A DNA stretch of 63,403 bases, filler included, from Intoshia linei (lineage: Eukaryota > Animalia > Orthonectida): the NCBI GenBank assembly GCA_001642005.1. It is 7 parts of 7 records of this genome, joined end to end, with 100 filler letters (N's around TTAATTAATTAA, not from the genome) between each part and the next. Parts side by side here need not be neighbours in the genome. Positions count along the whole stretch, not along the records: positions 43,814 to 47,237 come from LWCA01002191.1; 6 more parts are not named here. One strand, 5' to 3'. The notes beneath the pieces are model-generated. The model was not told where the DNA came from. It made no database searches and saw only the letters and a list, made by a program, of their open reading frames with translations. This document shows positions 1 through 63,403 of this stretch, piece after piece (position 1 is the first letter of the stretch; every line of letters starts with the position of its first letter). Position numbers and translations under genes: made by a program.

Positions 1-1833
1 TATCGACAAATGTGCAATTAAGAATTATTATGATACAATTATCATAAAAAAAAAAATACCGAATATATTGTGAAAGTTTAATTTAATTTGTGCTTCTTAA
101 AAAAGACTTAAAAGTTATTTTAACAAACAATATCTAATAAATTTTGGTATATTATGGAATCTCTGTATTGACCATATTTATTGCAAACATGACTTTATTT
201 TTGCAAACATGACTAACAAGATCGTGAATGTCTTGTATTTGAATGAATTTATTATATTGTAAATAACCAAAATGCAATTGTTAATAAAATCAAAAAATTG
301 AGCTAAAAACAAATTTAACAAAATAAACTGTATAACTAATCATGGAGAACAGTATTATAAAGGCGGTACCACGTTTATAAACTCAAACGCCGATTTCCGT
401 TAAAATAAAGTTCAGTTTTAATTTCTTCATAATATTTATAGTGATATTTAAAATGACAAACGCAACTCGAATAGATAGCGTTAAATATTTTTGATTGCGA
501 ATTAGTTTTTCTATTTTAAAAGTACACACTTTTAGTGCTAATTGCCCAGCGAATTCTAAAATTTTCCAAAAAATGTGACACCCTAATACACACTGATGTA
601 GATAATAAAATGAAGAGCTAAGAATATATTAAATATTCAGTGAACAATAAAAACTATTTAATATATTTTGCACCTATTAAACCAGTTAAAATATCAAATA
701 GTATATTACACACTACATCACTGTTTCTTAACTTTTTTTACTTTGTGCGCACTTGTGAAATAAATAAAAATTTAGGTGCACCTCAAATTTTGATAAGAAA
801 AAAAATAGATATCCAAAAGTGTGCAAAGTTTAAAAACGATCAAATATAAAATCATAATAATAATATAACAATAAAAATAAAACAGTCAACCTAGTAAATT
901 ATATTATATAAATCATAAATCCCAAAATTCATCAAAGAATTGTCATGTAAAAGTTTGACACTAATTTTTAAAAATTTATAAAATAAAGTCAAATTTCTTT
1001 GCGGTGTACCTGAATTCTACTTATGACGCACAAGTGCACCGGACTACAGTAAAATTTTAGTAAAAGGTAAGTTTAATATCTAAATCAATTTAAGTAATTA
1101 CATTTACAGAAAAGCCCATTCCTTTAGAGCAGTGCTCTTATTTCAGTTTATTCAGTTCTCAAACTTTTTTAAGCATTCACCCCCTGTGACACATATTTTT
1201 GTTTTATTCACCCCTATTATCCCCAATAAAACAATTATTATAACATGTCATAATTGTGTAGGAATACACAATTTGCGGTAATCTACAAAAACGACACAAC
1301 TTAAATAATTATAATTACATAGCAATGAAAATAGAATACAATGAAATACCGAAACTACACTGATATAACGCAATTTCACTTAACATTTAACCTATATTAA
1401 ATTCATTCTTATTATTATTTAGATTTTATAGAATTCATCCACTACAGATCTAAGTGACAACTAAAATATTAAGATTAATTTTTTACCTACAAACCATACT
1501 ACAAAAAAATTAAAAATATTCTATGGTGTTCACACCAGATATTCTGCATTTATATTTAATACCTTAAAACACCGTGGTTTTCAAATGAATTTTAGTTTGA
1601 TTTTTTTACCGAGAGCACTGTAGTTCAGTATATTATCGTAACAGTCAATTTAGTTAAATAATATAAATGCTATTGCCTAACTTGCTATGTTAATGTAGCT
1701 ATACAAAAAAAGAGAAATCTGAATAGGATAATCATGATCAATTAGTAATCTTTTATTTTCTGTCGAATAATATAATATCTGTGATATAAAAAAAGATTTA
1801 TTAATGTTAAATAAAATATACACAAATATTAAA

Positions 1834-4800
1834 TTATTCTTGGCCCACTTTACTTCTTCTGATTTGCATTAATAAATCGCCTAAAACTGCCATTTCATCT
1901 ATAGATGTATCTTTATAGTGATTGTAAACTAACTAAATTAAAAAATAATTATTATCATAATATCAGGCATATTATAAAACATAGATATAAAAATGTACAT
2001 TAGACGATCTTCAGATCGTAACTTCATTAATAACAAAATTAAATATTGGTGACGCTAATGATGATACATCAGATTAATTAAATTCGAAATAACATCTACA
2101 CACTGTGCCAAAATATTATGCAGATCTAAAAAACTGTCAAAAACATACTTAAAAGTTGAGTGAAATTGTTAATTTTTTTATAAAATGTACTTGACATTAT
2201 GTGATATTATTTGTAATTAAAAGAAAAAAATTTAAAGCAATTAAAATTATAATAATTAGTATAATAATAAAGTTTAATAGTGCGATGATCACGTTCGAAA
2301 CATCGTGATATTTGTAGAGTACTTTTTCCTTTTGCCATTAAACCAACTATTTGGTTCTTTTCTTCTATATTTAAGTCGTTTTTCTTTCGCATTTAAAATT
2401 TGCATAATATTTTGGCACAGTTAACAATATAAAAAAACGATAATATGTAAATAAAAATTTTTTATTTGAATTAAATAAATATTTATTTTTTTAATACATA
2501 TTGAGTCAATTAAATGTCAATTAATAACAAAAAAAATATAATTTTTAATCAATTCTAGACTGAATTACACAACTTTTAGTGATTTGCATAATATTGTGGT
2601 ACAGTGTGTAAAATTTAACATAAGATACAAAAAAGAAAAACAGTAAACTAATTAATAAAGCTAACTCAAAGAAATACGATAAGTATATGAATATGGAATT
2701 GAGTGTGATTATTTTACAAAATTAAAAATATAATGTTATCCGGGATTTTAATAGTGAAGCAATCATGGAATGATTCGTAAAAAAGGCAAAATTTTGCCAA
2801 TACCGATTCCTTAGAATCGTCGCATCACTAGTAAATACATAACTAAGTCATATTCGGTATTCCAGACATACATACATGTATGTTATAAAAATTTTCTAAT
2901 AGTTAGTGTTCATCTACGATTATTTTACTGTTCAGTCTAATATTGAAATGTTTTACACATATCCAAAATATTCACTATATTGGATTTTCATTACATAGAG
3001 ATTTAACCAAGTACAAATTTCATTTTGGTTATGGCACAAAAAATAAAATTTAAACTTTCTTCACAAAAAGATCATGCTACATAACTATTCACTTAGATAA
3101 TAAAATAAATGTACATGAAGCATTTCAGTATAATTTCCTTTCTCGTACTCGATGTTGAATGTATCAAGATATTTCTCCCAAACATCAGAAGACAAAGATG
3201 CAAAGTTTGGCTAAAATGCAATATAAAAATTATAATATAAATGTTTGGCTAATTATATTTTGTTTTATACCCATTAGGATGTCACATCGTTTTTAAATTT
3301 TGATATTTTTAAAGACATACCATGTGAACTAGATGTATTTTTAAATGCAAATTAAGATGTAAAAGACTATTTTTGAAAAAAGTAAGTAACGACGTTGCGG
3401 TGATCAATTAAGTAATTAGATAAAATATTTGTAAACTTAAGTTTATTTTCGTATATTTCTAATAAAATCATAAAAATTTATTCAAAACTGACACTATATT
3501 TTGGATTTCTACTTCGTTTTTAGACATATTTGAGGCTCGATTGTATTTTTGTAAAGTTCTTTGGGCTACATCATGCACAATTGGAGCAATACCAATATTT
3601 ATTAAATTTTTATTTATATAATAATTGTACTTATCACCGCAACGTCGTTACTTACTTTTTTCAAAAATGGTCTTTTACATCTTGGTTTAAAAATACATTT
3701 AAAAATACATCTAGTCCACATGCTACGTCTTTAAAAATATCAAAATTTAAATTCGATGTGACACCCTAATACCCATTATAAAAATTAGTTTGAAAAATGA
3801 TGCTTTATTTAAATATTAATATCATAAGGATATTTTATAAGTTACTATGCCTAATGAATACCGTAAACTATGACTGGTAAATTGTATATCAAATTTTATT
3901 TACTATAAATTGAAAAAAATAATATGTAAATATTAGTTACGATGAACAATATTTTGTTCACAATTTTAAAGGCATAACCCAAAGTTTTTTAAAATAGTTG
4001 TAAAGCAATATTAAGTGCAAATTCTAGACATACGAAATTGCTCATAATGTGAGTGGGCGTACTTTTGATATAAAAATTTGCCTTACACATCTAGTATACA
4101 GTATAATATAACCATAATGTATACAGTGTATACGTTATGGTTAAAAGACGGTTAAAAATTACCATAGACTTATCTCTCATGTATTTTTTGTGGATAAGGT
4201 CAAACTAAAATAAAATTATATGATATAAGTAAATTACATCGCATCATGGATGTCAAGTTGACAAAACCCTAGTTATCATAGGCAATGTCAGTCCGATTTA
4301 TAAAATTAAATTATTGTTGTAGTTGTATAAACACTGATTGAATTATTTTCTGGTGTGATTTCTTTTAAAAAAAATTTCTACTCACCCGTCCAATAGAAAC
4401 AAAAGCTAAATTTTTTACCTATATGAGAAAAAATAAGTAACATTTTTCGGCAAGTTTCTCTATTAAAAGAACAAAGCCAGATTTGAATGATACGATAGCG
4501 AACCTTGTTTACTCATGGAATATATTTCTTGTATTATTTTTTTAAGTGTCAAGTATGTGACATAAAATATGTCAAGTTGCATTTTTACCACAAAAATACA
4601 CATTTTGCCATAAATAATGTATAAGCTAATAATAACTGTATAAATAATTGTAAATCATTATCGAAATCGTAGTAAAATATCAAATAATTACAATTTTATA
4701 ACTAAGAAAGTTTACCATAATGAATAACTTGTTACAGTAAGACCTGCAAATATTGAACACTAATAACAAAAAATAACGATGTTCATATTAGGGTTTATAG

Positions 4801-5633
4801 TAAACATTTTATTATCCTTAAAATATTAGTGCTGATCTTTTAACTAAATAAGCGTTATTACAAACTTAGATTGTATTAAAATATTATTTATATATTTGTG
4901 AAAATACAACCGACTAATCACGAAAATAATAAGTAAAACTAAATATTTTAATTAAAATTATATTTATTCTTTTAGTCTTTCCTTTTTAACCCTTAGACAC
5001 CAAAATATCTTAAAGATATTTTAAAAATGAGAAAATGTATATAAAAAAAGATTATAAAAATTACAGAAAATATAAAATGGAAGTACAAAATAAGATTTTA
5101 ATATTGGAAAATCAAAATCTAAATTCTTAAAACCTCTGGAGCTTTTAGAATTTCCAATAATTAATAATTTTAACTTCTCGCCTAACATGCTTACACAGAA
5201 TAGTAGTTATACATTCCTTGCTCAACTTACCAAATTTTTATCGTTCATTGTATGATTCCAAAATAAAGTGTAAATCATATTAATTGATTTAAATTACAAT
5301 AGATAACACAAAAATAGAATATTAATTTTATTTTGAAAGATGTTCACGGTTCATTATCGTATTATTCACTATATTTCTATATAAAGTGGATTTTTTGTTA
5401 ACAACATTATTTTTAATGTTGACTCCGACGAGATGTTCATTATATGAGGTGTTTAATATCTGCAGGTCTCAATGTATTACGTTTTTATTCTGGTCACTTT
5501 ATATAAAATCATACAAATCTATGAAAATTACATTTTCGCTTTTCTTTTTAAATTTCCGTGACTTTTTCGTTTTCTTTATAGGTCGAATATTTTGAGGAAC
5601 GTATTTTAATTTGTTATCAAAGCAATCAATCAT
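1834..5633 (-). CDS. SAP30: Divergent SAP30/SAP30L-like Sin3-HDAC subunit, about 98 aa; exons 5633-5532, 3210-3115, 1932-1834
   Basis: Three exons join in phase 0 at GT-AG sites: MIDCFDNKLKYVPQNIRPIKKTKKSRKFKKKSEN|PNFASLSSDVWEKYLDTFNIEYEKGNYTEMLH|LVYNHYKDTSIDEMAVLGDLLMQIRRSKVGQE*. A basic stretch followed by this hydrophobic pattern matches the SAP30 Sin3-interaction domain (recalled VDLYQL..TLRRYKRHFKL..LVEIVGCHFRSIPVNEKDTLTYFIYSVK). Confidence 0.6.
2099..2608 (-). mobile_element. Internally deleted Tc1-family element with IR/DR-type ends, in SAP30-like intron 2
   Basis: TIRs CACACTGTGCCAAAATATTATGC / GCATAATATTGTGGTACAGTGTG flanked by TA on both sides. An inner copy of the TIR motif lies at about 2401-2421. 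ORF 2207-2392 is a Tc1 N-terminal HTH (KSTLQISRCFERDHRTIK). Confidence 0.8.
3275..3768. mobile_element. hAT (hATm-like) MITE with long TIRs, in SAP30-like intron 1
   Basis: About 130-nt imperfect TIRs (TAGGATGTCACATCG... / ...CGATGTGACACCCTA) and a perfect 8-bp TSD ATACCCAT at 3267-3274 and 3769-3776. Related TAGGGTGTCAC ends occur at about 575-586, 12380, 13967, 16812, 31068 and 37400. Confidence 0.85.
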
Positions 5634-5880
5634 AATATCTAAAAACTGGATTAAATAAAACTAACATACAACAGTATATATAAACATTATAAAATCAATT
5701 AATAAAAATTAAAATGTTACACGTATGTCTCTCAATATAACTATTTTAAAAATTTCAAATCTTGAAATAATTTAAATCAAGTAAGATCAAATAATAAATT
5801 TTAAACTAAATAAATGTAGTTACAGTTTAAAATAAAACAATAAGACTAACTAACTTTATTATATTTAAGTTTATTTTGAA

Positions 5881-6032
5881 ATGGGTGAATTTTTAGACAA
5901 GGTACAACATTTTTACAAGATATTTAATAGTTTCTATTTTAGGATCTAGAAAAATTTTCCGATGAAAATTTCAATGTTAATGAATGGATTAATGATTACT
6001 TTACAAAAAAATCTCAAACAGTTTCTAATCAG
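5881..6032 (+). CDS. COG7: Conserved oligomeric Golgi complex subunit 7, first two exons only (5881-5901, 5943-6032)
   Basis: MGEFLDK|DLEKFSDENFNVNEWINDYFTKKSQTVSNQ| with a 41-nt GT-AG intron matches the COG7 N-terminus ([21 protein letters not shown]). Downstream exons were not found in the window. Confidence 0.65.
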
Positions 6033-6559
6033 GTTTTCAAATTTGTAAATAAACTAAAATTATAATTACATGTATCTATTCCAGGGGTTCTCATAATCAT
6101 ATATCATAAATATCATTTTTTTAAGTCGAATATCCTTTAAAAAAAACTTAATTTATGGCATTTATTGACTTTATAAATTGTTAATTAGCTAATTAATAAA
6201 CATGATATTGATATCATGATGCTTGTAATTTTGTGTTGATTATCATATAAAAAATGATACTTTGCCATAAAAAAAACTCCCCTATTAATAATACAGTGCA
6301 ATCGCGCTAAGTCAAATTGAAAATTTTAATAAAAATTGCACTTTGGAGATAAATAAATCGTGATTTAACTTGTTTCAAAATCATGTAAAATGTCACAAAT
6401 GCATAGTTACAATCATAAAAATAGATGATATTTAATGAAATTGAAAATTTAACTTCGCGAGATGCAAATTTAACACAAATATTTTTAATTTTACAATTAA
6501 GTTAATTAAAATGTATTTTTTATTATAAAATTAGGTATTAATGAAATCTTTTACTATAA

Positions 6560-7515
6560 TATTTAAGCATTCTTTTATTTATTTAGATAAGTGGTTTTTT
6601 AGTAAATATTGTTTAAGATAGTCTAATCGATATAAACAATCTTCTATGTCAAAGATATCAGTAAAATCACTATTTCACTGATGGGATTCAATAGTCTCAT
6701 TAATGATCTTCACTTAATTTATTGTTTCTTGTGGTTAAATTTTTATCAGAGCGAGAATATACGTAAAAATCAATGTCCATTTCATAAAAACGTTGAAACT
6801 TAATCCATTCGGTAATATCAGGTAAAATAATTTCATTATTCAAATTATAGTTTTCTAATGAGAACATCTTTGCCTTACTGAAACAATTTTTGATTTTTTT
6901 CACCCTTTTTCAAGCCTATTAACTTAATTTAATCACATGCGGTCACCATTAAATTATCTCGCATGCCAAGTAAATACGTTTTAAGGGTGTAAATTGCTTT
7001 TGCATTCCACCTAGCGTTAGAGGTTGGTCCAGGAGATTTCAATTTTAGAATTGTATTTTTATTGTAGCTTTATTGAGTTAAGTAGGCGTTTTTCAGATTA
7101 TATAACTCTAAATGATCATCCTTCCATTTACCTTCTATGATTAGTTTATCCTCGATAGGTATAATTCCTTTATAATTATCTATGAGTTCTTTAAAATTGT
7201 ATTGGATATAATTAACAAAAGGAAAGTTAATATTTGGACTTTGAGAATTAAGTATAAAAATTTCGTTAAAAGTATGTTTTATCACAAGGTCCAATACATG
7301 GAATCGGCATCCTTCGTAAACAACCACTTGATTGAGTGATTTAATTGTGAGCATTGCAGCTCCATTTTTATTACCGGTATTAGAATAAGTTGTGTCGCAA
7401 ACAATCATCTTTATTATATCAGTAATATTATAAAGTTCAAGAGTTTCCACAATTGCAGCGTGCATTGTTATACCCTTTCCATTGGGCAACGTTTTTAACG
7501 CTATACAGATCGATA
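6560..7515 (-). mobile_element. Decayed hAT-superfamily (hATm-like) transposase
   Basis: Motifs CDTTYSNTGNKNGA, CRFHVLDLVIKH and PTSNARWNAKAIYTLK, with stops and frameshifts. Truncated by the gap. Confidence 0.7.
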
Positions 7516-7615
7516 NNNNNNNNNNNNNNNNNNNNNNNNNNNNNNNNNNNNNNNNNNNNTTAATTAATTAANNNNNNNNNNNNNNNNNNNNNNNNNNNNN
7601 NNNNNNNNNNNNNNN
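7516..7615. other. Scaffold gap spacer
   Basis: 100 nt of N with a central TTAATTAATTAA all-frame stop linker. Confidence 0.97.
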
Positions 7616-7824
7616 GGTTGAAATTTATCTTATTATACGCCCGGAAAAAACTGTAATTGAAATGTGGTCAAATTTAAAGAGTGCTAGTTATTTCAAAAAA
7701 TTAACACACAGACACACAAACAAAAATCGCGTCGCATTTTATATAAGTTTGGATTTGAATAATCATAGATGCATTATCTGTTTATTGAATATCAAGGAAG
7801 AGATCATAAAATTTAGATAAAATT

Positions 7825-7970
7825 TATTCTGCACTTCTCAGTATTAAACGAACTAGTTGTGAGGCTGAGAGAGTGTTCTCAATAATTGGAGATTACATAA
7901 AAAAAGAGCGAATCTTTCGCCAGAGGATATCATTTGTTTTGGTTTTTTTAAAATTTTTCTTTAAAACCAA
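7825..7970 (+). mobile_element. hAT C-terminal dimerisation domain fragment
   Basis: Translates ALLSIKRTSCEAERVFSIIG (SxxxERxFS motif). Confidence 0.6.
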
Positions 7971-8164
7971 AGTATAATAAATTATTATAATACAATCAGC
8001 GTCAAAAATATTTTCGATAAATTGCCAACACTATCTAACACCACTGTTGTATCTGACATTATCGAATTATCAATTATCGTTTAATAAAATAAATTGAATG
8101 TTTTAATATAATCGTCTTGGATACTACACACCAGTTGCTTAATGGGTTATTTACAAAAAGTTAC

Positions 8165-8275
8165 CTATAGAATCACTTTCATCTGTTTTCTCGTTATCCA
8201 ACCATACAGCAGAACTTCCAAATAATCCATGCATTACAAATACGACTTTTTTTGGGTTAGTACTTGATTTCTTAA
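8165..8275 (-). CDS. Isolated exon of an acid-lipase-type alpha/beta hydrolase (gene incomplete or pseudogene)
   Basis: AG...GT-bounded exon KKSSTNPKKVVFVMHGLFGSSAVWLDNEKTDESDSI resembles the LIPA/gastric lipase segment [21 protein letters not shown]..SL. No adjoining lipase exons were recognised. Confidence 0.55.
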
Positions 8276-8520
8276 CTTTGATTTAAATTTTGATAAAAAT
8301 TGATTATATATTGCTTACGTTATAAAATAAAAGCTAATGTCGTGTACAAACAATAAAAAATATTTTATTTTAACAGGATATACTATTAAAAACAATCTTA
8401 ATATTAGTTATATGAAATGTTTTTATTAATAATTAATACAATTTATATTAATCCATATAAAATTTATAGCGAGAAATACGATATTTAATAAATTTTTTAT
8501 AATTAACAATAAAGTTGAAA

Positions 8521-9485
8521 TGTGAAAGTTCATTATAGTGGGCTGATTCTCCATAAGACCCGATAAATATTTAAATTTTATGTGGATAGTAAAGGCTTGA
8601 AGAGTTTGACATTTCAAGTAAAGTATTTACAATAATTTATTACATAATATACAATAATAGTCCTGGATACCACATCTTTCTTACCAATAAAAGAAGGTTA
8701 TGGTGTATTGAAAACATAATCCTTTAAATAAAACGGTAATTTTCTGATTCTTTTTGTATTGATTTCATTTGATATTGTTTGTGGAAAGTCATCACCAGCA
8801 ATGTCTTCATTCATTAACCATCTTCATTGTTTATAGCAATTTTTTTACTTTTAGTTAACCTGGTACCATTCCAAATAGTATTGTCAGATCATTTATACAC
8901 ACCAGGTCTAACTAAACTTACAATTTGTAAGGGGTTAGATAAATTGAATTCTTTAGGAGATGGTTTAATTGTTCTCACCCAATCATTAATTATTAATTTT
9001 TTATTATGTGTTTTATCATTTTTTATAACTTTTTCCTGCCATTTTCTAACGTTTGTTTTGTGCTGTATTGTCAGCTTCTGAGATGGACAAACAATTTTCA
9101 TTCAATTGCGTAGTGGAATTTTTAATTTTCGGCGATGAATCATTTGGGATGGCGAAACCCCAGTTATGGAATGATATGTGGCTCTATAAACGATCAGAAA
9201 ATTATTGATCATTAACCTTGCATCTTTACTTTCCATATATCCAATCCTCAACCTTTCCTTTATTACTTGTAGCACAACATACACAATTATCAAGTTCATT
9301 GTCAATGTATTTATTCATTGAAGAGAACCTAAAATATTTACAAAGTAAACGCTTCGTTTTAGTTTTTCTAATGTGAAATATATGTGCCAAGCTAATACAT
9401 TTTTCACGTAAAATCTCAGGTAGAACAATTAACGAATTTCCACGCATTAACACATTTCCGTTCAGCCACAATTTATGCTTTATAC
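8521..9485 (-). mobile_element. Gypsy LTR retrotransposon remnant, 3' part (integrase and candidate 3' LTR 8674-8521)
   Basis: Integrase-region peptides (VLMRGNSLIVLPEILREKCISLAH...C..C; FLIVYRATYHSITGVSPSQM). A purine tract GGTAAGAAAGA is followed by a TG...CA segment containing AATAAA. Confidence 0.7.
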
Positions 9486-11100
9486 CCGGGCTTCCCAACC
9501 TTTTTTCATGCATCGCATACTTTTTGTATTTTTACGGTGATATAATTTTTTATTGCCTACCTGTAGAATAATTTATTTAAAAAATAAAAATTTTTAATAA
9601 ATAAGGAAGTCTTTTGTATTTTGCCATAATTTTTCATATTCATAATTATCAAATATAGATTTGCATGAGTATCGTATTTCATTTCCAAGAGTTCTTCCTG
9701 AATATTTACATCGACTTCTATGACATTTGCAGAAAATGGGTTTATCATCCAATCACATACTTCCAATTCAAAAATATCGCAAAATCGCCTCTTCATATCT
9801 TTGATGAGCATATTAATATGATTTACAAATTTATCAATATTTGTTAAACTTAGCTTATATTTTATTAGTTCAAATTCTGGGAAATTATTAAACTTTTTAT
9901 TTAAAAGATTATGTTGGTAGAGCTCCAGTTTATCTATAAATAACAAGATTAAACTTTTAGACTTAATAAGTGTAGTTTTTCTTCCCTGTAACTGTACATT
10001 AAATTCATTAAATTTTTTAAAAATCCATGTTAAATAAAGCAAGTCGTGGTGAACTTTGATTATCTCTTTGCACATTTCAGGATTGTAATTTTCAAAAAAC
10101 TGTACTATAGTAGTATATAGCTTACTAAAACGAGTTAAGCACAACCCTTTTGACAACCAGCGAACCTTGGTGTGTAATAGCAGCCTGATATATTCATTGT
10201 TATCTTACCACAACTGACGAAATATTCTGTCATTTTTTGCATTTGACTTGATCAAATTTACAGCTTTAATTATAATATTAAGAGATGAATGAAACTCTGA
10301 ACTTAAATTTTTTGCAACAAGTCTGTGTATAATTCAGTGAACGCATAACATATTTGAAACTTCTTGTTTTAAATAGGCTATAAAGCCTTTATAGCGGCCA
10401 ACCATTGCAGGTGCTCAATCGGTAGTACAAGCTACAATATTTTTCATAGGAATGTCGTATTTTAGAAAATAGGATTTGACAGAATTAAATACATATAAAC
10501 CCTTTGTGTCCGTAATAAGGCTCGTGGTGAATAACATTTCTTCTTGCAAAGTGCAAGCTTCGTCAAAGTATCTCACATATGCCATCAACAGGGCCTTATC
10601 ATCATTAACACAAAACTCATCTCATTTGATTGAAAATTTGTTCTTTTTAAGAATAGTTATCAACTGGTTTTCAACACTACTTGCCAATTCGTCGACACAC
10701 TGTATTATTACTAAGAGGAAACTTCTTTAAAAAATTAGTTGGATCTTGTAACATGAAAGTTGAAATAAATTTCTTGATAGACGAAATAATCAAGTTTTCT
10801 CCAATGCTGTGATCCTTACCAATTTTTGCAATTAAAAGCGATATACGATATGATGGATACATACCATCTTCCATCTTTAATTTTTGTTTGCTAAAAGCAT
10901 CTGTTATTTTGGGTCGGTTTAGAAAATTTTCAAGTAAGTTTTGAAAATATTGAATAGGTTTATTATTATTACTTACATTCAGGGTGTTTTCTTTCCAGAT
11001 GTTCAATAAGACGACTTGGCTTCATTGCTTCGTTTGAAAATGTTTTATAACACAATAAACACAGAGGAAGTTTCTTGTCTGTAATTGATTCTATAAATCC
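9486..11100 (-). mobile_element. Decayed Buster/ZBED5-like hAT transposon sitting within the Gypsy element
   Basis: ORFs 9557-10156 and 10677-11006 (KFPLSNNTVCRRI; TKVRWLSKG; FNVQLQG). Buster-type terminus C(C)GGGCTTCCCAACC at 9486. Confidence 0.85.
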
Positions 11101-11645
11101 CTTGGGAATCGACGAGGTTTGCACACAACTGGAATAGGTCCTTCTTTCAGTTTAATATTTATTGAAAATTTAGACTAAGTTGGCTATCAATCAAATTACA
11201 ATTATGAATCATATGATTTAAGTCAATTTTAAAACTTTTAATTAAATCTAAATCCATAATTGGTTTACAATTATGAACAATCTCAAATTTTTGTTTCACT
11301 CTTCTGTTTTCAAATATACATTCAGCAATTCACCATCCTCTTAATTGTATTGAATGGCCGCTAAAAGAACGTAATGTATTATAACTTTTGATAAAATTGT
11401 CACACCATCAATTTTCATAAATATATGACGGTAATAAGCTGACTTCACTACCAGTATCGAGAATTATGTTAACAACTTAATTGTCAATTTCGATTTGAAC
11501 AAATATATTGTGTGATTTACCACTATTAATACAATTGAATTTACCGATTAATTTTGGTTTTTGCAAAAATGGCATACAGACTTTAGTGTAGTGGTCTCGT
11601 TTATTACATTTTTTACAGATGAATTGTCTAGCTGGGCATTCCAAA
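11101..11645 (-). mobile_element. Gypsy remnant, 5' part (gag zinc knuckle, protease, start of RT)
   Basis: CPARQFICKKCNKRDHYTKVC (CCHC knuckle), LDTGSEVSL (aspartic protease), IKLKEGPIPVVCKPRRFP. Confidence 0.8.
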
Positions 11646-12379
11646 AAAATGCTAAATGTTGAGAGGTATCCAGCTAGTTTCTTGTATTATAAGCCCACAG
11701 CGATAGCCAAAATCTACGAAAACGTCCACTACGTTAAAGATGAATAGTGGAGTATCAGATCAAAGTTTTAAAGGTGTTTTCAGAGATCTTGGTAATTTAT
11801 ATCGTAACGCGGGTGTTTTTAAATAATAGGACTGGTGCATTCCATAATTGAGGTTCGCAAATGGCCGCGAGGACCGCATAATTGACACCCTTGCTATACA
11901 CTCACTTTCTATAATTACAGAAAGCGAGTATATTATAATTAAAATTGGTTCTAAAATTAATAAGTAGGCCCTCGACAGAACAGGCTGTTGTTTGTACAAT
12001 GTACATTACTGTCAATCTAGTATATAATTTACTAGCTTTAATCTGCTTATTGGTGGGTTTATTCGCTTTTTTATTTTGGTATATACATTATTCTCATTTA
12101 GACACCATACTTCCGCATATGTTTCTTTACGTTTCAGTGAACTCTAAATTTAATAAAATCACTGCTTACTTATTTATTTTAAGTAATTTACAGTGCACGA
12201 CAGTACGTTCAAAAAACATTAAAATAAATGAATTTTTCAATAAAAATCGATATTTCATACAGTTTGTGAATAAAAAGGTTAAAATAAAAAACGAAAAATC
12301 AAAATACCAAATATATAAGATTTTAAAGAGAAAACTAACATGAATGTATCTAATAAATAAATAAATCTATCATATATAT

Positions 12380-13967
12380 TAGGGTGTCCATCAAATATTT
12401 TTTTCAAGAAATTCTAAAACATACCCAGTAGATTAGATGTAATTTAAAAAAAATGACAATCCGATGACTAATTCTGAAAAATACTTATTAATGACTCAGC
12501 GTTGATCAATTAAGTAATTAACAAAAAATAACTAAATTTAAGTTTATTTTCATGTTTATCCTAATTTTTTTTTTTACAAAAAGTGAAATTCCTGCTTTGT
12601 TTGTGGAGAAAAGTTAAAAATGTTTGTATATTTTAATAAAACGCGTTGAGCTGCATCATTTGCAATTTACTTTATTTTATAATAACGAAAATATTTTTTT
12701 TATAAGTATAATTATTAGGATCATTTTGTTTTGAGGTTTAAACAATGTTTGTGGGATAAATAAATGTAGACATTTTTTCTAATTTTTTGAAAATGTCAAT
12801 CTAATTTTAGGAGAGACCTTAAGATAGTCGTAATACAACCAAAATTTTATGTATCTTCAATACACCAATAAAATAAATGATTTTATAAATTTTAATCTAA
12901 AATATATTATTCTAAATGATTATATTAATGTTATCATAAGTGACAATTCAATATGACATTTAATGTATTCAAAGTATTTTGTTAAAATTTATTTAGAACC
13001 GTGACTATATTTTTAATTTCATATTATATTGTGGACAAATTTGATTCTCGTTTATATTTTACGTTTTGTTTTATTTATGTTTATATTCGACAATAATATC
13101 ATTTTCGATTTTATTTACCGTTGCACCATTATGTGGCATTATCATTATGGATTTGTACAATTTATTAAACGTCATTTTGATCAAGAAATAATAGAATATT
13201 ATGAAAATTATCATAGGAAATGTTTTCAAAAATACATTTGGCAGTTCTGATAAACTAAATATTATGGAAATAGATTTTATTACGAAATTACAAAAATAAA
13301 GAATTAACCAATGAAGTATAAAATTGTAACCGATTCAGCCGAAAGAGCCTTACAAAAATATAAACGATCATTAAATTTGTACACAAAAGAAATTCAAAAT
13401 ACAGTGATGATTTTTAATACATTTTCATATAAATGTTTGGATTAATTATATTCCCGTTTATAATATATTTTGGGTTAAAATTTATAAAATCTTTTATTTT
13501 GTTGGTATATTGCGTTGAAGGTATATAAAATTTTGGTTGGATTATGACAATCTTAAGTCTCTTATAAAAGTAGACTAAAATTTTTGAAATGATAGACAAA
13601 TCTCTACATTTAACTCACCAAAAACATAAAAACAAAATGATAAATATAGCTATAATTTGAAATTTTTTTTTCATATTATAGAATAACATCATGGTGTACG
13701 ACGCAGTTTAACATTATTTATTAAAATATACAAACATTATTAAATTTTCAACACAAACGAAGCATGAATTTAGGTTTTTGTAAAAAAAACATGAAAATAA
13801 ACTTAAATTTAGCTGTTTTTTGTTAATTACTTAATTGATCAACGCTGAGTCATTAATGAGTATTTTTCAGAATTAGTCATCGGATTGTCTTTTTTTTTTC
13901 AAATTACAACTAATCTACTTGGTATGTTTTTGAATTTTTTAAAAAAAATATTTGATGTGACACCCTA
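12380..13967 (+). mobile_element. Non-autonomous hATm-like element with long TIRs
   Basis: About 180-nt TIRs (TAGGGTGTC...GACACCCTA). The internal remnant KIVTDSAERALQKY resembles the transposase C-terminal VxNDxAER motif. No TSD was found. Confidence 0.8.
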
Positions 13968-14238
13968 CTGTAGACGTTCAATGCACATTTTTTTTTTAAA
14001 ATTGTATCATCAATATTTACGATTGTATGTATAAATAAAAATTAAAGGTAAGTCGACTATCATTGGCATACGATTTAAACTTGTTATTTTGTTTACATAA
14101 TGGTTAATAATTTAATATTTCTAAATAGTTGATATTGTAACATTTTTGAGTTAGAGTCGCGGCTGTAAGCCACCATTATAATTTATAGAAATTCGAAAAA
14201 GAATATTATGAAGAAAAGTTTTATTATTAATACATAAT

Positions 14239-14694
14239 TTATACTGAGGCCCGATCACTACATCTAAAGTCAATTTCTGCTTTTCTTTCTGTTGTTCGTT
14301 TTAACAAATTAATAGCGAACACTCGATTAAATTTTGGATGAGAAACTAGAATATCACCAGAAACTGGAGTTGTCTTATCTAGATGATGTCTGTGAATTTT
14401 CGGTTTATACATTAAATCTGGCGTAGGAACACGTCCTTCATATGTACTAGATTCAATTCCTGTTGTATCAATTATAGTGCTAAAAAAATTTTTAAATTAT
14501 AAATAAATATTTTCAACCTAGGTGTCGTGCTGGATGCATATGCTGGATAACATGTTAAATTAGATTTACTGATTTTAGTTTTGTTACTTTTAACCAAACA
14601 ATTTGAACAATTCTGGCTAAAATCAAATGATATAGTATTGTTTAGTATATAAAACACTTTGTTTGTAGGTGTGCATTATCGTTTATTTCGATAA
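14239..14694 (-). CDS. 3' exons of an unidentified protein-coding gene (14694-14658, 14616-14518, 14479-14239)
   Basis: Two GT-AG introns of 41 and 38 nt give one open frame: IEINDNAHLQTNQNCSNCLVKSNK...PAYASSTTPSTIIDTTGIESSTYEGRVPTPDLMYKPKIHRHHLDKTTPVSGDILVSHPKFNRVFAINLLKRTTERKAEIDFRCSDRASV*. The 5' exons were not located. Confidence 0.65.
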
Positions 14695-15575
14695 CTAAGA
14701 GTCTTATAATTTTATAAAGTCCACATTTCTATTACAATTTTTTCCGTGGATGAAAGTAAGATAAATTTCAACCTCCAAAATTCACATATTACCGGTCAAA
14801 AACCCCATTTTCTTTTTTTTGAAAATCAAACGAGTTTGAGAATTTAAAAAAAATATATCTTCAGGACCAAAACCCCAAATTACCTTTTTTTTTAAATGAA
14901 AACAGCACTAAAATTTAAAAAAAATTACAGGTGGTACAGTCAAAGCCGTGGAGAGCCAGCAGTAGGCCCCTATAATTTTTTTTAAGAAAATGGAACATCT
15001 ATATATGGCTTAAAAGATAGTTCATTATTTAAAAATTAAAAATAACCGTTGCAAATCCGATTGGTGATCATTAAAATAAAAACAGTAAATATGTAAAATG
15101 TTAATATACACTGCGTAATTATTTATTATATAGTACTAGGTTGGCTGTTATGTACTACGTATAAACAGGACCTAGCTCTGCCGATGGCACATTTTTATTA
15201 TACTTAAAAAATAAATTCACGTTGCAAATCTAATTTAAAAATCATACTATTCACTATTATCAACCCTTTAAAGGAGTGGTTCTCAAATTTGTGTCAGATG
15301 GAACCATCATATCACATTACTTTTTACTTTAAAGTGAATTACTCCATCTTAATTTTTTGTTTGTTAACATTTGTGTAAAGATTTTAAAAACAATTGTTAT
15401 CCCATTTTTTTAATTTATTAGACAGAATGTGTGTATAATATTAAAAATAAAGTAAAAACAGTCCAATCCTAAAAATTGTCATAAATAGCATAAATTCCAG
15501 AAAAAATAAAATTAGAAAAATCTATTTTGTCATTTTCAATGTAATGATATATATTCAGGACCGTAGAGAGGGGCT

Positions 15576-16813
15576 AATGTTAAGCTGCGTCATGCACCAT
15601 TGCCGTTATTCTATAATATGAAAAAAAATTTTTCAAATTATAGCTATATTTATCATTTTGTTTTGGTGTTTTTGGTGAGTTAAATGTAGAAATTTGTCTA
15701 TCATTTCAAAAATTTTATATACCTTCAACGCAATATACCAACAAAATAAAAGATTTTATAAATTTTAACCCAAAATATACTATAAATGGGAATGTAATTA
15801 ATCCAAACATTTATATGAAAATGTATTAAAAATCATCACTGTATTTTGAATTTCTTCTTATTATGTGTACAAATTTAATGATCGTTTATATTTTTGTAAG
15901 GCTCTTTCGGCTGAATCGGTTACAATTTTATACTATATTGGTTAATTCTTTATTTTCGTAATATCGTGATAAAATCTATTCCCATAATATTTAGTTTATC
16001 AGAAGTGCCAAATGTATTTTTGAAAACATTTCCTATGATAATTTTCATAATATTCTATTATTTCTTGATCAAAATGACGTATAATAATCTGTACAAAATT
16101 CATAATGATAATGCCACATAATACTCCAACGGTAAATAAAATCGGACAAGGTATATTGTCAAAACTAAACTTATTTTAACATACAAATTTATAATTTATC
16201 TCGTATATTAATATGATGAAATTTACTATGGAGTAGGTTTAAATACAACAATTAATGCGGATTAATAAATAATATTAATACGCATTAACGTTTTGCACTA
16301 AATTACACATAATTTTACTTAAAAATATAAACAAGAATCAAATTTGTCCACAATATAATATGAAATTAAAAATATAGTCACGGTTTTAAATAAATTTTTA
16401 CAAAATACTTTGAATAATTATATAATCATTTAGAATAATATATTTTAGATTAAAATTTATAAAATCATTTATTTTATTGGTGTATTGAAGATACATAAAA
16501 TTTTGGTTGTATTACGACTATCTTAAGGTCTCTCCTAAAATTAGAAAAAATGTCTACATTTATTTATTCCACAAACATTGTTTAAACCTCAAAACAAAAT
16601 GATCCTAATAATTATAGTTATAAAAAAAAATTAAGAAAAACATGAAAATAAACTTAAATTTAGTTAGTTTTTGTTAATTACTTAATTGATCAACGCTGAG
16701 TCATTAATAAGTATTTTTCAGAATTAGTCATCGGATTGTCATTTTTTTTCAATTACATTTAATCTACTGGGTATATTTTGAATTTCTTGAAAAAATATTG
16801 GATGTGACCCCCA
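15576..16813 (-). mobile_element. Second, inverted copy of the hATm-like element at 12380-13967, missing one end
   Basis: Reverse complement of about 12380-13715 over roughly 1.2 kb with a few indels; ends ...GATGTGACCCCCA. Confidence 0.85.
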
Positions 16814-17173
16814 ATTGTATTTTTATCCTGTTAACCCACACAGAAAGTTTCAATCAGAATAAGTAACGACTTCACGGTCAAAATTGCATTTTAGTATTGA
16901 TATTTTTTTTCCAAATAATTTATTAACAATGTAAATTGGTCCTGAATATATTCATATATATATATAATAATATATAATAAAAAGCATAAATTCCAGAAAA
17001 AATAAAATTATAAAAACATATTTTGTCATTTTCAATGTGATGACACATATTCAGTATCAATTTAATAAATACTTAAAAATACAAATAGAGTATAAATAAT
17101 TAATTAAATCTTCACTTTCTAAATATTTCAGTCGAATTTTACCATTATTGCAAAGGATTGTAATATAAAAATG

Positions 17174-17273
17174 NNNNNNNNNNNNNNNNNNNNNNNNNNN
17201 NNNNNNNNNNNNNNNNNTTAATTAATTAANNNNNNNNNNNNNNNNNNNNNNNNNNNNNNNNNNNNNNNNNNNN
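17174..17273. other. Scaffold gap spacer
   Basis: 100-nt N spacer with TTAATTAATTAA. Confidence 0.97.
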
Positions 17274-17816
17274 AAAATTTCAGCTTTTTATTTGTATGGG
17301 TCTCATGCAGATCCTCGAAAAAAGTTTCCATTTTGTTGTCTAGTGTTATATTAACTTATTGTGTCATTGACCTGGGTTAATTATCAAATAAAAAATCCGA
17401 TTTTACCATAGTTGTCAGATGTTGAGATTTTATCCCAAAGCCTAGACGACCGCTAAATTATAATTTTAAAAATCCCATCATTAATAAAATTTAATAAAAA
17501 ATACCATTTCAAGCCCTTTATGATTTTCAAAAAAACTTAATTCAACGCCAAAATAAAAAATCCAATTTTACCAACCTTAAGTCAAGGTAATATCTCTATT
17601 CCTACATTTTTTTGAAAAAACCGAATTTGCCAAATCTTTATGAGAAAAACCTTTAATTTTTTCATACATTTTTTTGATTGCGAAATAGTTTTTCTATTTT
17701 TAAAATATACACATTTAGTGTTACTTTTCCATCAAATGCTCAAAATTTAAAATTAATACATATAGTTTTGATTGTACAAAATGAACACACTATTAATCAA
17801 TAATTTATGTAAAATT

Positions 17817-18525
17817 TTAGCGATACATTGATAAATTAATAGATTTGTTTTCTTGGATTCGGCAAAGGATTTCTGAGAATATAGAACCTAAGAATATTTA
17901 AAAATTAGAAAAATATCTTACAAAAAATGGCGGCAATAATATGAGTAATCCAAAAGGAAAGATTACCAAAAGAAGTAGATGATATACAACAAATGACTGT
18001 ATGAATCACTGTAAAGGAAACGGTAAAATCCACGCACATTTTAGAAGTTCGAACAATTTTAAGCATGACCCAGGGTCTATAATACAATTATATTGATACA
18101 AAGGTTAAAAGTATGAAAATCTCACGCAAATATAGTCATCGTTGATAAATATGTGAAAATTTGGCATGAATTTTGTTTGGCCCAAGAGTATTTCTAAATT
18201 AAGACAATTAACAAATGTAATCAAGATAATGAATTACTTGACAATTGAACAAATTGAAAACAAGTGGATAATCTTTGGTAGTGGATATATGAAATAGTAG
18301 GCAAAATATTGGTAAAAATGTAGAATAACAACAATATAAAAGAATTGTGAATGTAAATAACTGAAATAAGGTGACAAAATGATTCTTATTAGATTTTCTA
18401 AATTTTCCAACAGAATCTTCCACCTTAATTTTAGATTCATTCTCCGTTTTTTTATTTACGACGATATCGTCGAATTCTGACGAAGTTGAAGCTAAAAGAG
18501 ATCGATTTTGGGTTTCTTCCAACAT
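17817..18525 (-). CDS. SYS1: SYS1 Golgi integral membrane trafficking protein, 4 exons
   Basis: The spliced product contains GKFRK...TLFQLFTFTILLY, IVRTSKMCVDFTVSFTVIHTVICC, SFWITH and SEILCRIQENKSINL*. These match SYS1 (GQFR..; IRRGKQCLDFTVTVHFFHLLGC; GEYLCMRTELKEIPL). Confidence 0.85.
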
Positions 18526-18582
18526 TTATTTTATAATTATAGTATAAACGTAAATTTATTAAAATTTTTATTTTCATAACAA

Positions 18583-21500
18583 TCAAAAAATATTTGAGGA
18601 TAGTAATTTTTCAGCTACTTTTTCAGTCTTTTCATAATCCTGAATCATTTTAAATTTAACTTTATAAATATTACCTTTTCTTCTAATTGACCAGTGTTTT
18701 TCAAATATTCGCTGTGGAAAGATGATATTAGTTGACTCATTTCAGTATCACTTTTTGAAAGTTCTTTTGCTCTTAAAATTACATTATTTTATTTTGATTG
18801 AATTTTAAAATTTTTAATTTTACTGATTACGATTTGTTATAAAAGTAATATTATGTTACTTTTTGTACTATTGATATATAAGTATGCCAAAAAATCCAAA
18901 ATCGAGACAGGAAAAAATCAGCAATATTCTAAAACTTTATCCAACTGAATTTAAAATCATATACAACAATTTATTTTGTTTAAGATGCAATTGCAATGTC
19001 TCGTTTGATTAATTATATTATGTACAGGTACATAGGGGTTCATCAAAACAGAAATCTTTAAATATTGTTATTCCTATACGAAAATACTTAAAAGTTAAGA
19101 GTGATTTTGCATTGGAAGTGTTAGAAGCTTTTTTGTCAGCAGACATACCATTATATAAATAAATTTGAATTAGTTAAAATAATTATTAACAATAAATTTT
19201 TTATAGGTTAATAAAGTTACAAATTTTTTTTTATATGTTAAATTTTTTTAATTTTATAGGTTATAAAAAGTTTACCCTAATTATGATATTCAAGAATATA
19301 ATTTTTTACGTTCAATTTGGAAAAATGAGGCCACATTTTACAAACATTTCGTCGAGAACCCCACGAAGAGAGTTTAGTACGGTAGATTCGGCAATTGACA
19401 AGGGTACCAGTTTTTGGTATAAAATTACCACCTACCAATTCAAAAAACCGATTAGGAAAGTTGCCCAAGTATAATTAAAACAAAACGGGATAATATCAAG
19501 AATTAATCAAATATTCTCTTGATAATAACTAAACTTTAAAATTTGTAATTGATTATATCATATTTTATGATAAAATTTCTGTATATTTAAACTTTAAATT
19601 AAAAATTAGCCTTATTCATATATGTAATTGACGTTATTATTATAATACGACCATACCAAGATGAAAACACATGTTCTTGTATGATCACAGAAGTTGGCCA
19701 TCATCAGATTTAGTTAATCTTGGATTGGAACTCTTCGCAAGACTAAGTGTGATGTTTTATGATTTTTTTATATCAACAAAAATATGAATAATATAAACGA
19801 ATTTTATCAAGTCACAAATTCGACTAATTTTGGGGAGGTTTATTTTTTAGAAAAATATTTAAAATATGATAAATACATTTTTGAGGTTGAAATGTATAAT
19901 AATGCTCATGATGTAAAAAAATTTCTCAGAATGTGTGTTTTTTAAAATTATGGGCCTCTTTGCTTATAAATAAATGGTGACAGACCTGTATTTTGAGCTT
20001 TTTTATTTTATATATCTAAATAATGATATGTTTTTAAAATTACTTTGCCCAATTACACGCCTTTAAATTTAAAATTGTGGCTTCTTCGAGATTATTAGTG
20101 TGCAAAAGTTGAGCTTCAGAGTCAACTAAACTTGAATATAATTGTGACAAACGGTGGACAGAATATTCTGAATCTTTCTTTTTGATTTTATCCGTTTGAA
20201 ATTTATTTTTTATTTTTTGAATATACTCAATTTTGTGGATCTAAAAGACATTAAAATTAATGATAACAACGATCAAAGTAATATGAATTAGTACTTACTG
20301 ATATCATTTCATTGTAAGCGCAAATTGTATATAGGAAGGGTTGTGGAGAGCCAACAGTAGGCCAGAATTAGATGGAAATTGTAGGTCTTTATAAAATTTT
20401 TTTTAAAAATGGGACCTTATACATTGTACATTGCTTAATCGATCGTTAATTGTCTAAAAATTAAAAATAACCCTTGGAAATCGCATTGGTTATCGAAATT
20501 TTAGTATATTTGAAAAATTTTCTAACATTACCTATTAAAAAACCTGATTGTAGGCGGGCCATATGGCCCTACCCCTCTATCCACGGCCCTAATATAGGCT
20601 ATTATATATTAATGGCTTCAGTGTTAATAAGTCACGAGTTATGATTTAGTTATATATTATGTGACGCGACATGGAAAGAAACTGGACAACTTCTATGTTC
20701 AGAACTTCAGACTGCTGAAATATTTAATTATTTGAATTAAAAAACATTTTAAAAGTTGGGAAATTTATATTATAATCGATTATCTGGAAAATTGAGCTAC
20801 CCATTATACTGTGTTAATTTGTACATTATAAATATATACTTGATTAGTTGCAGTGAAAGCATATTTGGCAACTTTAACGTTTTTCAATTTAATAGACATT
20901 ATGGCAAGTATTGTCCATAAAACTGGGTTCTAAAATATATAATAAATACTAAAAATAAAAATGAATTACAATTTCCAATTGACAAAGATTTACACATTGT
21001 GGCCATTGTCTTTTAGCGGCCAATTGATAAAGAATACAAATATATATAGGTATAGTTAACAAAACACGTGATCCATCTGATTGTTCAAAAAATATTTTAT
21101 CATCAATAAATCCATATAGTTCCGGACTATTGCCAAATTCACTAATCGGCAATAAAAAATTGAAAGAATTTTAATTTTACTATATAGACTTGTCAATGAT
21201 GGACATATTCATTAGTTCGGAATCTACAAAAGCTGCATCTGGATGAGTCCAAACTTTGCATCTACCTTCACCTACTCCAGTTAAAATTGGGTATGTTTCA
21301 TTCCATAAAATATCTGAAAGCATCGAAGCCAATTGTAAACATCGAGAATTCGTCAAAGAATTCTCCATTGACAGTAAATATCTAAATTTTAATTAAAATT
21401 GGTAAATTAAGATAAGTTAAATTTTTTTTTAAATTACAAATCAAAATCTTCATCTATAAATGCTAGTAATTCATGATCATTAGCAGACTTTTCATAATAT

Positions 21501-23330
21501 GTGTATTGATTCATACTTATACATTTTATTGGTTTCTAAATTTCGGGTTTTAATTGATATTGTTTTGGTTATAATTTACCAAATGCTTATATTTCGTATT
21601 TTGGGCTACTGAAGATTTTTGAACAGAAATATCGTATAACTGTATTACTAGATTAAAAATTAAATAATAATATTTATAACGTTTTTCATTATACCACTTT
21701 TTTCTGACAACCCTGCCACAGCAATTGTGTTATCTGTAAGCGACAACATTTTGTAGGTATAAATTGATGCAGCAGTATCCTTTGCAGTTTTAGTATTGGG
21801 GTTAGCGGTTAATCGCCCCTCATATGCGTAAACATATAAATTTCCATCATCCACCAATAGAAAATGTCTTTTTGACTGAACGATCGTTGAAACATTATTC
21901 TCCTTTAAATCAAAAATAGTTGGCGTATTCCAATTTTTGACACTATTTAAAATTTAAAATTTAAAATGTAAACATTAATACATGAATTACCTGTAAATAA
22001 AACACTGACTTTCAGTGATAACAATGAGATGATGATATCGAATAGATACAATAACAATACAATCTTTAAAATCAAGTTTTTCGGTAGTGTCATCGATTAC
22101 ATTCGTGGTTTCAACAATCTGTGGTGTTTTCAGAGTAATATTATAGTTACTCCATTCATAGTATCTACATTTTTGTGAATAATTAACAATATATGTATTG
22201 TTACCTGTCTGCAATATGCGCAGAAAATATTCTACCAGAACCGGTACCTATTGCCAATTTCGAACTGTCATAACTCCAAGCTAGCGATACTACTGATCCA
22301 TGGTTTATTGGATACTGATTTAATGAATGCGCCCACTAAAAGTATGGATAAAAAAGTATCGATAATGAAATTTTACCCCACGTTTGTTGCACAATTTAAT
22401 TATATTGGAAGAGGCAACACAGAAATATTCTCCATTTTTTGCCCAACAAAGGGCAATGATGGGATAACTAAATTTATTGCTGGAATAAATAAGTCTACCA
22501 AAGTTATCCCACAACTAAATTAAAATTAACTTTTTTTTGAAATAAATGTTTTCAATTTACCTTATATTTACAATCCTCACCACCTGAAATAATAAGATTG
22601 TTCACCGAATTCCAACCCACTTTGGTTACTAAACCATCATGTGCCCTCCAAGATATTATCTTTTGGTTTGTTTTGAAAGGTTTTATAGTGATATTACAAT
22701 TAGAACAGTAAACTATTTTACTGGAATCGGGCGACCATGCTAGATCATGTATCGGATGATCTAAATAGTTTTGTTTTGTGCCACATTTAAATTACTTGAT
22801 TTAACCAAACTGCATCTAAGCATTCCAGATTTTGACCACACTTTTAGTTGATGATCTTCTCCAGCAGTAGCAATTGTACTACCAATAAAACTCCATTCTG
22901 CACAAAGAATAGCTCCAACGTGAGCTTCAATAATTTTTTCGATCTTTCCCAATTTGTTTATAATTATCAATTTTCCTAAGATAAATTAGAAAATAAAAAC
23001 AAGATTTACCGTCCGTCGATACAATAATGCACACGTCTTTTTCATTTGTAACTGATCTCTGAGTAGACGTACTACCGCGACCTTTTGACTGGAATGATTT
23101 TATGCTCGTTGGATACAAATCATTCGGCAAGGTAAGCAAGGAAGTTATCTCATTTTTGGTAAAATTTATTTTTAGTACTTCATCAGAATCACTAGTACAA
23201 TAAATTTCATCCAAGGAAATCCAGGTAATGTCTGTTATGTACGACTGGTTTTTACTAATTTTTTATGAAAAATTAATCTTAGTTTATACCTGGTTAGGCT
23301 TTTTAAATCGGCATTGAGAACGAGTTTCAT
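18583..23330 (-). CDS. IFT80: Intraflagellar transport protein 80 (WD40), multi-exon
   Basis: Starts MKLVLNADLKSL and contains KIEKIIEAHVGAILCAEWSFIGSTIATAGEDHQLKVWSKSGMLRCSL, WNSVNNLIISGGEDCKYK, WDNFGRLIYSS, EFGNSPEL, NPVLWTILAIM, IHKIEYIQKIK and LNLKACNW. Terminal exons at about 18771-18583 end LLSSNIF*. Confidence 0.92.
18884..19160 (+). mobile_element. CGGBP1-like hAT transposase N-terminal remnant in an IFT80 intron
   Basis: MPKNPKSRQEKI...EF...NLFCLRCNCNV (BED-like finger) and DFALEVLEAFLSADIPLYK, interrupted by stops. Confidence 0.6.
19643..19761 (+). rRNA. 5S rRNA gene or near-intact pseudogene, antisense within IFT80 intron 18772-20043
   Basis: TACGACCATACCAAGATGAAAACACATGTTCTTGTATGATCACAGAAGTT...GTTAATCTTGGATTGG is colinear with the animal 5S consensus (TACGACCATACC..TGAAAACAC..GTTCTCGTCCGATCAC.GAAGTT...GTTAGTACTTGGATGGG). 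About 119 nt, the ends pair, and a T7 run follows. Confidence 0.85.
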
Positions 23331-23438
23331 GGTCGGTATCAAATCTGTAAAATAAGTAGTCCCGGTTATTATCCAAACATTGGATATTTAATAAAAACAA
23401 TAATTCAATACACTCGCAACATATAAACAGTTTATTTA

Positions 23439-26300
<2,862 letters not shown>

Positions 26301-26433
26301 TATACGAATAAAGTATATTACGTAACTATGTATTTACAACAATTGCAAAATCAATAAATGTGTTTACACTTTACTTGTTAATAAAATAAATTTGTACATT
26401 TTTACAGAGTAAATATTTAGTATATTGTAAAAT

Positions 26434-28443
26434 TTAGGAAGGTTTTTCCAATTTTTCTTTTCTCAAAAGACTTTTATTTTTCCAAACATTGTATTTTGAA
26501 ATTGCAGCATCTAGGCGCATTTCATTGTGTCGAAGAATCTAAGCGTATAATTAAAAATACCAAAATAAGTGTAAAAAATAACATTTTCTTTAAAGTGCTG
26601 TTGAATCAATTTTTCTTTATAGTCTTTGATTTGACTGTTTTTAAAATTGGTGATAAGGTTGAATGTTCGATAAAGCTAAAAATATGTATAAAATGATTCC
26701 ATCACATAATTTACCTTATTTTCCAATTCAACAGATACTACCGGAAAGCACATCCAAAAGTGACGCGTAATTTCGCTTACAGTATTGTGGATTTTCATAT
26801 ATTCCTTGCTCATCTCTGGGGTAAGTTGAACTATAAATTTATTAATTTTTGCAATTAAAATTATCACCTTCTTTAATACCCGATGAATTTTCAGAGCTCA
26901 TTTCACTAATAAACTGAAGGACAGAATGTTTCGAATGGAGCTAAATATATTAATTAACGACAAAATGGAAAATATATACGTCATCGAAATTTGAATTCCA
27001 ATTTTGAAAATCATCAAGCATTTTTGTGGAAACAGCAAAATCAGCCTGATCATCTTGTGACTCAATTACACATTTTCTTTTTAATTCTGTTTTAATGTTT
27101 AATCTTGAATCGAATTGTATGGGTTCGTATATATCCTATATTATGATGAAAAAGAAATTTTAAATTTACATCAGTTTCTTCAATATCAATTTGGGCCAAA
27201 TTGGTGTAAACATCATCCGTTGGTTGTCTAACCAAAGAATTTAATATATTAGCGGAATAATTGTTTATAGATCGAACAAGATTTTTATAACTTTCAGTAG
27301 GATTTGAATTTTGTATAAACTACATAAATTATAAAAATTTTAAAACAACCAAATATTACCGTATTAGATTGTAAATCCAAGCCATCTTTCAAATAACCCA
27401 GATCATCCGTATTATTTTTCCCGAAATTTTGATTCAAAAGTTTAATATCTAGACAAAAATTTTATTTTCCAAAATGAAATTAACCTTTCTGTTCTTCTTT
27501 GACCACATCATGAAAAAAGTCTCGATAATTTTTTGGAAGAGGTAAATCCCTCAAATAATAATGTGACTCAAAAAAATGTTTCCAAAAACTTTGTTCCGAC
27601 ATTTGACTGGGTACACATTCAGAGTGTTTTCTTTTAACTGTTGAAAAATTATAAATAATGAAGAAAACAAAAATTACTCGCAGGGTAAGTTTTAAAAATG
27701 CACATTATAGTGTCCTGGTCCATATTATATTCAATTTGATTGTAACCGCCAGTTTGATGTTTGAGCTGAGACTATATTTAAACTATAACATGTAAATTGA
27801 AAAAAAATACAATAAATGAAGTGGGAACTCCAATGTTCTGATCAAATTTGTCAAATTTATTTAGATATCGCGTCCAATGTTTCCAAAATTCATCAGTAGA
27901 AATTGTTCCAGTTTCTACTAGATTTTTATAACCCTTCCGGAGATTTACATTGCTTTTAAGCAATCTAAATTACTATTATAAAAATTAATAAATAAAAACG
28001 TTTCTTTTTCTTTTAGATCAGTTTCATTAATTTTTTTAAATTTAGGCAATACTTCCGACATGTACGAACTCACCATAGTTCGATCCAAAAGTTGATCTTT
28101 CTTCCCGTTAGGGTTAGCGAAATGGAACGTTGTGGCACCGGATTCATATAAAACTAATTGCAATTGAATTTTCTCTCGGTTAGGTTGGGATATTTTTATC
28201 TCTAAATCAAAAAATAACGGAATGTGACATAATTAATCATTGTAATATTTTAGTGGATATTGGTGGCAACCTTTCATTTAAAATTAAATTACGTTTTATG
28301 TCAGCGTAATTGTAACTCAAACCAAAGGAGTTTTTAGATTCTTGCATCCAAGCAATTCGGGTTTTCATCAAATACAAACTACCATTAACTTTTTTCACAC
28401 GAACATATTTTAAATTGTTCAATACATCTTCATGGACATCCAT
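26434..28443 (-). CDS. GTF2H1: TFIIH p62 subunit (PH and BSD domains), multi-exon
   Basis: MDVHEDVLNNLKYVRVKKVNGSLYLMKTRIAW, KIQLQLVLYESGATTFHF, YKNLVETGTISTDEFW, FKTYPA, FWKHFFESHY, EITRHFWMCFPV; ends NVWKNKSLLRKEKLEKPS*. Confidence 0.93.
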
Positions 28444-28786
28444 TTTTAATTTTATGTAAATTATATAAAAACGGTTCAATCAGCAATTTTGGTTCATGAG
28501 AATTATTAAAATGTAATCTTTATCATGTAAAATTTGCTGATTTCATGTTAACAGGTACGAGAGTTAATTAATATTATAAATACTAAAATTTCGTTATGCT
28601 AAGAATATTGTGATCCGATTCTCAACAAAATCTACGATATTAAATGTTAGTAACGCTAATAAAGTTGACTTTCTATAAACATTTTGATGACTTGGAGTTT
28701 GAATGTGACTCGACGCTATATACTGGATAGAATGAATCTCATGAAAGTAATTAATTAAAATATATTTACAAGAGCATATATACCAA

Positions 28787-29965
28787 TCAACAAAATGAGA
28801 GAAAATCATAGGCTGCCGTAACTGATTTCCCCTTGAAATACTGTTTAGCTTGATTCAATAATTTATCGGAAGATTCGGATTCATCATTTAATTTTTTCTT
28901 TTTGTGCAAAATGTGTACACCGGGAGGCAAATACCTTTGACTAAAGTGAGTTAATATCAGGTGCTTTGCATTTACTCTATTGGCGAATTCGGCGGCCATT
29001 CGTGGAGTTGAGTGGCCCTTTAAAATACAATCATCTTTTCTTTCATCATCCAAAGTTGACTCGTGAACCAAAATATCACAATTTAACGAAATGTTAATCA
29101 TTGCATCAGAGTTTGAAGTGTCACCCAGAATAACAACGTGTTGGCCCTGTTCAGGTGGCCCTACATAATCCTGCCCATTCAATTCAATCACGTCAGACTT
29201 AAAATAATCGTTAAGTAGATTTGTTTTGTTGATTAAAACTGTATTTCCTGTTTTTAGTTGTCTATAAACATTTCCAGCTGGAATACCGTGTTCTTTTAAT
29301 TTGAAAACATTCAATTTACCAATTTTATCATCTGCTAACATTGAATATCCAAAAGATGGAACTCTGTGATTTATATAAGAAGCTCTGACCCATATTTCAT
29401 CATCATGACACAAATCCCAACATTCTGTAATAGGATTATATTCAATTTGTTTTCCATCACTTTCCATTTCTAATTTTGGTGTTTGAAAACCGTCGAAAGG
29501 TGATTTGTACATTTGCTCTTTTTTTATATATTTATCATTTTTGAATAAATCTTTTTCTTTTCTATTGTAATAATTTGCATTGATTGAATCGAGTTGTTTA
29601 TCTATTGGTACTAATTCATGTACGCAATATTTAACGTTTGGTTCAGAATACGTCATAGCTAGTACATTTCTTATATATTGACGCAGACCTACCGGTCCAT
29701 AAATTTCAAGAAAATCTACTTTGAATGTAAATGACAATAAAAATCCTGGCAATCCAAAACAGTGATCACCGTGAAGGTGGGTTATGAAAATTTTTTTTAT
29801 TCTGCTTGGTTTTATTCTACTTTTCTGAAATTGTGTTTGAGAACCTTCTCCACAGTCAAACATATATGCAACTCCGTTTAATTTTGTTAATATTATACAC
29901 GATGCTGCTCTATGTTCTGTTGGATATCCAGAACCTGTTCCAAGAAATGTTAATTCGAAAGGCAT
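28787..29965 (-). CDS. ELAC1: Short-form tRNase Z (zinc phosphodiesterase), intronless, 392 aa
   Basis: FLGTGSGYP, FDCGEGSQTQ, THLHGDHCFGLPG (HxHxDH), HRVPSFGY, exosite GIPAG, GDTS, HEST, GHST, THFSQRY. Confidence 0.95.
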   Translation of the reverse strand: MPFELTFLGTGSGYPTEHRAASCIILTKLNGVAYMFDCGEGSQTQFQKSRIKPSRIKKIFITHLHGDHCFGLPGFLLSFTFKVDFLEIYGPVGLRQYIRNVLAMTYSEPNVKYCVHELVPIDKQLDSINANYYNRKEKDLFKNDKYIKKEQMYKSPFDGFQTPKLEMESDGKQIEYNPITECWDLCHDDEIWVRASYINHRVPSFGYSMLADDKIGKLNVFKLKEHGIPAGNVYRQLKTGNTVLINKTNLLNDYFKSDVIELNGQDYVGPPEQGQHVVILGDTSNSDAMINISLNCDILVHESTLDDERKDDCILKGHSTPRMAAEFANRVNAKHLILTHFSQRYLPPGVHILHKKKKLNDESESSDKLLNQAKQYFKGKSVTAAYDFLSFC

Positions 29966-30219
29966 TAATTTTATTTGTATAACGATAATTAAATGTCACC
30001 ATGATAATTTATTAAAATTTTCGAAATTTATTCATCGCTAAAATTTCTATCCCACAATATTATAATATTATTTACTAATTAATAATTAGTAATCTAAACT
30101 ACTTAAAATCTAGTGAAATATATGTCGTATAGAATGTGTACAACTGTGAAATGAATATATGATGAGTTGAAGCAGATTCAAATTAAATACTAAATATAAG
30201 TGAATATATAATTATTTAT

Positions 30220-30380
30220 TTATTGGTATAAGCCAAGCTGTGATGGCAGCAACTATTACAAATAATTTAATTACGTTTGCATTTACTTCGATTACTCGAA
30301 CACCCACTTTTGCAATTACACTTAAAAAATCCTTGACCCCAACTAATTGAATTCTCGCGTACAGTAGAACGTAAACTCAA
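30220..30380 (-). mobile_element. Ginger/SCAND3-KRBA2-like integrase C-terminal Cys-rich remnant
   Basis: Translates GQGFFKCNCKSGCSSNRSKCKRN*IICNSCCHHSL. Confidence 0.6.
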
Positions 30381-30499
30381 AATTTGGTTTGAAACTTCAT
30401 GGTTTATTATTTGTTGATCGCATTTTTGAATTTGGTTTATTTATTATTTATTGTTTTATTATTTAATATTTTTGATATTTCGTAAATGTATAATAGCAT

Positions 30500-30785
30500 A
30501 CAAAAAGCTAATATTGTTTCACTTTTCGAATTGATCTGAGCCCGAAGATCTATAATTTTAGAAAATCCATCAGATGTCATACACACCGATAAAAATTCAA
30601 CAATTGTATGACCATAATCATGCGTTCTTTTCCCGTCAAATTGCAGACAAAAATCTTTTTTAAAGAACTAAATATTTGAATTTATTTTATCTGTACAACA
30701 ACCAATTTCTTTGTTCAAAGCACGCATGCAGATTGTTCTACAAGGAATGATAGAATTAGTGATTGTTTTTAGAATCGTTTGCATT
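30500..30785 (-). mobile_element. hATm-like transposase fragment (first catalytic Asp region)
   Basis: KDFCLQFDGKRTHDYGHTIVEFLSVCMTSDGFSKII; the frame is decayed. Confidence 0.45.
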
Positions 30786-30885
30786 NNNNNNNNNNNNNNN
30801 NNNNNNNNNNNNNNNNNNNNNNNNNNNNNTTAATTAATTAANNNNNNNNNNNNNNNNNNNNNNNNNNNNNNNNNNNNNNNNNNNN
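30786..30885. other. Scaffold gap spacer
   Basis: 100-nt N spacer with TTAATTAATTAA. Confidence 0.97.
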
Positions 30886-31339
30886 TGGATAATGAATTAT
30901 CCAATTCATTTCTCATAGAAGATCTTTCCCGGTAACGATTAGCAGATTTTTTACGCTTCAACGTTTTTTTTCGATTTTTTCTGATAGACATGAGTTTGAT
31001 TTTATACGTATGATTCATTTCATTTAAGGCGTTTCTTGATATTAATTTTTTTGTTAATAGTACACATTAGGGTGTCACATTTTTTCAAAAATTTGAGAAT
31101 TTTTAGGACGAACGGCGCACATCCTGTATATTTTGGTGCAAAAATTAATAATCTGGAATATTATATTTTAAAAATGTTTATTCGAGGGGGGTTGGTCATT
31201 TTAAATATAACATAAAAATATTAAGTCAAATTTAAAACTGAACTTTATTTGAAAAAAATGACAAATAATTGTATAACCATGGTTATGGTTTATAATGTTA
31301 TCTATTAATATTATGTTATTAATTATTATCAAAAAAATG

Positions 31340-31935
31340 AATATGAATGCATCACAGGCAATAGGTTAAGGCAATATTTTATGATTTACTTCCCTATTTG
31401 AAGGTTTGGGAATTCTTACGGTAGTTGATACACCTATAAGTGCGACATTGCTCATGTCATCAGCATTAAGGTAAATAGGCTGCATTCGATCACTCCACTA
31501 TTTGTCTTTTAAACATTCATATAGTTGAGTTTTCGTCCTATCTATCGTTTTTTGAACTACTTGGTTACTACTTAAACCTAAAATCTTCTTAATTATTCTC
31601 ATAGCTGTGGCAGTTGTCCACCAGAATAATGTTAAGACTAAAGGATCAATATCTTCCACTTTTGGAGAAGGACCTCGTCGTCTGTGATCTATTATGTATC
31701 CCATAAGATGGTGGTAAATCAAATCAAGTTCCATTTGGTAGATTCCGGTAATGTATATATAAGCATCGTTTTTTTTTTTACGAACTTATATACAGGACCA
31801 GAAAATTTGGTTTCACTCTCTACCTCATTTATTTCAACATTTTTAATGATATCTTTTTTATTATTGATTGCTTTCAACACATTATTTAACAATGATCGGT
31901 TTGGATTGAGCATAAACCATAACGATAAATAATAC
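31340..31935 (-). mobile_element. Probable PIF/Harbinger-ISL2EU-like transposase remnant
   Basis: Frameshifted RRRGPSPKVEDIDPLVLTLFWW...KILGLSSNQVVQKTIDRT (HTH-like) followed by ALIGVSTTVRIPKPS, resembling the decayed first catalytic motif xDxTxxxIxRP. Confidence 0.45.
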
Positions 31936-33779
31936 ATTTTAATGTTAAATATTACCAAATACAATGTAGTATAAATTTGCAATGTAAATTGAAAATGAAA
32001 AAAAAATTGATATAAAAAAACAAAAACACTAAAGATGAATTGTAATCTATGATTTTAATTTGAATAAATCAAAATAAAAATCATTTTTATGTGGCCATGT
32101 TACAGATCGCAAGCCGATAATGTTGAAAAAATAGAATACTAATGTTTTATTGCTTTGATATAAATTTATGCATTAAATATGCAGGTGGTGATCATTTATT
32201 AAATTAAAAATCCACGTATATTTAATTAAATTATATATGTATTATTAAAAACGTTAAGTATATTCATTAAATTCGATTGTGATTTGTGACAATTGTGCTC
32301 CACAGCGTTTGATAGAGTTATACACAATTCACTGTACTTTTAAAATAAATCCTAGTTGCCAAAGAAGTGACAAAGTTATCAACAGTTATTCGAGTTTTAT
32401 TAAGTTAATCTCAGTCACAACGAGATGACTTAGTTTTCAACATGTTCATCCTATGTTTATTGATTTTCTACATAAAATAAAATCTTTGGTTTAGTTTCTA
32501 GTAGTACACTATTAAAGTTACTGCTAATACTTAATATCATTATATCGTTGACTAATGTAGATATAACTTTATTTTGATGCGTTATACCCACGATTAAAGC
32601 ATGTGAGGACACTTCGTGTAATATATTCCAAATGATGCAATCTTCTTTCGTCATGCCTAATAAGGTACAAATTAAAGTGTATTCTGTGACTTGTCAAAAT
32701 CTGACATGTCCCACTTTGCATTCCTAACGTTAGTGTTGAACTCACAATGAGTGTAAATTCTGCCGTAGATAACCTGATCACTTGTGTAATGTAATTAAAA
32801 ATGCACCATTTTTAGATTTCGCAAATTAATTTTTTTTAATATTTACCAGTTCTTCCCTCGGTTCAGACGTGATTAATTGACTATCATATTAGCAATAGTG
32901 ATTTTGGTAATTTATAATCATTAGCCGACTTCTATGTTAGTTGTTTCCATCACCATCTCACAAATTAAATGTGAGCATACTGTCTTTGAGTTCACATTCC
33001 GTTACGTACGTATCGTTGCTTTCATATTTAAAATGCACCGCGTCGGTACAAAAGTTTTCTTTTGTTTTATTGTGATCATTCAACATTAACACAGCCTACT
33101 TTTTGTCACAAATTTGAATGGATTGTTGGGAAAATACCAGGTCGTTTTGTGTCACTATTCAATTTAAAATTTAATTTAAGTTGGCCAAAGAATTCACGGG
33201 TATACCCATAATAGCGCACGCTTCGCTGCCAGAACTGTTAAAACATTTAGAGAGTAATTTATAGTAGCAGTTTATAATTGCTTCAGGATTCTGCAACCTG
33301 TATTAGACTTTTTGTGGTGCTCCTTTTATTTTTCTGTCAACTTTTGTCATGTTTTTTCCGTTTTCTTATTTGTGATATAGTTGTCTTTGACTTTTATTTT
33401 ATTGCGGTTTTTATAGGGATCTGGTTCAAATGAATGACTAATATAGTATTCGCCATATCTTCGTATATGCTCTACTCTTTTCCGCAGTGATCGCGTCAAA
33501 CTATTCATTTTTCAAATAATGTCCAGTCAGGGTAAGTTTTCCTATATTGAGTCAAATTGAATAAAAAATCATTAATGACAAATGCATTCTTAGTTTTTCG
33601 CGTACAGCGCTGCAAGAATACCACCTCTAGCGCTGTAATACCAATGTGCGTTTATTCCTCTTAATTATTACCTTGTTATTCATCACCAACAGACGTGGTG
33701 ACGAACTGATTTCATTATTCCAGCATCTATATTCTGGCACTATGGTCTACTTTAAGTACTTTCATTTTTTCAAAGTAAA

Positions 33780-35660
33780 AGCAGTGATATCGATTGTTTG
33801 AAGCGATGCAACACGAACCGCTTGTTTGGTTGTATTCATGGTTACATGAATTTTAACTTTTTTGTTAATAAGTGCTGTATATGGATAATGCAATGTATGG
33901 TGAATATGGAAGGTATACTTTCTTTTAAGAAAGATATGAATCCCCTGTATTTTCCTACCATTTGTGCTGCACCATCAGTCAACCAATCACACTTTGAAAT
34001 GGTATTTTTTTTCACGTAAATATAATCTGACCATTTCATAAAGTATACATCCCTTTGTATCTATGATTATTTTTTTGCTAAATAACATTTCTTCAACCAA
34101 CTTACTCATCGTGGTTCAAAAAATTAGCATAATCTATTGTATTAAATTATTGTAACATTAAATGGATGATAATTTTTTAATTATTAGATGAATATTCGCA
34201 AAATTTTAAAGGAACAATAAATGTATAATTATGCTTAATTTGAAATATTTAATATTTGGTTGAACATCTTTTTGCCTTGATGAGAGCCCAAATTCTGCGA
34301 TCCATACCATTTGTGAGGTTTTAGATAAATTTTTCATTATTGATGAAAATTTCCAGACAGAATGTAAGCGATCAATTAATTCAGATTTTGATTTAATTTG
34401 AATGGTATGGACTTTATCTTTCAATGTCGTCCTTATATTTTCAATTGGATTTATGTCTGAATAATTCCCTGGCGACTCAATAACGTCAACTCCTTTTTTT
34501 TTAAAAACCTTATAATATTATTTGGCTTTATGGCATGGAGCCGAGTCTTGTTGAAAACTATATTCAGTAGTGTTCTCCCATGTTGTTATTTCTTGTAGGA
34601 AACATTTCAATACGTTTTTGTATATTTTCTGGTCCATTATATCATTTATTATGTATAATTTACTGATTCCCATTGTGGAAATAGCCCCCATACTATTACT
34701 TTTTGAGGAAATTTAACAGTTTATTTGATACAATTTGCTCTCGACGCCTTGTGTGATATTTTGCGTAAACTAGTAGAACGATCATCCATAACGCGAATCA
34801 TTGATTTGTCAGAAAATATCACCTATAAAATAATAATTTAGGATTTAACGATTTACTGTTAGTCTTGAGTTTTCCAACAATTTCAGTGCAACTTGAATTG
34901 CTATTTTTCAGGGCAGTTTTAACTATTATTATATTAGTTCTTTCATTAGTGGATTTTTGTCTCCCACAATTATTTTTTTTTGAATTAGAAATATGATGAT
35001 ATCTTTTTAAAGATTTTTTTAACCTAGATACTACTGATTGAGACACACCGTTTACATTAGCTACTTTTTTTTGTGTTCAATTAGAAGTTGCCGTATAGCG
35101 ATTATGGTTTCTTTTTTTTCTGAAGAAATGTCTTGTCTTTTATTCATATCTTCATTTTAAAATGTAAGTGTTTTAAAAAATAATAATATACCTAAGAATG
35201 CAAAAAATGATAATTCAACAACGAATAAAGTTTTATTTTTGATTGTAACAACCAATTTTAATATTTTCTCTTTATGACGTGAATTTTTTAATACGCACTT
35301 TTTCACTAACATCATTTTAGTGGTCGTCACTCGATGTTATTCATCAATAAAATAGTCAAAATTTAATTAATTTATTAGATTAATGTTTATCTTAACTTTA
35401 TATAGGTTAAAATTTTAATATAGTTTATTGAAAAAAAACTAAAAAGTTATGTAAGTAAAAATTCTACAATTATGCTAATTTATTGAACAATCCTGTATTT
35501 CCATTCCAGAATCTTACATAAGCCAGTAAAATAGCGTTGTTATTCATAATGATGGTTTCGTCCAGCTGCAAAGAAAATTTATTTATTTTCAATAGAAGAA
35601 CCAATTTGTCTTCAATATCATCTGCTATTTTATTAATCCTATGAAAAACAGTATTATAAA
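33780..35660 (-). mobile_element. Buster/ZBED5-like hAT transposase remnant split by a Tc1 insertion
   Basis: TDGAAQMVGKYRGF..IHCIIHIQHL on one side and FSLQLDET..LLAYVRFW on the other. The flanks rejoin as LAYVRFWNGN|SKLVEEMLF. Confidence 0.8.
34107..35495 (-). mobile_element. Near full-length decayed Tc1 element
   Basis: TIRs (C)ATCGTGGTTCAAAAAATTAGCATAAT / ATTATGCTAATTTATTGAACAATCCTG followed by TA. Motifs VSQSVVSRL, GRQKST, FQQDSAPCHKAK, PGNYSDINPIEN (DD34E-like). Confidence 0.88.
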
Positions 35661-35829
35661 AATTATAAATATGAGCGTATGCTCAGATTTAGACTCAAGC
35701 TTTTTATAAAACACTACTCTCCCCCAAAAAAACTAATTCCCGTGTCATTAAATTATAAAAAATCAAAATAATATAAAGCACTATAAGTATTACTATATTG
35801 TTAATCTAATATAATTATTAACTATATTA

Positions 35830-37010
35830 TATTAGAACAATTTGAATCCTCAGAAGATTCGGCTAGCATCTCTATCTTTACTATTTTTTCAGATAGATTT
35901 TTAATCAATGAGTCAGTTTTTCTGATACAACATTGAATAATGTCACTGAAAAGGTTATTAAAGGCACTATTCAATCTATAAAGTTTTTATTAATATCGTA
36001 TTGTCTCCCAACATCACTTTTTTGTTATGGCCCATATCAATTCGATTGGTTGTAAATCAGAATGATATGGAGGTGTAAATAATACCAAGCGATTTTCTTC
36101 TTCGGCCATAGAAAACAAATAGTTGGTTTAATGTTGCTTTTAATATAATTATTTACTTTATCCCATATAGAGCTTTTAAAATCATTTATACTAACATAAA
36201 TATTTTTTTCTTTACAGTACTGTAGTAATCTTTTTTTTATTACCTTGTTTGAGAGTATTTTGAGGTAAAGATTTGTGGTACTTAGCATGATCCATAATGA
36301 TAATTGCTTTGCTGATATTATCCCTTTGTAGGTTAATTAGTAGACATTTTATTTATTTGATGAATTATTTATTATTAAACATATTATGATAGTCTTTTGT
36401 TTCGACTACAAAAATATCTATTGAACCCTTAATTAAGTGTATTGTTTTATTTTCTTTGTGATAGTAACTAATGTTAGATACTTGATTAACTATAGCAGCT
36501 ATCATGCTGTATCTTTGTCCCTTATATTTTGTTAATGGTTCGATGTTATCGTCATCCATTGGATCATAAAGTGAATCTTCATGTATAGCATAATTGTGAT
36601 GTATATATGTGCATAAATGTAGCTCATCTAAATAGACGTTTCGTCTATTTGGAAATTCTATCATTTAGAAGGAAAAGGATATTTCATCTAGTACATCAAA
36701 ATATATATGATCATAGTAAAATCATGTATATCAAAATTTAAGTATCCTAGTTCTAATAGCATTATCATTACATCTATTGCGACGCTTTTGGTTTTATTTA
36801 ATCTTCGTGATCTTAAAAATATTTTGATGGACATGACAATTTCTATTCCACAATTTTAAATATGCTCTATTTTATGTGGCCTTTTCTTAGTACCTGCTAC
36901 TTTGACAATTTTTGGGTCATGATAAGTTTTCCATATATCATGAATCAGGTTTATTTTTCTACTTAATAATGCGTCAGTTCAAAAAGTATTGTCAATTATA
37001 TTTTATATTT
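35830..37010 (-). mobile_element. Decayed IS630-Tc1-mariner transposase with long D-E spacing (Sailor/DD82E-like)
   Basis: NVYLDE..YIHHNY..EDSLYDPMDD..KYKGQRYSMIAAI, KDYHNMFN, IIMDHAKYHK and FTPPYHSDLQPIELIWA. About 82 residues lie between the second D and E after correcting two frameshifts. Confidence 0.75.
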
Positions 37011-37401
37011 GGTTTTTATCGACGTTAAAATTTAGGTCATTGTAAAGGGTATTTTGAAAACGTCTATAAAATTATTGCATAAATAACCGAAATTTCAAAG
37101 TCGATAAAAACCACAAAAATCGAGCTAGAATCAAATTTTAAAAATTGAAATGTATATTAAAGCGGGGGTGTTCAGACCATAAAATATAAACCATGACAAC
37201 TTACCATAATGTTGTTTTTGCAAAAAATAAAGTTACATTTAAATTTTTCTATGCTATTTTCAAAAGGATATTTAAAATGATGAGCGCAACTCGAATCGGC
37301 ATCTTTGCAACACCCCATTATAGATTATTTTATATATTATGATAATACATCATATTTCCGCACTAATCGCTTTTTATTTTCTGATGGGTGTGACACCCGA
37401 A

Positions 37402-38042
37402 TGTGTATATTTAAAGTCATGTATATTAGTCAGTATATTTAACAGCCTAATTGCTTTGCAAATTCTTTAGCGTTATTTAAAGAATTGGACCGTTAATACT
37501 TACTCCTCTCTTAATTACAATGTTAAACAACCTACTTAAAACATTTTTAATTTCGGGGTTTTTGCCATCACGTTTCTTTTTAAAAGCTTTGTGAATTGTT
37601 TTTGATCGCCTTGTTAGTTCATCTTCATTTTTTAATAAGTTACCGATTGTACTTTTTGGAACTAGTAAAATATTCGATAATTCTTGATAAGATTTGGTAC
37701 AGTTGTAAGAATGAATTTTGTCCAAAATAATTATTTTTTATTCTAATTTTAGTGATTTTTTTTTTAACGCCATTTTGGAGGTTAAACTTTATTATTAAAA
37801 CAATTAGTTAAAATTTTAAGGTTTCAAACATAATTTTCTACAAAAATGTAATAATTTATTTAAAAAAATCTTGATAATTTATTTTAAAAAACAAATTGCA
37901 TGTCTACTATAAGCGGATTATTGTCTCTTATATCCGTCGGTGATTTATATACAAAACATGTGTTTGATTCCGTTCCTAGCTTTTTGTCCCTTCTATCCAG
38001 ACGTCTCTTATAACTGGTGTCTCTTATAAGCGGATTCCACTG
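37402..38042 (-). mobile_element. pogo/Tigger element, 5' part
   Basis: TIR CAGTGGAATCCGCTTATAAG next to TA. CENP-B-type HTH peptide (ELSNILLVPKSTIGNLLKNEDEL; GVSINGPIL). Confidence 0.8.
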
Positions 38043-38156
38043 TATATGTAAATGATGCCAAAGGGTTCAAAGACACTTAATAGGGCCTATCGACAAATTT
38101 TATTTGTTTTTAAATCTACGGATTTACTCTCATATATAATTATTTTTAATTTTTAG

Positions 38157-39244
38157 AAGCACGCAAAAATACAACAATTTCTATGCAAAATTTGTTTTAT
38201 CAAGATATTTGAAGAGGATGTACACCAAAATGTAATTGAAAACAAATTATTTTCAAATGGAGATACTGTGGCTATTGGAGCTTCTGGCGGAAAAGATTCT
38301 TCAGTTTTAATTCATGTCCTCAAAGTTTTAAATGATAAATATAATTATAGAATAAAAATTGTACTCGTATCCATAGATGAAGGTATAAAGGGATATCGTG
38401 ATGATTCCTTGTTATCGGTCAAAAAAAATTGCTACGATTATAATTTTGATTTGTTCATAGTATCATTCAAGCAGGTACGATTTTTTTAATTACGAAATAA
38501 AATTTTTATTTTAATGTAGTTATATGGCTGGAGCATGGATGAAATTGTTGCAAAAATTGGTAGAAAATCAAATTGTACCTTTTGTGGAGTTTTCCGTAGA
38601 CAAGGTATTTTTATTTATTTATTTCTTTCTATTCTTATACAGCATTGGATCGAGCTGCCACGCATATAAAAGCGGATAAGTTAGTCACAGGTCACAATGC
38701 TGATGACGTTGCGGAAACTATTGTTATGAACATGTTACGATGTGACGCAGCCAGACTTTCACGCTGTACAAATATAATTACCAACGATTCGATTGAAATG
38801 CCGAGATCTAAACCTATGATGTATTGTTACGAAAAGGATATTGTCATGTATGCTCATTTTCAAAAGTTAAAATATTTTTCTACCGAGTGCACCTATTTTC
38901 CAAATTCTTTTCGCGGTTATGCTCGAGATTACGTTAAAGATTTAGAAAAAATTAATCCGTTGTCAATACTCAACATTATTTCATGTGCTCAAAACTTTGA
39001 TATCAAAACTAGTGTCAGAATACCTACCCTAAAAAATTGTCAACAATGCAACTATGTTTCAAGCAATAATATATGCGCAGCATGTAAACTTATTAATGGA
39101 CTGGAAAAAAATATTCCTCTTAGAGAAATTATTAGGAATAGAAAAGTTAAGTTTGACAATATTTCCGATTCTACAGTTATAGAAGTTAATCGGGTTCGAG
39201 ATAGGTTTCAAAATATTTCAAATGAATATTCAAATTGTAAATAA
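38157..39244 (+). CDS. CTU1: Cytoplasmic tRNA 2-thiolation protein 1; exons 38157-38474, 38520-38604, 38643-39244; first exon not located
   Basis: [24 protein letters not shown] (PP-loop), [62 protein letters not shown]. Confidence 0.95.
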
Positions 39245-39858
39245 TTTTTTATAAAATAAATGTGTACATATTTTTGTAATTCTTTACAATGCACGGTTGA
39301 ACTTTACTTGGAAATATGAATCGGATCGTACTGTTGTTTATACTCTTCACTACCGAACATTTTTGACCTACTTTTAGATTCAGATATCTACTACATCCTT
39401 GCTTATATAATATGCTTTGTTTGTTGTGTTAGCGTTTATTTCAATAACTACCAGTCTTAGAATTTTATAAAGTCAACATTTTAATTACAGTTTTTAACCG
39501 AGGATTTTAGAAAAATATATTTCAACCTCCCAAATTCACATCTTACGGTTAAAAAAGCCCTATTGTCCTTTTTTTCAAAATCAAACGAGTTCGAAAATTT
39601 AAAAAAATATATACTTTGATACGGATTTTAAAATCAAATTTAAATTTAAGAAAATTATATCTTCAGGGCCAAAACTCCAAATTCCTAATAAAAATGTGCC
39701 CTCAGCAGATCTAGGTGCTGTTTTTACGTAGTACATACAATAAAATGTAACTGTCAACCAAGTACATGTATATAATCTGTAGATTTTATAATAATAATAA
39801 AATACGTATAATTATTAACGTAGTAGGTAAATATTTCGGAATCATGAAATCACAAAAA

Positions 39859-40145
39859 TTAATTACAAATTTTATTAGTATTTTTTTGTAAGGAACGGTA
39901 TTTACTTTTAAAGTACATCTGCTCATAACTTGACACTTGAAGTCTTTCAGGTAAATACACTTGGTTAACTAAAATGAAATAAAGGATTAAAACAAAAAAC
40001 CGTTAACAAATGTGGAAACCAGCCCTTTATAGCACATGCCAATCTAATTTAAAAAATTGTTTACAACTTGTTTATGTGATGGAACGCTTAAAGATAATTT
40101 CTTCATTTTTGACATTCTTCCCTGTATATATGACGGAGCGATACA
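39859..40145 (-). pseudogene. Decayed duplicate of the last two exons of the HSD17B12-like gene
   Basis: CIAPSYIQGRMSKMKKLSLSVPSHKQVVNNFLN*IGMCYK/GWFPHLLT|..QVYLPERLQV..FKSK parallels CVSPSFIAGKMSGIKKPSLMVPSNTQMINQILNSIGICYK..GWFPHFLQ|YLHVYLPESVKV..IKSK. The intron position is the same; there is an in-frame TAG and a frameshift. Confidence 0.8.
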
Positions 40146-40895
40146 CTATTTTGAATTACATCGATTCTGTTCTATATGAACATAAAGGGACCAGGTTTTG
40201 ATCATGTTCATAATATACTGTAATATGAACATATATGAATGTCGATAATAATATAATTAAAAGTTTTGAATTGTCCAATCAATGTTTGTTCAAACACAAT
40301 TGTCTTGTTCATAATCTAGGATGTTCATATATAACAGAATTGACTGTATATATAAATTTATTACTTCTAGTATTAAGTTTGGCTAAAGTGGCCAGAAAAA
40401 TGGGTACTATCACTTTTAGTTTATTTGGAATAAATTTTATTCGTCATCATAGATAAGTAGTTTTGGCTTTATATTTGACACCAAATAAACTAAAATTGAT
40501 AGTACGTATTTTAGCTATTTTAGCTTTTTTTTTTGCTTTGAAAAATCATTTTGGCTCACTGTCAGTGACACATGAGGCTAATAGATGAAAACTCATAACT
40601 AATATACTCGAATGTTATATAATATACTAATTAATTTAATTTTTCACATTTAATTAACTTTTTTTTAATTTGATACGTGTTTTTATAAATGTAATGTTGT
40701 TACCACGATGTATTGAAGAAAGAAGAACTTCAAAGATAAGAAGAGCTTTATTGTATGAATTATAAATCTTGGACATAACCAAATTTATAAATTAAACATT
40801 AACATTCATTTTTTTGTTAAACTCGTCAAGTAAACTACTAGAGCTAATTACTCTTAAATTCTTGAACTCGTTACACAGAAACACTATTAAAATTT

Positions 40896-42734
40896 TTATC
40901 TATTTTTTTTTCGTAACATGTAAGCTTTGCTTTTGATATGTCCCTTATTATAGAAGTAAACTTTTACACTTTCAGGTAAATAAACATGGAGATACTAAAA
41001 TAAGAATAATGGATTTAATAAAAAAAAAAAACCTGCAAAAAATGAGGAAACCAACCATTAGTCCATTTATAGCAAATACCAATTGAATTTAGAATTTGGT
41101 TAATCATTTGTGTATTTGAAGGAACCATTAAAGATGGTTTTTTAATACCTGACATTTTTCCAGCAATAAATGAAGGAGAAACGCACTAAATTCAATTATG
41201 ACAATATATATAAAATACTACCTCGACAATAATATTTGTTTTATGCAATTCTCTAGAAAGGCCCACTGAATAACAATTTACAAAACTCTATCGTTAAAAT
41301 TAACAAAAAAAAATGTTAACATTAATAAAACCTTTGAAGCTGAATAAGCTGTCAAATATGGCATCTCTATGAGAGCTGACACAGAACTCATATTTAATAT
41401 GATTCCTTTATTTCTTTTCATCATGTTGGGTAACACATATTTAGTTACCTAGATTATAATGTTTAATATTAATATACTTTACTTATTACCATCAACATTG
41501 ACACTACATTAACATTAACAATATCCAGTAAAAACTAAAATTAATTAATAAAATTTGTATTTTGCAGTATTTATACCTGATTATCAAGTTCAGAGAAAGT
41601 TTTCATACCATTATAAGAAATGCCAACATTGTTTACTAAATTATAAATAAAAAAAATAATATACAGTATTCCCTCTAATTCGACAAAATTGGGACCTTCA
41701 TAATTTTGGTAAAATAGATAAACGATAGACATATATTTAAAGTTTAGTAGTAATCTTTATTACAAAACTAGGTTGTCATTTTTCTACTATGTAAAAAAAA
41801 CAGTAACTAGATTCGCCGAAGGCATATTTTGATATATAATTTAAGCTCACCAAAATTTTACAATTTAAATGGATTTGCTATTATACCTAATATGGCAACA
41901 TTGTCCAATTCTGTTAGAGGTTTAGATAATTTTTCTTCGTAATTTGCTAATTTCGAGTTTGTAAAGTCATATTGCAAAACCATTGTTTCAATATCGTAAT
42001 CCTTTTCTAAAGTAAAATAATATAAAAATTAGATTTGAAATTTAAACAAGGATATTGATATAATTAAACTTATATTATAAACTGTAATGCCAATAAATTT
42101 TAAGTGGTGCCAACTAAAATTTTTAAACACTTTAAAAGTGAGTAAAATAAATAAAGAGAATATAAATCAAAAAGGTGTTGTGAATTCTTGTGTAATGCCA
42201 CTAAATTTTTTTAAACGTTCACATTTGGAAACTGGTTTAAATCGAGAACGACAGCCTCTTAATTTTTTTGCGAGCTTGACAAATACTATACTGATATATC
42301 CACAATAAAGGCACTAATTTAAATATGAAGTTTTAACGTCTATATATTATATTACCCAGCTCAGTTGCCACATTTTCTAATTTTTCCATATTTCTACTAA
42401 TGAGTACAACATTGAGTCCCATTTTTGCCAACTAGATAAAATTGACATACATTTAAATTTAATAATTTATACAGCATGGCAGTATTCGTAGCCCATACCA
42501 TTTGTGGCACCAGTAACAACTATTTATCAATTGATTATTGAAATTAAAATTATGATTAAAAATTACTGTAAATTTACTAATTATTTATTAATTACCTGCC
42601 CAAGTTCCATGTTTAGTGATATCCTCTCCTTTACATCCAAATAATACATGTATGTATTCCCTACATCCTCTGTATATCCTATAAAGGATATATGTTGCAA
42701 ATAATGTTGTAAAAAAACAACTTAAACCAAACAT
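40896..42734 (-). CDS. HSD17B12: Very-long-chain 3-oxoacyl-CoA reductase / 17-beta-HSD12-type SDR, about 10 exons
   Basis: N-terminal TM, GTWAVVTGATNGMGYEY, GLNVVLISRNMEKL, LVNNVGISY, GIILNMSS, YSASK (YxxxK); basic C-terminus LRKKNR*. Confidence 0.88.
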
Positions 42735-43713
42735 TGAATAATTGAGTCAACAAATTTTGACACAATGTGGCGTATCGTTGGTATTTCAATAAATATTTAT
42801 TTTTTATAATTTCAATTTCAGATGTTTATTTTTATTATTTTAATTTTACTGTCAAATTTGGACCTATTTGTAGTATCGTCACAGATACTAACTAAACTTA
42901 TCTTATTCTACTATAAATATAAACGAGTTATCACTCAAGAATCTTTCGAATAATGTATTTAACTTGTAAATAGTATATAACTTATTTTAGCTTAATTAAT
43001 TAATAAACGTATTTACTACACTATCATGATTTAAATGCACAAATGAAACTCTTGAAATATATCAATATTTCTAAATTTTTATGCAGAGTTGGTAGATATA
43101 AAGTTAAATTCTTTATTTAAATTTTGAAACTATCATTTTGAAAGAAAATTGTTGAAATACAGTGTATATTAGGGTTATTCTATTTTTCTAATATAAAAAT
43201 GACATAGAAAATGAGCGCCGCTTAATTTGCTGCTGAATGATATTAATATTTTTAATTTTTATCCAAAAAAACCCACGCGTTTTGAAGTTTAAAGTTTTCG
43301 TTTTATGATTTCTCAGTTAGTTTATTGAAAATTCAAATAATCCGCTATCGTGTTAAATTTAAAATTATACAGTAAAATCTCGATTATGTAAATTTTACGT
43401 TAAATTTTAGTTTTAATAAAGTGAAAAATAATTTTTAATATATTATCAACTAATATTTTTCAAATATTTCGATTAAAATGAAAAATTGAAAATGTAATTA
43501 TTGATCCTACAATTTCAAAAAAAATGTGTATTTTACTTCTACACATTTCCAATAAAGGAATATAAGTGAAAATCAATATAATTCATTCCTACATAATTTT
43601 TAAATTTCAAATTTTCATTTTTAAAACATTTTTTATAATCATCAAATTTTAACACTACCGCAACGAATTTATAAAATTAAATTTATATTAACTGAAACGT
43701 TATTTTTTTTATT

Positions 43714-43813
43714 NNNNNNNNNNNNNNNNNNNNNNNNNNNNNNNNNNNNNNNNNNNNTTAATTAATTAANNNNNNNNNNNNNNNNNNNNNNNNNNNNNNN
43801 NNNNNNNNNNNNN
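43714..43813. other. Scaffold gap spacer
   Basis: 100-nt N spacer with TTAATTAATTAA. Confidence 0.97.
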
Positions 43814-44143
43814 GCTTACAAGTGAATAATCTTTTCTGAATTTCAGACTGAATATATAATCGGGTTCATATTTACAAATTAGAAATTAATTTAACACAAG
43901 AAATTTGACACTCGAAAATATTAAATATTTTATTTTTTTAATATTTTTATAATTTTTCAAAAAATATAAAAATATCAACTCGGGCTTTGCCCAAGTAGCC
44001 CGAGTTGGAAAGTCGCCACTGTAATAGTAATAATAGTAACTAGAATATTTAAAAATTTATACTTATTTACTATTATTATTATTTCTATTTCGTCTGATAG
44101 AATCTGTTTAAATTCTTAACATTAGTTAATTACATTACATTCA

Positions 44144-44520
44144 TTAAATAGTAATTGTGATAAATAATGAAATAATTCTGTAAAAATCTTTTAAGTTTTT
44201 AATAATTGCCATATCCAAAAATTGCAATTTGCAGGTTGTATTGGGTGGAAGATATAGCAACCGAATGGAAACCAAAAATTCGATAAGAGTTTTGCAATGA
44301 GCACTGCAGTTATCTAGAACCAATAGCACTTTACGATTTTTTTTTGATTTTAAATCAATTATATGCAACTATTCTTCAAATAGCAAGGTCAGTCATTCAA
44401 GCATTTTCATTTTTCCTATAAAGTAATGGAAAGTTATCATTATCTTATCCCGAAAAACATCTGGGATTCTTTGATTTTCCAATCATAAATAAGGGCAATT
44501 TTTCAATTTACGGTAAACGG
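44144..44520 (-). mobile_element. pogo/Tigger DDE domain remnant
   Basis: RKVLLVLDNCSAH...YLPPNTTCKLQFLDMAIIKNLKDFYR. Confidence 0.85.
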
Positions 44521-44931
44521 TAATGTTCACTGATGAGTTAAATACTAGAAAAAACAATTTATTTCATGAATTATAGATTTTATAAATATAGATTATAATT
44601 TCGACAATATTATAAATGTAAGTGAATAAGAATCTTTAAAAATTTTTATGAACAAAAATTGGTTTTAAAATTATAATGTTAGCAATCAGCAGATCTACGT
44701 AATAACCATTTTACTCATTTTGTATACACCATAGTATATTTCTATAAATGGCAAGAATTCTTACAAACAACTAAAATTATAACTTTTATTTATAACGTAT
44801 GTGATAATATGTAAATAATCAAACAACACAATGTCTTGTTCATCTACATTAATAAGTTAATAACTAAATATTATTTATATATTATTATAATACAATTATA
44901 TTACATTATTATACATATAAATTTGTATTAC

Positions 44932-45564
44932 CTATTGAATGTTAATCAAATCAGTATGATGAATGTGTTCCATTATCACGCCATTCCATTTAGCATAACT
45001 GGTTGGATTATTGTCATTATTTAATTTGTAAATGTGATATAATGTTAATTGCATTAATACATCCATAAAAAGCTTTGAAAAAAAGGTGCAATTATGGCAA
45101 ATAATACTTATTGAATATAAATAAACGATAGTATAAATAGCGTAGTTCATTTTCAATAAATTTGTATCAATTGGTTCATTTAGTATATATACGCAAATAA
45201 CAGCAAATAAAACAAAATTTAAATATACCATAAATGTTATGGTATATTTATTCAAATTAGATTTGTTTAAGTTTTCAGTTATAGCGGAAAAATATGGATA
45301 AACAGTGTCAATTTTCAAGATATATTTAATTTGTATTAGAACATAACGAAAATATAATTCAATCTTCCATATTATTTCTGAAATAACATTAAAAAATGCA
45401 ATACAAATTATAATAGCCGTGTCATATCTTCCATTTCCAATTCCATTTGTCAAACTGTTAATATCAACTTCAAATATTTTGCGACTGCCAATTTCAATTT
45501 CTTCGCAATTCATATTGAGTGAAAGAAATGCTAGCATTATCAATATAATAAGAATTTTGTTCAT
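44932..45564 (-). CDS. Orphan signal-peptide, multi-pass membrane protein, copy A (210 aa)
   Basis: Long ORF in AT-rich DNA with a signal-like N-terminus (MNKILIILIMLAFLSLNMNC|EE) and several hydrophobic segments. A canonical short 5'-UTR intron (GTAAGT...CCCAG) lies just upstream, and a paralogous ORF is adjacent. Confidence 0.7.
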   Translation of the reverse strand: MNKILIILIMLAFLSLNMNCEEIEIGSRKIFEVDINSLTNGIGNGRYDTAIIICIAFFNVISEIIWKIELYFRYVLIQIKYILKIDTVYPYFSAITENLNKSNLNKYTITFMVYLNFVLFAVICVYILNEPIDTNLLKMNYAIYTIVYLYSISIICHNCTFFSKLFMDVLMQLTLYHIYKLNNDNNPTSYAKWNGVIMEHIHHTDLINIQ

Positions 45565-47181
45565 ATTCGTAAATAAATTTAATCAAATATTTAACCTGGG
45601 TGCTGTGTTGTTAAAAAATAAATTAATACTTACGTAAATAAATAAAAGAATTAGAAAATTTAAAATTAGATAAGTTTACACATTATGCAGTGTTGCCAAA
45701 AATTTGTATTTTTAAAACCATTTTTAAATAAGAGAATCTGGACCAAACTACATATTAGTTATATTATTTACATATTAGTGAACATATTACAAATTATGTA
45801 TCAATTATCGACTACATAATAAATTAAAATTATAGGCCAGTTTTAATTTTTAAAAAAAAAGGGTAATCTGGTTTTTAACGTGAAAATTATCTTTTTTAAG
45901 GTTACCATTTATGATAATGCTTATGAATTTAAAAACCATCCAAGAATTTATGTTGTATAAAATTCAAGGACTTTCTTAATTTTAACAAAAAAGGGTAATT
46001 TGATAAAAATATAAGATTTTTAAATTATCATAATATTGATGAAGCACTATATTTTAGATAANCATTATCACGCCATTCCATTTAGCATAACTGGTTGGAT
46101 TATTGTCATTATTTAATTTGTAAATGTGATATAATGTTAATTGCATTAATACATCCATAAAAAGCTTTGAAAAAAAGGTGCAATTATGACAAATAATACT
46201 TATTAAATATAAATAAACGATAGTATAAATAGTGTAGTTTATTTTCAATAAATTTGTATCAATTAATTTATTTGATACATAATTCACAATGGCAAACACT
46301 ATAACAACTATCAAATATATGATAAGTGTTATGGCATATTTATTCATATTAGATTTGATCAATAATTGATAAATCTCAAGTATATCTGAAGCAGATGGAT
46401 AACCAGTGTATATTGCAAAGATATATTTATATATATATATATTCGCCACTATAATCCAATAATTAATATATAATATATCATTCCATATTATTTCTGAAAT
46501 AACATTAAAAAATGCAATACAAATTATAATAGCCGTGTCATATCTTCCATTTCCAATTCCATTTGTCAAACTGTTAATATCAACTTCAAATATTTTGCGA
46601 CTGCCAATTTCAATTTCTTCGCAATTTATATTGAATAAAAGAAATGCTAGCATTATCAATATTGTAAGAATTTTGTTCATATTCGTAAATAAATTTAATC
46701 AAATATTTAACCTGAGTGCTGTGTTGTTAGAAAATAAATTAATACTTACGTAAATAAATAAGAAGAATTAGAAAATTTAAAATTAGATATGTTTTTTACA
46801 CATTATGCAGTGTTGCCAAAAATTTGTATTTTTAAAACCATTTTTAAATAAGAGAATCTGGACCAAACTACATATTAGTTATATTATTTACATATTAGTG
46901 AACATATTACAAATTATGTATCAATTATCGACTACATAATAAATAAAAATTATAAGCCAGTTTTAATTTTTAAAAAAAAAGGGTAATCTGGTTTTTAACG
47001 TGAAAATTATCTTTTTTAAGGTTACCATTTATGATAATGCTTATGAATTTAAAAACCATCCAAGAATTTATGTTGTATAAAATTCAAGGACTTTCTTAAT
47101 TTTAACAAAAAAGGGTAATTTGATAAAAATATAAGATTTTTAAATTATCATAATATTGATGAAGCACTATATTTTAGATAA
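44971..47181. repeat. Direct duplication of about 1.1 kb (44971-46061 and 46063-47181) joined at a single N
   Basis: The units are nearly identical except for the central coding block; N at 46062. Confidence 0.9.
46063..46680 (-). CDS. Orphan signal-peptide membrane protein, copy B (3' end cut at the N junction)
   Basis: Same N- and C-terminal regions and 5'-UTR intron as copy A, with a different central 73-aa block. Confidence 0.7.
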
Positions 47182-47237
47182 TTGTTTGTGTTTAACTTTT
47201 CATATAACCAACCAAAAAAATTAATTTTTACATGATA

Positions 47238-47337
47238 NNNNNNNNNNNNNNNNNNNNNNNNNNNNNNNNNNNNNNNNNNNNTTAATTAATTAANNNNNNN
47301 NNNNNNNNNNNNNNNNNNNNNNNNNNNNNNNNNNNNN
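47238..47337. other. Scaffold gap spacer
   Basis: 100-nt N spacer with TTAATTAATTAA. Confidence 0.97.
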
Positions 47338-47672
47338 GCGATATATTGTTCAAAACTTTAGAGGCGATGCCCCAGGGTTTTTTTTAACAGTCGAGAGATA
47401 AGATTGGGTGAAAATTAAATATTTTAAAAATGTTCATATGGTGAAAGGGTGCACTTTTGATATATAAATTCATTCATACCCCTAACCTGCACATCATTGT
47501 ATTGGCTGTGGGCCTTTTCTAGTTTAGCAATAAATTTAATACAATTTCAATTTGATTTACCCATTTCAAAAAAAGAATTAAGGATCGTAAAATATGGGTA
47601 TCAATATGGTGCGTAAGAGTGTATTGGTGGGATCAATAAATTGTTAATATTTTGTAAAATAAAATTATATAC

Positions 47673-50600
47673 CAAGATTGAAACATGCAGTTAAATTTAA
47701 TATCGACACTCCCAGTAGTCAAAACGTTGAATCCTAACCTCGACGTCTTTTTCCCGTTTTCCTGCAAATTTTTTATTTAAGTTTCAAATACTAATGTATG
47801 TAATAAAATAATAAACGTACAGTTTGAAATATTTGGGGATGTGCTTGGGTAATATTGTTTAACTCTAGTCCACCGCCAACAAAAAATCGTTTTATTTTAT
47901 TGAATCTTTCGTTAGTATTTGATAATGGTCTCCAGCAATTTAGTTTTCTTTTATAAAAGCCTAAATAATAACAATAAGAAAGAAATAATAAGTGTCGCAT
48001 ACCGAGACCGTGACAAATTGTCCATGACAATATGATTCCAGTATGAGATCAATTTAAAAACATTAAATTCAATTGGAAAAATTCTTAGTTAAATAATACA
48101 AAATGTCTCTTATCATTGTTCCTCTCTGTCATGTTTTTTTAATGTACATCTTATTTCTTACATTTGAAAATTAAAATTATTATAATTTCTTCACAATAAA
48201 GTGCACTATAAATACATAAAAAAATTGTATTAATAATTAATTACATTTCAACATTCACTTAAAATTGGATGTTATATAACATTTACTTATAACACAAATA
48301 CATTTCACATCTACAAATATTATATTAATGTCAATAAAATAGTTTTTAGTAGAATAAATTTTAACTGGGTTTTGAGATAGAAACTTAAATTTTAATAAGA
48401 AATTGACTATAACCTGAAAAATAAATGGGTTTAAATTTTTTTTTGTAGTATTAATGAAAAATTAGTTAATTTTACTAAAACTTATTTTTGGACCACTTTT
48501 CAAAAAATGGTGACCCAAATCAAGGACCGATTGCATCGCAAATAATAATAATAAAGTAACTAAATATGTAAGTATTATTCCTCATATCTTGGAAATGGAA
48601 CACAATTAATTGTATTAATTAATTGTAAAAAATTATGATGTGGACAGTGTTCTCTGAACACCATAAAATGTATTTATTTTGTAATATTCTTTAGTCCCTT
48701 AGTTTTTCATTATTAACTGGGGTTAATTGTCGGTGGATTAGTTAATGACGCTATTAGTGAACTTGAAATTAATAAACATAATATAATAATTTTCATAATA
48801 ACTATAATAATAAATTTAAGCTTAACATATGACGGGTATTTTTAAATTAAACAGTAGGCCAATATTTTTGTAATATATTTAAAGACAAACACGATTTATA
48901 TTATTTTTATGACATTTTTTATTTCTAAAATTTTATTCAATATTTAACATTTTCGTGGTTACCTCATGGTATACGAAAATTATTATAATAAATAGAAATG
49001 GATAAAATTTACCTCCCTTATCAGGAATTCTTGTATATGAATAACCTTCTATACGATAACGATTGTAGTCATCATATGAAGAAACTTTAACATATAAATT
49101 AGGCCAAGGTATTGAAAAATCTAAAATAATAAATATTTTAACTTGTTTCATAGATATAGAAATATCAAAATGGCGGTATTGAGTTTAGCGTTATTGAGTG
49201 TATAACGTTGTAGCAAATAAATCATGGATACGGCTACTATGTATTAATAATCAGTCATATAGTAAAATAATAATAAATATAGTGGCGGTATTGAGAGGTC
49301 TGACTGCAGTATAATTTCGATTGGATTGGATTATACATAGGGCTGGCTGAAATACTGGTACTAATAGAATTTTGCTAGCACTGGTACCAACAATAGTACC
49401 AGCTGGTATCAGTAAAGATAGGCTGACCATATTTTTGTCATACTAAAAGTAGTACTTTTATTGCTTAGAAATAAAATGTTTTTGATTAATTTTTGATTAG
49501 AAAAATGAAAATTTAAGATAAATTTCAATTTATAAATTTATAAAGTACGTCGAAAGTACAAATTTGAAACAGTGCCAAAAGTAGTACTTTATCTAAAAAG
49601 TCGTACTTCTGGTCGCACTAGTAAAGATAGTGCCAGCCCTGATTATACATTATTTTATTTATATTTTCTGTCTTATTACCTTCTTCATAGCAATTATTGT
49701 ACAATAAATCGAAATTAAATGGCATTTGAATATAAGCTATGTTGTCCTAAATGTATATATTATTTATCAACATCTACAGCAGTGATTCTCAAACTTTTTT
49801 ACCACAGTTTGAAAATGAGAATTTAAAATTTAAAAATTGCGTAGCAATGAAAAAAATTCCGAACAAATAAATTATATAGATTTTCACGCATATTTCTTTT
49901 TTGGAAATGTGTAGACGTTCAATGCACATTTTTTTGAAATTGTATGATCAATATTTACATTTTCAAATTTTTATTTTAATCAAATATTTCAAAAAGGGGA
50001 TTAATTAATTTGTCAGTATTCAATTAAAATACTGACATTTTTTAATAAAAAATGTTCTGTATTTTCAACATAAAATTGTCAGTATACACATTAAAATATC
50101 AGTAATAAAAAGTATTTTGTCAGTATTCAATTACATATTTGTCAGTTTTTAATTGCTTTCTTGTCAGTACATAATTGCATTTTTGTCAGTAAATATATTA
50201 ACTAGATCAGTATTCATCGAAAATTGTAAGTAACTCAACAAAAAAGTATATAGAAATAAACAGATTATATAAAATAATATTTTGTCAGTAAAAAAATTGA
50301 ATTGTAAGTTTGATGATTTTGGAGTGTCAGTATAAACATTAAAAATCTAGTTTTTAAAACCTAAACCCTAGAAAAAATCTCGGTTGGATTTAACCGCTAG
50401 TCTGAGCTTAGTGACCACTGCTCTAATAAATGAATCCTTGTTATAGATAAATTTTCATTAACACATTAATAAATAGAACATTTAAATTTTTCAATAAATA
50501 TGAAAAAATTTAAAGAACATTAGAAAATAAGAAAAAGAATCGATATAATGTACAATTGGACAAATTATGTAATACAATTTTTCCAGTTTCAACATTGAGA

Positions 50601-51917
50601 TTCGACTTACAAACTATTAATCAATTATTATTGAATTTACCACAAAATTTCCGTTTTCTATAGCTTTAGTTTTACAAATTTGAGAAATTCCTGACACTTT
50701 TTGGTTGGTATCATTCATTTTCCAATCTTTAGGTATTTCCAAAAAATATTCAATGTATAGATCTTCATATTCAAAATTTTTTAGTAAAGCTAAATTGTTT
50801 TTCTTCATTATGTATATTTTAAACAGCTTGGAAAATTTTTCTATCAAAGGTACTAAGTTAGTACTACTAATTATAATCTCAAATTGATATATGTAGTAAC
50901 ATGATAAAACAGGTAGAATTTGAATGTATTTTATGAAAAATAGGGGTGTTAAAGAGGTTTTTTTAAGCAAAAGTTTATTTAAAAAAAATTTTGTAATGTA
51001 GTTTACTCTACTTGTATGTTTATAGTAGTACCTACTTTTAGAAATCTTTACTTTTATAAAGTAAAAGTTGTAAACATTGTAGCATTAACGTTGTAAATAC
51101 ATTGTATGTGTGTAACAATTTATTTAGAAAACGGACAATTCCAGAAATTTAAAAAACTAAAATTTAAAGTTTTTTGCTGTGCTAAGATGTGCTGTGCTGT
51201 GTGTAAGCTTCATGGTCAAATACCAAATTATCTTTTTAAAATTTTATAAAATTAAATTCTCTGATATAAATACAAATTTACATTGTTAGAAAAAATGTTT
51301 ACCCTTTTTTTGGAAATTATTTCATTAACGAAAAAAAACATTTGATGTAATTAACTAATTAATATAATTTTAGAATTCAAAATAAAAAATTATCTTGACG
51401 TGAAACCATTCCTTTAAAAGATTGATAATAGTGAAGAGTGGTATTTTTATGCAACATTTAATTTTTTTGAAGGAATTAGAAAAGTCCACATTCGGCAGAG
51501 TTAAATAGTTTTTGTACGAAGTACAAAACATCCAAGCTAGTATATTTATAATCTACACATAATTTTTACAACTGGGCAAGAATGTACAATGTAATCTCAC
51601 GGGTAAATTACACGACTTGATATTATCTTTCCACTATTTTAATATACAACATTGGACGGGTACATCCAAATACATAAACCCATTATGTATTTAATTTAAT
51701 CATATTTAATTTTTTTTAATTTAAATAAAAATTTACTTATTTCTCCCATTATGAACAGTCTTGTCAATCCAACTAAAGGCTAAGAATATTTTTATAAGAT
51801 AATAATATATATTTAATAATTAATAATATATTTATATTATAATTAATGAATAAAGCATACCAAAACAAATTCCTTTCCAACACAAGCTTTAAGGTAATTA
51901 TTATGACGTCGATACAG
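47673..51917 (-). CDS. MKS1: Meckel syndrome type 1 B9-domain transition-zone protein, partial (possible extra exon at 52688-52724)
   Basis: Exons LYRRHNNYLKACVGKEF|PLVGLTRLFIMGEI|NFEYEDLYIEYFLEIP..VSGISQICKTK|DNIAYIQMPFNF|PWPNLYVKVSSYDDYNRYRIEGY|NCWRP..KRFFVGGGLEL|SRLGFNVLTTGSVDIKFNCMFQS are colinear with MKS1. Confidence 0.88.
49338..49641. mobile_element. hAT MITE containing a second nested hAT MITE (about 49420-49620), in an MKS1 intron
   Basis: Outer ends TAGGGCTGGC / GCCAGCCCTG with TSD ATTATACA. Inner ends AGGCTGACCA / TGGTCGCACTA with TSD GTAAAGAT. Confidence 0.8.
50010..50335 (+). repeat. Array of TGTCAGTA-like motifs
   Basis: About ten TGTCAGT(A)/ATCAGTA copies at irregular spacing, and one inverted copy (TACTGACA) at about 50030. 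Confidence 0.7.
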
Positions 51918-52754
51918 CTAAAAAAACCATTACAGCAATACAATACAATATATATATTTTTCTAAAAATGAAACAAAAGAATCATATTTTATGTAGCCCA
52001 TTTAATTCTCAACCTTTTTTGAAAAAAAGACCCCTAGAATAAAAAAATTTGGTTTTTGCAAGATTATCACCCTCCTAAAAACATTTATTACGAATTCTGT
52101 AATAATTATAATTACAAATAACTCTAAAAAAATTATTCTAATTTGGGAATTATAATAATTTACAATATACAGTATGTAGTAAAGGTCCTATTTAACAGAA
52201 TTTTTGGAATTTAAAAATTTTTTTGCTAGTAAAGGTTGACTTTTTCTAATAATACTATTTTTATTTAACTTTGCAGAAATAACCTTGCGAATCTAGTTTT
52301 CATTTTAAAAAAATTTTTTTTCTTTTATTTTACATTTTCATCGCTTGACTTTAATAATTGAATAGATATTGAAGTTTCATTGATGAAAGTAATACATAAT
52401 ACACTACATATAATGTAATACATAATGAAATTATAATATCAATTATAAAATAAACAGAATCAATTGATTTTAAAAATAAATCGCCCCAATATTAAAAAAA
52501 ATGCCGAAAATGGGCGACATCGCCCAGATCGAATTTCCCTAATCTAGACCCTTGGATAAATGAATAGGGTTATATGACACTACAAATAGTTTTTTTAGAT
52601 TAAATTTTTTAATGGCCTATTCTTCATGTTACGAAGTGATATCGAAGTTGCTAGATTCGGCTCTGCTAAATACTATTATAAATATACCTCTTTTTGTATT
52701 TTTAGTTCGTTTTCTGTTATTCGTCTACAAATTCATATCATTATAATTCACGTA

Positions 52755-53375
52755 CAGTGGTGCCTCCAATATTCACCAAAATAGGGATTTTAAAATTTGA
52801 AAATGGGGAATAATAGATACAAATTACAAGGAAACTTATAACCAATATACATATAGTATGTTTCACTATACAAATAAATATCTATATATATTCATCTATA
52901 TACAATAAAACCTCACTTAAAAAACTCTCGCATTAACGAACAAATTAAAATACATAAAATTAAATAGAAAAATGCCAAAAATTTAATTTCATAAATAATG
53001 TTAAATAAAATACGTAATGGAAATTAGACTCTCGTTTAACGAAATCCCTCTTAAGTTAAGCCTTGAAGAACAAGAACTTGGAACGAATTGGTTCGTGAAA
53101 GTGAGGTATTACTATACCATGTATATTTTGACAGTATTATAATTCGTTAATTCTCTAGTTCGGCATACATCTTAATCTTTTATATATAATGTAATACATG
53201 TCATTTTATTTTTCACAAATTCTGTTTTTTAAAAAATTTTTTTAATAATTTTTTTATATACTGGGGTAGGGTATGAAAATATTATTGGCGATCAACGCAG
53301 TTTTTTATGAGGTTCATATAAACTAAAGTTTATTTGAGCGAATCACGGAATAGGAGAATAGTGGAGGCTGGACTG
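52755..53375. mobile_element. pogo-type MITE with a nested second pogo MITE (about 52903-53114)
   Basis: Outer TA-CAGTGGTGCCTCC...GGAGGCTGGACTG-TA. Inner TA-CAATAAAACCTCAC...GTGAGGTATTACTA-TA. Confidence 0.6.
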
Positions 53376-53481
53376 TATATATTTTCAAATAAATTTTTAA
53401 CTTTTACAGATCATTTTATTTTGCTTTAACAATTTTAAATGTGTATTTACGCAATTTAATAAGATAAAAATTATTATATAA

Positions 53482-53581
53482 NNNNNNNNNNNNNNNNNNN
53501 NNNNNNNNNNNNNNNNNNNNNNNNNTTAATTAATTAANNNNNNNNNNNNNNNNNNNNNNNNNNNNNNNNNNNNNNNNNNNN
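53482..53581. other. Scaffold gap spacer
   Basis: 100-nt N spacer with TTAATTAATTAA. Confidence 0.97.
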
Positions 53582-53975
53582 TGAAATTTTTTGTGTGTGT
53601 TAACAGGATAAAACTGTACCACCTGTAAATTTTTTTTAAATTCTAGGGCTGTATTCATTAAAAAAAGAAGTGTAATTTGTGGTTTTGGCCCTAAAGATAT
53701 AATTTTTTTAAATTTAAATTTATGATAATGTTTATGATTTTAAAATCCGTATCAGAGTATATATTTTTTTAAATTTTCCAACACGTTTGATTTTAAAAAA
53801 AAAGAACAATTGGGTTTTTTGACCAGAAATATGTGAGTGTGGGAGGTTGAAATTTATTTTGCTAACACCCCGGAAAAAACGGTAACATACACAAATAAAT
53901 ATTGCATAGCATATTATATAAGTAAGGATATATGGGTAATATTAAATTAATTAAAATTAAATTAAAATTGTTAAC

Positions 53976-54617
53976 CTCAATATTTTCCAAAACAATTTTT
54001 CCTCCTCTACAATTTTGATATTTCATGAAAATTTGAGCATGTTTATTTTCTTCCGAAGATTCATGTAAAAAATAGTTCTTTATTCCCGGCAAAGCTACAT
54101 CAAATCTATCAAAATGATATGCCTAATTGTAACATTATAATCATTAATTTAGGACAGACTGGTAAAAAGTTAGGCCTAGGGACCCCTAGGATCGAGCGTT
54201 CTACTAAATAAATGAACATGTAAAAATAAATAAAAGTGAATCCAAAAGGAATCCAAATTCTATACTGTAAAGTTTTTAGAGTACGAGTGAATCTTTTTGA
54301 AGTATAAAAATATATCAGGAAGTGCGTCCAAAAAAAATTTAAATTGCGTTTCGTAATTTTCGACAACCAACTTTCTGAAGTTATTGGTCTCACTCATTTT
54401 ACTTGGACCAGTTGCCACTTTTAGAGTCTATATTTTAGATTATAATATACTAACCATAGCCAGGTAGGCATAAGATGCATATAACTCCAAATTAATTTGT
54501 TTATTGACTGCTTTCTATAATTTATAATAAAGCTATATGTAACGAAATAAATAATTCAATCAAAATAATAATAATTGCCTCGACAGCTTCACTGTAGTTT
54601 TGTCTGACATTTGCCAT
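53976..54617 (-). CDS. Cytosolic H-type ferritin, first three exons (3' exons missing, probably in the gap)
   Basis: MANVRQNYSEAVE|KAVNKQINLELYASYAYLAM|AYHFDRFDVALPGIKNYFLHESSEENKHAQIFMKYQNCRGGKIVLENIE|. The N-terminal ferroxidase residues (E..Y, EE..H) are retained. Confidence 0.93.
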
Positions 54618-54819
54618 GTTAGTATTAATATAAATGTATTAATGGGTAAATTATATTTTTTTGGATAAATCTAACCTCAAAGTATATATCAAATCAACAA
54701 AATGATAATCCAATATTGATACAATTTAAAATTGTTATAAATTTTTACTGTAACTATATAAATTTGAAGTGTACACGGAATTATAAATAAATTATCATTA
54801 TCATTTAGACCATTTAGAC

Positions 54820-55597
54820 CAGGGTTCGGTAACCTTTTTCATCTCGTGACCACTTTTTTATATCATAAAATTCTACGAGTGATCCTTCCACCTAGGGATC
54901 TAACGAAAATTATTTTAAAATATTGGCTTTAATTTACTAAATTAAGCATTAAAAAATTCTAGAGCTGTTTTCATTTTTAAAAAAAAGGGTATTCTGGGTT
55001 TTTTAACGTTTTGATACTATTGATACCGATGAAGGTTACCATTTATGATAATGCTTATGAATTTAACCATTCCAGAATTCATGTTCCATAAAATTATAAG
55101 ACTTTCTTAAATTTTACAGAAAAGAGTAATTGGGGTTTAGGCAGTGAAGATATAAGATTTTGAAATTAAAATTTATCCTAATATTGATGAATTTAAAACT
55201 TTTAATTTTTATAATTCTAGGACGAGTTTGAATTTAAAAACAAAGGACAATTGTGGTTTTTAACCTTGAAGGACTCAATTTCTGAAATGATTTACGAGTC
55301 TCGTTTTTGAAAATATACACATGATATGTTTCAAGTTTAACTGATGAGAAAAGGTTCTAGTATATTAACAAAAATAAATATGGGGCGATCTGAAAATTCA
55401 GTATTAAAATTATTATAATGAATCAATTATAATTATAATTTAATCTAAAGAGATTTTAATTATAGTAGAAAATGTTTAAATCGGTGTTTAAGAGTTGAAA
55501 AATTTAAAAATAAATAATTTACATATTTACTTAAAGGGTCACCAAAATTATTATTTGGGTCACTTTTGAACCGCGGGCCATTGGTTGACGAGCCCCG
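54820..55597. mobile_element. Buster/Charlie-type hAT MITE
   Basis: Ends CAGGGTTCGGTAACC / GGTTGACGAGCCCCG; perfect TSD ATTTAGAC. Confidence 0.8.
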
Positions 55598-55824
55598 ATT
55601 TAGACTCTAAATTTTAGAGGCAGTACCGTGTAATCATCAGTGTACCCCACAGAAATAGGAAAAGTTAAAATTCGATCATATTCGGATTTTATTCAGTTAA
55701 CTTTCAATACTCGCGTATTTGAATTTTAAAGTCAACTGCAAAGGAATGCACAAAATAACTGTATCATCATTGAAAATAAATTATTTATTTGTATAATTAT
55801 AGTTTCATATATCATAGTCTATAA

Positions 55825-55977
55825 CAGCGGTTCCCAAATGGGGTGCTGGGACCCTAGGGGTTCCACAACTTAATTAAATTAAAAATATTCTTAATTGCTT
55901 ATACATTATGTATTTATTTATAATGTATGCCGTACATAGTACGGGATACCAAATATGAAGTATACTGGGAACCGTTG
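55825..55977. mobile_element. 153-bp Buster-type MITE
   Basis: Ends CAGCGGTTCCCA / TGGGAACCGTTG; TSD GTCTATAA / GTCTATAT. Confidence 0.75.
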
Positions 55978-55988
55978 GTCTATATTTC

Positions 55989-56960
55989 AGTGCTGGCCAA
56001 CTTGATTTTTTAGAGATCGACTTTACATTTTTTGAAATACTAGTGATCGACTATACTAAAATTTAATAAGTACATATGACATAAGTAATAGGACATTATA
56101 ATATAAATTAAATACACTTCATTGTTAAAAAAAATCTAAATGTTTCGTTGCATTACTAAAATATTTAAATTAGTTAATAATTAGTTGAAATATTTACTTT
56201 TAATCATTAATGAGATGGTTGTATAAACGATAATTCACATAGCCATTGTTTATCATAGAGTTCTGCATAATTATTATTTCTATTCCGAAGAAATATTTTA
56301 ATATCGTCTAATAAAATTATAAATCTTTCCAAAAATACACTTCTGCTATGCCATCTTATATTTGTGTGTAAAACTAACTCACGGTTTTCTTCAGATTAAC
56401 TTTTGAAAAGACGCCTTTGAAGTGCTTTAGCCTTGATGGAATTAGCAATTTTAAAAGTAATATCAATAATTATATTGGTATTTAACCTTTTACTACATAA
56501 AACAATGATAATTTTAAAAATTCGGAAAATCATCATTATTTTTGCATATTCCAATAAATCCGCTTTTACTACCAACCATAGATTTTGCACCGTCTGTTGT
56601 AATGGGTACAAGTTTATTAATAGGAATATTTTTTGTTGACAATAACGTTTTAAATGAGTTATATAAATCAATACCTCTTGTTCTTTCATTAAGGCTTATC
56701 ATTCCAACCAATTCTTCTTTTGTATTCCAATCATCAAATATCATACGAATGAAAATTAAACTTGTGCTGTTGTCTTTAATGTCAATTGATTCATCAAATT
56801 GTAGAGAAAAGCACACATGTTTGGACGTCCATTTGTATTTGTTTACATACATCTTTACTAAGTTTTTCTATTCGTCTCATAACAGTATTACGTGATAATT
56901 GCAAATCTGCAATGGCAGATTTTATTATATGTTATTATGAAAGCCTTGAAGGAACAGGTG
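55989..56960 (-). mobile_element. SPIN/GTF2IRD2-like hAT transposase remnant
   Basis: FSLQFDESIDIKD..LIFIRMIF..EELVGMISLNERTRGIDLY, ITTDGAKSMVG, IKAKALQRRLFK, HTNIRWHSR; terminus CAGTGCTGGCCAAC. Confidence 0.85.
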
Positions 56961-57305
56961 AACAATGTTCAGTGAGTATACATTGGCATAATTACTAATT
57001 CTAATTACTGATACTTACTATTTTATGTAATTCTTTTATTTAAAATAAAGATTCTTATAGACCAATTTTTATAACAATTTTAAGAAACTACAACTTATAA
57101 TGTGTTAATGAGTGTTTATTATAATCATATTAATACAACATTGCGTAAATTTATTAATAATTGTCGTATACCAAAAATACGTATGCAAATATTACTTAAA
57201 ATGAGGTCATGTCTTTGTAGGGCTATTTTAATTTCATAAATCTTAATCTTTTGTAGTAACTATAACTGTTATAGAATTTACAATTATTATGCACTTTATT
57301 TCAAA

Positions 57306-60300
57306 ATGTTGAGAAATTTAAAATTATACAAATATCTATCTTGGAGGTGTAGACACTTTGATGCGATTATTAGTGGAAGTGGTCTCTCAGGATTACTTTT
57401 ATCTTTGTCTATGAGTAATATTTATATATAACATACAAGCTTTTGCGTATTGCAATATAGACATTTTAATAATATTTTAATATGTTTATTGTTACTTTAT
57501 AACAGGGGTTTCCAAAGTGGGTGATATCGCCGCCAATGAGCGATTGGTTCAATTAATGGGCGATTAAAAATTAAAAAATAATGTATTAATTACGTATACA
57601 TAATTAAGTCATTTTTTCTATACAATGTAATTTTTATTTTAAAGCCTCTTATTGTCCCGGTACATGTTGATGGATTTAGGCATAGTAAAATTACTTTGAT
57701 ACCACAGTAGCATCAGATTAAACGGACCATGGACCACTTTTTTAAATTTGAAAAAAAAAAATTATTTTTAGTTGTTTTATATAAAATGGGTTGTACGCAG
57801 ACAAACAGTAAAATTTTACAAAAATACGATTATTATTACGAGCATTATAATATTTAATGTATTATTTATTACATTAATAATACAAATAATTATTAGTTGT
57901 CGGCGTAGTCGAAATTTTTTGTCAAGGGTGTGGTGAAAAAATATATTGCTAAAAAGGAGGGCTGTAGACAAAATTTTATAAATTAACGATAACAAACAAA
58001 TAAGGTGTTTATATAAGTTAAGATGGGTAATTTGGGGTTTTACCATCAAGATGTAAGTTTTTGAAATTGAAATTTATAACTTTTATTATTTTATAAAGTA
58101 TATGAGAATGTAGATTTTAAAAAATTTTAGTTCTCGTTTGATTTTTTAAAAAAAGGATAATTGGGGTTTTTTACCCTGAATGATTCAATTTGCTATAATC
58201 AAATTCGCGATAAAATCTAATTATTGAAACTGTATTAGAAATTGGTTTTTTAAAATTCTACATCTCTTACTTTCGTGAATAAACTGAAACAAAAAAAATT
58301 AAAATTAAAAAACTAACCCTCTTAAAATTTCCATACAAAAAAAATTCCAAAAACCATGTTTGTAGCAACGCAGTTGAAACTAATTATCGACCTAATGCTT
58401 AAACTAAACTTGTTTATTCACTTGTTAATTAAAATCGAACATTTTTATACCAAATTTAACATACCATACTACAATTTTTTTATTTTTTTACAAAATTTGA
58501 GACATTATGGTTACTTTAAAATTAAAAACTTAAGTTTCTACTAATTTTTTCGAAATTTTTTTTACTAATAAGGGATTTTGCTGGTTTGTTTAATACATAT
58601 ATATATAAAAAATGCAACACCTAGCGTGTGATTGAGATTGGTCATATTATGTATCAATTACAAAATTTCTGCGAGGGAGTATAATATGATTATTAACAAT
58701 TTAGGTTACTTCTCGATTTTAACTTGCGATTTTAGTTAGATCGGATGTATTAAAAACTCACAAAATATTATTGATCGAATCTAAAAAAAATCCATGGAAA
58801 ACAAAAAGTTTAACATCCCCTTCATCAAAAACATGCGCCATTACAGAAAAAAATTTTCAATATTTATCAAGTTGGTAAAAAGTTGAATTAAAATTTAAAA
58901 TTTAAATGGTAGAATTGGGAGTAGCTCAACACTTGGAAAAATCTCGAATAGGAATAGCGAAAAATATGCACGTATGAATTATTAATGTTACTACTAGATG
59001 TAATTTTAATTTTGTTTAGATTCAAGATGAATTATCTTCATCTTGGTGTTACTTGTCCAATGATGATGTGAAATCTAATGTCATATTTTATGTTGTGGAA
59101 AATGAAAATCTTGAAAATGCTTTTTCTTTGGCATTGAGACAATTTAAAACACCAAATTTTGAATGTGAAAATTTGAAATTAAAATCTTTTGATACAGTAC
59201 ACCAGATTAATGCAAAATTTAATAATGCGGATTTAAATAAACCCACTACTTCGTCAATTCTTGTAATTTATTATTGATTATATATATTTTCTAATATAAT
59301 TAGATTGGTGCGGATGGAAAAAATTCTTTGGTACGTAGAATCTCAAATATACAAACAAAAACTAAAAAAACTACTCAAATTGCATTGACAGCAGTTGTAC
59401 AATCGACGGTAATGATGAGTCAATTATACGGCTACTTTTGTTTAGAATTTAGTGAATGTTGGATTTCAAAGATTTACCAAATTTGGACCTATTGCTTTAT
59501 TACCAGTTTTATTACTATTTTTACTTTGCTCAAACATAATTATAGTGTTATTTATATATTTTATGTATTTAGAGATTATTAATGAAATAATTACTTTTTA
59601 ATGTTATTTTTTATTAGAAACATCTAAAGTAGGGCTTATCTCACTGTTGCCACTAATTTATAAAATTTTTTACCATTGCATTGTTTTAGAATGTTTTATT
59701 AGGTTCAAACTGAAAGAAATTTTTAAAATGAATGGGGGAAAGTGATTAAAGGAATACTTTGATTAAAACGGTTTTACTATAAAATGGTTTTAATTATACA
59801 ATGTATAATATACACGCATAAGAATACGAGGAAGCGGTTGCATTTATGAAGAACGTAGTCTATTAGTTCTCGAATAGTACATACTATTACATGGAGTTTT
59901 AACTGTTTTAATCCCAGTATACCTGTATATCATTTGATATATATGTTGCATTTACTGATATGCTTATTAAAAAAAATTATAGATGACTGATGATAATTTT
60001 TGTTTGATATGGAGCTTAGAACGATCTGTTGCTGAAAAATTGAATGCACTAAATTATGAAGATTTCATTAAGATAATTAACAACAATCTGGTATTCGGCA
60101 ATGATTATTATTATATAATTTAAAATCAATATAGAAATATAATGCGTCGACTGATGGGGATTGTTTTCCATTAATAAATTCCGTATTTTCTTATATAAAT
60201 GGTTATATTCATTTTTTTTATTATCATTATGGCTGATATTTTAGATGATGAACCTGGTCAAGAGGTTGCTTTGAAAAATATAATTAAAGGTATATTTACA

Positions 60301-63078
60301 ATCAATATATAGGGTTTATCACCGTGGTTCTCATTTTTTTTTTAGAATCACTTCTCCATAATTAAATAAAAAAAACATATTTTTAGATCTATAAAATGTA
60401 ATATATTTAGTGTTTCTTAATTCTTTTCAAATACACCCTTAAATCCAATAATTTTCTTAAGAATGTTATACTTTTGTATGCTATTTTTGGGAGAACTTTA
60501 AGGCGATAATGTTAACATTATGGGTTAATGAAACGACAAATAAAATTTTTTTATACGTATACTTGAGCTTGACTGTTATGTACTTCGTACAAACAGAATC
60601 CTAGCTCTGCCGAGGGCGGATCTTTTTATTCTACCAGAAAAATAAATTAACAAATGTAAATTAGAAAATTTAACATAAAATGCCACTATTCACTATTATC
60701 AATCATTTAATTTAATTTTTTATTTTTTAAAGTGTCACTAAATCATTCATGTTTTAATTTTAATTTTAAACAAAATGTTTTGAAAATAAGAATTTGAGAA
60801 TTAAAAATTGTGTAACTATGAAAAAAATACGGATGGAAGCACTTATATAGATTTCCACCCATATTTATTTATAGAAAATGTGTATACGTTCAATGCACAC
60901 TTTTTTGAAATTGTAGGATCAATATTTTCAATTTTTATTTTACATAATCGAAATATTTGAAAAATATAATATATTAAAAATTATGTTTCATCGAAAATGC
61001 GTAGATTTCTGGGTTGAACTTTTGTATTTACAAATGGAATAAGCTCTATCAGAACAATCTTTCTTTTTTTAATTGTAGAACCATTTATTCTTTCAAATTT
61101 GTTTTACAAATAATTTTGTTATTGGTTAATAAAATAGTTTCGAAATAAAAATAAATTAATATTGAAGTACTTTTTTGACCGTGAAGATGTCATTTATTCA
61201 GATTGAAATTTTTTGTGTGCCTTAACAGGATACAACTGTATCATCTTTAATGTATTGAAATTCTGGGGCTACTTTGATTTTAAAAAAAAATGGTAATGTG
61301 GGGGTTTGATCGTGAAAATTATTTTTTTGAGGTTTTGATTTATGATAATGTTTATGATTTTAAAAACTATACCAGAATTTATGTCGAAAAAAATATTAGG
61401 ATGTGTTTCATTTTTAAAACAAACAGTAATGTGGGATATTCACCATGAAGGCATGCGTTTCTGAGGCTGAAATTAACGACAATGTTAATACTTTTAAAAC
61501 GCGTTCCGAATGTATTTTTTATTAAATTTTTGGGTTGATTTTTTTAAAAAAAAGAGAAATTGTGGTTTTGACCCTAAAGGACTCAAATTATGAAACTGAA
61601 AAATGAATAAAAACATGTCTTGGGAAAAACAGTATTAAAAATGGGTTTTTTTTAAATCCTGCGACTGTCAATGTTTTCAATAAATGGTTACACACACATA
61701 CATTCATTTTTATATACATATTTGTGTAAGTAAAGGATAAAAATTGAGACAAATTTATAATTTGTAAACTCGTTTTATTTTTTATGATATTAGTTATCAA
61801 TCTAATTTTTATAATTTGGGTTCATGAATAACCCCTAGATATGTATACATCTCTAATATAATTAAATTAACAATTATGTGAATTAAACGTAAAACATTCG
61901 TACTCCCCATTAGTGAACAAAACGTGGAAGTTTAAATTTCTATTTACTGTAAAAGTATAGTGAACAAAATATCAGATTTCAGTAGAACTACATTTCTTTT
62001 TTCATTTTGTGCAGATAATATTGTTTCAAAATTTTTAATAATTGTATTAATTGCGTCTACCGATACTTTAGAGAGACCTCTTTTATTATAAGTGCCATTT
62101 CTTTTTGTAATCTCTAAAATTTACTTATTTACCCTATTGAAAGCCATTTTCTTGATTTAGTTTCTTTTTGATTATTATGGGTAAGAAAAATTGGATCTAT
62201 TTTTAGTATTCTATTTATAGACATGTTGGGAGTCCCAACATTAGCAAATTACAGAGAATATTATATTTGTACAATTTTTGAGTCTATAATTTTATATCCT
62301 ATTTATTTAAAGGAACTAGAGGACGTTATATTTTGACTAATTGTATTGTGGATTCGATGGTTTCAGAACGAGTTGCACTTATTGGGTAATTATATTATTA
62401 ATTATAATTCTTAAATGTGTTGGTTTAGAATATTTTATTTTTTTTATGTCTGAAATATTTTATTTTTCTTATTTTCTCAACCAATAATTTGAAAACTCGA
62501 GGTACATTGTTAGACTGTTAAATAAATTATATAATGCAGGGTATTAAACCTAATCTAATTGTAAGACCCCAGAATTTGGTCAAAAATGATATTTTCATAC
62601 ATTATATTAAAAATATACATTCTAATTACAGTAATAATAATACCTGTATAATGTTTGTAAAAACGATATTTATTTTATTATTTATAGAGACGCAGCTCAC
62701 AGTCTACTCCCTTTAGCGGGTTTAGGATTTAATACGTCTATTTTAGACATTAAGAATTTAGTAGCTTCAATGGAAAAATATGCAAGGTTGGGAGTAGATT
62801 TGGGTATAGTTAATTATATATTAAATTATTGAATATTAGGAAATGAAAACGTTCTCCGAGATTATAATGGAAAAGTAATGAATTACAACAAAATTTTAAA
62901 TTTTACAATAAATGCAATTGATGAAATTTTTCGTGATACAAATATTGGCTCTCAATTTCTAAGATCTTTTGGAATGAATATTATTAGATCTAGTTCTTTT
63001 TTGAAGGTTTTTTAATGTAAATTTATTTATCTTTATACATTTATTTAGAAGTCAGCTCTTCAAATGGCAAATAGATAA
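57306..63078 (+). CDS. COQ6: Ubiquinone biosynthesis FAD monooxygenase, mitochondrial, multi-exon
   Basis: Basic presequence, FDAIISGSGLSG, KILLIES, FYVVENENL, IGADGKNSLVRR, FQRFTKFGPIALLP, FCLIWSL, RVALIG|DAAHSLLPLAGLGFN, LGVDLG, FLRSFGMN; ends QMANR*. Confidence 0.88.
60560..61725 (-). repeat. Dispersed repeat with internal subrepeats, possibly a non-autonomous Helitron (COQ6 intron)
   Basis: Related segments lie at about 7616-7750, 14760-15270, 39390-39765, 45840-46040, 51280-51541, 53582-53880, 54960-55290 and 58020-58180. It has a (GT)n-like tract near one end, and several copies end ...CTAGT. No TIR or TSD was seen. Confidence 0.4.
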
Positions 63079-63403
63079 AAATATTTAATTATGCTATTTT
63101 TTGTAGATTCAAATTAAAAGTTTTAAAATTTATTTTTGAAAATTTTTTGTACATATTTTTATCAAACGGATGGACAGACGGACGGAACGGATGTAGCATG
63201 ACGCCAGATGTCAAAGATATCTTGGTTTTTCTGAAACCGGTCAATTAATATATTATCATTTTATAACTCAATCAACTCTAGTTGAACATTATCGTTACAT
63301 TCATCGACCTTAACCATGTGTGGCTCAAAAACAAGTTGCATTGATGGTTAAATTTTTCAAAATCTTGAAACCGTGTCATATATTGATCATATAAAGATGC
63401 GAG

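What the first reader, a model, noticed from the sequence alone, without database searches (positions are those of the whole stretch)
44932..46680. Orphan membrane-protein pair with near-identical flanks and an exchanged hypervariable in-frame block
Seen: the two 1.1-kb units are almost identical in their non-coding DNA, 5'-UTR intron, N-terminal region and C-terminal region. Between IIW and IDTNLLK they differ strongly (65 versus 73 aa; about 45172-45366 versus 46264-46482), and the net 24-nt indel keeps both frames open. Coding sequence far more divergent than adjacent non-coding sequence is the reverse of the neutral expectation. Inference: a lineage-specific surface-protein family diversified by segmental gene conversion, cassette exchange or balancing selection, as in host-interaction, antigenic-variation or self-recognition systems. 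I recognise no family. Because the join is a single N, the copies may be two alleles rather than tandem paralogues.
Basis: partly seen in the sequence, partly recalled or inferred. Interest (0 to 1): 0.8.

Follow-up and report, generated by a model that had tools for sequence, protein, structure and literature searches.

The report
Orphan gene duplicated across assembly gap
Two near-identical copies of a gene with no known relatives meet exactly at a one-letter assembly gap, so they are most likely two variants of one gene stacked by the assembler; the real oddity is a 200-base coding stretch that differs by a third between them.

Summary
The sequence observation is correct. Unit 1 (44971-46061) and unit 2 (46063-47181) are 97.5-100% identical, except for one in-frame coding block (45173-45364 against 46265-46480). 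That block is 67% identical in DNA and 29/65 in protein, with in-frame indels of 15 and 9 nt.

The ORF is far longer than chance allows in 22% G+C DNA (216 open codons; the maximum in 3000 shuffles was 157). It has no relative in Pfam, in a word search of 5.8 billion clusters, or in a HMMER scan of 1.84 billion representatives.

The "pair" is probably not a pair. The piece is a whole 3424-nt WGS record (LWCA01002191.1) made of two contigs joined by one N. The last 1091 nt of the left contig dovetail with the first 1119 nt of the right contig, and the N sits exactly at the unit junction. This is the "duplicated overlapping contigs" signature of haplotypes that failed to merge. I rate this about 75-80% likely; read depth is needed to settle it.

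What remains is one orphan membrane-like gene with a sharply bounded hyperdivergent allelic block (dS 0.43 against 0.027 in the flanks, dN/dS about 1). Gene conversion, balanced polymorphism or assembly chimerism could each explain the block, and two sequences cannot separate them. Interest is modest.

The parts
43814..46061 (.). Left contig of the record (2248 nt); its last 1091 nt form unit 1
   Evidence: the only N is at 46062; the piece is the whole 3424-nt record LWCA01002191.1.
46062..46062 (.). Single N that joins the two contigs, exactly at the junction of the two units
46063..47237 (.). Right contig (1175 nt); its first 1119 nt form unit 2, and only 56 nt at its right end are unique
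44932..45564 (-). Copy 1 of the orphan ORF: 210 codons plus a TAG stop. It has a hydrophobic N-terminus (residues 1-20) and hydrophobic segments at about 47-70, 106-133 and 142-162.
   Evidence: A 201-aa version starting at M10 is on record as P0001, listed under NCBI nr and UniRef.
46063..46680 (-). Copy 2 of the ORF: 206 codons, cut at its C-terminal end by the N. The last 12 codons of copy 1 have no counterpart.
45173..45364 (-). Hyperdivergent in-frame block, version 1 (residues 67-131 of copy 1)
46265..46480 (-). Hyperdivergent in-frame block, version 2 (73 codons; includes a TA-repeat insertion)
45596..45633 (-). Candidate 38-nt GT-AG intron upstream of the ATG (consensus only). Its counterpart in unit 2 is at 46712-46749.
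   Evidence: Read. The median intron of Intoshia linei is reported as 57 bp, most being over 30 bp (PMC6543705). No RNA data were available.

Best explanation
There is one locus, not two. The record is two short-read contigs joined by a one-letter gap. Each contig carries a different haplotype of the same 1.1-kb region, from a heterozygous or pooled sample. They did not merge because a 200-nt block inside the gene is too different, so the scaffolder or gap-filler laid them end to end and produced a false tandem duplication.

The gene is a real, lineage-restricted single-exon gene of about 210 codons. It encodes a small hydrophobic protein with a signal-like N-terminus followed by three or four membrane-like segments. 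No function can be read from homology.

The block is a mosaic tract. Its two versions last shared an ancestor roughly 16 times further back than the flanks did. The most likely causes are recombination that homogenised the flanks around an old polymorphism, or a short gene-conversion tract from an unannotated diverged copy elsewhere in the genome. The frame has been kept open, but the amino-acid sequence is not conserved.

Shown here: the geometry, the divergence figures, the ORF significance and the absence of relatives. Inferred: allelic status, membrane location and the origin of the block.
For: Geometry:
- The suffix of the left contig (44971-46061) dovetails with the prefix of the right contig (46063-47181), and the only N lies exactly at the junction.
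- This matches the 'duplicated overlapping contigs' class of Kelley and Salzberg. In their cow, chicken and chimpanzee assemblies 80-97% of such pairs were erroneous by mate-pair test: 5698/5947, 13159/13571 and 1094/1366 (PMC2864568).
- Ko et al. list a gap between the two copies as a primary mark of false duplications (PMC9516828).
- The right contig starts exactly 126 identical bases before its first variant. A de Bruijn branch at k=127 would produce that.

The gene is real:
- The open frame runs 216 codons, against a maximum of 157 in 3000 shuffles and 152 in 3000 Markov simulations.
- Both versions stay open despite 65 substitutions in 195 aligned sites. The chance of no stop after that many random substitutions is 0.02.
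- Both indels are multiples of three.

Mosaic block:
- In the block dS is 0.43 and dN 0.44; in the constant parts dS is 0.027 and dN 0.022.
- The boundaries are sharp, with a log-likelihood gain of 115.

Orphan status: searches found nothing but the protein itself.
Against: - No reads, depth or mate pairs could be examined, so allelic status rests on geometry and on published base rates.
- A de Bruijn assembler could also break a true tandem duplicate at the unit junction.
- The 226-nt identical run at the right junction does not fit the k=127 reading.
- The two copies show no purifying selection: dN/dS is about 0.8 in the constant parts (only 9 changes) and about 1 in the block, and hydropathy is not conserved at replaced positions (r=0.08, p=0.31). 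Coding status therefore rests on ORF length and frame preservation alone.
- The AlphaFold model is uninformative (pLDDT 41).
Confidence: 0.6

Rival explanations
1. The two units are true tandem paralogues. A 1.1-kb segment was duplicated head to tail. Gene conversion keeps the flanks about 98% identical, while the central block has escaped homogenisation or is selected to differ. Copy 2 would then end two codons after ...NGVIM.
For: The record places the units in tandem. A short-read assembler would also tend to break a true tandem repeat at the repeat boundary and leave a minimal gap. The sharp identity boundaries are what conversion tracts produce.
Against: The gap sits exactly at the junction, and the right contig is 95% duplicate sequence (1119 of 1175 nt). 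In the three draft assemblies, 80-97% of such overlapping pairs were artefacts. Copy 2 would lose its last 12 codons. Identical stretches of 126-226 nt in a true tandem repeat would normally collapse in a short-read assembly rather than be assembled twice.
Confidence: 0.2
2. The block is an assembly chimera. One version of the divergent block belongs to a diverged paralogue elsewhere in the genome and was stitched between the shared flanks by the assembler or gap-filler. No such allele would then exist.
For: The block is bounded by long exactly identical stretches: 138 nt on the N-terminal side and 21 nt on the other side. A graph assembler can switch paths in such stretches. The record is a small, gap-containing scaffold.
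Against: No paralogue was found among annotated or called proteins. The right contig carries its own private SNPs on both sides of the block, as expected of a continuous second haplotype.
Confidence: 0.1
3. The ORF is not a host gene. It is a decaying or unrecognised ORF of a mobile element, and the two units are two element copies.
For: A pogo-type DDE_1 transposase relic lies 560 nt away on the same strand. Amino-acid-level constraint between the copies is not detectable.
Against: The ORF has no transposase, integrase or other Pfam domain. No convincing terminal repeats flank the unit; one search found only weak AT-rich matches. No other copy appears among 1.84 billion representatives, which include this assembly's P0001. 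The ORF is intact in both versions.
Confidence: 0.07

Closest known systems
False 'heterotype' duplications, or duplicated overlapping contigs, in draft assemblies (Kelley and Salzberg 2010, PMC2864568; Ko et al. 2022, PMC9516828)
   Same: Two adjacent contigs align at their facing ends at about 98% identity, with unique sequence only on the outer sides. A gap lies between the copies, and a locally very divergent stretch explains the failed merge.
   Different: The diagnostic read-depth and mate-pair tests could not be run here. The cited surveys are of vertebrate genomes, not this assembly.
Hyperdivergent haplotypes held by long-term balancing selection, for example the hyperdivergent regions of wild Caenorhabditis elegans (from my own knowledge, not checked here)
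   Same: Allelic versions differ by tens of percent while the neighbouring sequence differs by about 2%.
   Different: Those regions span kilobases to hundreds of kilobases and many genes. This tract is about 200 nt inside one gene and is known from two sequences only.
Segmental gene conversion in surface-antigen families, such as Anaplasma msp2, Borrelia vlsE and trypanosome VSG mosaics (from my own knowledge)
   Same: A hypervariable in-frame central block sits between constant ends, with sharp mosaic boundaries.
   Different: Those systems need an archive of donor cassettes. None is present in the piece and no relative is in any database searched. The block also covers hydrophobic segments rather than a clearly exposed loop.
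Taxonomically restricted (orphan) genes of fast-evolving parasites
   Same: The gene has no detectable homologue, is short, has a single exon, encodes a compositionally biased protein and evolves quickly.
   Different: Nothing distinguishes it from that general class. Expression is untested.

Membership tests
False duplication from unmerged haplotypes (duplicated overlapping contigs) | The two copies lie on separate contigs that are neighbours in one scaffold, with a gap between them | tested here: met
   The single N at 46062 lies exactly between the units.
False duplication from unmerged haplotypes (duplicated overlapping contigs) | The alignment is a dovetail of the facing contig ends, with unique sequence only on the outer sides | tested here: met
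   44971-46061 aligns with 46063-47181. Unique sequence is 1157 nt on the left and 56 nt on the right.
False duplication from unmerged haplotypes (duplicated overlapping contigs) | Haploid-level read depth on both copies, and mate pairs that fit better when the contigs are merged | not testable with these tools
   No reads were available.
True tandem gene duplication | Sequence reads run continuously across the junction of the two units | tested here: not met
   The junction is an N, so the record holds no sequence across it. This is not disproof: the reads themselves were not seen.
Antigenic-variation or cassette-conversion system | An archive of silent donor cassettes, or several family members carrying different versions of the block | tested here: inconclusive
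   The 3.4-kb piece holds none. There is no relative among called proteins or JGI metagenomes. The rest of the genome's DNA could not be searched.
Antigenic-variation or cassette-conversion system | The variable block is surface-exposed and under positive selection (dN/dS well above 1) | tested here: not met
   dN/dS is 1.04, differences by codon position are 26/21/18, and the block includes hydrophobic segments.
Transposable element ORF | A transposase, integrase or reverse-transcriptase domain, terminal repeats and many copies | tested here: not met
   The ORF has no Pfam hit, no convincing terminal repeats flank the unit and no other copies were found. The neighbouring DDE_1 relic is a separate, decayed ORF.
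Mitochondrial sequence | Mitochondrial protein, rRNA or tRNA genes | tested here: not met
   There are no tRNAs, no Rfam match and no Pfam match for the ORF. A nuclear-type pogo relic is present.
Known multi-pass membrane families (tetraspanin, claudin/PMP22, MARVEL and similar) | A significant profile match | tested here: not met
   Pfam gave no family up to E=1. The nearest clusters in the language-model atlas are unnamed and score below 0.9.

The most novel reading that the evidence does not exclude
The two versions are long-lived alleles, or true paralogues, of a parasite-specific membrane protein. Its central block would be held diverse by balancing or diversifying selection, for example in host interaction or in gamete or self recognition in an orthonectid, with further versions segregating in the population.
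Probability: 0.12. Interest if true: 0.6.

Novelty: new member of a known kind. Interest (0 to 1): 0.27.

Why it matters
As it stands this is mainly a caution. An apparent tandem gene pair in a draft assembly is most likely one gene counted twice, so gene-family counts for this genome should be checked at gaps.

The residual biology is a 200-nt coding tract with about 16 times the divergence of its flanks, in a gene with no relatives. It would matter only if population data showed that several old versions are maintained. That would point to a recognition or host-interaction molecule in a very poorly known parasite group.

Tried and rejected
- Pfam scan of both copies up to E=1: nothing.
- Word search with copy 1: only the protein itself, P0001.
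- Word search with a 114-aa piece centred on the unit-2 block, to catch fragments from other assemblies of the raw reads: nothing.
- HMMER profile of both copies against 1.84 billion representatives: only the protein itself.
- Language-model and structure atlas: best score 0.88, unnamed clusters, TM at most 0.41.
- AlphaFold2 on the two-row alignment: pLDDT 41. I made no fold search, because matches to such a model would be meaningless.
- JGI metagenome scans by protein pattern and by an exact 29-mer: nothing.
- Rfam and tRNA scans: nothing.
- Exact-protein look-up for other contigs: only the record itself.
- Literature look-ups to tie the accession to an organism: blank. The Current Biology genome paper is not held. 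Assigning LWCA / GCA_001642005.1 to Intoshia linei therefore rests on my memory only.
- Idea rejected: that the versions differ by compensated frameshifts. The DNA alignment shows plain substitutions.
- Idea rejected: that a 16-nt inverted match (46269-46284 against 46912-46927) marks templated repair. By my arithmetic about five such matches are expected by chance in this AT-rich piece.

Full report
**What the piece is**

The range 43814-47237 is a complete 3424-nt public WGS record, LWCA01002191.1 of assembly GCA_001642005.1. From memory, that prefix belongs to the orthonectid parasite Intoshia linei. I could not confirm this with any tool or held paper, so treat the organism as probable only.

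The DNA is 20-29% G+C throughout. It has no tRNA or Rfam match. A decayed pogo-type transposase fragment lies at 44144-44368 on the minus strand (DDE_1, E 6e-10; stops in the same frame further upstream). This points to nuclear eukaryotic DNA, not an organelle.

**Checking the observation**

- Unit 1 (44971-46061) and unit 2 (46063-47181) align end to end.
- Outside one block there are 19 differing columns in 904. Inside it there are 88 in 216. A two-rate model beats a one-rate model by 115 log-likelihood units, with best boundaries 45173-45364 and 46265-46480.
- The block lies between IIW and IDTNLLK of a minus-strand ORF. It is 65 against 73 codons, with two indels of 15 and 9 nt, both in frame.
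- One correction: the two versions are still clearly homologous (67% nt identity, 29 of 65 aligned residues identical). This is extreme divergence of one sequence, not a swap for an unrelated cassette.

**Is the ORF a gene?**

Copy 1 (44932-45564, minus strand) has 210 codons. The stop-free run is 216 codons, against a maximum of 157 in 3000 mononucleotide shuffles and 152 in 3000 second-order Markov simulations of the piece.

Both versions stay open through the block. After 65 random substitutions on version 1, the frame stays open in only 2% of trials, and both indels are multiples of three. A 201-aa form starting at M10 is on record, with NCBI nr and UniRef among its listed sources.

Other signs of coding constraint are absent:
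- dN/dS is about 0.8 in the constant parts, from only 9 changes.
- dN/dS is 1.04 in the block.
- Block differences fall 26/21/18 on codon positions 1/2/3.
- Hydropathy is not conserved at replaced positions (r=0.08, p=0.31).

So frame preservation is shown, but conservation of the protein sequence is not.

The protein has a hydrophobic N-terminus and hydrophobic segments near residues 47-70, 106-133 and 142-162. In T-rich coding DNA such segments arise easily, so 'membrane protein' is an inference.

**Relatives**

None were found.
- Pfam up to E=1.
- A word search of 5.8 billion clusters with copy 1.
- The same search with a 114-aa piece centred on the unit-2 block.
- A HMMER profile search of 1.84 billion representatives.
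- Two JGI metagenome scans.

All returned nothing but the protein itself. The language-model atlas gave only unnamed clusters below 0.9, and its structure matches were below TM 0.45. AlphaFold2 gave pLDDT 41, so I ran no fold search.

The gene is therefore an orphan as far as these databases reach. Unannotated copies in the same genome could not be looked for, because that genome's DNA is not searchable here.

**Pair or artefact?**

The piece consists of a left contig (43814-46061) and a right contig (46063-47237) joined by the only N. The last 1091 nt of the left contig are the homologue of the first 1119 nt of the right contig. The right contig has only 56 nt of its own. The N sits exactly at the junction.

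This is the layout that Kelley and Salzberg call duplicated overlapping contigs: heterozygous sequence split into two contigs that each keep some unique sequence on opposite ends. In their cow, chicken and chimpanzee assemblies, 80-97% of such pairs were erroneous duplications by mate-pair test (PMC2864568). Ko et al. list a gap between the copies as a primary mark of false duplications (PMC9516828).

The hyperdivergent block gives an obvious reason why the overlap was not merged. A small extra hint is that the right contig begins exactly 126 identical bases before its first variant, as a branch in a k=127 graph would. The 226-base identical run at the other junction does not fit that reading, so I give the hint little weight.

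A true tandem repeat could also break at its junction in a graph assembler, and I saw no reads. I put the artefact reading at about 75-80%.

**What the block then means**

If the units are alleles, or variants from pooled animals, the locus carries a roughly 200-nt tract with dS 0.43 between flanks with dS 0.027. On the N-terminal side, 138 identical bases follow the block at once. On the other side, 21 identical bases are followed by a short tail of four differences.

Such a mosaic needs one of three things:
- an old polymorphism whose flanks were homogenised by recombination;
- a short conversion tract from a diverged copy elsewhere;
- an assembly chimera that used a paralogue.

Two sequences cannot separate these. 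Some local mutational processes contribute a little. Version 2 carries a TA-repeat insertion. Version 1 carries a perfect 14-nt palindrome that is imperfect in version 2 (I24), which could reflect a template switch. Neither accounts for 65 substitutions.

**Verdict**

The orphan status is confirmed as far as the tools reach. The 'pair' is most likely one gene assembled twice. The surface-antigen or cassette reading has no positive support: no family, no donors, dN/dS about 1, and a block that covers hydrophobic segments. The hyperdivergent allelic tract is a genuine but small curiosity that read mapping and a population sample would quickly resolve.

The coding sequence is a single exon, so no spliced model had to be joined.

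Noticed in passing
window 44144-44368 (-), continuing with stops to about 44500: A decayed pogo/Tigger-type transposase fragment (Pfam DDE_1, E 6e-10) carrying the LLVLDNCSAH...LPPNTT...LQFLD motifs. It is interrupted by stops, lies 560 nt downstream of the orphan ORF on the same strand, and is outside the duplicated unit.
   Followed up: partly
window 43976-44007: A G+C-rich 11-bp hairpin (CAACTCGGGCT ... AGCCCGAGTTG, 10-nt loop) standing out in very AT-rich DNA beyond the transposase relic. It might be a remnant of the element's end or a chance palindrome.
   Followed up: no
window 45220-45250 against 46320-46350: A perfect 14-nt palindrome with a 3-nt loop inside version 1 of the divergent block. 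The homologous stretch of version 2 is an imperfect palindrome. A template-switch mutation could explain a few of the clustered differences.
   Followed up: partly
window 45511-45548 against 46627-46664: A second, small cluster of differences: 5 nt in 38, about four of them amino-acid-changing (I6T, S15L, L16F, M18I), in the hydrophobic N-terminal segment. It is separated from the main block by 138 identical bases.
   Followed up: partly
window 45824-46002 and 46944-47122: A 47-nt motif ending in AAAAAAGGGTAATYTG occurs twice, 132 nt apart, in the upstream non-coding part of each unit (68-72% identity between the two positions). It may be a promoter-region repeat or chance in AT-rich DNA.
   Followed up: no
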